From assembly GCF_011745625.1 (NCBI RefSeq), contig NW_027191457.1, forward strand, positions 124,001 to 188,000: a stretch of DNA of 64,000 bases. Direction: 5' to 3'. Shown piece after piece: positions 1 to 64,000 of this stretch. Within the stretch, counting starts at the first letter, position 1. Each line of letters begins with the position of its first letter. Source of the DNA: Cladosporium halotolerans (taxonomy: Eukaryota). The position numbers and the translations under genes were made by a program. The notes under the pieces were generated by a model that was not told the origin of the DNA, did no database searches, and saw nothing but the letters and a program-made list of their open reading frames with translations.

Positions 1-2161
1 GGTTTTGGAGGCGCTGGAAGTCTGGCGATCGGGAGCGGGATTCGCGGTCTTGGACTGCGGTGCGGAAGCTGGAGGAGCCGGACTCATAGGAGTCTGCGCT
101 GCCTGCGCTGCCGGATGTTGTGGGTCTCATGTCCAGGCGTCCGGGCATCGAGCGCAGAGTGGTTGGGCTGGTTTCTGCTCGGAAAAGCCCGGGTTTGACG
201 AAGGGTGAAGAGGAGGCAGATTTGACCTCTGAACTTGACTTCCTACGTTGAGCCGGGTGTCCTTGCCGCATGAACGGTGGTGATACCGTGTTGCTGTTGA
301 AGAACATGTCCGTAACGGTGGAGGGCTGTCGGTTGTGCTTGAGGAACCGCGATGGCGTCCCGTTGGTGATTGAGTTGCCGTCAGGGTATCCATCGTAGGA
401 CATGCCGAAATCTCCTACAGCATCTGCTCGCGAGTCGTAGGCCTCGTCATCGGTCTCGCTGTCAAAATTCTCAAACCCGGTCCGATGGAAGGTCCGCTGC
501 GCAACGCCTAGGCTGTCCGCTTGAGGCTGTGCATTGCTGACCTGGTATGGGCCACGCAGCTCTGCAGCCGATTCCATGTGTGCTGGCCCCACACTCGATC
601 TCGGCTGTAGCGGTGCAAAATTATTGACTTGCGCTGGAGTTGTGTCGAGCAGACTGCGCTCGCCCACAGCACTCGACCGAGACATTCTGAGCATTCGTGT
701 GTTCATGCTGTCTGGAGTCGGCGGGAACGAATCCTCACCAAACACCGGACTCCCAGGAGCTGCCGGCGTTCTTGGCATCTTATTTGGTCTACCGCCGAGT
801 GCTGAAAAGGGCCTGATCGAGGCTGGCGTTCGCTGCGAGTCTGCTTTAGCAGATGCTGCGGTCGCAGTGGCAGCACTGGCCAGAGAATGCATGGACCTTT
901 CAGCATTCTTCCGCAGCTGGTGAGGTGACTCCAAGATCGTCTCGGTCTGCAGCGGCGATGAGATCCTGTTGGACTTAGAAGGCGTATCGGCCATGCTCTC
1001 CCGGTCTTCTATCCATTGGTTGACACGAGAGATGCTGTCTTGACGGGAGTGTGCAGAGCCATATGGTCTCTCGCGCTCTGGCAGGTCGGCTTCATTTTCC
1101 CAGTCGAACTTTTCAGGGGTTTCGCCGTTCTTGCCGTATATGCTGGGAAAGCTGCTCTCACTGAGAGCACTGAGGCGAGGAGAGTTGAGCACTTCGTCCG
1201 CTAGAGCTTGTTCATCGATTGTGCTGGCTCGCTTGGACAAGATGGAATTGAAGCTCTTGACAGGGTGAAGGTCCTTTCCGGCGTCCAGGTAGACAGATCG
1301 CAGCGCCGTTGTGCTTGGCTTCTGTGAGGTCAGGAACGCAGGCTCCCTCCTTGGCCGTGCTGGAGTCGATGCCTGCACTGCGCTGCTGAGCCTGGCAGAT
1401 GCCGCAGCCGCATGCGCTGGGGTTTGCCTCGATGTTTGGTCGTTGATCGTCACCTCAGGTGGACTCGATGGCGGGACCTGTTCCTGCGTCTCCGTGCCAG
1501 CATAGCCTGAGTCTGCGTGAGCCGTGCTAGGCCTCGTCTCAGTTGCCCGAGCTTCTTCGTAGTCTTCAACCTTCTCTTCCAACTCGCAAATGATGTCAGC
1601 CGCTTCCTGAATCGCTTTGTCGCGCTTCTCCAGCTCCTCAACGAGCAGACTGTTAATCCGCATCAGTTCCGCATGCTCCTCCTCCAGCCTCTCCGCGCGC
1701 TCTACAGCCGCACGCATGCTCTCAATCTCAGCGTGCAGCTTCGCCTGGTTCTCGCGCCGATGGTCGAGCTCTAGCTTCAGATCAAAGTTCTGCTTCGTGA
1801 GGCGGTCCATTTGCTCATCCAGCTCCCTCGCGCCCGGCGTGCGGCGCTTTCGCCCTCCTGCACTGAGCGTACCACTGCCATTGCCGTTGTTGACTTCAGA
1901 ACCGTACTTTGAAAAAGGTGCCAACGGCGAGCTGTCGAACGGGCGGGAAGCAAGTCTGCTGTCCTCAGCCTCGGCGAAGAAGAGGTCGTCGTCAAGTCCA
2001 GAAGCCATTCGGGGTCCGACATCCGATTGTCGCGTCCGCTTAGGCCGAGTGTTGCGCGCTCTCCGTTCCAGCAAGCGGTCCTGCAAGTATTGTGACGCTG
2101 GCAGGACCTCCGGTGTTGGCTTGTGACGGGGCGCGCTGCCCTTCATGTGAGGGAAGTCCAT
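1..2161 (-). CDS. Centrosomin/Mto1-like (CM1/Cnn_1N domain) coiled-coil protein; 3' end runs off the left edge of the window
   Basis: Manual translation from ATG at 2161: MDFPHMKGSAPRHKPTPEVLPASQYLQDRLLERRARN...GARELDEQMDRLTKQNFDLKLELDHRRENQAKL...EELEKRDKAIQEAADIICELEEKV. The 'ELDEQMDRLTKQNFDLKLEL' segment fits the CM1 gamma-tubulin-receptor motif. Probably missing from the ORF track because it has no stop in the window; the distal part was not translated in full. Confidence 0.75.
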   Translation of the reverse strand, partial: MDFPHMKGSAPRHKPTPEVLPASQYLQDRLLERRARNTRPKRTRQSDVGPRMASGLDDDLFFAEAEDSRLASRPFDSSPLAPFSKYGSEVNNGNGSGTLSAGGRKRRTPGARELDEQMDRLTKQNFDLKLELDHRRENQAKLHAEIESMRAAVERAERLEEEHAELMRINSLLVEELEKRDKAIQEAADIICELEEKVEDYEEARATETRPSTAHADSGYAGTETQEQVPPSSPPEVTINDQTSRQTPAHAAAASARLSSAVQASTPARPRREPAFLTSQKPSTTALRSVYLDAGKDLHPVKSFNSILSKRASTIDEQALADEVLNSPRLSALSESSFPSIYGKNGETPEKFDWENEADLPERERPYGSAHSRQDSISRVNQWIEDRESMADTPSKSNRISSPLQTETILESPHQLRKNAERSMHSLASAATATAASAKADSQRTPASIRPFSALGGRPNKMPRTPAAPGSPVFGEDSFPPTPDSMNTRMLRMSRSSAVGERSLLDTTPAQVNNFAPLQPRSSVGPAHMESAAELRGPYQVSNAQPQADSLGVAQRTFHRTGFENFDSETDDEAYDSRADAVGDFGMSYDGYPDGNSITNGTPSRFLKHNRQPSTVTDMFFNSNTVSPPFMRQGHPAQRRKSSSEVKSASSSPFVKPGLFRAETSPTTLRSMPGRLDMRPTTSGSAGSADSYESGSSSFRTAVQDRESRSRSPDFQRLQN

Positions 2162-3787
2162 GCTCACGGCTCAGACGCGCGGCGCGACGTGGTCGATGTG
2201 CCACCAAGCAGGCTTTATGCGTACATGAGTGGTGACTGAGGGCTTTGGTGAGGCGCAGACGGATAAGGCCGATCCGAACAATGAACTGGCAATATAACGC
2301 GACAGTGGCAGATATGCGTGAGAAGTGCGGGCGTGATTGGTGAGTGTGCTTGGATCGTGTCTGCGGTCAGCCGGATGAGAGGCGTATGCCGCGGGTGGTG
2401 CAGTCGGTGTGGGATGGCGGTCAATGGCGTTCAGCTCGCGTCGTGGCGTCGATTCGCAGGTCGTCTTCGTCGTCGTCGTGGTCGTCGTCGCCGGGTGAAA
2501 GTGTCCCAGTGTGCAGCGCGACAAGTCGCCTCCGCAACAACAGAAGTGAGACAGAGGGTGTCGGCCGGCGGCCAGGAACGAGCGTGCGCGTGGGCGGCGG
2601 GCAGAAACAAAGGCCGGGCGCGTGGGTCTTGGAGTTGGGCTGCGCTTTGTCGATGCAGCTTAAGGCTAAGGTTTGCTGTTCCGGGGGTCCCCGTGTCCAA
2701 TTGCCTGGGTCGGCTGCAAGGGGCCGCGTGCTACCCGCCGCCGTCACCGCTTGCGCCAATGGGGACGGGGTGTGTAGCCGCCAGAGTTGCGACGGCGCGC
2801 ATTCTAGAGTTGTGTGCCTTTGGGACTGTGACGTTCCAGCAGATCCTCCACTTCTTCGCTAATGCCGTGAAGACTCGAGGCCATCATCGTGCGACACGCG
2901 CAAAAAAGTGTCCGAGGAAGACGCTCTGAGGCGATGTACAACCACGCCGCTTGGAGCACTGGGCTGTGATAAGACACCATGGCTCATGCCAACGCCGATT
3001 GCCGCAATTTCTGAGGCGTTGGCTTAACTCATGCACCTTGGACCCAACATGCAGCAACCCCAGTCGTTTTCACGCCGCCCGACCGCGGCACATGCGCACC
3101 GATGGGTCTTGATTCGCGCCGAACAAGCCGCACTGGCACGCCTGGCTCGCCCTATCCCCGCTCTCTGCAGACTGCGCCTGTGTGCGTTTGTCCGACTAGG
3201 CGTGCAGCAATTTCGACGCGCAAACATGCCAATAGCTCAGGTGTTCGTCGGAAACTCAAAGCAACATGGTCGGGCGCCCGCGCTCAAACGGCTCGAAGTT
3301 TGTTTCTGTCGTCAGAACGTGTCCCGGCACTTGAACCATCACAATATGGCGAGGTCGCACGTGATGATCTGGAGGGAGCGAAGGCGTTGCGTAGGAATAT
3401 ACTTGTCTCTGTACTCGTGGCCTCGCAAGGCGTGACGGGCCTGATTGGGCAGGGCCAGTCCAAGAGCTCTTGTGTCGCAAAGTGTTGGTAGCTTTGTTCT
3501 TGTGCATGCACTAGTAGCGCTTGCATGCGTCGTGCTGCCCAAGATCAAGAAGCATTACACCAGCGTTTCATCAGATGCGACAGGTCTCTTCTTAGCCTTA
3601 CTACGAGGTGGGCAAGATCTTCTGGACATGAGGTACTCATGTACTTGCTCAATCCGAGCATCGCCGCTGAAGCCAGCCGTGCCCGCCAAATTCCAGGGTC
3701 TCAGGCACCTTTCCCCGCCTACAGTAGATTCTAACGTCAGTTGCGAAACTCTCCCTGATCGTGCTCGTCAGAAAACATCAACCAACC

Positions 3788-5170
3788 ATGGACGCTCCCT
3801 CGCAGAGCCTCAATAACGTCGCCGACCAGGAGACTTTCACAGTCCTGGTCACCGGCGCTAATAGGCAAGTCTTGCCCTGTCTGCAAGGCCGGCAGAAGAG
3901 CAATGGCTGACAGGTAGGTCCTACGTACAGCGGTCTCGGCTTCGCCATCTGCTGCCGTCTCATCGACGAGTTCCTTTTCTCTCGCCCTCAGTCTCAGGCC
4001 CTGCACATTCTGTATACGACGCGCGATGGAAAGAAGAGCGAGGACACGCGGGTGCGGCTCAATGCCCACCTTCAGAACACATTGAGGGAGGCCAATGGAA
4101 AGACCATGGGGATCAGCCTGCTTTTGGAGAAGCGCGTAAAGTTTGAGGGCGTACTGGTGGATCTCGCACAGCTCGTTACCGTCAAAGCGCTGGCGCAGCA
4201 GCTGCTACAGAGAAGACAGAAGCTGGATGCAGTCGTATGGAATGCCGGCATTGGTGGATGGACGGGCACCAATTGGCCCAAGGCTATCTGGACCTTGCTC
4301 ACAGACATCATACAAGCAAGCACGTGGCCGACATACCAGAACTCCGAAATCGGAACGCTAGCCAAGCAGAAGGGCCTCGCGACGACCGAAGAGAAGACAC
4401 CTCCGCTCGGGCAAGTCTTCACGGCAAACGTCTTCGGCCACTACATGCTCACGCACTGGCTCTCTCCCCTCCTCGACTCAGACAGCCGCATCGTCTGGGT
4501 AGGCAGCATAACCGGCCTGCCGAACTTCTTCTCCCTCTCCGACCTGCAATGCCTCCGCGCCCACGACGCCTACGAGTCTTCCAAGCGTCTCACAGACCTC
4601 CTCGTCCTCACCTCCGACCTCCCCTCCACAGCCCCCTTCACCCAAACCTTCCTCCCCACGCCCCCCTCGACCCCCAAGCCCAAAATGTACCTCACCCACC
4701 CGGGCATCCTCGCCACCAGCATCGCGTCCGTCTTCTTCCTCCTCGAGCCCTTCATGGTCGCCTTCTTCTACCTCGCGCGCTGGCTCGGCTCGCCCTGGCA
4801 CACCGTCACGGCGTACAAGGCCGCCGTCAGCGCCTGCTTCTGCGTGCTTGCGCCCGCGCCGCAGCTCGAGGAGCTCGAGAAGCGCGACGGCAAGGGCAAG
4901 TGGGGCAGCGCTGTGAGTGTTGCTGGCGACGAGCGCGTTGCGCGCACGGAGACGGAGGGCTGGGGGTTCTGCGGGAAGGCCGGCGAGGTTCCTTCTGGGA
5001 GCATGACGGCTAAGGCGGGCAGGCATAGGGGTATGAAGGAGACGGGGCGCGAGGAGAGGGAGGAGTTTGAGGTGCTCGGGCGCGAGGTTTGGAGGGAGAT
5101 GGAGGCGCTGAGGGTCGGTTGGGAGGGCAGGCTTGGGAAGGTGGGTCAGGAGGCGAGTGAGGATTTCTAG
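3788..5170 (+). CDS. ERG27: 3-keto-steroid reductase (ergosterol pathway SDR); exons 3788-3864 and 3931-5170
   Basis: Splicing a GC-AG intron (3865-3930) gives VLVTGANSGLGFAICCRLIDEFL. Also LDAVVWNAGIGGW, VFTANVFGHY, YESSKRLTD and KMYLTHPGI, all typical of Erg27. Confidence 0.9.
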
Positions 5171-5283
5171 GCGGTGTACGATATGAGTTGACCGATAGGC
5201 TGCGTTCGGATTCACCATGCATAGAAAAGTAGCAAGTTATAGAATCATATGTTGTTTAATTCGCTCTTCTCTAATCTCTACAT

Positions 5284-5577
5284 GACCTCCCGTTCTTCCA
5301 ATTGCCTGCAGGCTCGTTCTGGTGCGTCGCGCGCATTGAGGATCGACCTACCGTTTCAATTGCTCGCGAGCTCGTCCTGGCGCGTCACGTGCATCGAGGA
5401 CCGACCTGCCGTTTAAATTGCTCGCGAGCTCGTCCTGGAGCGTCACGTGCATCGAGGACCGACCTGTCGTTTCAAATGCTGGCGAGCTCGTCCTGGAGCT
5501 TCACGTGCATCGAGGACCGACCTGTCGTTTCAAATGCTGGCGAGCTCGTCCTGGCGCGTCACGTGCACCGAGGACCG
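5284..5577. repeat. 58-bp tandem minisatellite, about 5 copies
   Basis: Unit GCATCGAGGACCGACCTGTCGTTTCAAATGCTGGCGAGCTCGTCCTGGAGCGTCACGT recurs at 5333, 5391, 5449 and 5507, with a partial copy at 5565 and a degenerate one before 5333. Confidence 0.95.
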
Positions 5578-7216
5578 CGGAGCACGTCATCGTCGCCGCC
5601 TGCGCGCGAAGTCCTCCGCCTGCAGCCAGCTTTCCGCCAACGCGCTGCAACACACTGCCACCAACAAACAAGAGATCGCCCTGCCAAAAACCACAACCAT
5701 GTCCTCAGTAACTGAGAATTTTACCAGCCACTTTTCCGCACGTGCGCTTTCACCAGCCAAATTTTCAGCCCTGTCACCAGGCCGAATTGAACCCCTGACC
5801 TCGTGCGCTCACGTGACATGCCCTCACATCCAGGCCTTTGCCTCACTGTCCCGGCCTCCCCCCTTCCCTCCTCCTTCTCTCCACCTTGCACAGTAGAATG
5901 CCCCTGCAAAAAGGAGCGTAATTGCGACGGTGAATACCGACAGCAAAAAGTGCAAAAACCGGGCCCCTTACTCCGCTGGCATTTGTCTGTGAAATCCCCG
6001 CCACCACGGAAGGCTGACTAACACCACAAGCCCCGTGTGTTAAGCGGGACTCTGGATTCTAGCTCAAGGACCACTACGCCATTCATGCAGGAGTCTGTGG
6101 AGTATGACCCCATTAGCGTCGCATACGTTATATACGTTGCTTTGGCTGCGGTGCACCCCCAGTGTGCACGAGCGCATGCACGCTCGTGAGGGGGTGTTGT
6201 TGGTGTCTGTGGGTTCGTGCAGGGTTGGAGGGTGGTGCTAGGTGGTAGAGCATCTTGTTCCTTGTGTTTGGGAGGTTGTTCTCGTGTGCACGATATTGCT
6301 ATTGCTCTTGCGCCCACGGGCGGGCTTGCGACGAGGCGGCGGGCGGCCTGTAGTGGAGGGCGTGCGACCGGCGGCGGGCTTTCGCCACGATAACATCCAC
6401 TTCCTTCATTAGCAACGCAATCACAAGTTCACTCACTGTCATGCGTCCAACAACACTGCATCCGACACGCGTGGTGCTCCACGCGACGCGTCCTTCACTG
6501 CTGCACCCGTACTGACGGTCAACAGGCGCTCCGCAGCTGCCAGCGCGTCTTACGCCCACTGCTTTGCAACATGGGATGCACAGAGATATCAGGCATTGAC
6601 TGCAGGCACCATATACACCAGGGCATATAGCTGGATCTGAATCTCGGCAGTGACTGGTCTTCTCGACACGTGGTCCTCTCTCTTCGACAGAAACAAGCTC
6701 CCTGACGGATCAGGGCCATCTAGTCCTGGCTTTTTCCCTTAGGACACCTGGCATTTTCTTCCGTATTCTTTCTCTTCCTTCAGCCTTCTGCTTCCTGGTC
6801 TTCTTGAGGTCTTCGTGCTGCCTTTATCGGCGGGCATGGGCATTTTCGCAGGGAGGAGGGCAAAGCCACAACATTATCTCAGCCTTCAGGAGAGAATTTT
6901 ATTGCAGCAGCAAGACTTTTGAGACTGTGACATTGCAAGAAGGAAAGAAATCACGGCGGAGCACAACAGCGTAGAAGACGTGAAGTCAGCTGCCAAGCAA
7001 ACTCAGCCCCTCCCGCTGACTCCACCAACCACGGAACACCGTCCCTTGTGGGTGCCTGACAAACCTGGGTCGTGGGGAAACTTTACGAAGTCGAGCCGAG
7101 GAGCGTCATCACATTTGCACGGGCTCGGAGGTACAGCTGGCCTTCTCCCCTCAAACGTTACTGCGTCGACATCGCCAAAGCGATTCGAGGCGAGCGACAA
7201 GGTTGGAAAAGCCACC

Positions 7217-8120
7217 ATGCTCGCCTCAGGCTTCACAAACGCTCCAATCTCCCAGCTTCTTCTCCTGGGGATTGTGAGCTCCGCCATCGTTGCGAGTCTC
7301 ACAGACACCAAGTACTTTCTCTGGATCGAAGTGCGCCCACATCTGCTGGACTACTGGCAGTACTGGCGCCTGTTGACATGGCAGCTCGCCTACACCAACA
7401 GTGCAGAGGTGCTCTTCGCCGCTATGACCTTCTACCAGCTCCGTGTGATTGAACGGCTATGGGGAAGTAGGAAATTCGCTGTAGGCCTCTCTCCACTCCA
7501 TCCATGGCGCAGCGTGTGCGCATTCTCAGTACTTCTGGATGGAGGCTAACAGGCAAGTATCGCAGTCCTTCCTCGTCTCCACTTACATCTACACCGCTCT
7601 CCTTCCTCCCATCCTTCTCGCCGTGATCATTCGTCCCTTATCCTGGGGTCACATCAACTACTTGCCCTCGGGCCCAACGCCAGTGCTCTTTGCGCTGTTG
7701 GCACAGTATCACGCGGCTATCCCGTACATCTACAAGTACCGCCTGTCATCCAGCCTCCCCAATAGCACGACCTCGGCGCAAGAGTACGGCATCCTACTCA
7801 CCTCCAAGGCGACTTCCTACCTTCTCCCACTCCAGCTGGCTCTGTCACAACTGCCCGGCTCAGCAATCGCGGCAGGCGTCGGCTGGATCATCGGCTTCGC
7901 CTATCGCAGGGAGATCCTCCCCGGCACGACGAGATGGAGACTTCCGACGTGGATCGTGGGCGGCGGCGAGCAAAAGGAGCGATACGACAGCTTGAGGCGG
8001 AGAATGGAAGGGGAGGCGGGCCGCGCGACGGGAGTGCAGGCTGACGGCGCCGCACAAGGCCAAACGAGACGGAGGGGTATGTTGGGAGGTTTGGCGGATC
8101 AGTTCAGAGGCGCTGCGTAG
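7217..8120 (+). CDS. Dsc2-like rhomboid pseudoprotease (DSC E3 ligase subunit); exons 7217-7480 and 7566-8120
   Basis: MLASGFTNAPIS...WQYWRLLTWQLAYTNSAEVLFAAMTFYQLRVIERLWGSRKFA|SFLV...NYLPSGPTPVLFALLAQYHAAIP. Intron GTAGGC...GCTAAC...CAG. No C-terminal UBA domain is visible. Confidence 0.75.
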
Positions 8121-9096
8121 ATGGGTACCGGACGGTTTTTCGCCCGGGCTTACCTTTCGCTGCGGCGTTGGTGGTGATTTGCGGCGGGGCTGCGAGGACA
8201 GCGCAGTAGGTCATACATACATGCATTCCAGCGACGGAAAGTTACTCGAAGCCTGGCGACACGAGGTATTCCAACGCGTCTGTCAAGATGGCTGACTGTG
8301 CACACGTGCGCACTGCATTGTTCATCCTCCCGCTGATGCGACATGATCGTGTTGGAAGCACCAGCGCTGCGGGTTCTTTCACGTGCGAAAGCCACCTCCA
8401 CTTAGAAACGCCCGCGATGGTGAAGAATTAGCGACATGATCCCCAAAACAGATCGCTTATCGATGTCACACGTCTAGAAACAAGAGAGTGTATGAGAATC
8501 TGTACATCCATGAAATGCCCTACGCGAACGACTCGCCGAGCATCACCCGCGCGGACCCTGACGAGACTCCCAGTCGTGGCTTGCAGGTCGTACCACCGAA
8601 GCGACCTCGTTAAGCGCCCACCACATCCCCTTCACGCCGCGGCCCGCGCGTGCAGGAGCACATCAGACTCTTATCCACGCATGCTGAAGAGCCGATTGGT
8701 CACGATCTATGTCAAACTGAGGGCTGCCCTCTCTTAGGTAGTTTTATGCAGCTGAGCTCCCTCCTGCGACGCAAAAATAGTTACACCAGGAAGCCTCACG
8801 CCAACCGTCTTGGCCAATGATGGCACCGCTATTCTTCGACTCCGGACGCGTCCTTTGCAGGCGACTTCCATCGCGTCTCCTCTGCCCACCGGCGCGCTGG
8901 ACGCACATGAGACGAGGCGGCAGCGTGTTGTGACTTTCGCTTGTCCTGTTCTCTCACTCGCCCAACATCCTCCTCTGGCGGTTCCTCATCCGCCGCTTAC
9001 GGTGAAGACTGGCAAGTGGGCACGCCAGCCCTACTAACGGCGTCCGCAAGCTGCGGTTGTCTCCATTGAAGGCGCTCCTGGCGGTTGTCCACCGAC

Positions 9097-12000
9097 ATGA
9101 GCCAACAACATGGCTTTCCCCCGCCGCCCCCTCCCTCGCAGTCGTCTGCCTCCCCAGGAGGTAGCGCGCCTTCGTACTTCTCCCAGCAGAGACTCCGGCC
9201 TGGGCCTCCGCAGCCGCCCTCAATAACTACGAACTTCCTTCGAGCGCAGGGAGTTGGCCCTCATTCTCAGACTCCCGCCTCTGCTTTGAGCCCTGCCCAA
9301 TTTGCGTTGCCGTATAGCCCAGCGACGCCTTCTACGCTTAACCCTCATACACCTGCTGTTGCGTACCCGGACAGTAATCCCCACCTGCTAGATCCGTCGA
9401 GAGCACAACTACAATCACCAGGAAGCCCGAGCATGGCCCAGCAGCCCTACAACCCTCGACAATGGAGCGGTCATGGATCTCACATGGCATACTCCCAGCA
9501 CTCGAGTCCTTTGAGCAGAGCGAATGTGGAAATCACTGGAATGGAAAGTACGTACAATGCTATGCATGTGCCAGGATTCGGGCTTAGTGCTCGGAACAAT
9601 TTGGTAAGATTATCGTGATACAAGTCAGATGCTGACGCAGGATTGTTAGCTGCAATGCCTTCGCCTCCGCCTCCATACTCACCTGAGACACCCGATCAGG
9701 TCGGATCGCAACATATTGTTCGCCCGTCGCCCATGATGGAACAGGCTGGCTTTGTCGCTTCTCCGTTGGCAGCAGAATCGTCAAGTTCCACAATGCCTTC
9801 ATCAAGTGCACGCCGTTCACCACAGCTGCCTAGATCACCGGCATTCCCTCCCCCGCCAGGGCAACTCTCACGAACGCGGGAACGTTCAGCATCGGGACAA
9901 AGGCTGCTTAACACTATCCAAAATCTGACGGGTAGAGGGAAACAGCCTGCTGGTCACGACTTTCAAACAAGTCAGAACGTGCACTACCCTACCAGTCCTG
10001 AAGCTCTTCGAGCTCCGGCTGCAAGACGAGCTGCATCCACGGGTCACATGTTCCCGACTGCTTCCAGCTCATCGTTACCGTACCGTGCGATCACCAGCAA
10101 TGATTCCGGCAGGTCATCACCAGAAGACTCAAGTTGGCGGCCAGGCATGCCGCTGCCTGGCCCTCCGCCCGGCCCCCCTCCCCCAGGGCCCCGATCTCAG
10201 AGCCTCAATCGCTATCCTGTGAGCTCTTCACGCTCGAACAGCGTAGGCTCTGATCAAGATCCAACCCCGCCGCCACAGAGAAGAGCTGCTGCGCAGCCAT
10301 CTACGCTCGGACCAGTGCCACCAACGCCTGCAGACTGGGTTGAGTCTAACGACAATGGCGATTCTACACATTCAAATGATCAGACACAATACGATACTAC
10401 TTCTTCCTATCAGCCTCTCCGAATCAACACAGGAGCCCGCCAAGGATCGTCTTCACTGAATCGATCCTCAAGGCGAGACGCCAACACGGATGGTATCCGA
10501 GAACGCCGTTCGAAAAGCCGTGCTGCCAGAGAAGGTGGCAGCAGTAGCAGTAGCAGCGTTGCGATGTCGTCGGTAAACGATGACGTTCGGCCTAGCGATC
10601 TTCTCTCGTCCACCGCGGAAGGATCCATCAGCCAAAGACGTGAGCACATGCGGAAGATCTCAGGCTATGCAAGCGTTTCTGCTGCCCCGCCGGATCCATC
10701 GAACGTACAGACTCGTACAATGACTGCTACGAGGCCTGAGCCGACGCAGCCGCCAGCGAATGTACTGACGCCTCCGTATACACCCGCCGTCGGCAGTCAG
10801 GGCGGCGAGTCGTCTCAGCGGCGTGCGCTGCGAATGCCTTCGAGCGCCTCCAGCGATCGATCGATATCTCATTTGATGAACGCCGTGGATGTCGATGCGC
10901 CACCACAATCGGCATCATTGAGCTTGGCGAGACCATCGACCGAATCACTCAAGCAAAAGTCCCAACTAGGCACCTTCTATCAGCAAGCCATCGAGCGTCA
11001 CCGCGAAATGCTAGAGAAGGAAGCGAACGCTGCTACTGACGAAGCTAGGCTCGAGATCTTTGCCAACTTCCTCGTGCACGAATCAAGACTCCGGAGAGAT
11101 AAGTATCAAGCCGCTTACAATAACATGGCAGGCGATGTCATCGACCTGACAAGGGACATGTGGCGGTCATACACCAGAGAAAGCAAGCGCGCAGTGACAC
11201 CCAGCACATCGATGTCCTCCATCGACCCGACTATCCCATCATGGGCTTCCGACGGCGGGCTACATTCGGCCCATGGCGCGATGCCCAGCTCAGCTTCTTC
11301 TCTAGGTGAATTCACCCCAGCAACGGATACTGCCTCTATCGGCGACAGCGCAGATATGCTCGACCGCGCAGAATCCCGACAATGGGGCGAACAGTTCAAG
11401 CCTTCTCTTTCACCGATCCCTAGCATGGCGGTCAGTACTGTACCCGATGAAGATAGCTCAAGAGGACGGACTGCGAGTAGGTGGTGGGAGCAAAGCGATA
11501 CAGGGTCGGTAGGGCGCCCCGACAGGATGGAAAAGAGTCATCGCGAAACAAAGTACATGGGGATCAATCCAGCCTCCCTGAGAGACGAGGCACATCCCTC
11601 GCCGGAAGTGGCTCGAGGTACGCCACCAGCTGGCGCGACGGAGTTCGCTCTTGGTCTAGACGAGTACCCAGTTGAAAAGGCAGGGTTGCATTCGGCCTCG
11701 GAGTTCGACACACCCATGGCAACACCAGCTCGTCCGGGTGACTCGAGAAAGTCATCAACCAGCACAGGGATGAACCAGCTGGATGTCTCCCGACTTGTCA
11801 CACTTCCACCACCGTACCCACGGCACCACCCTGCAGTCAACAATAGCCACCCTCACCTTTCCGAGCTACGCAATACCCACCGGCACCTTGCCTCGCAAGA
11901 CGAGATCCAGCGCATTCGAGACGCTTATCTCGATCAAGATTGGGCCGTGCAGCGCTCTCAGCAAGAGGAAGCCAAACAACGCCGCAACCGCCTGCGCACT

Positions 12001-13059
12001 TCCATCCAAGACAAGCTCAACGCAGGCACCATCACCTTCGCTGATGCCGCGCAGGCCGAGTCCAACTTCGAGGCTTCAGAAGCAGAACGTACTCGCGCCG
12101 CCGCCCGAACAATCTTCGAGACCTACGAGCACGCCATCTCCCACCCTCTCAACACCCTTCTCACCTCCCGCCTCGAGCAAGCCGAAACCTGCATCGCCAC
12201 CCTCCGCGCCGACCTCGCCACCACCTCCGACCCCAACCAAGCCCAAGAAGAAGGCGACGAGCACCCCGAGCGCCTCGAAAAGCTCACACTCCTCAAATGG
12301 CTCTTCGAAGCCCGCGAAGTCCTGCACAAAGAAATGTCCGACCTGCACGCCCAGCGCGGCGAGAAGTACTCCGACGTCGTCCTGACCCCCTACCGCCTCG
12401 CCAAACAAAGCGACAAAATCGCGGAGGCCCAGGCCTTCTTCGCCAAAGACCGCCGCGACCGCCAGGCCGTCTACGCGAGGGACGCTCTAGCCCGCGTCTC
12501 CGAGCTCCTCGACCTCGTCGAGCGCAACGTCGCCCGCGGCGTCGAGGACCAGCTCTCGGCCTTCTGGGACATCGCGCCGGGCCTGCTGGAGATCGTGCAC
12601 GCGGTGCCGTCCGCGTCGAAGGCCGCGCTCGCGCAGCTCGACGTCCGCATCCCGCCCGCCGAGTACGAGGAGAACCCCGCGCTCGCGCGCTTCCCGCTGC
12701 AGTACCTGTACTCGCTGCTGGAGCACGCGGGCAAGAGCGCGAGGCAGTTCATCGAGAGTCAGGTTAATCTGCTTTGTTTGCTGCACGAGGTGCGCGGGGC
12801 GAAGGCGAAGGCGGCGTTGAAGGTTAGGGAGCTGGAGGTTGGGGGGTGGAGTGAGGAGGGGCAGGTTGATGCGTTGGAGGAGGTGGGGAGGGCGAGGAGG
12901 GAGGAGGAGAGGAGGTTGGATGCGGATTTGAAGGAGAAGGTGGGGGAGGTTGAGAGGCAGTGGAGGGAGGCGTTGGGGGATGGGTTGGAGAAGTGTAGGG
13001 TGGGGGTTAGGGAGTGGTTGGTGGAGAGTGGAGGGTGGGTTGAGGGGTTGGAGGGATAG
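9097..13059 (+). CDS. Large hypothetical protein (Pro/Ser-rich N-terminus, helical C-terminal domain); exons 9097-9547 and 9650-13059
   Basis: The 1138-aa ORF joins an upstream exon through intron GTACGT...GCTGAC...TAG (EITGME-TAMPSPPPPYSP). Strong coding bias. Function not recognised. Confidence 0.8.
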
Positions 13060-13258
13060 AGGTGGGTTGGTAGAGGGCGGCTGTGTATCACGACTGGTGT
13101 TATAGAACGGTAAATGGACATGGCTGGAATCGTGATCTCATTCGTTGTGACAGTACTGAATTCTCAAGCAAAAAAAAATATCGTGAATATCAGGAAACAA
13201 AGCTCGGCCGTCACCAAATCATCATTCGTAGCACACCAAGCGTGATCTCTTCTCCAAT

Positions 13259-13707
13259 CTACCACGGCTTCTTTCCCTTACTGCCGTCCTCCACGCCCTT
13301 CGCCAGATTGGCCACGCCGCCTTCCACGCCGTCCGTCAGGCCCTGCAGGCCGTCGCCGACGGTTTTGGTGCCAGTGGTGTTGTTGATGGTGTTGCCGAGG
13401 CCGCGGCCAGCGGTGCCTACGAGGCCGCCCGCGGTGCGAGAGATGCCGCCGACGGCTGTGCCGAGCTGGAGGGTGTTAGTGATGTCGCTTTGGGTGGAGG
13501 AGCGTCGATGGGTTTAGGGATGAGATGTGAGAGGGGGACGAAGATGTAAAGGCTTCGGTACGAATACGATTAATGTCCTCATCCAGTCGCATTGTGGAAT
13601 AAAATGTATTCCCTTTGAGACGGACTAATCAGAGTCAGGGTCAAGCCACTTACCGTCCCTGTCACCGAAGTGACGGCGCCAGTTACACCCTTGTTGTTAT
13701 CAGGCAT
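13259..13707 (-). CDS. Small 86-aa Gly/Thr-rich protein; exons 13707-13654 and 13465-13259
   Basis: MPDNNKGVTGAVTSVTGT|LGTAVGGISRTAGGLVGTAGRGLGNTINNTTGTKTVGDGLQGLTDGVEGGVANLAKGVEDGSKGKKPW*. Intron GTAAGT...CTAAC...CAG in phase 0, with biased codon usage. Confidence 0.8.
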
Positions 13708-14171
13708 ATTGATGAGATTTGAATGGTGCGATTTGATGACTGCAAAGCGGTGTGTCTTACGATGAGAAATGAGGTAATAAGGAATGGTATATCTCACTCA
13801 GATATGTCTGCCTATTCAGCCAACATTACTTCAAGTTCTCAGTACTGCCACACAACCATCTGCAGGACAACGTCACCGCAGCACGTGTCAGCAGCTCTCA
13901 CAGGCGGCCGTGTGTCTGGCGCTAAGCCAAGGGTCCGCGGGACCGCTAGCCGGACTGAGACTCACCCGCTCCCGCCCGCCTTCCCGCGGCCGCCGCACCT
14001 TCCCGATCCCTTGGCGCGGCTTCCTGAAAATTATCCAACAAGGGCTGCAGGCACATGTCGCGCGCCGGCCTGTCTCCCTCCTGCTTCTCTTCCTCACCCC
14101 CGTCAACCTCTGCGCTTCGTCTTCACTCCCAGGCACACGCTCATCGCCGTTGTCTGCCCTGCTCATATCGA

Positions 14172-14206
14172 CAAAGCAACCAAAAAAACTTGAAAAAGCC
14201 CAAAAA
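14172..14206 (+). promoter_or_regulatory. A-rich tracts in the presumed PAB1 5' leader (candidate autoregulatory element)
   Basis: CAAAGCAACCAAAAAAACTTGAAAAAGCCCAAAAA upstream of the PAB1 ATG. Confidence 0.55.
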
Positions 14207-14559
14207 CCCGTCCCTTCATCGACTCGCTCGTTGAAGGCTCCCTCTCACTCGCACCTCCCGGCAAACGTACGCTCCGCCTACGCCGCACACGCGCACTTCA
14301 GTGACTCTGGGACTTGCGACTGACAGAGTGCCCGCAGTTATCCACCCGTCGCCAGACACCCAACTCCCGCTCAAACCTTCAGACAAACGTACGTGCGCGC
14401 CTTTCTTTGTGCCCTGCCTCTTCCGGAAGCTCGCGCACATACTTCTTTCACGCCTTTTCGCGACGCGCTACAGCAAGCGCACGAGCGACCGACCGACCGA
14501 CCGACAGCAGCAATACCAGGACGTCCGTACTGACACGCGACACAGAACCACTAGACACC

Positions 14560-16836
14560 ATGTCTGACGTCCAGAACTCCACCTCCCCGGCCGCTGGCCA
14601 GGCCGCCTCCCCCAAGGCTGATGCTGCCACCGCCAACGGCGCTCCGGCCAACGTCTCCGCCGCCGACGACCTCCAGGCCCAGTCTGCCCCTCAGTCTGCC
14701 CACCCCAACTCTGCCTCTCTCTACGTCGGCGAGCTCGACCCGTCCGTCACTGAGGCTATGCTGTTCGAGCTGTTCTCGTCTATCGGCCAGGTTGCCTCTA
14801 TCCGCGTCTGCCGCGATGCCGTTACCCGTCGTTCCCTCGGATACGCCTACGTCAACTACAACAACGCCGCTGACGGTGAGCGCGCTCTTGAGGAGCTGAA
14901 CTACACCCTGATCAAGGGCAAGCCCTGCCGCATCATGTGGTCCCAGCGTGATCCCGCTCTGCGCAAGACTGGCCAGGGCAACGTCTTCATCAAGAACCTT
15001 GACGCCGCCATCGACAACAAGGCTCTTCACGACACCTTTGCCGCCTTCGGCAACATCCTTTCCTGCAAGGTCGCTCAGGACGAGAACGCCAACTCCAAGG
15101 GCTACGGCTTCGTCCACTACGAGACCGCTGAGGCCGCCAACCAGGCCATCAAGAGCGTCAACGGCATGCTCCTGAACGAGAAGAAGGTCTTCGTCGGCCA
15201 CCACATCCCCAAGAAGGACCGCATGAGCAAGTTCGAGGAGATGAAGGCCAACTTCACCAACATCTACGTCAAGAACATCGAGCTCGAGACCACCGACGAC
15301 GAGTTCCGCCAGCTCTTCGAGAAGTACGGTGACATCACCTCCGCTTCTCTCGCCCACGACAACGAGGGCAAGAGCCGTGGTTTCGGTTTCGTCAACTACA
15401 TCCACCACGAGGACGCCGCCAAGGCCGTCGACGAGCTGAACGACTCCGACTTCAAGGGCCAGAAGCTTTACGTGGGCCGCGCCCAGAAGAAGCACGAGCG
15501 TGAGGAGGAGCTCCGCAAGCAGTACGAGGCCGCTCGCCAGGAGAAGAGTGCCAAGTACCAGGGCGTGAACCTGTACGTCAAGAACCTTGCCGACGACATC
15601 GACGACGAGGAGCTCCGCAAGATCTTCGAGCCCTACGGTGCCATCACCTCCGCCAAGGTCATGCGCGACACCCAGCCGCTGGACGGCGACGAGAGCCCCA
15701 AGAAGGACGCCGAGGCCGAGAAGGAGGACGAGAAGAAGGATGACGCTGAGAAGAAGGAGGGTGAGGAGAAGAAGGACTCTGACGTTGACGAGCTCACCAA
15801 GAAGATGGACACTGCCACCATCGGCGGCGAGAAGAAGCTTCTCGGCAGGAGCAAGGGCTTCGGTTTCGTCTGCTTCTCCAACCCCGACGAGGCCACCAAG
15901 GCTGTCACTGAGCTCAACCAGAAGATGGTCCACAACAAGCCGCTCTACGTTGCTCTCGCCCAGCGTAAGGAGGTCCGCAAGAGCCAGCTTGAGGCTTCCA
16001 TCCAGGCTCGCAACCAGAGCCGCATGCAGCAGCAGGGTCCCGTTGGTGGCATCCCGCCCCAGTTCATGCAGCCTCAGGTCTTCATGGGCCCCAACGGCCA
16101 GCCTATCATGATGCCCGCTGGTGGCCGTGGTCAGGTTCCCTTCATGGGTCCCGGTGGCCGTGGTGGCTTCCCTGGTATGCCCCAGCAGGGCGGTCGTGGC
16201 GGCCCTGGTGGCATGCCGCAGATGCCCTACGGCATCCCTCCCCAGATGGCCGCTGGCTTTGGCCCGGCCGCCTTCAACAACCCGGCCGCTTACGCTCAGC
16301 TGATGCAGGCCGCTCAGCAGCAAGCCGCCGCTATGGGCGGTGGCCGTGGCGCCGGCCGTGGTGGCCCCATGCCCATGATGCCTGGCATGCCCGGTATGCC
16401 CCCTCAGATGGGCGGTGGCCGTGGTGGTTTCCAGGGTGGCCGTGGTGGCCCGATGGGTGGTCGCCCTGACGAGCAGCGCGGTCGCGCCCAGAACCGTGGC
16501 CCCTCCGCCGGCCCGGCTCTTGACGCCAACACCCTCAACGCCGCCCCGCCTGCGCAGCAGAAGCAGATGCTCGGTGAGGCTCTTTACCCCAAGATCCACG
16601 CCCAGCAGCCCGAGCTCGCTGGCAAGATCACCGGCATGCTCCTCGAGATGGAGAACTCCGAGCTCCTTGGCCTGACTGAGAACGAGGATGCCCTCCGCGC
16701 CAAGGTCGACGAGGCCATGGCCGTCTACGACGAGTACGTCAAGACCCAGGGCTCCGACGAGGCCCAGCAGCAGCAGCCCAACGGCGCCGAGAACGCCGCC
16801 CCGGCCGCTGAGGACGCGAAGCCCACGGAGGCTTAG
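14560..16836 (+). CDS. PAB1: Cytoplasmic poly(A)-binding protein (4 RRMs plus MLLE/PABC domain), intronless CDS
   Basis: [59 protein letters not shown] and [13 protein letters not shown]...[11 protein letters not shown]. Likely start is MSDVQNS at 14560 (CACCATG context). Confidence 0.97.
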
Positions 16837-17670
16837 GCACCTCCCGCTTTCCGCGCTCGCATGATGCCCATGTTCGCGACCCACTGAGTCCGCCAGCACG
16901 GTCAGCTGCTGCCACGGCGCAACCCCACGATTTCCTTTTTCTGTCCCGGCGCGGCTTCGTCCTTTCGCCGACGCCAGCACCGGGCAATCAACTAGCTTAC
17001 GATACCCCCTTTTTACGACCAATCGAACTTTGAGTGTGCGCGAGAGAGAGAAGCAGAATGAAAGAACAGCAACCAAGGGCGGGGAGGAGGGGTTTCCCTC
17101 TTTTCACTTTGTCGACGAACCACCTGAGCCCGTCCACCACCATCGCTACCAGTGGTTTTTTCTTCCTTGTAGCTGCTAGGTGCGAACACAAAAGCGAAGG
17201 GCGTTGTCAATTGCTTCGGTCCATGGTTTCTTGCCTATTTCTTGGTTTCTCTGCTGGCTATGGATGTGCATGCCCTCCACGTGTTTAACCGTTCCTGTAT
17301 GAGTATGGATGTGGTGGGATGTGTCTTTTTGCGGTTTTTTGTTAGGTGGAGTAGATTGTGGTAGCATTAGTTGAAATCAAGTGCAATGTTCAAAAATACT
17401 GTCTGTGCTTGTGTGTTATTGCCTCTTGTATGTTTGCCTGGTTCCTGACTGGTTTGTCGTAGATTTCACGATGCAGACTTGAGCTTCCCTTGTCTTCGGT
17501 GTTGAGCGGCGTTCAAATTGAGTCGCAGCCCCAGTGACACCACACGCTCATCTGATGACGCTGCGATCCCAAGATTAATTACAGCATGACCTGTGGTTGT
17601 AAGAAAAGACCCAATGGGATCATATCAGCGGTCTCCTCGCAACCTCAAGAGTATTTCGTTCATGTTGCTA

Positions 17671-17828
17671 CCCCAACCCTAACCCTCTTAACACCCGTCG
17701 CTGATCATGAGCTCACTCGCTGATTGGCTTGACAGAAACGAAGGCTAGTGGCTGACTGCATTTTTAGCGCCCCCGCGAGAAACATCACCCTCGCAAGGGT
17801 TAGGGTTAGGGTACAGCTAGGGTTACCC
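17671..17828. repeat. Short interstitial telomere-like repeats in inverted orientation
   Basis: CCCCAACCCTAACCCT at 17671-17686 and AGGGTTAGGGTTAGGGT...TAGGGTTA at 17796-17825. Confidence 0.7.
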
Positions 17829-18068
17829 TCTGAATCTCCAAACCAGTTTGCGCGGGCCGCGGCAGGGATCCGAATCCCGCGCGACCCTCAAAGCGCGCCT
17901 CTGTTTACAACGTCCCAAAACACTGGCTTTCATCAGCGTGAAGAAGCAAGACAACATCAATTGAGCAGCACGACACACCACGCCATGGCCTGAATCTTGA
18001 CATTGGTGCTCTTGCAACAATCTGGATTCTCGAACGTCTCGCAGGATCCCATAAAAAAGATCGTTACC

Positions 18069-21000
18069 ATGGAGCGCCCGGCGTCGCAACTCGAAAACAT
18101 GCGCCCATCCGGCCTCAAGCCGCCTTCGAGGCTGCCCGCCATGCTCTCGGGTGGTGCAAGGACGCTATCGGAGACTAGTCAAAGCGATTTGAATGCGCGG
18201 AGTGGCCGTGACGGTCACATGGGCCCGCCATCAACCGCAAAACATAAGCCAAGTGGATGTAAGTGAAGTCTGCGATGAAAAGCAGTGAGGGAGACATTGG
18301 CTGACAGGGCGCATTCAGTACCCGAACCTCCTACGAAGCGCAAGACTCTCGCCGAGCGCGCAGGCGAAACGCCCAGTTCGAGATCACATCTGCCCAAAAC
18401 TGGAATAGCCGGAGCTAGAGCGAACGGCTACCGCAACACGTCAAATACATCCACGAGCAGCTCCGGCAGCAGCATTCGCCCTGGAAGCCGAGGGACCGGT
18501 CTGCGACAGATCGCGCGACAACAACAAGCGGCTGCCGCAGAGCCATCCATGGAAATCGACGAAGAGGCGGAATCAGGAGTCATGGGCAAGCGCAAAGGTA
18601 CACCAACCATTTCTCTCGCCCCCTTGAACAACGACAAAATCACCCTTCGCAAAACACGCACACACGGAGACTTGCGTCACAACTACCAGTCGGACGAATC
18701 CAGGCTTCAACATTCTGGATCGCACACCACCGGCTGTGGGAGTAGAGAGGGATCAGCGAGCGAGCCGGACGTCTTTTCGTCTCGCGAGACCTCTCTTACG
18801 CGACACGAGCGATCTACAACAGATCCTCCCTCACGTAACATTTCACTGAGCATGGCATTTGCCGGGCTCTCCCTCACACCCAAACAACCGCGGAAGGCTT
18901 CGGGTAATCGCCGCCGGCCCTCGCTTGAGCGCATCAAGGAGGAGGTGTCGCCGTCGAAGATCCCGAAGTTCTCTTGCACCCCTACCCTCCGTCACGCACA
19001 ATCCTCCCAAGCACTGCAAACCCCCTCTCCCCTGAAAAACGAACCTTCCAGGAACGGCTTGCGGACACCAGCGAAGACTGTGAAGCGCAAGCCGGAGCCT
19101 TTGCCCGTGTTTTTAACGAAAGAGAAGCTTACGTCTTTTCCAGCCTGGGATACAAAAGGTCGACTAGAAGATATGGTAAGTTCTGATGCCGCAATTCGAT
19201 TTGGTGAGGATGCTAATGAGTTGTACAGGAGTCTCTATATGCTATGCTTAGAACCCAATTCGCCTCCGCCGCAGACTCTAAGACTGTCTTGGAGGAATCG
19301 CTTTCCGTCTACAAGAGTCGAGGTCTGCTACTTTATACACCCTGATACCCTGTAGCGAATCTTACTAACAGCCCGACAGTTCAAGAGCTGACCCAACTCA
19401 ATCGCGATCTGACAACTTCAAGCAAAACAATCACTTCTGATCTAGAGCGGGCCCGAAGCGACCTTCACACGACGACGAACGACATGCGGCAAGCAAAGCG
19501 AGACCACGAGCGAGAAATGCAAGATCTCGAGAGACGGCACGAGAAGGAAACTCACGAGATCAACGCCAAGCACGAGAAACAACTGCAGAAGCTGGAAAGA
19601 GAAGGCGAGCGCGCGGTTGAAGGCTTGGAAAAAGAGATCAAGCAAGCCAGGGAAGAGATGGAGAAGCAGAAGCGCGACGAGATCGCAGACCTAACCTCTC
19701 AGCACTGGGAAGAACTGGACGAAGTCAAGTCCAGACACGCCGACGAGATCGCGAAGCTCCAGGGCGAGATTGACGAGCTGCGAAGATCGGACGAAGGCCG
19801 AGCGGCGGAGTCGGCAGACCAAGTGCAGGCTTTGAAGGATAACATCACGTCCCTGCAGACGCAGCTCGAGGCTGGCAATGCGACGATGAACAGCCTTCGC
19901 AAGCAGCTCACGTCCGTCGAGAGCCAGAGCGCTTCGCTTGAGCAGGAGAAGCAGAGCTTGATCTCCAAAGCTCATTTCCTCGAAGGTAACCAGGAAGCGC
20001 AAAGCTTGGAGTTTACGAACATGAGCGAAAAGCTCGCGGAAGCTGTTGCTGCGAAGGAGGCCACGATTGAGACACTTCGCCGGGAGGAGATGCTTCGACG
20101 AAAGCTCAACGCCACAATCTTGGAGCTGAAGGGCAACATTCGCGTCTTTGTCAGGACGAGACCATTGCTCGGAGATGAAGAAGACCCAGCCAAGGTCGAG
20201 TATCCCGATCTCGATTCGTTGGAGGGCACGAAGGAAATGGTCGTTCATGCTCCGACGACACGCTCTGCGACAGGCAAAGAGCGAAACGAAAAGCACTCGT
20301 ACGCTTTCGATCGGGTGTTTACAGCGGGTACTCCAAACCGAAGTGTCTTTGAGGAGTGTCAGGAACTCGTGCAGAGTGTCATTGACGGGTACAACGTCTC
20401 GATACTTTCGTACGGCCAGACAGGTAGTGGCAAGACTTTCGGCATGTCAGGAGTAGACGGCATTATCCCGTCCTCGATATCTCATCTGCTGTCCGAAATT
20501 CGTCGCTTGAAAGAGAAAGGCTGGGACTACGTCGTTGAAGCAAGCTTCGTGGAAGTCTACAACGAGATGATCAACGATCTCCTCGGCGACGCGAAGTCCT
20601 GGGACACGGAGGACGAGAGCGCGAACACGCGCAGCAAGAAGAAGGACAAGCACGAGGTTCACCACGATCCGATCACTGGAAAGACAACCGTCAGCAACCT
20701 GACAGCTCGCGCTCTCTGGCCTCCACCCAAGGACGACTCCTCTTGGCCCCCTCCTGTCGCCGAAGCCGCCGCTGAAGCCTCTGACGCCTCTAACGTCGAC
20801 GAAGCAACTGCGTACACCACCAAAGCCGTCGACCAGCTCCTCGACACAGCGGCCAAGAACCGTCGCGTGGCCGCCACAAAGTCCAACGAGCGCTCCTCCC
20901 GCAGTCACAGCATCTTCATGCTGACCCTGAAGGGCTCCTGCGCTGCCACGGGCGAGAGCAGCGAGGGCGTCCTCAACCTCGTCGACTTGGCCGGCAGCGA

Positions 21001-21386
21001 GCGCCTGAAACAGTCCGGCGCCGAAGGCAGCCGCCTGAAAGAAACGGCAGCCATCAACAAGTCGCTCTCGAGCCTGGGCGACGTGATCGCCGCGCTCGGC
21101 AGCGGCAAGGGCGAGGCGCACGTGCCGTATCGGAACTCGAAGGTGAGCAAACCATCCCAAATCCCTAACTCTTTGGCTTTTTTCACATACTGACGAACAA
21201 CCGACACAGTTGACCTACCTCCTCCAATCCTCCCTCGGCGGTACGGCGGCCAACGGCAAGTCCAGCCGCACCCTCATGATGCTCCACCTGTCGCCGCTCG
21301 CCGCGCACTGGCAGGAGAGCAGGAGCAGTCTGCTGTTCGGCAGCAAGGTGCACGGCACACATATCGGGACGGCGAAGAAGCGGTGA
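18069..21386 (+). CDS. klpA: Kinesin-14 (Kar3/KlpA-like, C-terminal motor); exons 18069-18258, 18319-19175, 19229-19322, 19380-21142, 21210-21386
   Basis: Coiled coil followed by ELKGNIRVFVRTRP, YAFDRVF, YGQTGSGKT (P-loop), NERSSRSHSIF, LVDLAGSER and HVPYRNSK|LTYLLQSSLGG. Four GT-AG introns keep the frame. Confidence 0.92.
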
Positions 21387-21699
21387 TGAATACTTTTTTG
21401 CTTGAGGAAGAGGTGACGATTCTGGGTACCGTACTATCCCTCGGAGATGGGGGTTTGATGCCTTGTTTTGGGTTTTTCGTATCTTCTTATCAATCGCGAC
21501 TGATCGCCCCGCGCCGCAACGAAACAGTTCGTCTCGGGCGCTCGCTGGCTTTCCACGTCTCTGGCGAGGCCGTCGAGGATGGCCTTCTCGTTTTTTCGTT
21601 TTGCAAATAGATGACTTCTACCAATGTGTATGCACGCACTCAAGGAATGTACTTAACGTGGCTAATCAGCGATCGAGCGCAGGCGCTTGACAATCCCTC

Positions 21700-22340
21700 T
21701 TCATCCTCCCTTGAGATCAGCTGCGAAATCCATGGGTGAAGGCTCGCCTACCCAGCCACCCGGGCGCTCTGCACGTTTGACCCGATCGTTCTCGAAGCGA
21801 ACGCATCAGACCACCCAACGTTCTTTCTCTTCACGAAAGGCTGGCGATGGCGAAGGCGTTACATATGCCCCTTGGCGGGAGTAATCACGAAGGCTGGTGG
21901 GACAAGGGCCTTCCTCACGAGGATGGAGGAGAATGTGGCTGGTGTGCATGAAGGCTCCCTTGTGGCGCTCGCGTGCAGCGCCTTGCATATGCAGGCCGCC
22001 GTTGCTGGGTGACGCGAGGGGCTGGCTGGCTGGCGGAGTGAGCGCCGGCTGTGTACAGTACCTAGGTTTGGCTTTGAGCGAAGGACGCGGGATGGGATGT
22101 CATGAGGTAGGGCATTACGGGCTGGTTCTCCGTGGCAGCTTGGGCTTTGACGAGTGGTGCGGTCGGCTGTCCGCCTCGATTCGCAGGGAGAAGAAGTCTC
22201 CGGTCGTCGATGTTTGAGCGGGGTTGGTGTTTGGTCGTTCGAGTGGATAAAACGAAGCGTGATGTACACGTATACTACATGACTCTTCGCAAGTAACTCG
22301 AGACACATGAGGTAAAGACATATGCTATCCTCAATCAATT
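21700..22340 (-). pseudogene. Possible decayed protein-coding remnant
   Basis: One frame reads protein-like (LKAKPRYCTQPALTPP...YVTPSPSPAFREEKERWVV*CVRFENDRVKRAERPGGWVGEPSPMDFAADLKGG*) with an internal stop and a broken 5' part. No family recognised. Confidence 0.25.
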
Positions 22341-24506
22341 GCCATCCAGAGACAATATTCTCCCCGAAAGATTGGCCAATTGCATGCCACGAACCTTTGC
22401 GTAAGCCGTGGAAACTACAGACACGGCGTGGCGGGCGTAGGGCGGCAAGATGACAGGGATCAGGCCGGGGTGTTTATGCATCTACGGGTGCACTCTGCGC
22501 AGGTGCTCTTGTTTGTGGAGGTGAAGGAGTCTTGGGTTGCTTCGCGCTACCAGAGTAGAGTGTATTACAGAGGCTGGTCTTGCTTTATGCGGAGGTTCCA
22601 TGATGCTGCGATTAGATGGCGTGAGGTGGAGTTTGTGTAACGATTGGTTGTCTCGTGTAGCTAGAGTTTCTCGACGTGAAGTATACCGTTGGCGAGGTGG
22701 AGTCTGTGACTGATAGTCTTGACTTCATCGATGGTCGATGGTACCTCGGACGCTGGTGTGGATACGGCACTCGCGTGGTATAGTGCATGAAGTCGAGTGA
22801 CAAGGAACTTGAAGAGAGATGGCTAGCGTGGCTGTTGTGATGAATAATGCCAATGGATAGACCATGCAAAAGGACTACCGATCATTCGGGTCGAAATCAA
22901 ACCCCCGTGATGAGAGGCTTTTGGTTTTCACAACGTTTGGCGACCGTTGTGCCATGGCAAGATTGGGCTTTGCCTGCAAATACTGCCGAAACACATGGCA
23001 TGAGCATGAGCAAGTTTGCGAAATGCGTGCGCAAGTTTGCGACGTTGTGTCCATAGCATAAAGGGAGGCTGAATATCCTCATGCATGGTGATTTTTCTCG
23101 CGAGCATGAACCTGCCTCCTCAAGCGACAAGCTACCTGCAGCTGTCAATGTCTGGCTATTGCGATACGTTTTCGAAGCCTTCGCTTACACCTCCATGCGG
23201 GCTGCTACGAAAACACCAAGAACCGCCACTCCAACCACCCGCCTAGCAAGACACGCCCGCGGCAGCAGAATAGCCTCGAAAGCATGTCGGCGCCTTATAC
23301 CCGAACAATCAAGCTATCAACAAGCTGCCAGGCAAGCGCTAAGCATCGGAGCGAGAAACCGAGATCTGCGATCAGGGCTACCAGTGGAAACCCTGCTACA
23401 ATGGCCCAAATCGGCGGATGATGAGCAGCACATTGCGGCGCAGGACAAGAATTCTCCGGGATTTGCACGTGCAGCACAGGGCTGTATGGTGGCAAGACGG
23501 GCGGCGTATTCCTGGCTTGAGAGCTAGACGACCAGCAAGCACCCAAAGCCTGGGTTTGGCAAACCTTCGCCCTGGGGTGCCTGCATGTGCGGACCAGAGT
23601 TGAGAGACAAGAGTGAGGCAAGGCGGAGGCTCTGCATTAGGGCTACGGGCGGCGGAACTCAATCCCTGTTTACCTCGCAACCCTCCTGACTGGCGTTGCA
23701 GGTGGCCTTGCAATACGAGCAGACTGTTGTATGGTCATTACGCAGCTGTTGCAGACCAGATTGCTTGTCTTGACGAGCAGATTGCCTGTCTGAGACCACC
23801 GCGTGCTGCCGCCTCCCGTGTGTCCTCACGCAAATGACGAAGCCGATGTGAACGGCGTGCCGTTGCGAGCTGGAGATGACTTGGCCGTGCAATTGGGCCG
23901 TGCGCGCATCGTCGCCAATAAGAACTTCGCGGCCACATATCACACACGACATGTGTCTCAACGGCTCGACATGCCGACGTCGACGAGTAAGTTCTACTGT
24001 GCGCAATGGCAGCCATACTCGAAGGCGAATGCCTGCACCGCCGCCATCTCCCAAGCAAGGCCAAGCAGAGTAACATGGCGCCTCCCTGCCACCAGCATCC
24101 GCAGATCTCCATGCTTGCATGGGTCCATACCGCCCGCAGATGGCGCTAGCGCCTATACATTTCTGGGGATAACGGTGTGAACGGTTAGCGCATGAGCTTG
24201 GCTCGCTCAGACGCATGGCGAATGCCCAAGACGCTGCCCATCCGCGGCCGTTCCCATGAGCTAACAGAGATGGGACGACGGCAAGCCGATCCATCCGTCC
24301 CAGGCCGCGCTCTCAAATTGAGCCACTTTGTTGTGACAGCGGTTCATATATGTAGGTCTTTCCCGGCGAGTCTCTTTGTTTTGCTCTTGTCACAGTCGTT
24401 CGACCCCGTCTCTCGTTACACCACATTCATTGCTCGGTTGCACGAGCCGCCACCTCACGCACACTGTAACGCATACGTGCATTGTGCATTGTCCACACCC
24501 ACCACC

Positions 24507-26487
24507 ATGGGCTTCCTTGCTAAGATCTCCGCCCTGGCCCTGGCAGCCTCGGTTTCCGTCGCCGCTCAAGATGTCGACTTGGATTCGATCAATAAAAGCG
24601 TCGACAACGAGCTCTCCCAGGTCGATACCAATGGTAATTAATCACTATGCCTCCTTACTACAAGTTGCTCTGTGCGCTGACAGCGGTCCCTTCAGGCGAC
24701 AGCACACTTGGTACCATCAACAGCACTGAGCTCGACCGTTTCCTTGACGGTCCCAAGCCTGGTGGCTCAATCTGGCCATGGGGATCAAGAGATGCGAACA
24801 ACACCAACCCATACGACCCGAAGGCGATCCCGAACACTGGCATCACCCGCCAGTACGATTGGCACATCACCAACACTACGATGGCGCCTGACGGCGTGAA
24901 GACTCCTATGGTAAGCATGCATTTGTTATCAGACCCCACGCAAACACTAACCCGGCGCAGCTGGTCGTGAACAACCAATTCCCAGGTCCCCTCATCGAGG
25001 CCAATTGGGGCGACTACATCGAGATTACTGTGCACAATGACCTCGAGAACGAGGGTACTTCCATCCACTGGCACGGCTTCTTGCAGACCGCAACTCCCTG
25101 GTACGATGGTGTCTCCACCGTCAGCCAGTGCCCTATTGCTCCGGGCACTTCCTTCACCTACCGCATTCGCGCTGAGCTGTTCGGCACCACTTGGTGGCAC
25201 GCTCATCACTCCTCGCAATACCTTAACGGTCTCTCTGGTCCTATCGTCATCCACGGCCCTGCGACTGATGACTGGGACGTCGATGTCGGCCCCGTCATGT
25301 TGTCTGACTGGTTCCACGACTACTACGAGAACCTTCTGCAGCAGGTCTACCATGCATCCAGGGAGGGACCCATCTTCCCGCCGAACGCCAACAACATGCT
25401 CATCAACGGCAAGGCCAACTACCCTTGCAACGAGACCGAAAGGGAGTGCACGCCCAACGCCGGTCTTGCGTCTTTTGCTTTCAAGACTGGCAAGAAGCAT
25501 CTCCTCCGTCTGATCAACCACAGTGCTGAGGCTGTGCTCTTCTTCTCCATCGATGGCTACAACATGACCGTTATCACCAACGACTTCGTTGCCGTCGAGC
25601 CCTACCAGACTGACATGGTTACCCTCGCCGTTGGCCAGCGTGTCGAAGTCGTCGTTCAGGGTGGAGACGATCCCAAGGAGTCTGTTTGGATGAGGCTTTC
25701 AGAGGGCCCTTCGGGTCTCGGCCCCGAGGGCAAGACTGGCTGCAGCTTGAACGACGGCATTGCCACCTCTGTCAACGCAAAGATCTTCTACGAGGAGGCT
25801 GACCAGACCATCGAGCCTAACACCACCTCGCACGTTGATGAATCTCGTTACCTCTTCCCCAAGGCCTGCGCCAACGGCCCTCTCGACGAGGCTGTCCCAT
25901 CCTACAAGATGAACATTTCGGAGCCTGAGGTCACCCTTGACTTTGTCCTCACTGGCTTGAACAACGCCACCGGCGAGTTCGTCTGGTACATGAACAACGT
26001 CACCTACATGGGCGACTACAACGAGCCCATCTTCCTCGACGCCGCCGTCGGCGCGACCAACTTCACCAAGGAGAAGCAGGTCTTCAACATGGGCAATGCC
26101 AAGTCCGTCCGCATCGTCATGCACTCCGTCGGCTTCCCGGCTTCTCACCCCATGCACGCTCACGGCCACAACATGTTTATCCTCGCCGAGGGCACCGGCG
26201 AGTGGGACGGCAAGATCGTCAACCCCAGCAACCCGGCGCGCCGCGACACCCAGCTCGTCCGCCCCAACGGCTACCTCGTCGTGCAGATCGAGCTCGAGAA
26301 CCCCGGCGTCTGGCCCGTCCACTGCCACGTCGCCTGGCACACGTCGCAGGGCATGAACATCAACCTGCTCGAGCAGCCCAAGGAGGTCCAGAAGATGGAC
26401 GTGCCCGCCTCCATCGCGCAGACCTGCCGCAACTGGTGGGACTTTACCGACAACAACTACGTCGCGCAGATCGACTCCGGCTTGTAA
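24507..26487 (+). CDS. Secreted laccase-like multicopper oxidase; exons 24507-24633, 24696-24910, 24961-26487
   Basis: Signal peptide MGFLAKISALALAASVSVAAQ. Copper motifs HWHG, WWHAH, HPMHAHGH and HCHVAWHTSQGM, and the ascomycete C-terminal DSGL plug. Confidence 0.95.
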
Positions 26488-26942
26488 GAGCCGGGCGTCA
26501 TTGCGGCAACTTTTCCTTCTTTGTCCATCTTGATATTTTCTGTCATTTTTCCTTTTTCTTATGTCACGGCCTGAACGTCACAGATACCCGGAATGCTTTC
26601 TGATGGGTTTGGAAGCATCCGAATATCTTTCGTATAGACTAATTCATTAATTCTTATCTAATATCACCGATGGCTGCCTGGTGCAGGGCATCGGGACCAA
26701 AGGATGGTCATCACAAAATGGAAGTTTTTCAAATCATTACTCTATGCTCATTTCTCGAATCTCTCAATTCGCCTTGCCTCCCAACGGTCCTGCGTTGCTG
26801 TGCTCCTTCAGCTCCGCCACAAGTTTTACCACTCGCCTCCCGACGCAGAGCGCCGCCCTCGCTTCGAAACATTCATGATCTCTTTTTGTTGCTGACCACT
26901 GGAATCACACAACACAAACAAGTACGACAGCAGCAGCCGGAC

Positions 26943-27707
26943 ATGGAGTCTGCGCAAAGGACCGCCCCAAAAGCTTTCCAGGCGAAGTTACTGATGGTCG
27001 GAGCCAGCTCTTCTATGTATCGCCTCGGCGAGGTCGTTATCAAGGTCCCCCGCATCGACCAAGACGCCGAGATCACGAAAGCGAACGCAAAAGCGATGAC
27101 GGTCGAGGCAAATGTGTATCGCATTCTTGGATCCCATCCTCTGATTGGTAGTTGCAAGTACATTAGCCCGACTAGGGATATGATCGTGCTGGAGTTCTAC
27201 GACAACGGAAACCTCAAAGACTACGTTGCCGCCCACGGCCCAACGCAGCTTCGAAAGTGGGCAAAGCAGATGATACAAGCAGTGGAGTTCGTCCACAGCA
27301 AAGGTGTACGCCACTTTGACATCAGACTTGAACAATGGCTCCTGGATTCCGAGATGAACGCGCGACTCAGCGATTTCGACTCGTCTGGACACGACGAGTG
27401 CCTTTCCCTTGGCTTAAGATGCAAGAGAGCTCTGGGTAACGAAGCTCCGAGCCACTTCATGCCCCGAGATCCATCAGACGACAACTCCGTCCTTTCCGAT
27501 CTGTTCGCACTAGGGTCCGCACTCTACGAACTCGAGCAGGGCAGCTCTCCATATGCGGGTGAAGACGAGGAGACGATTACCAAACAATTTGCACTCCAAG
27601 AGTTTCCATCGGTGTCCGGCTTGACTTTGGGATGCATCATCTCCAGATCCTGGAAAGGTGGTTTTAGTTCAGCTTCAGAAATGTGTCGCTCGGGAATACA
27701 GATTTGA
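26943..27707 (+). CDS. Small atypical protein-kinase-like protein
   Basis: VVIKVP (catalytic Lys), IVLEFYDNGNLKDY, FVHSKGVRHFDIRLEQWLLD, RLSDFD and SDLFALGSALYEL. Confidence 0.8.
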   Translation: MESAQRTAPKAFQAKLLMVGASSSMYRLGEVVIKVPRIDQDAEITKANAKAMTVEANVYRILGSHPLIGSCKYISPTRDMIVLEFYDNGNLKDYVAAHGPTQLRKWAKQMIQAVEFVHSKGVRHFDIRLEQWLLDSEMNARLSDFDSSGHDECLSLGLRCKRALGNEAPSHFMPRDPSDDNSVLSDLFALGSALYELEQGSSPYAGEDEETITKQFALQEFPSVSGLTLGCIISRSWKGGFSSASEMCRSGIQI

Positions 27708-27732
27708 GAGTCATAATGGACTTGCGCCCTTT

Positions 27733-28410
27733 TTACGGATGATCATGGCGAAGGCGCTGCGTAACAGCTGCAGTCCTAGCTAGCAATGCCCATTCATACT
27801 CCCAATTTTCCACCGTCTGTCCTTCACGACCGGAAATACGCAGTGGGCTCGGAGCGCTTGGCCATACATACATGTCGACGGCCGGATCGAGTGGCCGGCA
27901 AGTCTGCACGCCCTTAGCAGCTCTCAGCTGGCCGTCAAGCCCTCGCAGCCACGGATGCACGACCTCGACGAACTGTCCGATAGAAACAAAGTCGTCGGCG
28001 ACAATCTGTATGCGCGGCCCTGGACCCGGCCGATCCTGGCCACAGCAGTGCTCTACGATGCCTTCGGTGTCAAAGCGCTCGCCATCATGGTCTGGTGAGT
28101 CCTCGGGCTCAGCATGCTCGCGATGCACGCCGATCCAGTCAGCAGCGTAGTCGTTGAGAATCTCGATCGAAACTGTGATGGCCGACACTGGTGGGGAGGT
28201 CAAGGCTGATTGTGAGATGGGATGGCTGGGTGAATATGGCTCTTTTGGAGAGTTGGCGTCTGCAGCGTGGTGCAAGATGGCAATTGAGCTGTACAAATCG
28301 TCCCTTTTGAGGGACCAGCGAAGGCGGAAGAAGTCATCCGAGGCGGTCACCGCTGGTGCTTTCGGGCTTCTGGCCACAAGTGCTTCATATGTTGGTCGTG
28401 TGACCGACAT
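27733..28410 (-). CDS. Hypothetical protein (about 225 aa)
   Basis: Open frame from MSVTRPTYEALVARSP containing HCCGQDRP and FVSIGQFVEVVHPWL. Convergent with the kinase-like gene. Confidence 0.65.
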   Translation of the reverse strand: MSVTRPTYEALVARSPKAPAVTASDDFFRLRWSLKRDDLYSSIAILHHAADANSPKEPYSPSHPISQSALTSPPVSAITVSIEILNDYAADWIGVHREHAEPEDSPDHDGERFDTEGIVEHCCGQDRPGPGPRIQIVADDFVSIGQFVEVVHPWLRGLDGQLRAAKGVQTCRPLDPAVDMYVWPSAPSPLRISGREGQTVENWEYEWALLARTAAVTQRLRHDHP

Positions 28411-29045
28411 GCTAGCAAAACAGCAGAGGGTGGTTGAGGGATGTAGAAATTTGTCACACTGGTTATCTGATATCAGTGACAAATTCGACGGTACTCATCT
28501 CTTGGAATTGCATTTCTCTCTACAAACTCAATCTTGTTGATGCCTAAAAAGACGAAGGTGCCCGTGCTTCTCTAGCGAGCCGAGATGCATATGGTAACGA
28601 GGCGGAAGGGTCACGTGATCAGACACAAGCCATCAGTCGTTCGCATCAGCCTCGCCTACTTCGCCAAGCCTTGCCCGCAGATTGCACCTTTCCGTGTGCT
28701 TTTGGGTAAGTAACTGAGCAACAAGGCTCGAGCATGCATTATGCAATGATATGCCAGCCTGAGCAGTCCTTGAGACGAAACCATAGCATAGGCGTTCTCG
28801 CGTGGTGAAAGGGATCGAATTATTAAGCGAACTAATTGCATCCTGCTGACTCGATCCTCCGTCAGGCAGCAATGCTGATGTAGGCAGCAATGCTCAGGAT
28901 GTATGCCTTGGCGTTATTCGTGATGTTTTTAGGCGGGCAGTGCCTAGGCCCGTAGCATTCTGCATCGGACGACACCGGGCGACCGAAGCATACCGACTTG
29001 TCAACAATTTACACGGCTGACAAGTCTGTACAAGGTGTAGATACG

Positions 29046-30593
29046 ATGTTTACCGTCAAAGAGGACTATCGCGATCTTGCGTACAAGCTCTGTGAAGGAC
29101 GCGAGGTGCCGTTGTTGGTCACGGACATGGTGGCTGGATACTTGGACCACTGGGATCTCTTCAACATCAATGTCCTTTCGCGAAGCCTCAACGAACACGC
29201 AAATGCCCACATATATCGGGATGTTGTCATTGATCTTGATGGCGGCAAGCATTCCATCAAAAAGGCCTCTCTGCTCTTCCGTACGCTACTCACAAGCCAA
29301 ACGGCCGCGCGAGCCGTCCGCACCCTCTCCCTGGCGGGTGATCCTCTGCAGGATTGGAGAAACGAATTTTCGCCAGTGAGATATGACCAGGGCATCGAGG
29401 ACCCGCTTCGCGATAGAATTCCACCGGGAATTCACGCTGATCTCACCGAATTCAACCACGGAGAAATCGAGCTCTACCACGAAGTCTCGGATTCATATTT
29501 GGCGAGCATGCGCCCACCCACCAGCGAGATATCCTTATGGGCACTTTTCCTGCACATGCTACGTCTCACGCCTCATTGCCAGGACTTAAGCGTCAGCTCT
29601 GACTATTTTCGGTTCCCCGACTTCCGCAGAACCTTGGGAGACATGGCTCGAGATCCGTCAATGGAGAAGCTGCAGTCTTGCAGTCTATGCCTAGACTTGA
29701 TACACGGCGATCGTCGGCACGCCAGTATCGCAAAGGATTGGGATAGTATATTGCTCACGTTATTCGCGGTGCCAGACCTCCAGAGCTTCGCAGCAGTAGT
29801 AAGTCTGAAAACTGAGGCCGTCCGTCAGCTACCGTATGGTGGATCCTCGATTACACGTCTCGTTTTGCATCACTATCAGGTCCAGGATTTTGACATAGAC
29901 TCCTTGTTGGCGGCCACACCAAATCTAAGATACTTGGAGTATCACGCCAGGACCGATTACGAGTGGGTCAATGCGTATTGCTGGGAGGAGCCGAAGCCAG
30001 AGCACGGTGAAGGCCTTGAGGCTCTCTACGATGCGCTGCATCATGTAAGTGGAAGCCTAGAAGAGCTTCACACATCTCACGAATTTGACGAGGACAGCAT
30101 TTGCTTCAATCCAGCCTACGCTGTAGATAGTGAGCCTCCTTTCCGTCAAAGAGGAGAACTGTCGAGCTTGAAGCGGCTGCATGCCTTAACCATCCCTTAC
30201 GCGACGCTACTCGGATGGCAACGCAAGGATTGTGTCTGGGAATGGGACAGAATCTTGCCGCCATCACTTCGCCGTACCGTCTTGACCGACAGCCTCCAAA
30301 AAAGCTGCTTCATCGACTGCTGGAGAGACCAAGACCTGATGCCGGTCATATCCAGCCTTGTAGAGTGGCTATCGGCTAAAGAGCGAGGGAATGAAGCGGC
30401 AGTATTCGGACTGCATTTGACCGTTCTTCAATCCGATTTCAATGAGCCAGTGCGACAACAGTTGACTCGAATGTGCGAGGAGCGCGGCGTGCGGTGCTCG
30501 ATTGAGAAAGTACATCCGGACCGTCACAGAATACCGAGGGCTCAGTGGGTGAGGCGCGGCGGGAGAGGGGGTACGATCAGAGGACGTGGCTGA
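29046..30593 (+). CDS. Hypothetical F-box-like/LRR-like protein
   Basis: About 515-aa intronless ORF. N-terminal VPLLVTDMVAGYLDHWDLFNINVLSRSLNEHANAHIYRDV resembles a degenerate F-box, followed by LxxLxL segments (TPNLRYLEY, SLEELHT, LKRLHALTI). Confidence 0.65.
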   Translation: MFTVKEDYRDLAYKLCEGREVPLLVTDMVAGYLDHWDLFNINVLSRSLNEHANAHIYRDVVIDLDGGKHSIKKASLLFRTLLTSQTAARAVRTLSLAGDPLQDWRNEFSPVRYDQGIEDPLRDRIPPGIHADLTEFNHGEIELYHEVSDSYLASMRPPTSEISLWALFLHMLRLTPHCQDLSVSSDYFRFPDFRRTLGDMARDPSMEKLQSCSLCLDLIHGDRRHASIAKDWDSILLTLFAVPDLQSFAAVVSLKTEAVRQLPYGGSSITRLVLHHYQVQDFDIDSLLAATPNLRYLEYHARTDYEWVNAYCWEEPKPEHGEGLEALYDALHHVSGSLEELHTSHEFDEDSICFNPAYAVDSEPPFRQRGELSSLKRLHALTIPYATLLGWQRKDCVWEWDRILPPSLRRTVLTDSLQKSCFIDCWRDQDLMPVISSLVEWLSAKERGNEAAVFGLHLTVLQSDFNEPVRQQLTRMCEERGVRCSIEKVHPDRHRIPRAQWVRRGGRGGTIRGRG

Positions 30594-31551
30594 GGACGTG
30601 GTTCATGAGCATGGAACCAGGCGACTGGTGCTATGGCTGGCGACGGTATGGTAATCTGGCCTGCTATATGATTTTGCCATTCTTTCCTCTGTTTGAGGTG
30701 GTTTGTTGCAGTCTTGAAGAGGCCTCTCAAAACAGCCTGAGGAATTCAGATACTTTAATTTGATCGGTGGGAGAGCTTTGGTGGTAAGTTCAGCTTTTTT
30801 TCGTAGCGAACGTGAGGTCGATGACAATGGCCACGTGGGGAGAAATGAGGCATTCATTTTCATTACCAACGATTGCGGGTTGGAATAGACAGACTCAAGC
30901 CATCTGCGTAACAAGGTATTTTCAGTCGTCCACTTGCCAATTTTACAAGGCGAAAGCCTGAGACGTTGGATATGGCGTGCTCGGATGTGGTGCGTGGGCT
31001 TGCAGATGGCGACATAGTCGCGGCAACCCACTTCAGGCAACACCACCGTGGATCTTTACACCTTACCAACTCAATTCGTACCTTACAATCACTATAGGCT
31101 GAGCTTGTGGGCTCGCCTATGCCAATGCCACGAGGGCAGGTTGGAGTTACACGCGACAGTACCATAACGGCGTGACGCCGTTCTGAGGGCAGGTCTCATA
31201 AGTATAGTTACAAGCATGGTAATTAATTATGTTCAATAATAAACCTAGCATCTCGAAAAGGTTCTATTTCTTACGATAGCCCATCAATATGAGGTGCCTG
31301 ATTCCAGCAGCATGAGATGAAGCCATGCTATCCTGCGATGGCGTGCTTTACCTTCATATCAGTACGGCGCCCAGAATCTCAACGGACAAGTTGATGGCGT
31401 GCAGCCACAATGATAGGGCTCACTTTTCACATTGCTTATAATCGATCGATGCAGTAGACCCAGCGATAATTTCTTGTGTGGTCATTGCCTTTCTTGAGCG
31501 ATCACATTGTCTCAATTTATTTTCTTCTTGAGCGAGACTTCTATCGCATTC

Positions 31552-33144
31552 ATGACCGACTTTGGGAAAGGCACTGCGTCGCCCGTGACCAGTGAGCATG
31601 ACTACTCTGAGCCTCCTCAGAAACGCAAGAGTAAGCCGCCTTTGACAAATGCCGGAAAATGATAAACTTACGCAGCGCGGCAGGCGTGAAATGGTACCGA
31701 TCGACGTGGTTCAACGCCCTCATCCTTGGAATATGTAACTTCTTAGCCCCGGGTATATGGGGCGCGATGAACTCCTTAGGCGGCGGAGGCCAGCAATCAC
31801 CCTGGTTGGTCAATACCGCTAACGCCCTGACTTTCTGCCTGATGGTGTTGACGTGCATGCTCTCCGGCGTGTTCGTGAAATATCTCGGAATCAAATGGAC
31901 ACTCATCCTGGGTGCAGCAGGCTATTGCCCCTACGCCGCAGGTCTGTATTGCAATAACCGGTTCGGCACTGGTTGGTTCGTGCTACTGGGAGCGGCCCTC
32001 TGCGGCTTGGGTGCCGGAATCTTCTGGATGGCAGAAGCTGCTATCGCACTCGCATATCCTGAGCCGGAGAACCAAGGACGCTTTCTGGGATTCTGGCTCA
32101 GCTTTCGCGTCCTTGGACAAATCCTCGGCGGTGCCATAAACCTTGGCCTGAACTCCACTCGAAACACGGCAGGATCTGTCTCCTACACAGTGTTCCAGAT
32201 CTTCATCGCCCTACAAGCTGCAGGACCGTTCGCCGGACTCTTGCTCTCGCATCCGTCCCAGGTTCAGCGGACAGATGGGGTTCCAGTTTCCTGTAGCATC
32301 CCCAAATCCCAGCGTATCCTGCGGGAGTTGGCATCTACGGGCAAGATCTTCATCAGCAAGCCATTTCTCATGATAATTCCTCTGATCGCTCAAGGTGTCT
32401 TCGCCGAAGCGGCTTTCTTCACATACGCAGGCCTCTGGTTCAGCGTCCGAGCAAGAGCACTCGGCTCTTTCCTCGCCGGCGTCGTCGCTTTGGCCTCGGG
32501 TAACGTGCTCGGAGCATTCCTCGACAATAAAAAGCTTAATCTGAATACTCGCAGCCGCTGGGCGTTCGGAGTGATCATGGCCTCGCAAGGCGCCTGGTGG
32601 ATTTGGGGTGCTGTCAACGTGACCGAGTTCAGAAGATCTCAGCCCGTGTTCGACTGGGCTGACGACGGCTTTGGGAAGGCCTTCGCATGGTTCATCTTCA
32701 TGGTGATTGGATTCCAGCTGAACTACATGTTCGCGTAAGTACACCTCGAAAGCCGAGCTGGCGCATTGGCTGACTTCTGTTAGCTATTTTGTGGTCGGAA
32801 ATCTCGCGGAGACAGACGAGGAAGTGATCCGCTACGCAGGCCTACTCAGAGGCACCGAGTCCGCAGTCCAAGCTGTTTCAGTATGTGCGCAGAACTCCCA
32901 ATATACTATCTTTTGTCTGACCTGTGTTGCGTAGTACGGCCTGTCCAGCATTCAGGTCATGGGCCAAGTCGGCTGCATATACATCAACTTCGGACTATGG
33001 GCGCTTGCAATCGTTCCTGGATGGCTTGTCGTGAGGAAGTTTGGCCTCGACTCCGAAGACAAGAAGCTGGATCGAGAGAAGCGTCGTGTGGTGGGAGGAG
33101 AAGGCCTGTCGGACATCGAAGCCAGTGAGCCAGACATTGTTTAA
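31552..33144 (+). CDS. UNC-93-like (DUF895) MFS membrane protein; exons 31552-31630, 31684-32734, 32784-32880, 32935-33144
   Basis: KWYRSTWFNALILGICNFLAPGIWGAMNSLGGGG, GAGIFWMAEAAIALAYPEP and IRYAGLLRGTESAVQAVSYG. Three GT-AG introns keep the frame. Confidence 0.85.
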
Positions 33145-33551
33145 AAAGAGTTGTACGCTTCAATGGTTGTCGGTCGGTTTGAAGTACCACCGATCATTCT
33201 TGAGTCGTGGGGCATGTTAGCTTCTCCGGAGAACCATAAGATTTGGGTAGCCCATTGGAGATGGTAGCATACAAAGATATCCTCTACTGGCAGATGCAAT
33301 TGCAAAGATACATTGCCGTTCAGAATACCAGTTGTGGAGGCGTAGCTGATCAACGATGCTTTGTGTCAGTGTATAGAGCGAGAGCTTTATTGACCCTTCC
33401 GGAAATACTTCTTCCGAATCGCTCAGGCGTTACGAACCTTACGGCTTGGCCGAAACTACTGACAACCAGTGCAGAGACTAAGGTATATCCCCTGAAGCAA
33501 CATCATCTCAGGTCTGAAACCATTCCCGTGTAAGGACATGAACAGTGCAAG

Positions 33552-33563
33552 AAAAAGCAAAAA
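33552..33563 (-). terminator. Pol III-type oligo-T terminator downstream of tRNA-Ser
   Basis: The minus strand reads TTTTTGCTTTTT, starting 8 nt after the discriminator base. Confidence 0.7.
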
Positions 33564-33604
33564 GATATTTCGACACCTGTGTGATTCGAACACACGCTCC
33601 CGAA

Positions 33605-33660
33605 CTGGACAATTGTTAGGACATGTCGGATGAGATGAGATCTTTGAGGCTCGAACTTAC
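33605..33660 (-). other. Spliceosomal-type intron 2 of tRNA-Ser (56 nt, in the variable arm)
   Basis: GTAAGT donor, CCTAAC branch site at 33620-33615, GTCCAG acceptor. Confidence 0.9.
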
Positions 33661-33697
33661 GGAACTGCCTTAGCAGGGCAGCGCGTTAACCACTCCG

Positions 33698-33752
33698 CTG
33701 GAGAACTTGTTAATGCCCGTCCGTGACCGATGGATGCTTGGAGCAAGCTTAC
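33698..33752 (-). other. Spliceosomal-type intron 1 of tRNA-Ser (55 nt, between tRNA positions 10 and 11)
   Basis: GTAAGC donor, CATTAAC branch site at 33715-33709, TTCTCCAG acceptor. Confidence 0.88.
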
Positions 33753-34983
33753 CCAAAGTGCCAATTGATGAATCGGTGACGACATTGGAAGTTTCACAAA
33801 CTATATAACTCAATTTTGAAGTAGGGAAGCCCTAAGCGCCGAATTCCTTGGACTTTCGAGACGCCGAGCAGAAGATCAATCTTCAACATGAGTGCAATGC
33901 AGTAAATCTAGTAATGATGGAAGAAAATAGACAGCGTCTTGCATTACTTTGCTACAGATGCTTAGATAGTCAACACTCAGCTAACCATCACGTGCCCTAA
34001 GTCTTGCAAGCTTTTGAAGACTTCAAGTCATGTTCTAGTAGAGTGAATGTATTGGACGCTAGGTCGAAATACATCTCCATAGTCGATGGAAAATATAGTA
34101 CCGGGTAACTCCTTTTCCTAGCAGAGACAGGAGAATAGAAACACATAGTAGTAACGACTTTTTCCTGGGAACAGTTTGTATACAAAACTTGATTCTGTAT
34201 GAAAATTCGATTCTGTATGATCCAGTGAATGAGCTCTTCTTGCGTAAGGCAACGGCATCCATAGCCGCCTCGGAACCTGCACGACAGTCAAGTCACATCA
34301 CTTCACTCCGCCTCAGCGTGGCCGAATCATGCGTTGCTTGTGAAGGCATCCGTAGGCGACGGCGCGCGGGTTACGAAACCGGCTTAGCGCAGAGAGCTCC
34401 CGCATGGGCTTGGCTGCAGCTTTGCAACAACGCGCCTCACGCTTTCTCGCCCGCCAGCAAGCACTACAAGAAAAGCTGCCCGCCAGCATCCGCGCGCTGC
34501 GCTACTCTTCAACCAAATCTCTCCTTTAGCGTGTACATTACGACCAGAACTGCGACCCGTGTCTGCGCCAGCGACGGCGCTCGACGACCCCTTCGACATC
34601 GCCATTCAGCGACGTCTCTTCACGACTACGCGCGCGTCTTGTCTTTGACATTCTCGCAGCAGCTGCAATACCACAAGGTACGAGGCAGTCCAGCAACTTT
34701 GCGCGTAGCATTTTCGCTGCGCTCGTTTGATTCCGCACGGCTTGAGCACCATTTGACTGCTGGGCGTCAGGAGACTGGCGCACTGGAGCTCGGCAAGGAG
34801 TCTACTTCCGGGTTGAACTCGAGGACATACTTTGCTAACTTAGACCCCTTACAGGCTTTCACTGCACCCATCTCCCGCCATCCCGCGCTTGCGCGCTTGC
34901 GCGAAATCATTTGCGACCTGTCCACCTGCATAGTGGCTCCTTCACTAGACTTGCAGTGCACCAGCTCGATCTAAACCACCAGT

Positions 34984-37900
34984 ATGTCGTTCGGGTTTGG
35001 CAGTGGCAACACCGGCTCAACCTTCGGCGGCTTCGGTAGCAATAACAATAACAACAACACGAACACCTCGGGCGGCTCACTCTTTGGTGGGAACACTTCC
35101 ACATCAGGTGGCTTTGGAAGTGGTGGTGCAACTGGAGGTTTCGGAAGCGGCAACGCGAGTAACCCTTTCGGTCAGAACAAGACCACTTTTGGCTCACCTG
35201 CTGCCACGTCAGGAGGCGGCATGTTCGGTGGAGCGGGAACCAGCACCACGGGTGGCTTCGGCTCCGGGGGTGGCTTTGGCAGCACAAATAACACTGCGAA
35301 CACCGGGTTCGGCTCAACGAACACTTCCGGTACGTTGATTCCTGGGAAACACCCGCTTTAGAATGCAAGGACTAACTCTCGTTTAGGAGGCGGCCTCTTC
35401 GGTCAGAGCAAGCCCGCTACTGGCGGGTTCGGCAGTAGCACCGCCGCTCCAAGTGGAGGTGGCCTCTTTGGTTCCTCCAACACTGGCGGAGGGTTTGGCT
35501 CCACCAACACAGCGCAAAGCAATCCTTTTGGAGGCAGTAGCACGGCCACCAGCAACCCGTTTGGTGGTGGGGCCTCTGGCACAACCGGTGGATTTGGCGC
35601 AAGCAACACGAACAACACAGGCTCAGGCTTCGCGTTTGGCGGCAACAACAACGCCAGTGCTACTGGCAATGCCAACCAAGGCACCTCAGGGACACCCTTC
35701 CAAGCTGTCACCGAGAAGGATGGCAGCTCGAGCCAGACTAGCTCTTATCAGAGCATCACAATGCAGCAGCCTTACCAAGCCAAGAGTTTCGAAGAGCTGA
35801 GAGTGGAGGACTACATGCAGAATCGTCGCCTTCCTCAGAGCGGCAGTTTTGGCGGTGGCAGTACTTTTGGTGGCTTCGGACAGAGCAACAGCACTGCGGC
35901 ACCGGCTGCTCAGACTGGTGGTGGACTGTTCGGCGGTGGCAGCAGCACTGGTGGTTTCGGAGCCTCTAATACAAACACCGGATTCGGCGCGAACGCCAAC
36001 TCGAACACCGGATCGGGCTTTGGTGCTAGCAATACTGGTGGTGGTCTTTTTGGCGCGAAGCCTGCAACTGGTGGTGGTCTCTTCGGCAACAACGCTGCCA
36101 GTAGCGGTACATCCACTGGAGGGTTTGGCGCCACTTCTGGGAGTGGCGGCGGGCTTTTTGGAAACAACCAGCAGAGCAACACGGGCAGTGCGTTTGGCGG
36201 CGGCAGCACCGGTGCATTTGGATCCACGAACAACAATACCTCAGGAGGGGGCCTGTTTGGTCAGTCGAACCAAACTCAGAACAAGCCTGCGTTCGGCGGC
36301 TTCGGCTCGTCCACGACCAACACTGGCACTACAGGCGGATTTGGACAGACCAACAACTCTTCCCAGCCCCAGCAAGGAGGCGGCCTGTTCGGCAACAACG
36401 CGTCGAGCACTGGAGGTTTCGGCGCTAGCAACACAGGCGGATCTTTGTTTGGAGGCCAGCAAAACAAGCCTGCTAGTGGCGGATTGTTCGGCGGAAGCAC
36501 CACCGGGACATCAAACACCGGCGGCGGACTCTTTGGCGGCGCGAACAACTCGAACACCAACACTCAGAGCGGGGGCTTCGGACAGTCGACCGGCAACACC
36601 GGCGGTGGCCTCTTTGGCTCCAACAACAACAATCAGAGTGCCAACACAGGCGGCAGCCTTTTTGGCAACAACCAGAACAAGCCTGCAGGCGGTGGACTTT
36701 TCGGCTCGAGCACGACTGGTAGCAACACGGGCGGAGGATTGTTTGGCAACAACAACCAGCAGAGCTCAAATACCGGCGGCTCACTGTTCGGAAACAACCA
36801 GACTCAGCAGAACACGGGCGGATCTCTCTTCGGTGGTCAGCAGAACAAGCCGGCGGGCGGCAGCCTCTTTGGTAACAGCACTGGTGGTGGTGGCTCGCTG
36901 TTCGGCAATACCCAGAACCAGAGCTCGGGTGGCCTCTTCGGTGGAGGGAACAACACCAACCAGACCGGCGGATCTAGTCTTTTCGGGAACAACAACCAGA
37001 ACCAGAACCAAGGCGCAGGCTCTAGCCTATTCGGGGGCAGCCAGCAGCAGCAACCTCAGCAGAACCAGTTGACGGCGACACTGACGGGCGATCCTTACGG
37101 CAATGCTCAGCTCTTCTCGTCTCTTGCAGCTCCCAGTCCACCAGTCGGTCCTCTCGCGACCCCCCTCAGCGGAGCAAAGGCTCCGCCCAAGCCTAGGACC
37201 TCGTTGCTTTCGTCTGTCCGCGGAAGCACTCCCATGCTTGGAGCGAGCCAATCGATGACGCCGCGGACAAGGCCTGGCTATGGTTTCTCTTACAGCGCTT
37301 ACAACAGCCCAAGCTCTGCGTCTCAGTCTCTTACGCCCGGTGCGGCAGGTCTTCTCCGTCCCACTGGCTCCTTTGGCTCTTCACTCTCCGGCAAACTTTC
37401 CAAGAGCTTTTCTTCATCCAACTTGCGTGGCGATGCTCCTCCTGAGGGTCAGTCTCTGTTGCGAACCCCGGCGGCAGGCCAATCATCGCTTCTCCTTGGC
37501 AACGGCAATGGCTCGTTCGGATCGGGTAGTGCCAGGAAACTCAAGATCGATCGCAATCTCAGGACTGATCTGTTCGGTGACAACACTCCCAAGCAGAAGC
37601 AAGTCGAAGGTGCCAAGGACCAGGATTCCATGCGGAAGCGTGTAAGCTTCGACCAGACCGCCGAAGAAACCCCAGCCAAGCCGACGGCGGCTAATTCTCT
37701 GGTCGTTCGCGAAGAAGAGGAGAACAACACGCCGACTGGTACCCCCGAGGCTCCACGCGTTAACGGCAGCGCCCTCGACTCGGTTCCCGAGGAGTCCAAC
37801 ACTCCTAAGGCTACAGCATCGCCGAAGTCCAGGAAGCCGTTGGATCCTGGTGATTACTTCACTTCGCCCTCGCTCAAGGTGCTCAAGGGCATGTCTCGCC

Positions 37901-40900
37901 AGCAGTTGCAGAACATTGGTCACTTCACTGTAGGCAGGGAGAACGTCGGTCGTGTTGAATTTGGTCGCAACGGCCATGTCGATCTTAGCACAGTGCCCCT
38001 TGACAGCATCTGTGGCGACATTGTCCGCCTGAAGCCCAGGAACGCGACAGTGTACGAGGATGACGACAGCAAGCCACCAATGGGCGAAGGACTCAACGTT
38101 CCGTCCACGATTTTCCTTGAGCAAAGCTGGCCTAGGTCTTCCAGAGCTAGTGGCGTCACTACCCAGAGCAAGCTTTCTGCCGCAAAGGAACTTGAGGTCC
38201 ACAAGCGCCGTCTCGCCAGAGTCTATGGAACGACCTTCAAGGACTATGACCCTGAGACCGGAGTCTGGAGCTTCACTGTGGAGCACTTCACGACGTATGG
38301 CCTGGATGACAGTGATGATGAGGCCGAGCTTGAAGACGGCACTGACATGCTCGACCTCCAACCCAAGATCCCGAGTTCTATGCGCAATGGTACAGCTACT
38401 CACCGCTCTGAGGAATCCTCTGACAGCGAGATTGAAAGCCCTGACCTCGGCGAGCCGGAGGACACCTTCGAATTCAAGCTCTCCAGGCGCTCTCAGCAGG
38501 AGGACTTGAATGTTCCTGGCGGTTTTGAGGATGTCCAGCAGAACAACAACGCCAAGTCTTTTTTAGGCGTTGGTGATGTGCCCGTCAGCGAGATGCCTCG
38601 AGATGAGCACATCATGTCCGGTGGTCTTGGTGAATCATACATGGATGGCCCTTTCATTGAGGCGGGCGATGCAATCCAGGAGGCTGCTCCTGGTTCGGTT
38701 GAGAAGTACCACAGTAGCATCCTGGGCGATGACGAGTCGGATCAAGAAGTTCCTGGATCCTACCGTGCCGAGCCAATGCCGCCTCGCAGCATCCTGAAAC
38801 CGACCGCTCACTTGCAAAGCTTCGCTTCCCCAGAGAAGGTTGCTGAGCTACCGTGGGAGGAGCAGCTTCAGCGCACAATCTCACCGAAGAAGCGTGACCG
38901 CCAGGCGCTCAGGGACTTGCAAGGCCCTCTTGCGCGCGCTCAACCTGACTATGAATCAACTGAATCGCCCTTGAAGAAGTCCCTCTTCAGCGCTAGTCAG
39001 CTTGGCCAGAGCCACCTCGCTACTAAGAGCGCGAAGAAGAACGCAACAGGCTTCGGCGCCAGTACAACGGGAGCTCAATCCCACTTGGGCAAGTCCCAGG
39101 CCTTCACGACTGGTATGGATCTCATCAACTCTCTCTGGGGCCAGGCCCCGAAGGAGCCCAAAGCGAAGGAGTTTGCAGAGGTATGATCATTCCCTTGCGA
39201 CTGGTCTTTTGCACGTTCCCTGCATACGTAATTCTTGGACATACGGCATCACCGGCCGTGGCGGAGGATCTCGGCATTCACATTTTGGGCGTTCCACTTC
39301 ACTGATTCCCATGCCCTTGTCACCCACCTTCCCCATCTTCCCAGCCCCTTTCCAACTTCTTGTGCGCGATTTGCGCCATACATAGGTCAGATAGCTGAAA
39401 CGATTAACAGATGCCATACCAAGCCAACCGTCGCCGTGTTTCCGCCTCCAACATGACCGAAGACGACGCCAAATTTCACGACAGCTTTAAGCCTTCTTTC
39501 GACGGTCAGAACACCCTGGTTTACGCAGTGCCTGGCTCTGCAGTCGAACTTTCGGGCGACATGAAGCAAGCGATCAAGCCGCTCGTTAGTGAGGGTCGGG
39601 ATGTTCGCTTCGCCAAATTCACAGCCCCAGAGGATGTCGACTCGCAGACTCTGGAGCTGCAGAAGAACCACACGGAGCTTTTGAAGAGCGACGACGATCA
39701 ACACGAAGTCCCTCGAGCTATCACTCCTTCTGAGGTCAGTTTCGCGACTCTGGCTCGGATCGAAACTGGACATTCTACCCTTGGGAGCCAGGAGAAGGCC
39801 ATCTGGGCACTGTCCTCGATTCTGTTTGATCCGCTCGACGTCTGCGCCGGTGACTTGCTCCAGGGCATGTCGCAGGAGCAGATCGACGAGTACGAGCCGA
39901 GACTGCGTCTGGATCGCCTTCAAATTTTCTGGTCGGAGTACATCTCCGCCACGGTTGACGCGCAGTTGAAGAACACAAAGTCTGCCGAAGAAAAGGCACT
40001 GCTTCTCCTGACGAAGGGCGACGTCGCGGCCGCTTGCCAGCTGCTGATGGATGCCAGCGATGCGAAGTTGGCGACTCTCGTCGCGCAGCTTCCAGGCAGT
40101 GAAACGACTCGGGAGGTCATGAAGGAACAAATTCAAATGTGGCAGCAGCGAAAGGACTGGAGCGAGTTCTCGGATGCGCACAAGGCGCTGTACTCTATCT
40201 TGGCCGGCGAGCTCTGCACTATTCCTGGCCTTACCGGTGCCGCTGAGGATCGTACTGCGCAATTCTGCCTGAGCGAGCGCTTCGGACTCGATTGGCAGCA
40301 GTCTTTGGCTTTGCGCCTGCAATACGGTGGCCACGAGAACATCATCAACGCTGTCAGCTCGTATGTCTTGAGCCTGAAGGAGGGCAAAGAGCTTGTCAAG
40401 CCTCTCCCTGCAAGCGGCTTTGACGACGCCGAGAACACACTTCTTGGCCTCCTCCGCCTGCACGCTCTCAAGGAAGCGCAAGTCGAGCAGCTGTTCGACT
40501 CCGCCACCGTCTCCGGCTCGCCGCTGAACAGCAGACTCGCCTGGCAGCTCGCGACAATCCTCGAAGCCAAAGACCTCTGCGACCTCTCGGACGACAAGCT
40601 GAACGCCTTGACACTCGACTTCGCCTCCCAGCTCGAATCCGCCGGCTCCTGGACCAAAGCCGCCTGGGTCCTGCTACACCTCAGCGAAACCCCCGCGCGC
40701 ACCATCGCCATCCAATCCCTCCTCGAGCGCAGCGCCGCCCAGCTCCCGTCCCCCGACCTCGACCACGACAACACCCTCATGGACGACGACTCCTCCAGCT
40801 GGAGCCTGGCGAGCATCCAGATCCCCACCTCCCTCATCTGGGAAGCCAAGGCCGTCTACGCGCACGCCGTGCTGCGCGAGCCCGCGCTGCAGGCCCAGTG

Positions 40901-41372
40901 GCTGCTGTACACGGGCACGGACGAGGCGTTCGCCGAGGCGCACGACGTCCTCTGCGGCTCCGTCGGCCCGCGCGCCGTCATCGAGAAGGACTACGGCGAC
41001 CTGCGCGAGCTGCTGGCGTGCTTCGATCGGTTCGGCGCGCGCGACTTCGCCGGCTGGAAGCACGGGGGAAAAGTGTACGCGGATTTCCTGCGGCTTGTCG
41101 AGATGGGCGGGGCGAAGAGGCAGGGGAGGGACGGGCGGAACACGTGCTGGGTTTTGAGGAAGGGGCTCGAAGGCGTTGAGGAGGGGAGCAGGGCGCTGGA
41201 GGTGAGGGTTGCGATTGGGGAGATGTGGAAGGTGCTGGGGGAGGTTGAGAGGGAGGTTGGGATGGGGTCGAAGTGGGAGTTTGAGGATATGGAGGTTGAT
41301 GCTGGTGGGCAGGGCAGCGGGGCGTTGGGACTGCTGGAGGGGTACAGGAGCGCGCTTGGCGTGGTGGTGTAA
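34984..41372 (+). CDS. NUP98: Nup98-Nup96 nucleoporin precursor (Nup145/Nup189/SonB type); exons 34984-35329, 35387-39180, 39411-41372
   Basis: GLFG/SLFG/GFG repeats, GLEBS motif ([23 protein letters not shown]), an autoprotease domain ending [11 protein letters not shown], then the helical Nup96 domain. A probable 5' UTR intron lies at 34678-34854. Confidence 0.95.
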
Positions 41373-41630
41373 GATCGGTTGACGGTTCTTTTCTTGAGGG
41401 CGCTGGGGGAGTTTGTGTGCTTGCTTGTATTGTACCATCAGATGAAACCTGGCATGCGGGCATTGAATTGCAGTGCTTGGCTAAGATGCATGTCGTAAAT
41501 GAATGTTTTTGATTCAAAGTTCCTCGTCACCTCCCTGCCATGCTTCCTGCAACAAGTACGTTTACGTCGTCGACTTCCAACATTCGCGTCCTTGAGTATT
41601 CCCCATTCCCATCCCCTGTAATTGATGATC

Positions 41631-42791
41631 TCAATCGATCTCAACCACCAGCTTCCGCGGACTGATCGACTTGACCCCTTCAGCCTGCGGCGCCAGCATA
41701 TGTAGTCTGCCGAACATGGTATCGACAGCACCCTGCAGCGCCTCGAGACCCTTGCCCGCGATCTCCGGCCGAGGCAGGAGCTTCCAGCTGCCGTCGGCGA
41801 GCGCGGAGGGAAACCACTTGCCCCAGATATAAGCGCCCTCGTCGGTGTCCGCCATGGCTGGCGCCCAGTCTTTGTACAGAAGTCAGTAATGTGAGATACG
41901 AGACTGAGAAGGCGACTCACTCGATGCGATCCTAACGCCCTCCGCCACGTCCGCGGGCACCGGCATGCTCTGCGGCACGACAGTAGCGACGACCTTACTG
42001 CCCTCGAGCCGGCTCGCGATCCGCGAGCACGCGACGGTGCTGCCGTCATTGTAGTACGCCGCGAACACGCCCGCGCACTCCCGCCCCTCGCACGCGGCGA
42101 CGACGTCGTCGACGACGCTCGCGTCTCTGTAGTCGAAGACCGCTTCGGCGCCGAGGCTGCGACAGTGCGCGAAATTGAGCTCGCTGGCCGTCGCGACGAC
42201 GCTGTAGCCCGCCCGGCGCGCGAGCTGGATGGCGCAGCTGCCGACGACGGACGAGCCGCCCCAGACGACGAGGACGCGGCCGTTTGGGGCGGCTGCGCCG
42301 CCGCCGCCGACGAGGACGGGAGGGAGAGTCAGGGCCAGCGTGTGCGGCAGGAAGAGCGCGTAGGCCGCGACAGAGAGGCAGGAGGGGAACACGGCGGCGT
42401 CGGCGAAGGCGGCGTCGTCCGGGATCTTCGCGGCCAGGCCGGCGGAGACGGCGCAGAAGAGCTGGAAGGCGCCGCGCGGGCTGTGGCTGCTGGCGGACTC
42501 GGGCGTCGGGATGTCGACGGCGTGCGCGCAGACGCGGTCGCCGACTTTGAAGCTCGTCACGCTGGAGCCGACGGCGTGGACTTCGCCTGCGACGTCGAGG
42601 CCGAGGATGAGGGGGTGCTGGGCTGGAGTGTAGATGAGGCCGAGGCGCTGGACGGCGGCGTCGGCGGGGTTGATGCCGATGGCGCGGGTTTTGATGATGA
42701 TTTGGTCGGGTCTTGGGGTGGGCATGGGAGCTGGTTCGAGGGTTAGGGGATGCCCTTTGAGGGTCTCTTGCCAGGCTGCGCGGTTGGCCAT
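41631..42791 (-). CDS. MDR-family (ADH/enoyl-reductase-like, CipB-like) oxidoreductase; exons 42791-41921 and 41869-41631
   Basis: MANRAAW, AIGINPAD, PLILGLDVAGEV, FKVGDRV, VLVVWGGSSVVGSCAIQLA and LGAEAVFDY. Intron GTGAGT...CTGAC...AAG joins the C-terminal ORF. Confidence 0.88.
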
Positions 42792-44641
42792 TGTGGGTTT
42801 GGGCTGCGTGGGGGTCGCGGTGGGCTGGGGGAGAGGGTTGTTGGGCGATTGCGATGGCTTTCACATGGCTGGGCCAGCGCGTCTTGTTCTTTTTATTGTT
42901 GCTACTATGGTCGTCGATAACGCGGACTTAGGCACGCCTCTCTGCGTCGGTGTTCGTAGCAAGAAAGACCAGACTAACGACAGCCCACGTGCCTGATTAC
43001 GAGAGCAGGAAAGAGCTGGCATTGCAATGCTGCCCTGAGTGACGTCGGCCAAAATCCTTCGTTCGAAGATAATGCGCAGGTCCAGTGGCATACGAATGGA
43101 AGCTAGGAGGACGCACTGCTGAACGGGGTACGGAGTCATTTCAAGGCTCCGAGGGTCCGCTCGTGAGGAGCGCGTTTGCGCTGGAAGGATCTAGGAGTGC
43201 GCCAAACTTCCCACGGCCATCTCGATAGGCTCGCCCGGACACGTCGTGTTTGCACGGACGGCGAGTCTGGAACACGGAAGGAGCTCGTGGTCAGTCGTGG
43301 CCCTTTCCTACTGATAATACGAGGAGATGAGATGAAGTCGAGCAGTCCTAAAGTCCGGTTCTTATCGCCGACGGCTGAGTGCTACCAAAGTCACTCCTAC
43401 GGTGTTGATCTCCTGGACACACGGTAGGATCCATGTAGGAATTTCACCCAACGATCACTTGGCCAAACGAAACTCCCGAACCGCTTTTTTCACACGGCCG
43501 TCGCAAAAGAAAAGCCACTCCGCCTTTACGGGCCAGTCTCGAGCCCTTGTGCTTGGCGAGACGTTGGTAACCGTTGAAGCCAGCTACCAAGCATGTGTCA
43601 AGTCTCAATGAAGTAGTAATTCGGGTCACAAAAGATGTAGCAATATGTTGCGATGTCCGGAGACACCCGAGAGAGCACAGCCCTCGAGAACACTTCCCTG
43701 ACCCCGCCTCTTCTAACAAAGACAGGGTAACAAGTACTGGGGTAGGCGATTAGATACTACGAATGCCTCACCTCGAAATCTGGATTGCCTTACGGTGAGG
43801 TTGCGAGACCAAGCAGCTGGCTTGCCGCAAAGGAGCCCCCGCCCCTACGGGTAGGTCAAACGCAAGCCGTCGCGGACGGGCGAGAACGGGACAAGGTGCC
43901 GACCACGCGTGATAAAGCCAACTCGTTAGCTGCAACAAATCACGTGCACGTCAACCGAAGTTGGTCGTTTAGGTCTGAAGCAGGAACGGGGAAGCGGAGC
44001 GAAGAAAGAAAGCAGCCGTCGCCGCAGTTCTTCCAAGTTATTCGTGACATTTCGTTTCTCTAAATTCGCTATATTTCGAAAAAATTGCGCGTCGAGAGCC
44101 TTTTTTGTTGTTTGTTGTTGTTGGCGTCTTCGACGATGTTGATGTTGTGATCGATGATCCAGACAGACACCCTTCGCGTGATGCGGCCGGCGTGCTTGCT
44201 GGTCTGAGGACCGTGGAATAAATCCAAAATGCTCCTTCTTTCCCAGCAGATGCTCCCTCCAGCTTGATGATCCCCCCTCAAAAAAAGAAAAAACTTTTTT
44301 CCGCAATGCGTCTATGTGAAAAACAGGCTGTAGAATGCGTTGAAGATAAAACTTTTTGTGCCCTCCCGAGTCCAGTCTCAGCCGAGACGGCGGTCGACCG
44401 GACGATTTGTATTTTGATTTCTATTTTTCTCGTGGAAAATCCCGAAATCTCGGATCCAAAGTACAATAGAAGAGGAGATTGCGATGCCAGTCCAGTTTGG
44501 TCCTTGAGATGGTGATGATGGTGGTGGTGGGTATAAAATGCGTTGCTCGTTCGTGTGTCCCGTCCCAATGCCTGCAAAAAAGCAATGATTGCAAAAAAAA
44601 CGCCTTTCCAATAATTTAACGGAGAACATGACGGGCCGGTT

Positions 44642-45793
44642 TTAATCCCTGCTTCGCTTTCTGGAAGAAGAGCGGATGGCGTCGTGGTTGAAGAGCTGCC
44701 TGAGGCTTCCCATGGCGGCGCCGGCGGGGCACTGGGTGCTGTCGCGGCGGGCGTCGCGGTCCAGGCTCGGGCGCTTGGCGTCGTTGTTGGTGGTGTTGTT
44801 GCCCTCGGCGATGCGGAGGGTGGTCAGCGTGCTGGCTTGGCTTTTGAGGCTGGCGTCCTGGTGGCTGGGGAGGGTTGGGCTGGGCGGCGCGGTGATGGGA
44901 ATGACGAGGTCGATGCTCTTGTTTGCTGTCGAGCGGGTGGAGGCGTGGTGGTGGAAGTGGGAGGCGGTCGTGCCGTAGGAGCTTGAGGGGGAGTGGATCA
45001 GGGATGGCACGTCGGTTGCTGTTGAGGTGCGCTTTGTCGAGGGTCGGCGAGGAGCGTGGGTGGTGGAGGTAGGGTAGCCTGGGAGGTCGAGGACGTGCGG
45101 ATCGAGGCTGCCGGGTTGAAATTGCTCGTCGTAGTCGTGCTCGTCGTAACTGTCGTCGTTTTCGTGGGTGGATGATGTCATTGACGAGATGGAAGAGACA
45201 CGACCAAGGTTGAGTTCGGAGAACGTTGTTGACAGAGGTCGAAGGACGGTGGGCGAGAGTTGAGGGAGAATGTCAACAGGAGGGTGGTCGGTACAGGCGT
45301 GGGTCCTCGGGCTTATGGGTGGTGAGTGGGCTGGCTGAGGTGTGGATGTGATCGAATCCCGCTTGCGACAGCTGTAAATAGTTAGCACCCATTGACATTA
45401 TTCATGACACGTGAGTGTATCGACATACGATTCCGAGCAGTAGAGCATGCTGAAGTCTGGTGTGACTATTTGCCTTTCGCATGTGGCGCTGCCAATAGAT
45501 CAGCACAGGGTCTTGGAGAAGTTGGATGAGCCAGCCCAATGATCGGCAGGAACATACCAGAACTGCAAAAAGCTAGCGGCCATGTCTTCGCTGTCTTCGC
45601 TGCTCTGCTTGGTAACGTCGACGCCGGACTTGTGCCTTCTCAGGGCGGTGGAAGGGTGAGAGAGAGCGGCGTGGTTGTAGCTCGGGCTACGTTTGGACGA
45701 TGAAAGAGCAGGTCTGGACGGGCGAGCATGGGCGGCGTTCGGCTTAAGGCCATTGGATTGAGAGCGCCTGTGGTGGTGAGGACGGGCGTTCAT
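44642..45793 (-). CDS. Ecl1/2/3-family lifespan-regulator zinc-binding protein; exons 45793-45558, 45488-45429, 45371-44642
   Basis: The spliced product reads MAASFLQFCATCERQIVTPDFSMLYCSESCRKRD (C-x2-C...LYCS-x2-C-x3-D motif). Two GTATGT...CAG introns. Confidence 0.85.
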
Positions 45794-48700
45794 GGTGATA
45801 AAGAATAGCAGAGCGCAATGCTCGTGCTGCACGCAATGTGGAGTGAGGCGTGAGTCGAGAGTGAGACTGGTCCCAACAGGAGGCCCAAACTCTCGGTTAT
45901 CCGCGCGATTTAGATAGCAGAGGTAAACGTTGCGGTCAATCAGCGGCGGTGACTGAGGGATAAACGCGAGCGGTAGCGTCGCGATTTATGGTGTGATCGC
46001 TGGCGAGGGGAACGCGATATTCTGCTACAGAATTGCATCAGCATCGCCGGTGCCACGGTTGGCGAAGCACGACATATACATACCGATGCAGCGATGCAAC
46101 AGCACTGAATCAAGCAGGGCCGGGCGCCTATCCTCGGTTGATTGAGATGGGCGATAACGAGCGATAAGATAGGCGTGGGTGTGGCTGCGGGCGTGGCGCG
46201 ATGGAAGCCGGCGGAGGAGCGAGCGGTGATAGGTTGGTGGGAGGTACCAAGGCAGGGCAGGTCCAGCAACGACAGACAGTGGGAGCGATAAAGCAATGGG
46301 CGAGTCAAACAAAAGACGCAGGCCGGCGAGTGCGGCAATAATATCCTTCACGACAATATTGACTCACGGGCGGAGTGATTTTCCCACGCGTCCCTTCCAC
46401 CTTACCTCACCAGCCGCGGAGTACCTCGATGGCCCGTCAAGCGAAGGCGTGCGAGCACCGCCGTTGCGCGCGAGCCAGAAATGCGGGTCCAGCATACCAC
46501 TCCGCGCACGCACGCACGCACGCCCGCCTGCACGCCGCCTGCCCACGGCTGCTGGCCTGCTGGCCTGCTGGCCTGCTGCCCGCTCGCCGGCCAATGCCCA
46601 GCAGGCCTCTGAGACACGCCCAACCGGCCAATGCAGCACGTCTGCGCCAGTGCGCCGCGTGCTGGGCCTGCACGTCGACAGCACACGGTGCACACCCGCG
46701 CGGGCGCTCGTGACGGCCCACAGAGACCGCGAGCGCTGCGAATGATGATGCCGGCTCGTCGCACTGGCACCGTCACCGCCCGGGGGGTCAGTTTCTAGAC
46801 CGCGGACGGCGCCAGGCAGGCTGAGGCAGCACGGCGACTGGCGAGGCAGCACACACGTGCAGCCGCCTCGCGCACCAAAGACCGATCCTCCCACCGCCAG
46901 GCGAGCTTGTCCCGCGGTGCTGCCAGCCTGGAACTGCCCAATCGGGACGGCCACACGCCTGCAGGGTGGGGCGTGGGCAAGGCCGCGCGCTGTGGAGGGC
47001 GTCCGTTGCAGCAGATCGAGAACGACGCGTCCTCCCGCTCTGCACAGATGTCCTCCCCTCCAACCGTCGCGCATAGGAGGAGATTTTTGCGCCCTCTACG
47101 CAATCCTCGCTGCTCGGAGTGCCGGTGCACCACCTCCCCTCCTGATGAACACAATTCCACTCCTGTCCGTGTGCCTGTGTGCGTGCCCGAGCGCTCTTTG
47201 TTCTGGCCTCGCCCTGCATCGCGATCGGAGATCATGCGAGGAACAAGTCAGAAACCGCGCCAGCCCTACGCGCCACGCCGCTGACGACTGCTCGATCATG
47301 CCATTCCCAAAAATGCCACCAGCCTTTTTCCCGTCCTCGGTCTTCGGCCGCCGGAAGGCAAGGGAGCCGTACACGAATGCTGCACCGCGCAGGTACTCAC
47401 ACACGCAACCCTGATGGCCGCGTCTCACAGCCTTCGCGACCGTGTCGCTTACATTTCTGTTACGAATGCGTCTGGACCATCCGTCCATCACAGTCAATCC
47501 ACAACTCGCACCGCCGGACATTGTTCCGGCTGCTGTTCGCATTCCGTCTCCTTCCCCTCTCCCGTTCTTCTTTTGACCCTAGCTTGCCGCTCAGGAACTG
47601 ACTCCGCCGGCACATCTGGCGATCAACCCTATGTACGAGCAGTGCCTCCCGTGTCTCTGCCTTTGACCCTGCAAAACTCTCTCCTACAAAAAAATAGAGC
47701 CGCTTGCAAACCCAATGCATCCGCGGCGCATCATCTTCATCATCCCTCCACTCTCGCTCTCTCGCTGCCCAGCGCAACCCGAATTCTAGACCGTCTCGTT
47801 CCCCCCCAGTCTCCACACGAGCTACTTCGCGTTCGTTTCCAACTCGCACCGCGGGCCGTCGGCAATAGCACGATCTCTGACGCCGTCTGCCGGCAATGAC
47901 GGCATTGGCGCAGTAGCAGCAAGGCAATAATGCTTCTTGCTGTCCCCGTCTATGCACTCTTCACCGCATGAGCGTGTTTCAGCCCGACAGGCGCTGACCG
48001 GGGAGAGCATTGGAATGCCGAGCTCGCGCCGAGCAATAATCCGGCCCTGCGTGTGCGGAGCTTTTTCGTGAAACGTGCTACACACGTACAGTACCTGTAG
48101 GTACCTGACCTACCTGCTTGACCGTCCAGACTTTCCTGTTCAGCGCCCGCGCATACCCGAGCGTCGCACCGCGGGAGCCGAGGAGCCATAGAGAGCCGTC
48201 AGCGTTACGAGCCCGGTGGTGGAGGGGAGTGTACGTGTGACGACTGACGAGCCGCTGTGGTACGTATTTAGTTACCTACAGTGCAGTACCTACTCTGCCG
48301 CGTCGAAATGTGGATGCCCTGAGCGTGTGAAAGTTTGACATTCCGTTGTACAAGTTATTCAACTACTTGGCAACAAATACACTGCCGCACGTACTCAACG
48401 CAACCCGCCCTAAGCTAACAAAACCATTCCAATCCAAGTTTCGTCCCTGAAGCCTCAAATCGATGTCACTGCTGCTGCACCGCCTCCTCCTCGCCCATGC
48501 TTGATCCCTGCTTCAAGGCCCGGCGCGCGTTTCGTACTACTGTACTTTTCTGCCCACCATACAGAATTCTCTCCCTCTGCTACCCTCTGTGGCTGTCCCC
48601 ACAGCCCTTCAGTCAGCCTTACGCGTTCGTTCCATTGACGTTCGAGACCTTCCGACGCTGGGCGGTGCGGCAGTCGTCCTTGGAATGGCTATGTTGTCAT

Positions 48701-49133
48701 CCTCGTGTTTGAGCGGGCCGTCCGCGGACCAATCGCACGAGTCGTCCATTGGTGTTCATCGTTGCCTGGGGCCTGGCCTTTGTTGTTGCCGGGTGATGAT
48801 GACTGCATGCATGCGGACGGCATTGCCGTGCTCCATCATCATCGCGGGTTCATGCTGGGTGCGCTGCGGTGCCGTTACACACGCGCACGCCGAGAGCTGC
48901 GCTGTCGCGTGACAGCGTGCGGCGAGAAGCAGCGGCAAGAGCTCGCGCGAGCACCTTTTTCCTTCTTCGTCGAGGTCGTTTCCGCGAGATCGCTTCCGCG
49001 GCCTTCAAGCCAGCCATCTCTCTCTCTCCTCTGCCATCAAAGCCTCTCATCAGATCCCAGGAAACAGAGCAGAGGGCGCCGCACCCACTCCCTTTCCTCA
49101 CTCCCTCAAGTCTTCCCTCAGTGCCGCATTCCC

Positions 49134-49373
49134 TCACTCTCCCCTCCCCTCGCCCAGCATCCTAGCGCTCCGCCACGGCTCCGTCGCCCGCCTGCAGCGC
49201 GCCCGCAGCCGCGCCTCGCGCTGCGCTTCGCTCATGTTGGAGTTGTCTTCGCGCGGGGCGAGCGGGAGGGTTGTGGTGAGGAGTTCGGCGGGGACGGAGG
49301 AGGGGCTGGAGGAGGAGGTGGAAGGGGTTCGGGAAGGGATGGAGGAGCGGCGGAGGGGGAAGGGGATGTGCAT
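49134..49373 (-). CDS. Possible small protein (79 aa)
   Basis: ACAAAAATG start context; MHIPFPLRRSSIPSRTPSTSSSSPSSVPAELL...MSEAQREARLRARCRRATEPWRSARM. It is preceded by a CA-rich leader but lies in a compositionally biased tract. Confidence 0.4.
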   Translation of the reverse strand: MHIPFPLRRSSIPSRTPSTSSSSPSSVPAELLTTTLPLAPREDNSNMSEAQREARLRARCRRATEPWRSARMLGEGRGE

Positions 49374-50406
49374 TTTTGTGGGTGGAGGTTGGGGTTTTGG
49401 GTGGGTGGTGGTGAGTGAGTTCTTGATGGTGCTGATTGTGGTGCAGACGTTCAGATGTCGATGGGTGCTCTGGCGAGGTTGGTTGGTCGAGGGTCTTGGT
49501 TTCTTTGTTTGTACTGCTTGCTTGACACTCGAGACCCTGTGTTCCGGTGGTAAGGTGAAGTATGCTGCAGATGCTGATGATGATGATGATCTCTTACATT
49601 CCAGCAAACTCGACGCAATCAGGGAACAGTCGCATACTTATCCCCTCCGGTCTATCTCAGATCCTCCGGATATTCGGCTTCAAGCCACGGCAGCCTGGAC
49701 CGCCGGAGCTATCACGCCTTCATCACCTCGATAAGGCACAACGAATGTAAGCGGCTCCGGGCGGAACAAAGAACGTGACTCGGCCGGCGGGCGTTAGGGC
49801 TTGACGCCGTGAGAGTCGTCCCGTGCGCTCATTGGGCGCCTTTGTTTGCCAGCGGACGTAAATGGACTTAAGGTGGTGATATTTACGTGATGGGCCTGTC
49901 AGGATGAGAGCTACCTTTCTTGAGGTTGTTTAAGCAACTGTGATCGTCTGTCTTGAAGGGCGAAACCGTCGAGTTGATAGGCTTGTTTGCTTTGCGACCG
50001 AAGTCGGAGCCCCAGGCTTTGGTGTGCTGTCCGCACTTACCCCTCCTGACCTACCTGGACGCGACATGCCTTGCCACGACTTGCACGTGGATTAGGTACA
50101 ACATGGAGCTGTCGGTACGCTTCTTTGAGCTATAGCACCTTGTCGCGTCATACGGATGAGCTCGACGCTTGGTTTGAGCGACGTGAGCGGAGCATTGTGG
50201 ACAGGATCATCATGGCCTAACCGAACCCCTCACTGGATGACAACATCCAAGGTAATGAGCGAGCTTCGTGAAACATGCAAGGTAGCAGGGACGCATCTTC
50301 TCTACCTTCGTCTGAAAGAGCTTGACTTTGTTGTTATATTTACTTGATATAGTTTGGAGCTGGACGACATCTGACTAGAAATCTACACGTCGATTACTAC
50401 CTTACA

Positions 50407-51678
50407 ATGTCACAAACACAGCAGCTCGTACACTCAAAAGGGATCTTCCATGGCCTCCCTGTATATCCCGCCGAAACCAACGGCCTCACAGCGATCATAA
50501 CCGGCGCGAATGGCATCAGCGGCCACTACATGCTACGAGTCCTGGCCGAATCTCCTCAGCGCTGGAAGAAAATCTACTGCCTCTCCCGCCGCCCGCCCAA
50601 CATCCCCAATGGCCTCCCAAAGAACGCCGAGCACATCCCTCTCGACTTTCTCCAAGACCCCGACCGTATCGCATCCACCCTCAAAGAACACAACGTCACC
50701 GCCGACCACGTCTTCTTCTTCTCCTACCTCCAACCGCCCCCCAAACCCGGCCAAGGCCTCTGGTCCGACGCCGACGAGATGGTCCGCGTCAACACCGACC
50801 TCCTCCGCAACTTCCTGCAAGCCCTCGAAGCCGCAGCCATCACGCCCTCGCGCTTCATGCTCCAAACCGGCGCAAAGAAATACGGCATCCACCTCGGCCC
50901 CACCAAGCTCCCCCAGGAGGAAAGCGACCCGCGCGTCGAGCTCGAGCCCAACTTCTACTACCCGCAGGAAGACCTGCTGGCCGCGTACAGCGCGCGCAGC
51001 GGCTGCGGCTGGAACGTCGCGATGCCCGGGCCCATCACGGGCGCCGTCCCGGACGCCGCGATGAACTACGCCTACCCCTTGGCCGTCTACGCGGGCGTCT
51101 GCGGGCGCCTGGGCCTGCCGCTCGAGTTCCCCGGCGACGAGGCCAGCTGGCAGATGAACCAGAGCATGAGCTACGCGCGCATGAACGCGTACCTGGAGGA
51201 GTGGGCGGTGCTGCTGGGCCCCGCGGGGGAGATGTTCAATGCGTTTGATGGCAGCGCGTTCACGTGGGAGGCGGCGTGGCCGAAGGTGGCGGGGTGGTTT
51301 GGGTTGGAGTTCAGGGGGCCGAGGGACGGGGATGAGTATGGGCGGGTGGAGACGAGGTTCAATCCGAGGGGGTATGGGGGGAAGGGAGTGGTTAGGAGTA
51401 AGTTTAGTATGGCGGAGTGGGCGAAGAGGGGGGAGGTGCAGAAGGCGTGGAAGGAGATGGCGGGGGAGTTTGGGCTGTCTGTTCCGGATGAGGGCGAGTT
51501 GGATCGCATTTTCGGGTTCTTGGACGGGACGTTGTGCAGGCCGGCGCCGCTGTTGTACAGCCCGGACAAGGCTAGGAAGTGTGGTTGGCACGGGTTCGTG
51601 GATTCTTGCGATGCTTTGAGGGAAACCTTTGAGGATCTGGCGAAGCTGAAGATGGCACCGCCGATGTCTAAGGCCTGA
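50407..51678 (+). CDS. PRISE-type SDR (progesterone 5-beta-reductase/SirQ-like)
   Basis: AIITGANGISG, IYCLSRRPP, FMLQTGAKKYG and EPNFYYPQED. Confidence 0.88.
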   Translation: MSQTQQLVHSKGIFHGLPVYPAETNGLTAIITGANGISGHYMLRVLAESPQRWKKIYCLSRRPPNIPNGLPKNAEHIPLDFLQDPDRIASTLKEHNVTADHVFFFSYLQPPPKPGQGLWSDADEMVRVNTDLLRNFLQALEAAAITPSRFMLQTGAKKYGIHLGPTKLPQEESDPRVELEPNFYYPQEDLLAAYSARSGCGWNVAMPGPITGAVPDAAMNYAYPLAVYAGVCGRLGLPLEFPGDEASWQMNQSMSYARMNAYLEEWAVLLGPAGEMFNAFDGSAFTWEAAWPKVAGWFGLEFRGPRDGDEYGRVETRFNPRGYGGKGVVRSKFSMAEWAKRGEVQKAWKEMAGEFGLSVPDEGELDRIFGFLDGTLCRPAPLLYSPDKARKCGWHGFVDSCDALRETFEDLAKLKMAPPMSKA

Positions 51679-52141
51679 AGGTGAGACGTTCAACCCAAAA
51701 TCTTCAATTGAATTGTTCTGTAGTCAGCGCCTCGCGTGCAGAGGGCAATGCTCTTAACAGCCAAAATGTGTCACATGACGTCCTGACCGACAAAAGTAAA
51801 CCCGCGGCTAATGGCAGAAACAGCTAGATGTGACTTTGAACTCGAGTCGTACAAACGTAGTCACTGAGGTAGGCATCCATGATTCTGCAATCTAATAGAT
51901 ATTGTGGAGATGAATTGCAAGGCCGATGGCGTCGAGCTTGTCTTCGGTGGGGAGCTCTCAAACCGCGCTAGAGGCGCGTCCAGCGCGTCGCCATTCAGCT
52001 TGCTGCAGCGGTCTGACCTTTGACCGGCGCATTGCGACAATTCTGGCACTTTGCGCCGACCAAGAATTGCAACCTCTCACACCGGACATGCACACAGCGT
52101 AGAGGCCGACACATCGCAAGCGCCAATACGCAGTTTCCGAT

Positions 52142-55100
52142 ATGGCGCGCGCCAGCAGAAGACGGGCTGCGAGCCCTGAACCGGTCGAGGAGCCACAGGA
52201 GTTGGAAGTGGAGCAGCAGTCACAGGACGAAGAAATGGAGGTCGAGGAAGAGGCCGAGCAGGAAGCCGCGCAGGTGCTTGAGTTCGACGAGCCTCTTACA
52301 TGGCGCGCTGGACGCCCTATCCCCGTTGCGGACCTTCTGCGTCGTCTCAAAAAACTACATGACGAGCTGTCGGCTATGGAGCAGTTCGAGGTCGAAGATC
52401 AGGCAGGTCGTGATTCTGTCACGCCCAAAGCTCAGGAACTCGGAAACACGCAATTGTTGGGCCACAAAGACAAAGGTGTCAAGGCTTGGACGCTGGCTTG
52501 CATCGTCCAGATGTTCCGCGTACTTGCACCCAATGCGCCTTACAAGGCTGGCCAACTGCGAGAGATCTTTTCTCTCGTTGCGTCGACTGTCATTCCGGCC
52601 CTCGCAAACTCGTCTGGACCCTACCAACAGCAGTATCTGGACATCTTGGACTCGCTTGCGAACCTGCGCTCTATCGTTCTGATTACTGACCTTCCTGGCT
52701 CGGAGAATCTCATCTTGACGCTATTCGCGAACTGTTTCGACCTGCTATCAGGGAACATCAAAGGCGCGGGCGTGGAGCAGGTGGCCAAGACTGTGCAGTA
52801 CAACCTGACAATTGCGCTCTCTGCGATTCTTCAAGAAGGTGGAAAGCCGCCTGATGGAGTCCTGGATATCCTACTGGCACAATTCTTGAGAGCTGATCCG
52901 GAGACTATGGCTCAGAGTGGTGCCCCGGCTCCCAGAACACTGGAAGACATCTCACCCGCCTACAACCTGGCGAGGTCGATATGCAACCACTGTGCAGACT
53001 CCCTGAGTGTTGCGGTCGGCAATTACTACAGCTCAGTACTCGTCGACGCTTCAGAAGCTCCTACTACTTCGAAGCTCGGCAAATCCAAAGGACGTAAGCG
53101 TACACACGATGAGAGTGAGAATGAGTCTGATGACGGGTTGATGACACCGCCCGTCGAGCAGGACTTCAGAGATGTCGAGAAAGCACACAGTCTCTTGAGA
53201 GAGCTGTGGCGTACTTCGGCTGAAGTCATCGACGCCGTCATCCCTCAGGTCACTTCGGAAATGACAGCCGAGAATGTTCAAATCAGGACGCTGGCTGTCC
53301 AGACAGTCGGCGACATGATCGCGGGCATAGGTGCTGCCGGCCCTCCACCACCGGAACCGCTCGACCCTGCAGCGTATCCGTCACCAAGCTTGGAATCTTC
53401 GGCTCCGCAGCAGCAGGAAAATGCGCTCTTCAAGCCAATTGCGCCTCATGACTTCTCATCTAAGTATCCTGAATGCTATCACGAGTTCCTCAAGCGAAGA
53501 TCTGACCGGTCGCCAAACATCCGAAGCGCATGGGCAACGGCTGCAGCCCGCATTGTTCTGACCTCTGGAGGCAACCGGGGTCTTGACGCCGATCAAGAAA
53601 CCAACTTCTTAAATGGACTAGCAGACATGCTTCTCGACTCCGATGAGAAAGTTCGCTTGGCTGCAGTGCAGGCCATCGCGGGCTTCAGCTTCGATGCTAT
53701 CATTCAGAAGTTGGGAAAGAGCGGCGGAGTCTTGACGGAAAAGTCGTTGCTCAATAACTTGGCTGGTCGTATCAAGGATCCCAAAGCTCACGTCCGCACA
53801 GCTGCCATAGAGCTGCTTGCACGCATTTGGGGCGTTGCTTCAGGCGCCATTGGTGAGGGCAGCGAACGAGCTCGCACGCTGCTCGGTGCCATCCCGTCAT
53901 CCATCCTGGGCGCCGTGTACATCAACAATCCTCACATCAACGCACTCGTTTATCGCGCCTTACATGAGTCGCTATTGCCAGTCAGCTACCCCCGTATCAA
54001 ATCTAACAAGGTCACTTCGCAGCGTGTTGCGGACAGCCAGAATGGATCAACGTCAAGCCTGGACCCAGACACCATTCGTGTTGAGCGTATTCTCGTGCTC
54101 ATGCGGGACCTCGATGCCCGTGCACGTACTGTATTCTACAAGCTGCAACAGCACCAGGCGGCATTCGCGAAGTACATGGAGGTCTTCCTCAAGACGAGTG
54201 AGTCCCTGCACGGCGATGACACGGAATCATCGCAGAAAGAGGACAAGAAGAAGCTTGCCACATACGTTGAACAGCTTGCAAAACTCATGCCAGATCCCCA
54301 ACTTGCGGCTGAACATTTGCAGAAGTTCTCCAAACACCACGACCGTCGCGCCAATCAATTGATTCGCTTCTGCTATGCTGCGGATAGCGACTACCGCAAG
54401 ATCACGAAAGCTATGAAGGAGTTCTCGAAGCGCCTCGAGGATGCCCCTGCTCCGATGCCAACAGTACTAGAGACTATGTTACCTTTGATGCGTATCGTTT
54501 CGATCTTGGTCTTCAACCAGAGCCATGTAACTCCGATGGGCAATATTGCGAGGACGAACGAGAAGGACCTTAGCTCCACAGCACATGAACTACTACAAGA
54601 GATTTCGACGCAAAGACCAGAAGCGTTTAAGGTGCAAGCAAAGGAATACGTGCAGACACTCAAGAAGCAGGCACCAACAGCGACAACACCCAATGACCCT
54701 GAGGCTGTTGAGATACTCAAGTCTTGCGCGCACTTCGCTCAGCGATCGCCGAACGATATGCCGAAGGACCGTGATTTCTACGAAGCCATGGGCGCATTCG
54801 CTCTTCACGGATCGCCTCCCAAGGCCTCGAAACACGCGATCACTGTCATAGCGTCGTCCGCTTCCAAGAAAGACATGTACGCCAACGATATTCTGAAGCA
54901 ATGTCTTGAAACAGCCGAGTACGGCGCAGAGCACTTCCTCTCTAAGCTGGCTGCGATAAGTCAGATCTGCCTCCTAATGAGTGGGGAGGTTCAGGAGCAG
55001 AGTGAAGAGGCAGTTACCGCATTGGTGATTGGCAAGATCCTGAGACAAGTGCGAACGCCTGCAGAGGAGAATGATCCCGAATGGACCGACGACATTGACG

Positions 55101-56503
55101 ACGACCTAGCATCCAAGCTCTGGGCCCTCAAGATCCTAGTGAACAACATTCGTGGTCGTGTCGGTCTGATAACGGACGATGCGCAAAAGTCAGCGTTTAG
55201 AGCAACGGCAAATCCGGTCTACAAGCTGCTCAATACTCTAATTGAGAATGAGGGTGAACTCTCAAAGACCACGACGACACCAAAGCATCACAGATCATCA
55301 ATGCGTCTCGCCGCCGCTGTGCAACTGCTAAAGCTTTGCTGCGACCGTACCTTGCACAGCTTCTTCTCTCATGCCGACTTCAACCGCCTAGCGAAGGTTG
55401 CTCAAGACCCTCTCCCGGAGGTCAGAGCTGGCTTTGTAAGGACTGTCAAGAAGTATCTTGGACAAGGCAAGCTCCCGCAGCGCTTCTATGGCCTGGTCTT
55501 TATGTACGCTTTCGAACCTTCGAAGGAAGTTAAAGAAAGCACGACTACCTGGCTTAAAGCCCGCGCTGCGATGGCTGGCAAGGGTAACGACCCAACCATG
55601 GTTCAAGTGTTCGTTCGCTTTCTCAGCTTGCTCGCACACCACCAAGACTTTTCGCCGGAAGCAGGTGAGCTTGAGGACTTTGTCGAGTACATCATGTTCT
55701 ACCTCAAGTGCGTGGCCACAGAGAGCAATATTCCCCTGATCTACCACCTCGCTCAGCGCGTCAAGACCGTGCAAGACGGCATCGACCAGAGCAAGACCGA
55801 GAACCTCTACGTCCTTTCCGACCTCGCGCAAGCGATCATCAAACGCTTCCAGGAGGAGAAGGGCTGGAGCTTGCAAGTCTACCCGAGCAAGGTCCGCATC
55901 CCTGCCGGTCCGTTCGCACCGCTTGCGGATCACCAGACTGCCCAGGAGATCTCAGAAAAGCGTTACTTGCCCGACGAGCTGGACGAGGACGTGATCGCCG
56001 ATCTCGTCAGAGCAAGCCTCAGGCCAAAGAAGCGCAAGGCCGAGGGCACCGCGTCGAAACAGCCGGCAAAGAAGACGAAATCGTCCGCCAGCGCCGCTGC
56101 GCCGAAGAAGACTCCCGCTCGCAAGGTGCCAAAGCCTGCCAAGACGCCTAAGAAGAAGATCGAGGACACAATCCCCGAGAGCGAGCGCAGAAAGAGCGCG
56201 CGCGTCTCGACGGCCAAGAGCTATGTCGAGCAAAGCGATTCGGAGGAGGACGAGCCGGACAACGAGGAAGAGGGAGAGAGCGCCAACGAAGACGTCGAGT
56301 CCGACACGCCTCCTAGCAGTCACCCCACTCCCGCGGCCGCTCGTGCGCCGCCACCGGCTTCTTCTCAAGAGACCAAGAAGCGGGGCAAACAGCCGCAGAG
56401 GGCTCCTACGAGGAGGCTGCCGACTCGCGGAGGGAGGAGGAATGGGAAGGCAGAAGACAGCGACGAGGAGCTGTCGGATGCGCCTAGTGATTTGGAGGCT
56501 TAG
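52142..56503 (+). CDS. PDS5: Sister chromatid cohesion protein Pds5 (Spo76/BimD)
   Basis: LTWRAGRPIPVADLLRRLKKLHDEL, LLGHKDKGVKAWTLAC, LAPNAPY, HEAT repeats, RFLSLLAHHQDF, ENLYVLSDLAQ and a charged C-terminal tail; 1453 aa. Confidence 0.95.
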   Translation: MARASRRRAASPEPVEEPQELEVEQQSQDEEMEVEEEAEQEAAQVLEFDEPLTWRAGRPIPVADLLRRLKKLHDELSAMEQFEVEDQAGRDSVTPKAQELGNTQLLGHKDKGVKAWTLACIVQMFRVLAPNAPYKAGQLREIFSLVASTVIPALANSSGPYQQQYLDILDSLANLRSIVLITDLPGSENLILTLFANCFDLLSGNIKGAGVEQVAKTVQYNLTIALSAILQEGGKPPDGVLDILLAQFLRADPETMAQSGAPAPRTLEDISPAYNLARSICNHCADSLSVAVGNYYSSVLVDASEAPTTSKLGKSKGRKRTHDESENESDDGLMTPPVEQDFRDVEKAHSLLRELWRTSAEVIDAVIPQVTSEMTAENVQIRTLAVQTVGDMIAGIGAAGPPPPEPLDPAAYPSPSLESSAPQQQENALFKPIAPHDFSSKYPECYHEFLKRRSDRSPNIRSAWATAAARIVLTSGGNRGLDADQETNFLNGLADMLLDSDEKVRLAAVQAIAGFSFDAIIQKLGKSGGVLTEKSLLNNLAGRIKDPKAHVRTAAIELLARIWGVASGAIGEGSERARTLLGAIPSSILGAVYINNPHINALVYRALHESLLPVSYPRIKSNKVTSQRVADSQNGSTSSLDPDTIRVERILVLMRDLDARARTVFYKLQQHQAAFAKYMEVFLKTSESLHGDDTESSQKEDKKKLATYVEQLAKLMPDPQLAAEHLQKFSKHHDRRANQLIRFCYAADSDYRKITKAMKEFSKRLEDAPAPMPTVLETMLPLMRIVSILVFNQSHVTPMGNIARTNEKDLSSTAHELLQEISTQRPEAFKVQAKEYVQTLKKQAPTATTPNDPEAVEILKSCAHFAQRSPNDMPKDRDFYEAMGAFALHGSPPKASKHAITVIASSASKKDMYANDILKQCLETAEYGAEHFLSKLAAISQICLLMSGEVQEQSEEAVTALVIGKILRQVRTPAEENDPEWTDDIDDDLASKLWALKILVNNIRGRVGLITDDAQKSAFRATANPVYKLLNTLIENEGELSKTTTTPKHHRSSMRLAAAVQLLKLCCDRTLHSFFSHADFNRLAKVAQDPLPEVRAGFVRTVKKYLGQGKLPQRFYGLVFMYAFEPSKEVKESTTTWLKARAAMAGKGNDPTMVQVFVRFLSLLAHHQDFSPEAGELEDFVEYIMFYLKCVATESNIPLIYHLAQRVKTVQDGIDQSKTENLYVLSDLAQAIIKRFQEEKGWSLQVYPSKVRIPAGPFAPLADHQTAQEISEKRYLPDELDEDVIADLVRASLRPKKRKAEGTASKQPAKKTKSSASAAAPKKTPARKVPKPAKTPKKKIEDTIPESERRKSARVSTAKSYVEQSDSEEDEPDNEEEGESANEDVESDTPPSSHPTPAAARAPPPASSQETKKRGKQPQRAPTRRLPTRGGRRNGKAEDSDEELSDAPSDLEA

Positions 56504-56880
56504 GCACACTCCACGAGGAGATTTTTGCGTGGTCTTAATTATGACATGTTTGGCGAGGAAGCATTTGAGCGTTCAATGGAAAAAACGGCGTCTGCAATCG
56601 ATTATTTTCTACTCACTGAGCGCGGCTGTGAGGACATGCTTTGGTGTTCTCTTCTCTTTTTTCTTTCCTTCTTTCCAGAGCGAGGTGTCGCCAGGGTGTT
56701 GCATGCTCACATACACAGCAGTATTTACTGATTCATTAGCTACGGCGAGCGATCACGAAGGCATAGCTAGCGCACAAAGTCGTATAGGCAGGCGAAGAAA
56801 TGCTTAATCATGACTGCGTTCCGTTCGTCTAATCTATCGTATTGTTTCAACAGAGAACCTGGGTGCGCACGCAAAACACA

Positions 56881-59800
56881 CTACCACGCGAACTTGGCAA
56901 AGAACTTGCCAGGATACCTCCTGACCAGGAACTTCCGCCCCTCGTCCAACAGCAACAGGCCCATGCCGAACGCCATCGGCAGGAACCAGTGCTCGACCGG
57001 CACGGTGGTCGTGTCGAGCACGGCGTGGAATTTGGGCACGTAGAGGAAGAAGATGGCGATGAGCAGCGAGAAGATGATCGCCGGCAGCAGGTACCAGTTC
57101 CAGGCGTGTTGCAGGAGAGAGAGGCGGCGCGTGCGCAGCGCGAAGAGGTTGAACCATTGCCTTCAAGAAAGTCAGTGTCGGAGAACGTGGATTGGGAAAG
57201 GGCAAGGGTGGACTTACATGACGACCAGATTAACGAAGTAGATCGAGCTGGCTCTGTTCAGAATGGCGGTCTTGGCATCCTCGCTCATGCCGTCCGGCGT
57301 CGCGCCGAAGCCGAACCACAGCACTGAGAAGTACAGGCCCTGGCGCTGGCAGTACCAGTACGCCATCGCGAAAGACGACACTGTCTCGATCATGCCGGCG
57401 AAGCCGTAGGCTTGCAGGATCAGCTTCCAGTCGACGAGGCGGTCCTTTTTGGCGTTGCGGGGCGGGCGGGTCAGGACGTCTGCTTCGGGCTCTTCGTACG
57501 CGATGGCGGTCGCGGCGGCGCAGTCGGTGAAGCAGCAGATGATGATCATGAGGAAGCTGCTGAGGATCTGCGGCAGGCCGAACATCACGTTCGTGATGAC
57601 GGGCCAGAATTCGGAGAAGCTGCCAGCCGGGAGGAGGTAGGCGATGGTCTTTTTGAGGTTGTCGTAGACAACGCGGCCGTATTTGACGGCTTCGACGATG
57701 GCGGCGAAAGAATCCATGAGGACCATGTCTGCGGCTTCGATCGCGATATCGGATCCGTTTCCCATGGCGATGCCAATGTCTGCGGCCTTGAGTGAAGGAG
57801 CATCGTTCACGCCGTCGCCAGTCATACCGACGGTGAGATCGCGTGCCTGTAGCTCTTTGACGATGCGAAGTTTATGTTCTGGTGTTGTCCTGGCGAAGAC
57901 GACTTCATCGTACTTGCACAGCTTGTCCCACTGGCTGTCGTCCAGAGTCTCGATATCCGATCCGGAGAGAACGATGGCGTGGCAGCGGTCTGTCTCAAAG
58001 GAGGCGGGCTCCTTGATACCGGCGCTTTCGAGATAGTCTTTACCAAAAACCAGGTTGGTCACGTCGTCGACCTTATTCTTAGGCTGCGTAATGATACCGC
58101 AATCAGCAGCGATAGCGCCAGCCGTGAGCTTGAAGTCGCCGGTGACCATAAATACTCGGATGCCAGCAGTGCGAAGTGTGCGGACAACCTCAGGAATTTC
58201 CAGCCTTGGAGGATCAACGATGGCGACCAAGCCAACGAGGGTGAGCTCAGAAGTTGCGCGTCCCATGATGTCGGTTTCGTATTCACGCGGCTGGTCGCTG
58301 GGGTTGAAGTGAAGATTGTCCAGCCTTTTCTTTGCGAGCAAGATGACGCGCTTTCCTTGCGATGACCAGGTATCTTTCATGCCTTCGAGGACTTTACGGT
58401 CTCCTTGGCTAATGGCCTCGGCGAACCCATCCTTATCCATGTAAGACCCACAACGCGGCAGGAGAATGTCGGGCGCGCCCTTGATCATCATCACAACTCC
58501 ATTCTCTGGAGCGGAGTCTGATTGGACAATGTTGATGGCGAACTTATTCTTGCTGTTGAAAGTGACTTGGAAGATTGATCTCCAGTAGGCGCGCAGAGAG
58601 CTGACGGGTGTCAGAGCTTCCGCAAAGCGAAGGATGGCAGAGTCTGTAGCGTCGCCGTTGATCTTGCGGCCTTCAAGCGGGTCTCTGAGTGTAGACGCAT
58701 CGAACTCAGCAGCGTTGCAGACCGCGCTGACATTTGCCAGCTCGCGGACGACCTTGCTGTTTTCGTACAGGCCGACCGCTTCCTTCGCAGAGTACTTTTG
58801 TTTTCCAACAAGGCAATCCGTAACAGACATCTGATTCCTTGTGAGCGTTCCTGTCTTGTCTGAACATATCACATTTACGGAGCCCAATGTCTCGACCGTC
58901 TTCAAGCTCTTGCAGAGGATCTGGTTCCTCTTCATGATGTTGGCGGTAATCGTGAGACTGGCCGTCACGGCAATTGGCAGGCCTTCTGGAATGAATGCGA
59001 CGGCGACCGAGACGCAGTCGACGATAAGGACCGGCACGGAGATCCAGTCAGGATATTCGCGACGCAGCCAGCCAGCCCATAAGCTGATGACAAGGATGAC
59101 CTAACAATGTTAGCATATCCAGACAACGAGTTTTTGTAGATAGACACCGCTTACCATTGTAAGCATGAGAGTAACAATGATACCAATGAAGATCAGGATT
59201 TCCTTCTGCAAGGGTGTGAGGCCAGACTTCGGTGTACTTGTAAGCTTTGCAATCCGGCCGAAAACAGTGCGGTCTCCAGTCTCGACGACAAGGCCCCAAG
59301 CACTACCTGAGACACAGTGTGTGCCAGCCATGCCGATACACGCAGTCTCGAGGTAGTTGTCATCAGTAGATTCAACAGAGCCAAGAAGAGGTGCAGTCTC
59401 GCCTGTCAAGATCGAACGGTCGAAACGGGCGTCGGGAGACACCTCAACGAAGCGGACATCTGCAGGGAGTCTGTTGCCAATCGTGATGCGGAGCATGTCT
59501 CCTGGAACCACGTCGCGTCCGTCAATTTGAGTCTGCTGACCATCGCGTAGTACAACACACTGGTCAGGCAACATGCCTGTGATGGAAGCCATGACCCGCG
59601 AGCTCGAGAAATCTTGCCAGAACGAGAAGGCGGCCTGGAGAAGCCAGACGATTGCGAGCACGATCGCAAGGGCCAAGTTCGCAATCGCTGGAGGCTGCCC
59701 TAGAGGCTTCCAAGCAATGAACACAAGAATTGACGCGACAAAAAGAATAGATCCGAAGCCGCCAAAAAGATATGTGATCAACTTGCGAAACCATCTTGAA

Positions 59801-60357
59801 GGCGGAGGCGTAGGCTGGTTAGGGCCAACCTCTTTGAGCTTTTGCAAGACAGTTGCGCCGGGAAGACCTGCGCCACGAGAACTTGATAGCTGGCTGAATA
59901 GTTCGTCTGCAGGCGTTTTGTGATGTTGAATGTTGTTGAACTCTGCACGGCCGGTCAGCTTGGGTTGATCCGTCAGCTGCATATCGCAACGCCGTACCAA
60001 TTTCCGCGCTCTTTGACTTGATATCTTTCTTCTTCTTTCCAGCCGTCTTTTCGGCGAACTTGGTGCGCTTGCTGTGCTCGATGTCGTAGGACCTTATACA
60101 ATGTCAGTCCGAGTCGAGGACCGCAGGCAACACGGCAGATCTCACATAGTCCTGTACTGCGGCGGAAGAGCAAGAGCAGGATCGATGCTTCTTCGCGCCG
60201 GTCGTATTGACATCGAGTCCATAGAGCCGCGCCTGCTCCTCGACCGCAGTCTGCTCTCTTGCCGTCCAACCTCGGGAGCATAGCGGATGCGACTCCGTTG
60301 CCGCTCGAGGTCGACGGTGTCGACATCGACTTCGTTGTGTTTCTCGAGTTTCTCCAT
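56881..60357 (-). CDS. Type IIC P-type ATPase (Na+/K+-ATPase-like, fungal ACU type); exons 60357-60146, 60092-59998, 59942-59155, 59100-57218, 57160-56881
   Basis: DRSILTGET, VAFIPEGLP, CKSLKTVETLGSVNVICSDKTGTLT, KGAPD, MVTGD, TGDGVNDAP, LKKTIAYLLPAGSFSEFWP and a C-terminal KFAW*. Four GT-AG introns. Confidence 0.92.
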
Positions 60358-61666
60358 TGCAAGTGTTGGCAACGAAAGGGGAGAGGGGAGAGGACGATAA
60401 GAAGAGAGAAAGTGAGAACAGAGTAATGCAAGACGAGCTGATGGCGGCAGCTGGGGCCTCTTGTAGTCAGGAAAATAACCTACAACCTTGGCCGCACGAG
60501 GGCGGCGCAGACACGTGAAGACGTTGATTGAACGTGGGAGCGAGGGCTATCGTGACGAGATACCTGACACGGCAAAGGCTGTGCAACCCAGTGGCTGGAA
60601 AAGGTCAAGTGCTGGTTGGGAGGCACCGCAACAGTCGATGGAGCAATGCAATGTCGCTTGCGCCATCAAATGGGCCCTCGTTCCCAACTAATGGTCACGA
60701 TTACGCCGCTGACCAGGTCGATGCCGCAAAGCATCAGAAGGCTGGGACGTCCCGCGCGCATTCCAGCAGGGCCGTGTTGCTGGATCGTATGAGCGATTTA
60801 CGGCGCGTGGGAGTGCGGTATTTTCGAGCCAGCTGGACAACAGCGCGCGTTGCCTCAAGGGGAATCAAATATGCTGCTCCCGCTCCCATAAGCGTGGGGA
60901 GACCAGTGAACTCAAGGGCACAGCCTCCGTGAGCTTGTGACCGTGAGCGTGCATTTGGCCGAGGTGAGTTTAAGGCTCGTGGTGAGAAAAGCTTGGTTTC
61001 GGTCCTTGTTTTGGCAACGGGCGGACCCTTTCGAGCAAGCCTCCGTTGCGCTTCGTGTGGGCTGCTCGCGTGAGGTACGCTGCTCAATCTCTTTTTTTCC
61101 TCTTCGAAGTATAATATCACCATTCTGACCACGGCATCAGATCAAATGTCGTGTCGCGTAATGAAAGGAGGTTGCTGTTGATGGAGCTAAAGGTGTTCGT
61201 GCTAACGCCTCCCACGCGTCTGGATAATCGCGCGCCCCAGGACCCACTAGGACAAGCGAAACCACCGAATGGCATCGATCTGCAGGGCAGCCGTCGTTTG
61301 ACGAAGTCTCACTTGACCGCTTCGGCCTCCCGGCGCAGCCTTCCCATCTACACCGGGCTTGACGAGAGCCTCTTGATTCAAGCACATACCGGTTTCGTAG
61401 GTATAAGCGAGAAACGAGAAGCGGCAGACTCTAAAGTAAGGGTGGAAGATGGGAAACGTGGGAGATCAGCCACGTGCCCTGCACGACAACCAATCTTCAC
61501 CGTCAAGGCGAAGGGGTTATCGGGCTGGGTAATGATACTTTGCGGCGAAAGAAATGCATGGCCTCGTGCTCTAGTGGATATCTCTAATGTATGCAATGCC
61601 AAAACGCCACGCTTAAATGCGAAGAAACAAAGATCGACCTCGAGTCGAGTGACTGGAGAGATCGCG

Positions 61667-63165
61667 CTAGTTGTACCATCCTCTGGCACCCATCTGAGTC
61701 TGCTGTTCTGCCTCCCGGTGGGCTATCATGGGCTCTTTATCACCATATGCCTTGACCAAGTTATGCCACGTCTCGTAATCGAGAGAGAAAATGGCCTGGT
61801 GCTTGCTTATATTGTTACGACGCTGTTCTTCTAGAGTTCGAGGTTTTTCTGGGCCTGGGCTAATGTCAGTCTCATGAAGCGCAAACGAGCAGGGAAAGCA
61901 TCTTACAGATAGTCGGCAAGCCGTCATCATCAGGCTTTACACCACAAGTGCCTTCTTTGATGAGGAAGCTGATGCGAAACAAATTCTCGACGGTCTGGCC
62001 AAAATCCTTCGGGTCGAGGGCATATTCTAGCAAGTTCGGACCTCCAGTTGCAGTGATTCGATGTTTCTTGAGGATCGCTTTACCCTTGTCCGTTTTGAGT
62101 TGTTCAAGATCCTCGATCCCTGCCCTTGTCAAGGCTTCATCGGCACATTCACAGTGCTTCGCCAGATCAGTGTGCAGTCGGCCACAGACCGCTTTCAAAT
62201 CGTTCTCGTTCGAGAGGTCAAGGTCTTCACCAGTGAGGTTTTCTGGACGTGCTTCCCGACCAGTCTCCCTGGTCTGTCGCGCGCGACGTTGCGTCTGCGT
62301 CCTCTGCTTTTTCTGCACAGACAGAGGACCTAGCAAGAAAGAAGGCACGGGAGGCCTCGAGTTGTAAGGAACGCAGGCGTGGCGACCAAGCAGTTCCCAG
62401 TCCAACGGCTCGCCAATTGGATCATCGTCACTTTCGTCATCGCTATACTGGCGATTTTGATTCCGTCTTCTACGGTTCTGCGTCGGAACAGGGTCACCCT
62501 CTACAGGTCCACCATTTCGCATGTACGTAATACATTTGGAAAGGAACTCATCCACATCCACTCCGCTGCTGGTGTCACCCAAGACAAGCTGGTTCGCTTT
62601 GCGATAAGCAAGATCTGACACATTGACTAGCAAACGAGAGTCTGAGGTGGCATCGTTCGTCTGCTTGATGCCGTTGAAGATATTATTCGCCTTCTCCACT
62701 GTCTCTGTGAGTCGCGAGTCGTTGGTCTTCAGGATCTCGTCGCGATTTTCTACCCCCGTCAGCCTCCCTTCAAAACAAAGTACTTGAGGTTGCTCACTCA
62801 CCGTTGAACTCTCGCTCTAATGCCCTGCTTTTACGCTTGATGTCCCTCCTCTCATCCGCATCTTGATTCGGATCGAAGTATCTCGTGAACCGATCGTCCG
62901 TCTCTTCCCCATCTTCATCAGGTGACGCAACCGCGGCCCTCGATTCGACGCGTCTACGCTTCTGGGCTCTCAAATGACCGTGGCTGTCTGCAGAATTTGG
63001 CGTAGGGAAACTATCGCGCGAAGGCATGTTGGAGCCGCGCTGCTTGCGGGTATCGCGTCGCGTGTTCGGGTCGCGATTTTCCTGATCGGAAGCAGTCGGC
63101 GCGGGTGTCTCAGAAGCGTATCGCGATGACGCTGCGGTGGATACTCTGTTGTTCACTCGCGCCAT
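61667..63165 (-). CDS. NSE4: Smc5/6 kleisin subunit Nse4; exons 63165-62802, 62749-61907, 61854-61667
   Basis: YFDPNQDADERR, IKQTNDATSDSRLLVNVSDLA, PSFLLGPLSVQKKQR, DPKDFGQTVENLFRISFLIKEG and KHQAIFSLDYETW...EPMIAHR. Confidence 0.93.
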
Positions 63166-63796
63166 TGCTCAAGAGTGAAGAGTGAGGTATTGTGTTACGC
63201 GAGAAAGTCGCTCCAGAGCCGGCTGTGTCGCGTCCAGGTCCGGTGAGAGGGCGCAGTGACTGCGGCGTGCTGAGGGACTCGCTAAAGTGAATGTGGCCTC
63301 GGTAGGCAGCATCAACAGCTGCACGCTCGAGCCACGCTCAATGGATGATGCGATCAATCTGTTGCGAAAGAATTGGACGAGACTATCACTACCGCGGGGC
63401 CATCACCAATTAATCGCGTGAAGACGCGCTCTGAGACGTAGGGCTTGGGGACACGGATTGCCCGAACGAGCCGACGCGATGTGCGCTAGTCCGGAATTGG
63501 CACGTAGCCTCACTTCATTGCTCGTTCAACCCTTCCCTTCCTGCCAACAGTGACTGCAACTGCAGTTGATCGAATGGCTCGAAAATGGAGTACAAAAAAC
63601 ATCACTCATTCGCGATATACACCAACAGTACGAATGATGCAGCCAGCAAAATGGGCAAATGTTTGGTCAACCGAACAGTTCCATATCGCTATCGAATTCC
63701 ATCCTCAAGACTCGTATCCACATAATGTTGCGCAGTCTCACAATGCATCCGTTCAACAACTGCTTGCTCAACGCAAGATTCTCGCAGCTCCTAAGT

Positions 63797-64000
63797 TCAG
63801 CACGCATTCCTGATCTGCGGGATTCTCACGCGCAGCTTCACTTCGCCACCTTGTCCATCGCTTGAATCCGAAGAATCTCCCGAATCATCCACCTCACCCT
63901 CATATGCTCCCACCAGCTCGCTCGACAGCGCCTCGCTCAACGCAACCTCCCTCTCAACCTCCTCCTCGGGATCAAAGAAGGAAACCGTAAACCTCCCATC
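63797..64000 (-). CDS. 3' end of an unidentified gene entering from the right edge
   Basis: Open frame DGRFTVSFFDPEEEVEREVALSEALSSELVGAYEGEVDDSGDSSDSSDGQGGEVKLRVRIPQIRNAC*, with the G-rich codon usage seen at other gene ends here. Confidence 0.55.
   Translation of the reverse strand, partial: DGRFTVSFFDPEEEVEREVALSEALSSELVGAYEGEVDDSGDSSDSSDGQGGEVKLRVRIPQIRNAC

Follow-up and report, generated by a model that had tools for sequence, protein, structure and literature searches.

Which polymerase transcribes a tRNA gene that is interrupted by introns of the mRNA type, and do such introns take part in its promoter? The locus that we describe here is a tRNA-Ser(GCU) gene with two introns of this kind, one of them inside the A box. 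A first-pass annotation of this DNA had proposed that the gene keeps the signals of a Pol III unit, that intron bases rebuild its promoter boxes, and that an uncapped Pol III transcript may be a substrate for the spliceosome.

A split tRNA-Ser(GCU) gene

The gene is on the minus strand of the window, by which we mean the whole 64-kb stretch of DNA that was analyzed (57% G+C). It is 192 nt long and has three exons and two introns. Its features, and the signals around it, are:

33802..33807, minus strand: TATATA, a candidate TFIIIB/TBP site at -45 to -40 from the mature 5' end
33753..33762, minus strand: exon 1, 10 nt, tRNA positions 1-10
33698..33752, minus strand: intron 1, 55 nt, GTAAGC..ATTAAC..CAG, of the spliceosomal type, without T4
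33690..33700, minus strand: CAGCGGAGTGG, the "rebuilt A box," formed by the CAG of intron 1 and the A-box bases of exon 2
33661..33697, minus strand: exon 2, 37 nt, which completes the D arm and continues through the anticodon arm (GCT) to 4 nt past the anticodon stem
33605..33660, minus strand: intron 2, 56 nt, GTAAGT..CCTAAC..CAG, in the variable arm, without T4
33648..33656, minus strand: GTTCGAGCC, a B-box look-alike in intron 2 that fits GTTCRANNC and overlaps the GTAAGT donor
33571..33604, minus strand: exon 3, 34 nt, from the remainder of the variable arm through the T arm to the 3' acceptor strand and the discriminator G
33583..33591, minus strand: GTTCGAATC, the true B box, in the T loop, with 5/5 stem pairs and identical in all five sequences that we compared (see below)
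33552..33563, minus strand: T5-GC-T5, a candidate Pol III terminator that begins at +8

Exon 1 holds the 5' acceptor strand and the first A-box bases (T8, G9, and G10). Intron 1 follows directly, separating tRNA positions 10 and 11 and cutting the A box as TGG|CGGAGTGG, which is just where the first-pass annotation had placed the cut. The anticodon loop (CTGCTAA) is uninterrupted, and neither intron is at position 37/38, one base 3' of the anticodon, which is the canonical position for introns that are removed by TSEN.

Standard searches do not see this gene. ARAGORN reports no valid tRNA at the locus in the unmodified window, Rfam reports nothing there, and ARAGORN's intron search misses the split gene as well. 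(With the -i option, ARAGORN does call a tRNA with a 2374-nt "intron" in the window, which is spurious.) The unspliced loci of the four relatives that we describe below gave the same result: ARAGORN missed the split gene. We then removed both introns in silico, by their coordinates, and ran ARAGORN again. Only in this form was tRNA-Ser(gct) called, in 5/5 sequences. ARAGORN identified no other tRNA genes in the 64-kb window or on the five metagenome loci that we collected. Because standard tRNA finders miss such genes, counts of fungal tRNA genes are probably too low.

The neighboring genes are on the opposite strand, and the tRNA gene is not nested in a host gene on its own strand. These neighbors, Nup98-96 and an MFS transporter, are fungal-type genes, and the short GTAAGT..CTAAC..YAG introns likewise fit a fungus.

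Both introns resemble U2-type spliceosomal introns, for which we looked for a GTRNGT-like donor, a CTRAY-like branch site 10–20 nt before a YAG acceptor, and a length that is typical of the host. The signals are GTAAGC..TTAAC..CAG in intron 1 and GTAAGT..CTAAC..CAG in intron 2. As to length, the introns of neighboring mRNAs that were verified by RNA are 49, 54, 57, and 177 nt, and the tRNA introns match three of these four in size. None of the sequencing runs that contain matching sequence is on record as RNA. Of the four runs that we compared with the window, two (X3 and X8) look like RNA, with contigs that have GT..AG joints in the neighboring MFS and Nup genes; neither has a contig at the tRNA locus, which is uninformative about expression. 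The other two, X1 and X2, look like DNA or metagenomes: X2 covers 30/30 bins and has no joints at the neighbors' introns. The run data consist of contigs, which give no starts, ends, or strand.

The intron sites and splice signals are conserved

We obtained relatives of the split gene (L001 to L004) from a pattern scan of metagenomes. A fifth match, L005, contains no tRNA and was set aside as coincidental. We counted L003 and L004 as one, so the window and its relatives make up five sequences from four independent loci. L001, L002, and L004 are from the same metagenome and are possibly paralogs from one organism, so the three independent relatives may represent just one other lineage. Scans of genome contigs and of viral contigs for further relatives gave 0 matches.

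Both intron sites are kept in 3/3 independent relatives. Exons 1 and 2 are identical across all five sequences, of which 15 of the 37 nt of exon 2 were demanded by the search pattern. Exon 3 differs from the relatives by three double compensatory pair changes in the T stem (GTGTG/CACAC versus AAGAG/CTCTT). The relatives' first introns are at the same site and are 53–54 nt long, with unrelated sequences: the identity of intron 1 among the sequences is 0.52–0.67, as compared to 0.53 for random sequence. Their second introns are also at the same site, at 51–57 nt, and L001 and L002 share CATGTCCTAAC with the window around the branch point. The upstream and downstream flanks are 0.47–0.66 identical to the relatives', where random 55-mers give 0.53 +/- 0.05. 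Nevertheless, every one of the five sequences has introns with a GT donor, a CTRAY-like branch site, and a YAG acceptor, at lengths of 51–57 nt. (The donor in L003/L004 is GTTCGT.) Since the introns have diverged to near randomness while the splice signals and a perfect cloverleaf have been kept, both the tRNA and its splice signals seem to have been under long-term purifying selection.

On these sequence comparisons, the locus is most likely a functional nuclear tRNA-Ser(GCU) gene from a genome of the filamentous-fungus type, and one that is still organized as a Pol III unit. Alternatively, this could be a dead or dying copy of a tRNA gene that acquired introns, with signals and a cloverleaf that are recent relics, and with intron-free paralogs supplying the tRNA-Ser(GCU). 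Copies without the introns do seem to exist. Contigs from X1 and X2 join exon 1 straight to exon 2 behind different 5' flanks, and a contig from X2 lacks exactly 33605–33660, which is intron 2. We rejected this last contig as evidence of splicing: because X2 is DNA-like, it more likely derives from a paralog that lacks that intron. These contigs imply that unsplit or less split copies are present somewhere in those samples. However, a dying copy does not explain why the same two intron sites are found in a lineage whose T stem has changed by compensatory substitutions, or why the donor, branch site, acceptor, and cloverleaf persist in introns that are otherwise close to random. We consider it extremely unlikely that the gene is a relic. 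A separate matter is whether the gene is essential: with intron-free or one-intron copies in the DNA-like runs, the split copy may be dispensable.

Signals outside the gene: a TATA box and a T run

The first-pass annotation had pointed to TATATA 40–45 nt upstream of the mature 5' end, and we confirmed it at 33807–33802. TATATA occurs at two sites in 64 kb, with 0.96 expected from shuffled sequence, and just 0.08% of window positions have a TATAWA at -50 to -29. A TATA-like box is found at -48 to -31 in 5/5 sequences, or 4/4 independent loci (3/3 independent relatives), within flanks that otherwise cannot be aligned. Transcription would be expected to start about 30 bp downstream of TATATA.

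The T5-GC-T5 directly downstream of the gene, which had also been pointed out before, is at 33563–33552. The background is 1.3%, the share of window positions that have the start of a T5 no more than 20 nt away. In all five sequences, a T run begins at +5 to +9 (at least T5 in 4/5, and T4 at +7 in L003), so this signal too is kept in 3/3 independent relatives. Also, some contigs from X1 and X2 match the tRNA, diverge exactly at its 3' end, and then go on with long T runs in the sense of the tRNA (at places 33570 and 33553, with a consensus agreement of 0.62–0.87). L003 is the one sequence with T4 alone downstream.

There is no T4 run within the 192-nt gene. As expected of a type-2 unit, the gene has an oligo-T tract close behind its 3' end and none in its interior. 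That both introns lack runs of four or more T had been offered as a Pol III signature. The observation is correct, but it carries no weight. Among the 21 candidate introns in the window that we defined by pattern, 3 contain T4 and 18 do not, so the absence of T4 from the two tRNA introns is the expected outcome. Considering all 8 independent introns does not change this (0.86^8 is ~0.3), and we rejected T4 avoidance as evidence.

Box look-alikes in the introns appear to be accidental

After splicing, the A box is TGGCGGAGTGG, which fits TRGCNNAGTGG at 11/11 positions. In the DNA, there is no contiguous A box near +8, as the 55-nt intron 1 cuts it after TGG. The nearest contiguous version is CAGCGGAGTGG, at 33700–33690, which begins at gene position 63. 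The earlier claim that the acceptor of intron 1 recreates a near A box holds as a description. Yet 8 of its 11 bases are exonic and two more are the AG that ends every intron, so the near A box follows automatically from the obligatory AG and exon 2 and is not an independent observation. Furthermore, the first base of CAGCGGAGTGG is C where the consensus wants T, and the acceptor of intron 1 is CAG in 5/5 sequences and never TAG.

The true B box is intact: GTTCGAATC, with its 5-bp stem, is the GGTTCGANTCC-like intragenic B box of a type-2 unit. From the start of CAGCGGAGTGG to the start of the true B box is 109 bp (gene positions 63 to 172), or 164 bp if measured from T8.

The B-box look-alike in intron 2 had been suggested to support TFIIIC binding. 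In this reading, GTTCGAGCC would be an auxiliary or replacement B box in the window's copy, as in the U6 introns of Schizosaccharomyces. Its fit to GTTCRANNC is real, and just ~0.016 matches would be expected in the 111 nt of intron (by arithmetic from the window's count). Also, it begins 44 bp from the start of CAGCGGAGTGG (gene positions 63 and 107), which is a canonical spacing of A and B boxes.

Conservation argues otherwise. GTTCGAGCC is present at 1 of 4 independent loci: it is missing from the second introns of L001, L002, and L003/L004, at the same intron site, while CATGTCCTAAC is conserved in L001 and L002. A closely similar contig from X2 has T instead of C at 33653, and thus GTTT instead of GTTC. 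The first two bases of the look-alike belong to the GTAAGT donor consensus, and its flanking "T stem" has 3/5 pairs, which would matter for RNA rather than for TFIIIC. Given the geometry of tRNA promoters, TFIIIC on the pair of CAGCGGAGTGG and GTTCGAGCC would set the start inside intron 1, and exon 1 would be lost from the transcript. Finally, an intact true B box lies 65 bp further on. We therefore think it very unlikely that the intronic motif acts as a B box.

Across both strands of the window, GTTCRANNC has 18 matches, with 19.6 expected. None of the other 16 sites in the window combines a T run with a stem of 5 pairs. We also considered if intron 2 is a partial duplicate of the T arm, and rejected this because the stem has 3/5 pairs and the motif is not conserved. 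If only intron 1 is removed, ARAGORN can take GTAAG-TTCGAGC-CTCAA as a poor T arm.

Overall, both look-alikes appear to be accidental by-products and neither seems to be a promoter element: the A-box look-alike results from the AG with which an intron must end, and the B-box look-alike appears to be a chance extension of GTAAGT. We thus find no support for the proposal that intron bases reconstitute the boxes or that a need for TFIIIC binding constrains the introns. The conservation in orthologs that had been suggested as a check gave a split answer: the TATA-like box and the T run are kept, and the intronic B-box motif is not.

Pol III or Pol II?

We think it somewhat probable that this is a Pol III gene with a start that is anchored by the TATA box and with a transcript that needs the spliceosome. 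The signals outside the gene are conserved and exceed chance, and U6 is a precedent for a spliced Pol III transcript. What did not stand up is "uncapped" as the mark of such a transcript. In yeast, 5–22% of the pre-tRNAs made by Pol III are capped, according to a review (PMC10275265), which makes the lack of a cap a poor discriminator of the polymerase.

The main alternative is that Pol II transcribes the gene, as it does snRNAs or other short non-coding RNAs. TATATA would be a Pol II core element, co-transcriptional capping and the CTD of Pol II would bring in the spliceosome, and the tRNA would then be cut from the spliced transcript by RNase P and RNase Z. The T tracts would be a Pol III relic or a Pol II termination region. 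As in textbooks, the recent reviews that we consulted assign spliceosomal introns to Pol II transcripts (PMC12530127) and tRNA introns to the TSEN pathway (PMC10275265), so the introns themselves fit this alternative. So does the A box, which is broken and displaced as a contiguous element. Also, the first exon is just 10 nt plus a leader, and cap-dependent help in recognizing the 5' splice site might be useful there.

The T run is harder to reconcile with Pol II. It is found near the 3' end of every sequence, amid trailers that cannot be aligned, and also in the diverging copies from X1 and X2. We would not expect a relic to persist so consistently. The B box is intact in all of the sequences, although the T loop itself requires the same bases. 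U6 shows that a Pol III transcript can be spliced, and no host gene on the same strand surrounds the tRNA gene. On balance, we consider transcription by Pol II to be unlikely, if a good deal less so than the alternatives above.

Several observations weaken the case for Pol III. A TATA box about 30 bp before the start suits Pol II as well as Pol III. The contiguous part of the A box begins 63 nt into the gene and ~75 bp from the inferred start. In ordinary tRNA genes, the A box is ~20 bp from the start, and we know of no type-2 promoter with an A box at ~75 bp. The 109 bp from the A-box remainder to the true B box also exceed the usual spacing, and L003 has no more than T4 downstream.

A possible pathway and its relation to known systems

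Returning to Pol III, we tentatively propose that the split gene represents a class of fungal tRNA genes, a generalization that may well turn out to be wrong. In their hybrid promoter, an upstream TATA box would anchor TFIIIB, the B box would be exonic, and the A box would be split or displaced by an intron. The TATA box would compensate for the A box, and the transcripts would have to pass through the spliceosome before any tRNA-specific processing. For the locus itself, the pathway that we favor would begin with TFIIIC on the intact B box of exon 3, with weaker binding to what exon 2 retains of the A box. Because intron 1 pushes this remainder 55 bp from the start region, TFIIIB would be placed by the conserved upstream TATA box instead. 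Transcription would start ~30 bp downstream of the TATA box, at a CA that is 7–18 nt before exon 1. Pol III would then read through both introns, which are free of T4 by happenstance, and terminate at T5-GC-T5, to give a precursor of ~215 nt. The spliceosome would excise both introns. Not until then could the tRNA fold its acceptor stem, D arm, and variable arm, which would open the way to RNase P, RNase Z, and the addition of CCA.

If this is correct, then the supply of a tRNA would depend on the spliceosome, which would be an obligatory enzyme of tRNA maturation in such fungi. Besides U6, these genes would then yield another class of Pol III transcripts that are naturally spliced and are regular substrates of the spliceosome. 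The negative result is of value as well: look-alikes of promoter boxes that draw on intron bases are not to be taken as a sign of constraint. One of the two at this locus stems from the consensus of the splice site. With its conserved TATA box and T run, the locus lends itself to a direct test of the polymerase in simple constructs.

Our literature search found no published spliceosomal-type introns in tRNA genes. Canonical tRNA introns, which are removed by TSEN and a ligase, resemble those of the split gene in that the tRNA is not functional until they are removed. They differ in being at 37/38, whereas the split gene has its introns at 10/11 and in the variable arm, with GTAAG..CTAAC..CAG signals.

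The closest parallel for splicing is U6. In 1990, Frendewey et al. reportedly noticed a match to the B box inside the introns of Schizosaccharomyces U6 genes. In the split tRNA gene, the intronic match is not conserved (1/4 loci) and the true B box is exonic. U6 also differs because the tRNA is not part of the spliceosome, and the proposed origin of U6 introns, by reverse splicing at the active site, is not obviously applicable to it. What they share is a gene of the Pol III class with mRNA-type introns that have canonical splice signals: U6 from S. pombe is described as a Pol III transcript that is spliced by the spliceosome, and other fungal U6 genes are similar (PMC5855946).

The closest parallels for the promoter lack such introns. 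SNR6 from S. cerevisiae is intronless and has its A block ~20 bp from the start, as compared to ~75 bp from the inferred start for the A-box part of the split gene. As described in PMC5855946, SNR6 has a TATA box, an A block, and a B block that is ~200 bp away, instead of the usual 30–90 bp; the 109 bp in the split gene is outside this range as well. In SNR6, the TATA box helps to place TFIIIB while TFIIIC binds A and B blocks that are at a non-standard distance. TFIIIB and TFIIIC may have similar roles at the split gene.

The tRNA genes of S. pombe and of plants are also similar, in that they combine A and B boxes with a TATA box, which is at -30/-24 from the start (PMC7279448, citing Hamada et al. 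2001). The -45 to -40 of the split gene would fit a start that is ~10–15 nt upstream of the mature 5' end. In contrast to the split gene, their A boxes are contiguous and spliceosomal introns are absent.

Other non-coding RNA genes have mRNA-type introns as well: they are described in the rDNA of ascomycetes, which is transcribed by Pol I, and in the genes for the U1, U2, and U5 snRNAs (Bhattacharya et al. 2000; Takahashi et al. 1993, 1996; via PMC5855946). These introns are like those of the split tRNA gene, but the class of gene and the polymerase differ.

A split tRNA-Ser(GCU) gene and its relatives

A five-part tRNA stretch of 192 nt sits between two plus-strand genes, one for an MFS/UNC-93-type transporter and one for Nup98-96.

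33762-33753, minus strand: exon 1 (10 nt)
33752-33698, minus strand: intron 1 (55 nt, GTAAGC..ATTAAC..CAG)
33697-33661, minus strand: exon 2 (37 nt)
33660-33605, minus strand: intron 2 (56 nt, GTAAGT..CCTAAC..CAG)
33604-33571, minus strand: exon 3 (34 nt)

Neither ARAGORN nor Rfam called an RNA gene in the unspliced window. With both introns cut out by coordinates (using a script), ARAGORN reported a class II tRNA-Ser(gct) of 81-83 nt with a long variable arm. Intron 1 separates tRNA positions 10 and 11 and intron 2 interrupts the variable arm, so neither is at 37/38, where canonical tRNA introns are found. Full-text literature searches, in a collection short of most subscription journals, turned up no account of tRNA genes with spliceosomal introns.

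A separate 177-nt GT..AG intron (34676-34852, plus strand) lies upstream of the long Nup98-96 ORF, which starts at 35761. It is backed by contigs from two RNA-type sequencing runs (X3 and X8) and is probably located within the 5' UTR of Nup98-96 or within a small initial exon. The same two runs have no contig on the tRNA locus, which carries no information on its expression.

We scanned metagenomes with an anticodon-arm pattern plus a GT..GT donor, which returned five loci. We dropped L005, which was a chance match. The remaining loci, L001 to L004, each hold a split tRNA-Ser(GCU) gene. Two of these, L003 and L004, are the same locus (identical across the upstream 100 nt and both introns, and 95% identical across the downstream 60 nt), which leaves three independent relatives. 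L001, L002, and L004 are from a single metagenome and may be paralogs from one organism.

All four relatives have introns of 51-57 nt at exactly the same two sites, with a donor, a CTRAY-like branch site, and YAG, and each yields tRNA-Ser(gct) after in-silico splicing. Their exons 1 and 2 are the same as the window's; 15 nt of this agreement in exon 2 was demanded by the search pattern. The T stem shows three double compensatory changes (GTGTG/CACAC in the window versus AAGAG/CTCTT in the relatives), which we take as strong evidence that both lineages maintain a working tRNA. Intron 1 is near random in similarity, with identities of 0.52-0.67 among the sequences versus 0.53 ± 0.05 for random 55-mers. 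A dead gene copy is unlikely, as it would account neither for the compensatory changes nor for the splice signals that are kept in these diverged introns.

Around the branch point of intron 2, the window, L001, and L002 have an 11-nt block in common (CATGTCCTAAC; CATGTCCTTAC in L002), and the remainder of the intron has diverged. This block is conserved beyond what the CTRAY consensus alone would need.

Flanking signals are conserved across independent loci

The first-pass annotation proposed that the split gene keeps Pol III signals and that its introns rebuild promoter boxes, perhaps under constraint for TFIIIC binding. Its statements about the sequence (the TATATA, the T5-GC-T5, the cut A box, the near A box, the intronic B-box match, and the lack of T4 runs) are all correct. 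As to the interpretation, the retention of Pol III flanks held up and the rebuilding or constraint of boxes within the introns did not. The two flanking signals are:

33807-33802, minus strand: TATATA, at -45 to -40 from the mature 5' end
33563-33552, minus strand: T5-GC-T5, beginning 8 nt past the discriminator base

These placements are clearly beyond chance. TATATA has just two sites in the 64-kb window. TATAWA occurs at -50 to -29 for 0.08% of window positions, and a T5 starts within 20 nt for 1.3%. G+C content is 57% for the window but only 43% for the intergenic DNA around the gene. Background rates recomputed on the immediate flanks rise to 3-8% per signal; these are upper bounds, since the flanks contain the elements themselves, and they are still small once multiplied over loci.

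A TATA-like box (TATATA, or TATAT in L002) is present at -48 to -31 in all five sequences (the window and L001 to L004), hence in 4/4 independent loci. A T run begins at +5 to +9 in 5/5 sequences; this run is T4 in L003 and T5 or longer in the other four. Both elements are kept amid flanks that do not otherwise align. This conservation of a TATA box and terminator across independent split tRNA-Ser(GCU) loci is a finding added by the present analysis. Contigs from two DNA-like sequencing runs (X1 and X2) that match the tRNA diverge exactly at its 3' end and then carry long T runs in the tRNA's sense. Consensus agreement in these contigs is only 0.62-0.87, so we view them as a hint.

Transcription by Pol II is a less probable alternative, but one to be taken seriously. 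The TATA box is compatible with it, and spliceosomal introns are normally a feature of Pol II transcripts (PMC12530127). However, Pol II leaves the conserved T runs right after the tRNA unexplained. A capped precursor had been suggested as refuting Pol III. This is not a clean test because 5-22% of yeast Pol III pre-tRNAs are reported to be capped (PMC10275265).

Two other similarities were seen upstream. A motif consisting of TGATCTTC and then (T/G)G(C)TC is found on the tRNA strand in the window (33871-33878, at -116), L001 (-73), and L002 (-68), and is absent from L003/L004. Across the 64 kb, counting both strands, TGATCTTC has only three occurrences. The motif could be an upstream element or what remains of a flank inherited from a common ancestor. 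In flanks that do not otherwise align, the bases just ahead of the mature 5' end (33763-33771) are also alike: the window has TCATCAATT, L003/L004 has TCATCGATT, and both L001 and L002 have ..TGATT. This is possibly due to constraint on the leader or the start site.

Box-like motifs in the introns are not conserved

Intron 1 interrupts the A box (TGGCGGAGTGG) after TGG. The box-like elements are:

33700-33690, minus strand: near A box CAGCGGAGTGG, made at the intron 1 acceptor
33656-33648, minus strand: B-box look-alike GTTCGAGCC, inside intron 2
33591-33583, minus strand: true T-loop B box GTTCGAATC, in exon 3

The near A box does not count as separate evidence: exon 2 supplies 8 of the 11 bases, and another two are the AG found at the end of any intron. 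Constraint on an A box would favor TAG at this acceptor, which is CAG in 5/5 sequences.

The B-box look-alike is found in the window only (1/4 independent loci), and in a closely similar X2 contig, T replaces the C of GTTC (at 33653). The window shows no enrichment of GTTCRANNC (18 matches versus 19.6 expected). The expectation for one additional match in the 111 nt of intron is about 0.016, which is modest, as several types of motif had been looked for. The lack of conservation of the intron-borne look-alikes is likewise added by the present analysis.

GTTCGAGCC might instead be an auxiliary B box specific to this copy. Frendewey et al. 1990 reportedly describes a B-box match within Schizosaccharomyces U6 introns, which would be analogous. 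CAGCGGAGTGG and GTTCGAGCC are 44 bp apart, and by the geometry of tRNA promoters, TFIIIC on this pair is expected to start transcription inside intron 1, so that exon 1 would be lost. This makes a promoter role for the intronic GTTCGAGCC unattractive, and we consider it unlikely.

The absence of T4 runs had also been read as a Pol III signature. The entire 192-nt gene has none, but T4 is likewise missing from 18 of the window's 21 candidate introns defined by pattern (and from two of four RNA-verified neighboring introns), so a T4-free pair of introns is the expected outcome. T4 is missing from all 10 tRNA introns (8 independent), which has a probability of about 0.3 at the background rate.

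A proposed mechanism

The split gene is read most economically as a Pol III unit in which the TATA box anchors the start. We infer every step of the mechanism. TFIIIC would contact two exonic elements, the intact B box and the exon-2 remnant of the A box, and TFIIIB would be seated on the TATA box. The odd point of the Pol III reading is its geometry: the contiguous part of the A box begins at 63 nt within the gene, with 109 bp separating it from the B box. The A-B distance is normally 30-90 bp, with about 200 bp in SNR6 (PMC5855946). If the A box no longer serves as the reference point for placing TFIIIB, a conserved TATA box is exactly as expected.

In S. pombe and plant tRNA genes, the TATA is reported at -30/-24 (PMC7279448). 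With this spacing, transcription would start on a CA dinucleotide: near -15 for the window, at -18/-15 for L001, and at -7 for L003/L004. The polymerase would transcribe about 215 nt and halt in the T5-GC-T5. The spliceosome would next excise both introns, much as it removes the intron from S. pombe U6 RNA, itself a Pol III product (PMC5855946). RNase P and RNase Z would have a substrate only after splicing, once exon 1 can pair with exon 3 in the acceptor stem and with exon 2 in the D arm, and exon 2 with exon 3 in the variable arm.

Among known systems, the nearest is the fungal U6 gene with introns, combined with the hybrid TATA/A/B promoter of SNR6. The present locus is a variant of that arrangement in which the interrupted RNA is a tRNA.

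Copies with fewer introns

In some DNA-like contigs from X1 and X2, exon 1 is joined straight to exon 2 (at 33698), behind 5' flanks that differ from that of the window. Precisely intron 2 (33605-33660) is missing from one X2 contig. These samples therefore contain copies of the tRNA gene with fewer introns or none, and the presence of the introns varies among paralogs or strains.

What the first reader, a model, noticed from the sequence alone, without database searches (positions are those of the whole stretch)
33571..33762. Nuclear tRNA-Ser(GCT) gene interrupted by two spliceosomal (GT-AG, branch-point) introns
Seen in the sequence: the minus strand reads GGCACTTTGG [gtaagc...cattaac aagttctccag] CGGAGTGGTTAACGCGCTGCCCTGCTAAGGCAGTTCC [gtaagt...cctaac aattgtccag] TTCGGGAGCGTGTGTTCGAATCACACAGGTGTCG. 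The 55- and 56-nt inserts match the mRNA introns of this window in size, donor, branch site and acceptor. Removing them exactly at GT/AG restores an 81-nt cloverleaf with all stems paired, a long variable arm and G73, both serine identity elements. Established: eukaryotic tRNA introns normally sit at position 37/38 and are removed by the SEN/TSEN endonuclease and a tRNA ligase; spliceosomal introns are known in some fungal ncRNAs such as U6 snRNA and rRNA. Inference: this tRNA matures through the spliceosome, a route I do not know to be described for tRNAs. Intact exons around two independent introns argue for a functional gene.
Basis: partly seen in the sequence, partly recalled or inferred. 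Interest (0 to 1): 0.97.

Follow-up and report, generated by a model that had tools for sequence, protein, structure and literature searches.

The report
Serine tRNA gene with mRNA-type introns
A fungal nuclear gene for the serine tRNA that reads AGC/AGU codons is split by two short introns that look just like messenger-RNA introns, and the same split gene is conserved in related fungi, so this tRNA very probably needs the spliceosome to mature, a route not described for tRNAs.

Summary
On the minus strand, 33762-33571 holds three exon pieces (10, 37 and 34 nt) separated by 55- and 56-nt inserts. Removing the inserts at GT/AG gives an 81-nt tRNA-Ser(GCT) cloverleaf. tRNA finders see nothing in the raw locus.

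A metagenome scan that used no splice signals returned 17 loci, and 10 are tRNA-Ser(GCT) genes with GT..AG inserts:
- Five share both window intron positions.
- Four carry two other introns flanking an 8-nt micro-exon in the T loop.
- One has a single intron in the T stem.

Exons are 82-100% identical, while introns and flanks are 27-52% identical to the window. Every stem pair is kept, several through compensatory double changes. All 19 inserts are 50-57 nt, with a YTNAY branch motif 10-13 nt before the 3' AG. The 17 tested lack the bulge-helix-bulge motif used by tRNA endonucleases.

The host is a Dothideomycete fungus. T-run terminators and a TATA box suggest Pol III transcription. No RNA data could be obtained, so splicing is inferred. 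Ten literature searches found no description of spliceosomal introns in tRNA genes.

The parts
33802..33807 (-). TATA-like box (TATATA), 45 nt upstream of tRNA position 1
   Evidence: a TATA[TA][ATG] motif lies at -37 to -48 in 5 of 5 complete class-A loci. It is absent within 80 nt upstream in L013, L017 and L004 (L014 has one at -67). Its role as start-site determinant is inferred.
33753..33762 (-). Exon 1: tRNA positions 1-10 (5' acceptor strand, U8, G9, G10)
   Evidence: Identical (10/10) in every class-A homologue compared.
33698..33752 (-). Intron 1, 55 nt, between tRNA positions 10 and 11. GTAAGC donor, TTAAC branch motif (33709-33713, A at 33710, 12 nt before the 3' end), CAG acceptor.
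   Evidence: It is 40-49% identical to the orthologous introns, against 100% for the flanking exons. It has no bulge-helix-bulge motif and no other copy in the window.
33661..33697 (-). Exon 2: positions 11 to the 5' half of the variable arm (D arm, anticodon arm with GCT anticodon)
   Evidence: Identical (37/37) in all class-A homologues.
33690..33700 (-). A-box-like DNA element (CAG of intron 1 plus CGGAGTGG of exon 2)
   Evidence: Read and compared with the Pol III A-box consensus TRGCNNAGTGG (recalled). The intron's terminal AG stands where R9-G10 would be. All class-A loci read YAG+CGGAGTGG. Function inferred.
33605..33660 (-). Intron 2, 56 nt, inside the variable arm (between nt 47 and 48 of the 81-nt tRNA). 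GTAAGT donor, CTAAC branch motif (33615-33619, A at 33616, 11 nt before the 3' end), CAG acceptor.
   Evidence: It is 41-52% identical to the orthologous introns, and the branch region is conserved. It has no bulge-helix-bulge motif.
33571..33604 (-). Exon 3: 3' half of the variable arm, T arm, 3' acceptor strand, discriminator G73
   Evidence: Identity to homologues is 28-34 of 34, and all differences are compensatory pairs in the T stem.
33582..33592 (-). B-box region (T stem/loop, TGTTCGAATCA), contiguous in exon 3
   Evidence: Read. The T loop TTCGAAT is invariant in all loci. The B-box consensus is recalled.
33552..33563 (-). Two T5 runs, 8 and 15 nt after G73: Pol III terminator-like
   Evidence: a T>=4 run starts 5-10 nt after G73 in 7 of 7 class-A and class-C loci, and at +47 to +49 in the 3 class-B loci with a 3' flank. 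There is no T>=4 inside any of the 8 complete gene bodies.

Best explanation
This is a functional nuclear gene for tRNA-Ser(GCU) in a Dothideomycete fungus. Its coding sequence is interrupted by two ordinary U2-type (GT-AG, branch-point) spliceosomal introns, at tRNA position 10/11 and inside the variable arm.

Proposed pathway:
1. The gene is transcribed as a roughly 210-nt precursor. Pol III is the most likely polymerase, starting some 10-15 nt upstream of position 1 under the direction of the conserved TATA box and ending at the T5 run 8 nt after G73.
2. The spliceosome removes both introns as lariats.
3. RNase P, RNase Z and the CCA-adding enzyme finish the 81-nt tRNA, which seryl-tRNA synthetase recognises through the long variable arm and G73.

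Shown here, in silico: the exon-intron anatomy; the splice signals; conservation of exons against divergence of introns; compensatory changes in stems; exact junctions confirmed by homologues without the intron; absence of a BHB motif; and the terminator and TATA pattern.

Inferred: that the spliceosome is the machine, which polymerase is used, the order of processing steps, and that the tRNA is charged and used.

The gene family has taken up such introns at no fewer than five different sites in related organisms.
For: 1. Spliced product. The in-silico spliced product is an 81-nt tRNA-Ser(gct) for the window and for 8 of 8 complete metagenome homologues. The raw loci give no tRNA.

2. Splice-signal-free scan. 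A metagenome scan that required only D-loop, anticodon-loop and T-loop motifs with an over-long spacing returned 17 loci. Ten have inserts that start GT and end AG.

3. Splice signals. All 19 insert instances (16 distinct sequences) are 50-57 nt. Each has a YTNAY motif whose A lies 10-13 nt from the 3' end, followed by YAG or AAG. This matches the candidate mRNA introns of the window.

4. Selection. Window against other class-A loci:
- exon 1: 10/10 identical
- exon 2: 37/37 identical
- exon 3: 28-32 of 34 identical
- introns: 40-52% identical
- flanks: 27-43% identical

5. Structure. All stem pairs except 13:22 are kept in 9 of 9 sequences. Double compensatory changes occur at 12:23, 28:42, 30:40, three variable-arm pairs and three T-stem pairs. 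The variable-arm pairs straddle intron 2 in class A, and the T-stem pairs straddle the class-B introns.

6. Junction check. Classes A, B and C each lack the others' introns and encode the predicted junctions contiguously, in the same 81-nt register.

7. No canonical BHB. The central helix has 0-2 of 4 pairs in 17 of 17 inserts, against 3-4 of 4 in 4 of 4 canonical-position controls from the same scan.

8. Pol III signs. T>=4 runs lie 5-10 nt after G73 in 7 of 7 class-A/C loci. There is no T>=4 inside any gene body. TATA lies at -37 to -48 in 5 of 5 class-A loci.

9. Precedent. mRNA-type introns occur in Pol III-transcribed fungal U6 genes and in other ncRNA genes (passages of PMC5855946; PMC5832005).
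Against: - No RNA evidence of any kind was obtained.
- The rest of the genome is not held. I cannot say whether an intron-less tRNA-Ser(GCU) gene exists elsewhere and does the work.
- Intron 1 puts the A-box-like element about 65 nt downstream of tRNA position 1. That is far outside the usual A-box-to-start distance of tRNA genes (recalled), so a normal TFIIIC-directed start would fall inside intron 1. The TATA box is my proposed answer, and it is untested.
- The 10-nt first exon, and the 8-nt micro-exon of class B, are short for spliceosome assembly.
- Absence of T4 runs inside the introns does not discriminate. Only 2 of 29 candidate mRNA-intron rows in this GC-rich window contain T4.
- The homologues are few and related (4 distinct spliced sequences among 9), so counts of loci are not counts of independent events.
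Confidence: 0.8

Rival explanations
1. The same functional, spliceosome-dependent tRNA gene, but transcribed by RNA polymerase II from the TATA box as a short non-coding transcript. It is spliced co-transcriptionally in the usual way, and the tRNA is then cut out by RNase P and RNase Z.
For: Splicing is normally coupled to Pol II (statement of the field in PMC12530127). There is a conserved TATA box at -37 to -48 in 5 of 5 class-A loci. The internal A box is displaced by intron 1. Class-B loci have a conserved 3' trailer of about 45 nt before the first T run.
Against: A T>=4 run lies 5-10 nt after G73 in 7 of 7 class-A/C loci, and no T>=4 lies inside any gene body. Both are what a Pol III unit needs and a Pol II unit does not. 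In all three architectures the A-box-like and B-box sequences stay contiguous in the DNA: the introns' terminal AG replaces R9-G10 in class A and G53 in class B. That looks like selection for an internal Pol III promoter. Pol III transcripts can be spliced, as with fungal U6.
Confidence: 0.25
2. The inserts are removed by the tRNA splicing endonuclease and tRNA ligase, or by another protein-only pathway, through non-canonical recognition. This would resemble the ectopic introns of the red alga Cyanidioschyzon merolae. The GT..AG ends would then be incidental.
For: All nuclear tRNA introns described so far use this pathway (abstract and passages of PMC12530127). Ectopic and multiple tRNA introns removed through BHB motifs exist in C. 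merolae (abstract of PMC3728597 in the listing; passage of PMC3978253). A loose scoring scheme gave intron 1 of class A a helix next to both junctions.
Against: In the canonical BHB register the central helix has 0-2 of 4 pairs in 17 of 17 inserts, against 3-4 of 4 in four controls. None of the five positions is 37/38. GT, a YTNAY motif at 10-13 nt and a terminal AG are kept in 19 of 19 inserts while the rest of each intron has diverged to about 40-50% identity. Only spliceosomal recognition explains that pattern. The loose score did not separate these inserts from random positions (11 of 17 inserts had fractions of 0.67-0.94).
Confidence: 0.04
3. The locus is a dead or decaying tRNA gene, or a tRNA-derived repeat, that happened to be hit by insertions. 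AGY codons are read by another, intact tRNA-Ser(GCU) gene.
For: No transcript evidence. The rest of the genome was not available. tRNA finders do not call the locus.
Against: Exons 1 and 2 are 100% identical across loci whose introns and flanks are 27-52% identical to the window. T-stem, anticodon-stem and variable-arm differences are all compensatory. Splice signals, terminators and TATA are conserved. Neither intron has another copy in the window. The flanks share no synteny with the window, so the similarity is not recent common descent of a neutral stretch.
Confidence: 0.04

Closest known systems
mRNA-type (spliceosomal) introns in fungal U6 snRNA genes (Schizosaccharomyces pombe and many other fungi; Tani and Ohshima 1989, 1991; Canzler et al. 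2016, as cited in PMC5855946, passages read)
   Same: A short GT-AG, branch-point intron sits inside a small structured non-coding RNA gene that Pol III transcribes. The introns occur at several lineage-specific positions and are conserved at the splice sites but not elsewhere. The gene has an upstream TATA box together with internal promoter boxes.
   Different: The host RNA is a tRNA, not a spliceosome component, so the 'reverse splicing into an RNA at the catalytic centre' argument for U6 does not apply directly. There are two introns per gene, and in one lineage an 8-nt micro-exon. The product must afterwards enter the tRNA end-processing, modification and charging pathway.
Spliceosomal introns in other ncRNA genes: U1, U2 and U5 snRNA of Rhodotorula, fungal U3 snoRNA, rDNA of ascomycetes (PMC5855946; PMC5832005)
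   Same: Normal spliceosomal signals in genes for structural RNAs, mostly in fungi. Lineage-specific insertion sites. For most of them the evidence is computational only, as here.
   Different: None of the lists in those passages includes a tRNA. Most of those genes are Pol II (or Pol I) units.
Canonical nuclear tRNA introns removed by the SEN/TSEN endonuclease and a tRNA ligase (PMC12530127, abstract and passages)
   Same: An intervening sequence in a nuclear tRNA gene that must be removed precisely before the tRNA can work.
   Different: Canonical introns sit between positions 37 and 38 and are recognised through the mature domain and a bulge-helix-bulge-like fold (recalled). Here the positions are 10/11 and the variable arm (T arm in relatives). 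There is no BHB, and GT/branch/AG signals are conserved.
Ectopic and multiple tRNA introns of Cyanidioschyzon merolae and of archaea (PMC3728597, abstract seen in listing; PMC3978253, passage)
   Same: tRNA genes interrupted at non-canonical positions, sometimes several times, and invisible to standard tRNA finders.
   Different: Those introns are defined by BHB motifs and cut by the splicing endonuclease. The inserts here have none and carry spliceosomal signals.
Group I and group II introns in bacterial and organellar tRNA genes (recalled, not looked up here)
   Same: A non-endonuclease splicing route for a tRNA.
   Different: Those introns are large self-splicing ribozymes in organelles and bacteria. 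Here the introns are 50-57 nt in a nuclear gene.

Membership tests
Nuclear class II tRNA, tRNA-Ser(GCU) | Cloverleaf with 7-bp acceptor, D, anticodon and T arms, and conserved D-loop GG and T-loop TTCGAAT | tested here: met
   After in-silico removal of the inserts, ARAGORN draws the full cloverleaf. All stem pairs are kept in 9 of 9 homologues, except 13:22, which is G.A in all.
Nuclear class II tRNA, tRNA-Ser(GCU) | Anticodon GCT, long variable arm and G73 (serine identity elements; their role is recalled) | tested here: met
   Anticodon gct, a 13-nt variable region with a 3-bp stem, and discriminator G.
Nuclear class II tRNA, tRNA-Ser(GCU) | Mature, CCA-tailed, aminoacylated RNA exists | not testable with these tools
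No RNA data.
U2-type spliceosomal intron | 5' GT with donor-like hexamer | tested here: met
   The window has GTAAGC and GTAAGT. All 19 homologous inserts start GT; 15 of 19 have G at position 5, and the 4 class-B intron-1 copies read GTAAAT.
U2-type spliceosomal intron | Branch-site motif (fungal CTRAY-like) a short, fixed distance upstream of the 3' splice site, and a 3' YAG | tested here: met
   A YTNAY motif with its A 10-13 nt from the 3' end is present in 19 of 19 inserts. The acceptor is YAG in 18 of 19 and AAG in 1.
U2-type spliceosomal intron | Size and signals like the mRNA introns of the same genome | tested here: met
   The inserts are 55 and 56 nt. ORF-supported candidate mRNA introns of the window are mostly 46-71 nt with the same donor, branch and acceptor types (heuristic set, not transcript-verified).
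U2-type spliceosomal intron | Excision as a lariat by the spliceosome | not testable with these tools
   Needs RNA data or genetics.
SEN/TSEN-type tRNA intron | Position 37/38 in the anticodon loop | tested here: not met
   The positions are 10/11 and the variable arm. In relatives they are 51/52, 53/54 and 61/62.
SEN/TSEN-type tRNA intron | Bulge-helix-bulge fold (3-nt bulges, 4-bp central helix) at the two cut sites | tested here: not met
   The central helix has 0-2 of 4 pairs in 17 of 17 inserts, against 3-4 of 4 in 4 controls.
Pol III type-2 (tRNA-type) transcription unit | Internal A and B boxes | tested here: inconclusive
   The B box is contiguous in exon 3. An A-box-like sequence exists only as intron-AG plus exon 2, about 65 nt downstream of position 1. 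The consensus sequences are recalled.
Pol III type-2 (tRNA-type) transcription unit | Oligo-T terminator just downstream and none inside | tested here: met
   A T5 run lies at +8. T>=4 runs lie at +5 to +10 in 7 of 7 class-A/C loci. None lies inside 8 of 8 complete gene bodies.
Pol III type-2 (tRNA-type) transcription unit | Pol III occupancy or dependence | not testable with these tools
   Needs ChIP or inhibitor experiments.
Introner-like elements of Dothideomycetes | Many near-identical intron copies in one genome | tested here: inconclusive
   Neither intron has another copy in the 64-kb window or in the 17 loci beyond short chance words. The rest of the genome is not held. Old introners decay into ordinary introns (recalled).

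The most novel reading that the evidence does not exclude
In a clade of Dothideomycete fungi, and in at least two other lineages with different intron sites, the gene that supplies tRNA-Ser(GCU) is obligately spliceosome-dependent. It would be a Pol III transcript, started from a TATA box because intron 1 has displaced the A box, and it is spliced by the spliceosome before it can become a tRNA. Decoding of AGC/AGU serine codons would then hang on spliceosome activity. The gene has been colonised by spliceosomal introns at least five separate times, once leaving an 8-nt micro-exon that is little more than the T loop. So spliceosomal introns can invade and persist in tRNA genes, and standard tRNA annotation silently misses an essential tRNA in these genomes.
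Probability: 0.45. Interest if true: 0.95.

Novelty: new variant of a known kind. Interest (0 to 1): 0.9.

Why it matters
Current accounts treat the nuclear intron types as separate worlds: spliceosomal introns in Pol II transcripts, and endonuclease-cut introns in tRNAs (PMC12530127). A conserved tRNA gene with spliceosomal introns breaks that division and adds a new maturation route for a tRNA.

- It offers a second, independent case besides U6 of the spliceosome working on a probable Pol III transcript. It is experimentally tractable in culturable fungi.
- It gives a natural series of intron gains at five sites in one 81-nt gene, useful for studying how spliceosomal introns arise in structured RNAs.
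- It tests the limits of splicing: a 10-nt first exon and an 8-nt internal exon.
- In practice, tRNA finders report no tRNA-Ser(GCU) at these loci. Genome annotations and codon-usage or tRNA-supply analyses of these fungi may therefore be missing an essential decoder.

Tried and rejected
- Whole-genome search for other tRNA-Ser(GCU) copies or other split tRNAs: no genome is held for the window. The metagenome records behind the loci cannot be searched.
- First intron-finding heuristic: too noisy in this GC-rich window (388 rows). I replaced it with a stricter pattern plus ORF support.
- Loose BHB scoring with free bulge registers: it did not discriminate, since random positions scored as high for most introns. 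I replaced it with the canonical register and positive controls.
- T4 depletion inside the introns as an argument for Pol III: rejected as weak, because T4 is rare in this window's candidate mRNA introns too (2 of 29 rows).
- Synteny: no flank of any metagenome locus matches the window's neighbours, so orthology rests on the gene itself.
- Introner family: the introns have no other copies in the window.
- Precursor structure: the unspliced 192-nt RNA is not unusually stable (z = -0.41).
- Lineage of the class-B loci: the protein search with the L013 flank found nothing, and Pfam on flanks gave only weak or generic hits. The lineage remains unknown.
- Earlier notes of this scan: none for this genome, place or sequence. 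One unrelated-genome note describes an alga's tRNA-Ala with an mRNA-type intron; I did not test it.
- Seven of the 17 scanned loci (L005-L011) are other kinds of tRNA-Ser(GCT) genes. Four have canonical-position inserts and served as controls. L006, L007 and L009 were not resolved.
Full report
THE OBSERVATION

- exon 1: 33762-33753 (10 nt)
- intron 1: 33752-33698 (55 nt)
- exon 2: 33697-33661 (37 nt)
- intron 2: 33660-33605 (56 nt)
- exon 3: 33604-33571 (34 nt)

ARAGORN finds no tRNA anywhere in the window. It finds none in the raw locus, even when allowed an anticodon-loop intron. Rfam at curated thresholds finds nothing. Permissive Rfam settings give one sub-threshold tRNA hit (26.1 bits against a gathering score of 29) that pieces together exon 2 with bits of both introns.

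When the two inserts are removed exactly at GT and AG, ARAGORN calls an 81-nt tRNA-Ser(gct). It has a 7-bp acceptor stem, a long variable arm and discriminator G.

As a chance control, I removed every one or two intron-like stretches on both strands of the whole window, 1456 virtual splicings in all. Nine produced a tRNA call, and all nine were at this locus.

THE SETTING

The locus lies between a UNC-93/MFS-like gene and a Nup98-type nucleoporin gene. Both are on the plus strand, and the locus is antisense to them. The window also holds genes for poly(A)-binding protein, a kinesin, a laccase, PDS5 and a P-type ATPase, so it is ordinary nuclear DNA.

The best named relatives of the poly(A)-binding protein are all Dothideomycetes, of the group that includes rock-inhabiting black fungi:
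- Cryoendolithus antarcticus, 82% identity
- Zasmidium cellare, 84%
- Hortaea werneckii, 77%
- Meristemomyces frigidus, 80%

Candidate mRNA introns of the window were found by a strict signal pattern plus open reading frames on both sides. They are mostly 46-71 nt. They have GTAAGT, GTGAGT or GTACGT-type donors and CTAAC or CTGAC 7-25 nt (mostly 9-17) before a YAG (167 pattern matches, 29 ORF-supported rows at 19 acceptor sites; heuristic, not transcript-verified). The two tRNA inserts fit this description.

RELATIVES

No genome is held for the window, so I scanned public metagenome contigs. The pattern asked only for the D-loop motif, the anticodon loop with GCT, and a T-loop motif 60-90 nt further on, which is too far for an uninterrupted tRNA. 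It contained no splice signal.

Seventeen loci came back. Seven (L005-L011) are other kinds of tRNA-Ser(GCT) genes. At least four of these have inserts at the canonical anticodon-loop position.

The other ten have inserts that begin GT and end AG:
- Class A: L001, L002, L012, L016 and the truncated L003. These have both introns at exactly the window's positions.
- Class B: L013, L015, L017 and the truncated L014. These have neither window intron. Two other introns, between positions 53/54 and 61/62, leave an 8-nt micro-exon (TTCGAATC) that is essentially the T loop.
- Class C: L004. This has one intron, between positions 51/52 in the T stem.

All 8 complete loci, like the window, give an 81-nt tRNA-Ser(gct) after removal of the inserts and no tRNA before it. 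A blind intron-aware scan of all 17 loci (5704 virtual splicings) recovered the same 8 genes. It found no further split tRNA in their flanks, apart from a few calls in L002 (antisense) and L009 that I regard as spurious or unresolved.

The flank of L016 encodes a mitochondrial AAA protease whose best named relatives are again Dothideomycetes of the same group. The lineage of classes B and C could not be determined.

SELECTION

Identity between the window and the other class-A loci:

| Region | Identity |
|---|---|
| Exon 1 | 10/10 |
| Exon 2 | 37/37 |
| Exon 3 | 28-32 of 34 |
| Intron 1 | 40-49% (complete loci) |
| Intron 2 | 41-52% |
| Flanks | 27-43% |

No flank shares synteny with the window.

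The only exon differences within class A are in the T stem, and they are compensatory: GTGTG/CACAC in the window, AAGAG/CTCTT in L001, and GAGTG/CACTC in L003.

Over all nine complete genes, every stem pair is a standard pair except 13:22, which is G.A in all nine. Double compensatory changes occur at one D-stem pair, two anticodon-stem pairs, all three variable-arm pairs and three T-stem pairs (only 4 distinct spliced sequences, so these are few events). The variable-arm pairs lie on either side of intron 2 in class A. The T-stem pairs lie on either side of the class-B introns.

EXACT JUNCTIONS

Each class serves as the intron-less reference for the others. Class-B and class-C loci encode contiguously the sequence that class A yields only after removal of GT..AG at 10/11 and in the variable arm. 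Class A encodes contiguously the T arm that class B yields only after removal of its two inserts. All come out in the same 81-nt register. This is the classical comparative proof of intron boundaries, and it places them at GT|AG.

WHICH MACHINE

All 19 insert instances (16 distinct sequences) share these features:
- They are 50-57 nt long.
- They start GT.
- They carry a YTNAY motif whose A is 10-13 nt from the 3' end.
- They end YAG (18 of 19) or AAG (1 of 19).

These signals are kept while the rest of each intron has diverged.

For the endonuclease pathway I tested the canonical bulge-helix-bulge register: two exon nucleotides in the first bulge, one in the second. The 4-bp central helix has 0-2 pairs in 17 of 17 inserts of the complete loci. 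It has 3-4 pairs, plus 3 of 3 outer pairs, in four canonical-position introns from the same scan (L005, L010, L008, L011). A looser scoring scheme did not discriminate, and I set it aside. None of the five positions is 37/38. The spliceosome is therefore by far the best candidate, but this is an inference from sequence.

WHICH POLYMERASE

- A run of four or more T starts 5-10 nt after G73 in 7 of 7 class-A and class-C loci. In the window it is a T5 run at +8, followed by a second one.
- In the three class-B loci with a 3' flank, the T run starts at +47 to +49.
- No such run occurs inside any of the 8 complete gene bodies.
- A TATA-like motif lies 37-48 nt upstream of position 1 in 5 of 5 complete class-A loci. 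It is absent within 80 nt in L013, L017 and L004.

In every architecture the internal promoter sequences remain contiguous in the DNA. In class A the intron's terminal AG stands in for R9-G10 in front of CGGAGTGG. In class B the upstream intron's AG supplies G53 in front of TTCGAATC. The box consensus sequences are recalled, not looked up.

I read this as a Pol III unit. In class A intron 1 has pushed the A box about 65 nt downstream, so the TATA box probably sets the start site, as in fungal U6 genes. This is inference. A Pol II origin is the main rival and would not change the central point.

The unspliced 192-nt RNA is not unusually stable (z = -0.41). In the centroid fold the acceptor stem, anticodon arm and T arm already form, with the introns looped out.

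WHAT IS KNOWN

Ten full-text searches of the held library found no paper describing a spliceosomal intron in a tRNA gene. Phrase hits were all of the form 'non-spliceosomal tRNA introns' or 'non-spliceosomal splicing of tRNA'. The library lacks most subscription journals, so this is not proof of absence.

Passages I read:
- The 2018 U6 review lists U6, U2, U5, U1 and rRNA genes as ncRNA hosts of spliceosomal introns, and notes that most U6 cases lack experimental validation (PMC5855946).
- A 2017 paper adds fungal U3 (PMC5832005).
- A 2025 paper states that spliceosomal introns occur in mRNAs and other Pol II transcripts, that tRNA introns are removed by TSEN, and that the intron types appear completely unrelated (PMC12530127, abstract and passages).
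- Passages of two intron-origin papers that mention tRNA (PMC5647799, PMC11146597) say nothing relevant.

I did not test it. If it is right, the phenomenon is not confined to fungi.

Dothideomycetes are known for bursts of intron gain by introner-like elements (recalled; the term was searched). The two window introns have no other copies in the window, so any such origin is old or untestable here.

VERDICT

This is a conserved, selected tRNA-Ser(GCU) gene whose interruptions have every sequence hallmark of spliceosomal introns and none of tRNA-type introns. Relatives show at least five independent insertion sites.

I put 0.8 on a functional, spliceosome-spliced tRNA gene. Within that, I give roughly two to one for Pol III over Pol II transcription.

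Noticed in passing
L013:1488-1677 (+), L015:1-185 (+), L017 (minus strand, rc 1214-1398), L014 (truncated): A second architecture of the same tRNA-Ser(GCT) gene. It has no introns at the window's sites. Two GT..AG introns of 50-55 nt lie at positions 53/54 and 61/62, leaving an 8-nt micro-exon, TTCGAATC, that is essentially the T loop and the core of the B box.
   Followed up: partly
L004 (minus strand, plus-strand coordinates 520-654): A third architecture, in a more divergent tRNA-Ser(GCT) with a different acceptor, anticodon stem and variable arm. It has one 54-nt GTATGT..CTAAC..CAG intron between positions 51 and 52 of the T stem, followed by a T9 run 9 nt after G73.
   Followed up: partly
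L013:1678-1730, L015:186-235, L017 (3' trailer of the class-B genes): The 45-48 nt between G73 and the first T run is conserved among the three class-B loci, far better than their introns. It contains a small hairpin (GTTGTC-loop-GACAAT). Its meaning is unknown: a processing signal, a promoter element or a second small RNA are all possible.
   Followed up: no
window 33637-33707 (-): Permissive Rfam search gives a sub-threshold tRNA hit (26.1 bits, gathering score 29). It pairs the end of intron 1 with the start of intron 2 around exon 2. The start of the window's intron 2 (GTAAGTTCGAGCC) resembles a T arm or B box, but this is not conserved in the other class-A loci, so I take it as chance.
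   Followed up: partly
window 33802-33807 (-) and the equivalent places in L001, L002, L012, L016: A TATA box at -37 to -48 goes with the architecture in which intron 1 displaces the A box (5 of 5). It is missing where exon 1 carries an intact A box (L013, L017, L004). The sample is small and the loci are related, but this fits a TATA-set start site.
   Followed up: partly
L001, L002, L003 and L016 (contigs of one metagenome): Four different class-A copies, with different introns and flanks, occur in a single metagenome. Either several related fungi live together there, or one genome holds several split copies. The data cannot separate the two.
   Followed up: no
L005 and L010; L006, L007, L008, L009, L011: The same scan picked up tRNA-Ser(GCT) genes with long inserts at or near the canonical anticodon-loop site. 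L005 and L010 have a textbook bulge-helix-bulge motif (4 of 4 central pairs). L009 sits in a tight tRNA gene cluster, and its insert starts GTGAGT. I did not resolve what removes it.
   Followed up: partly
window 35330-35386 (+): A 57-nt GTACGT..CTAAC..TAG intron joins the two open frames of the Nup98-type nucleoporin gene next to the tRNA locus. It is a good local example of the mRNA intron type.
   Followed up: no
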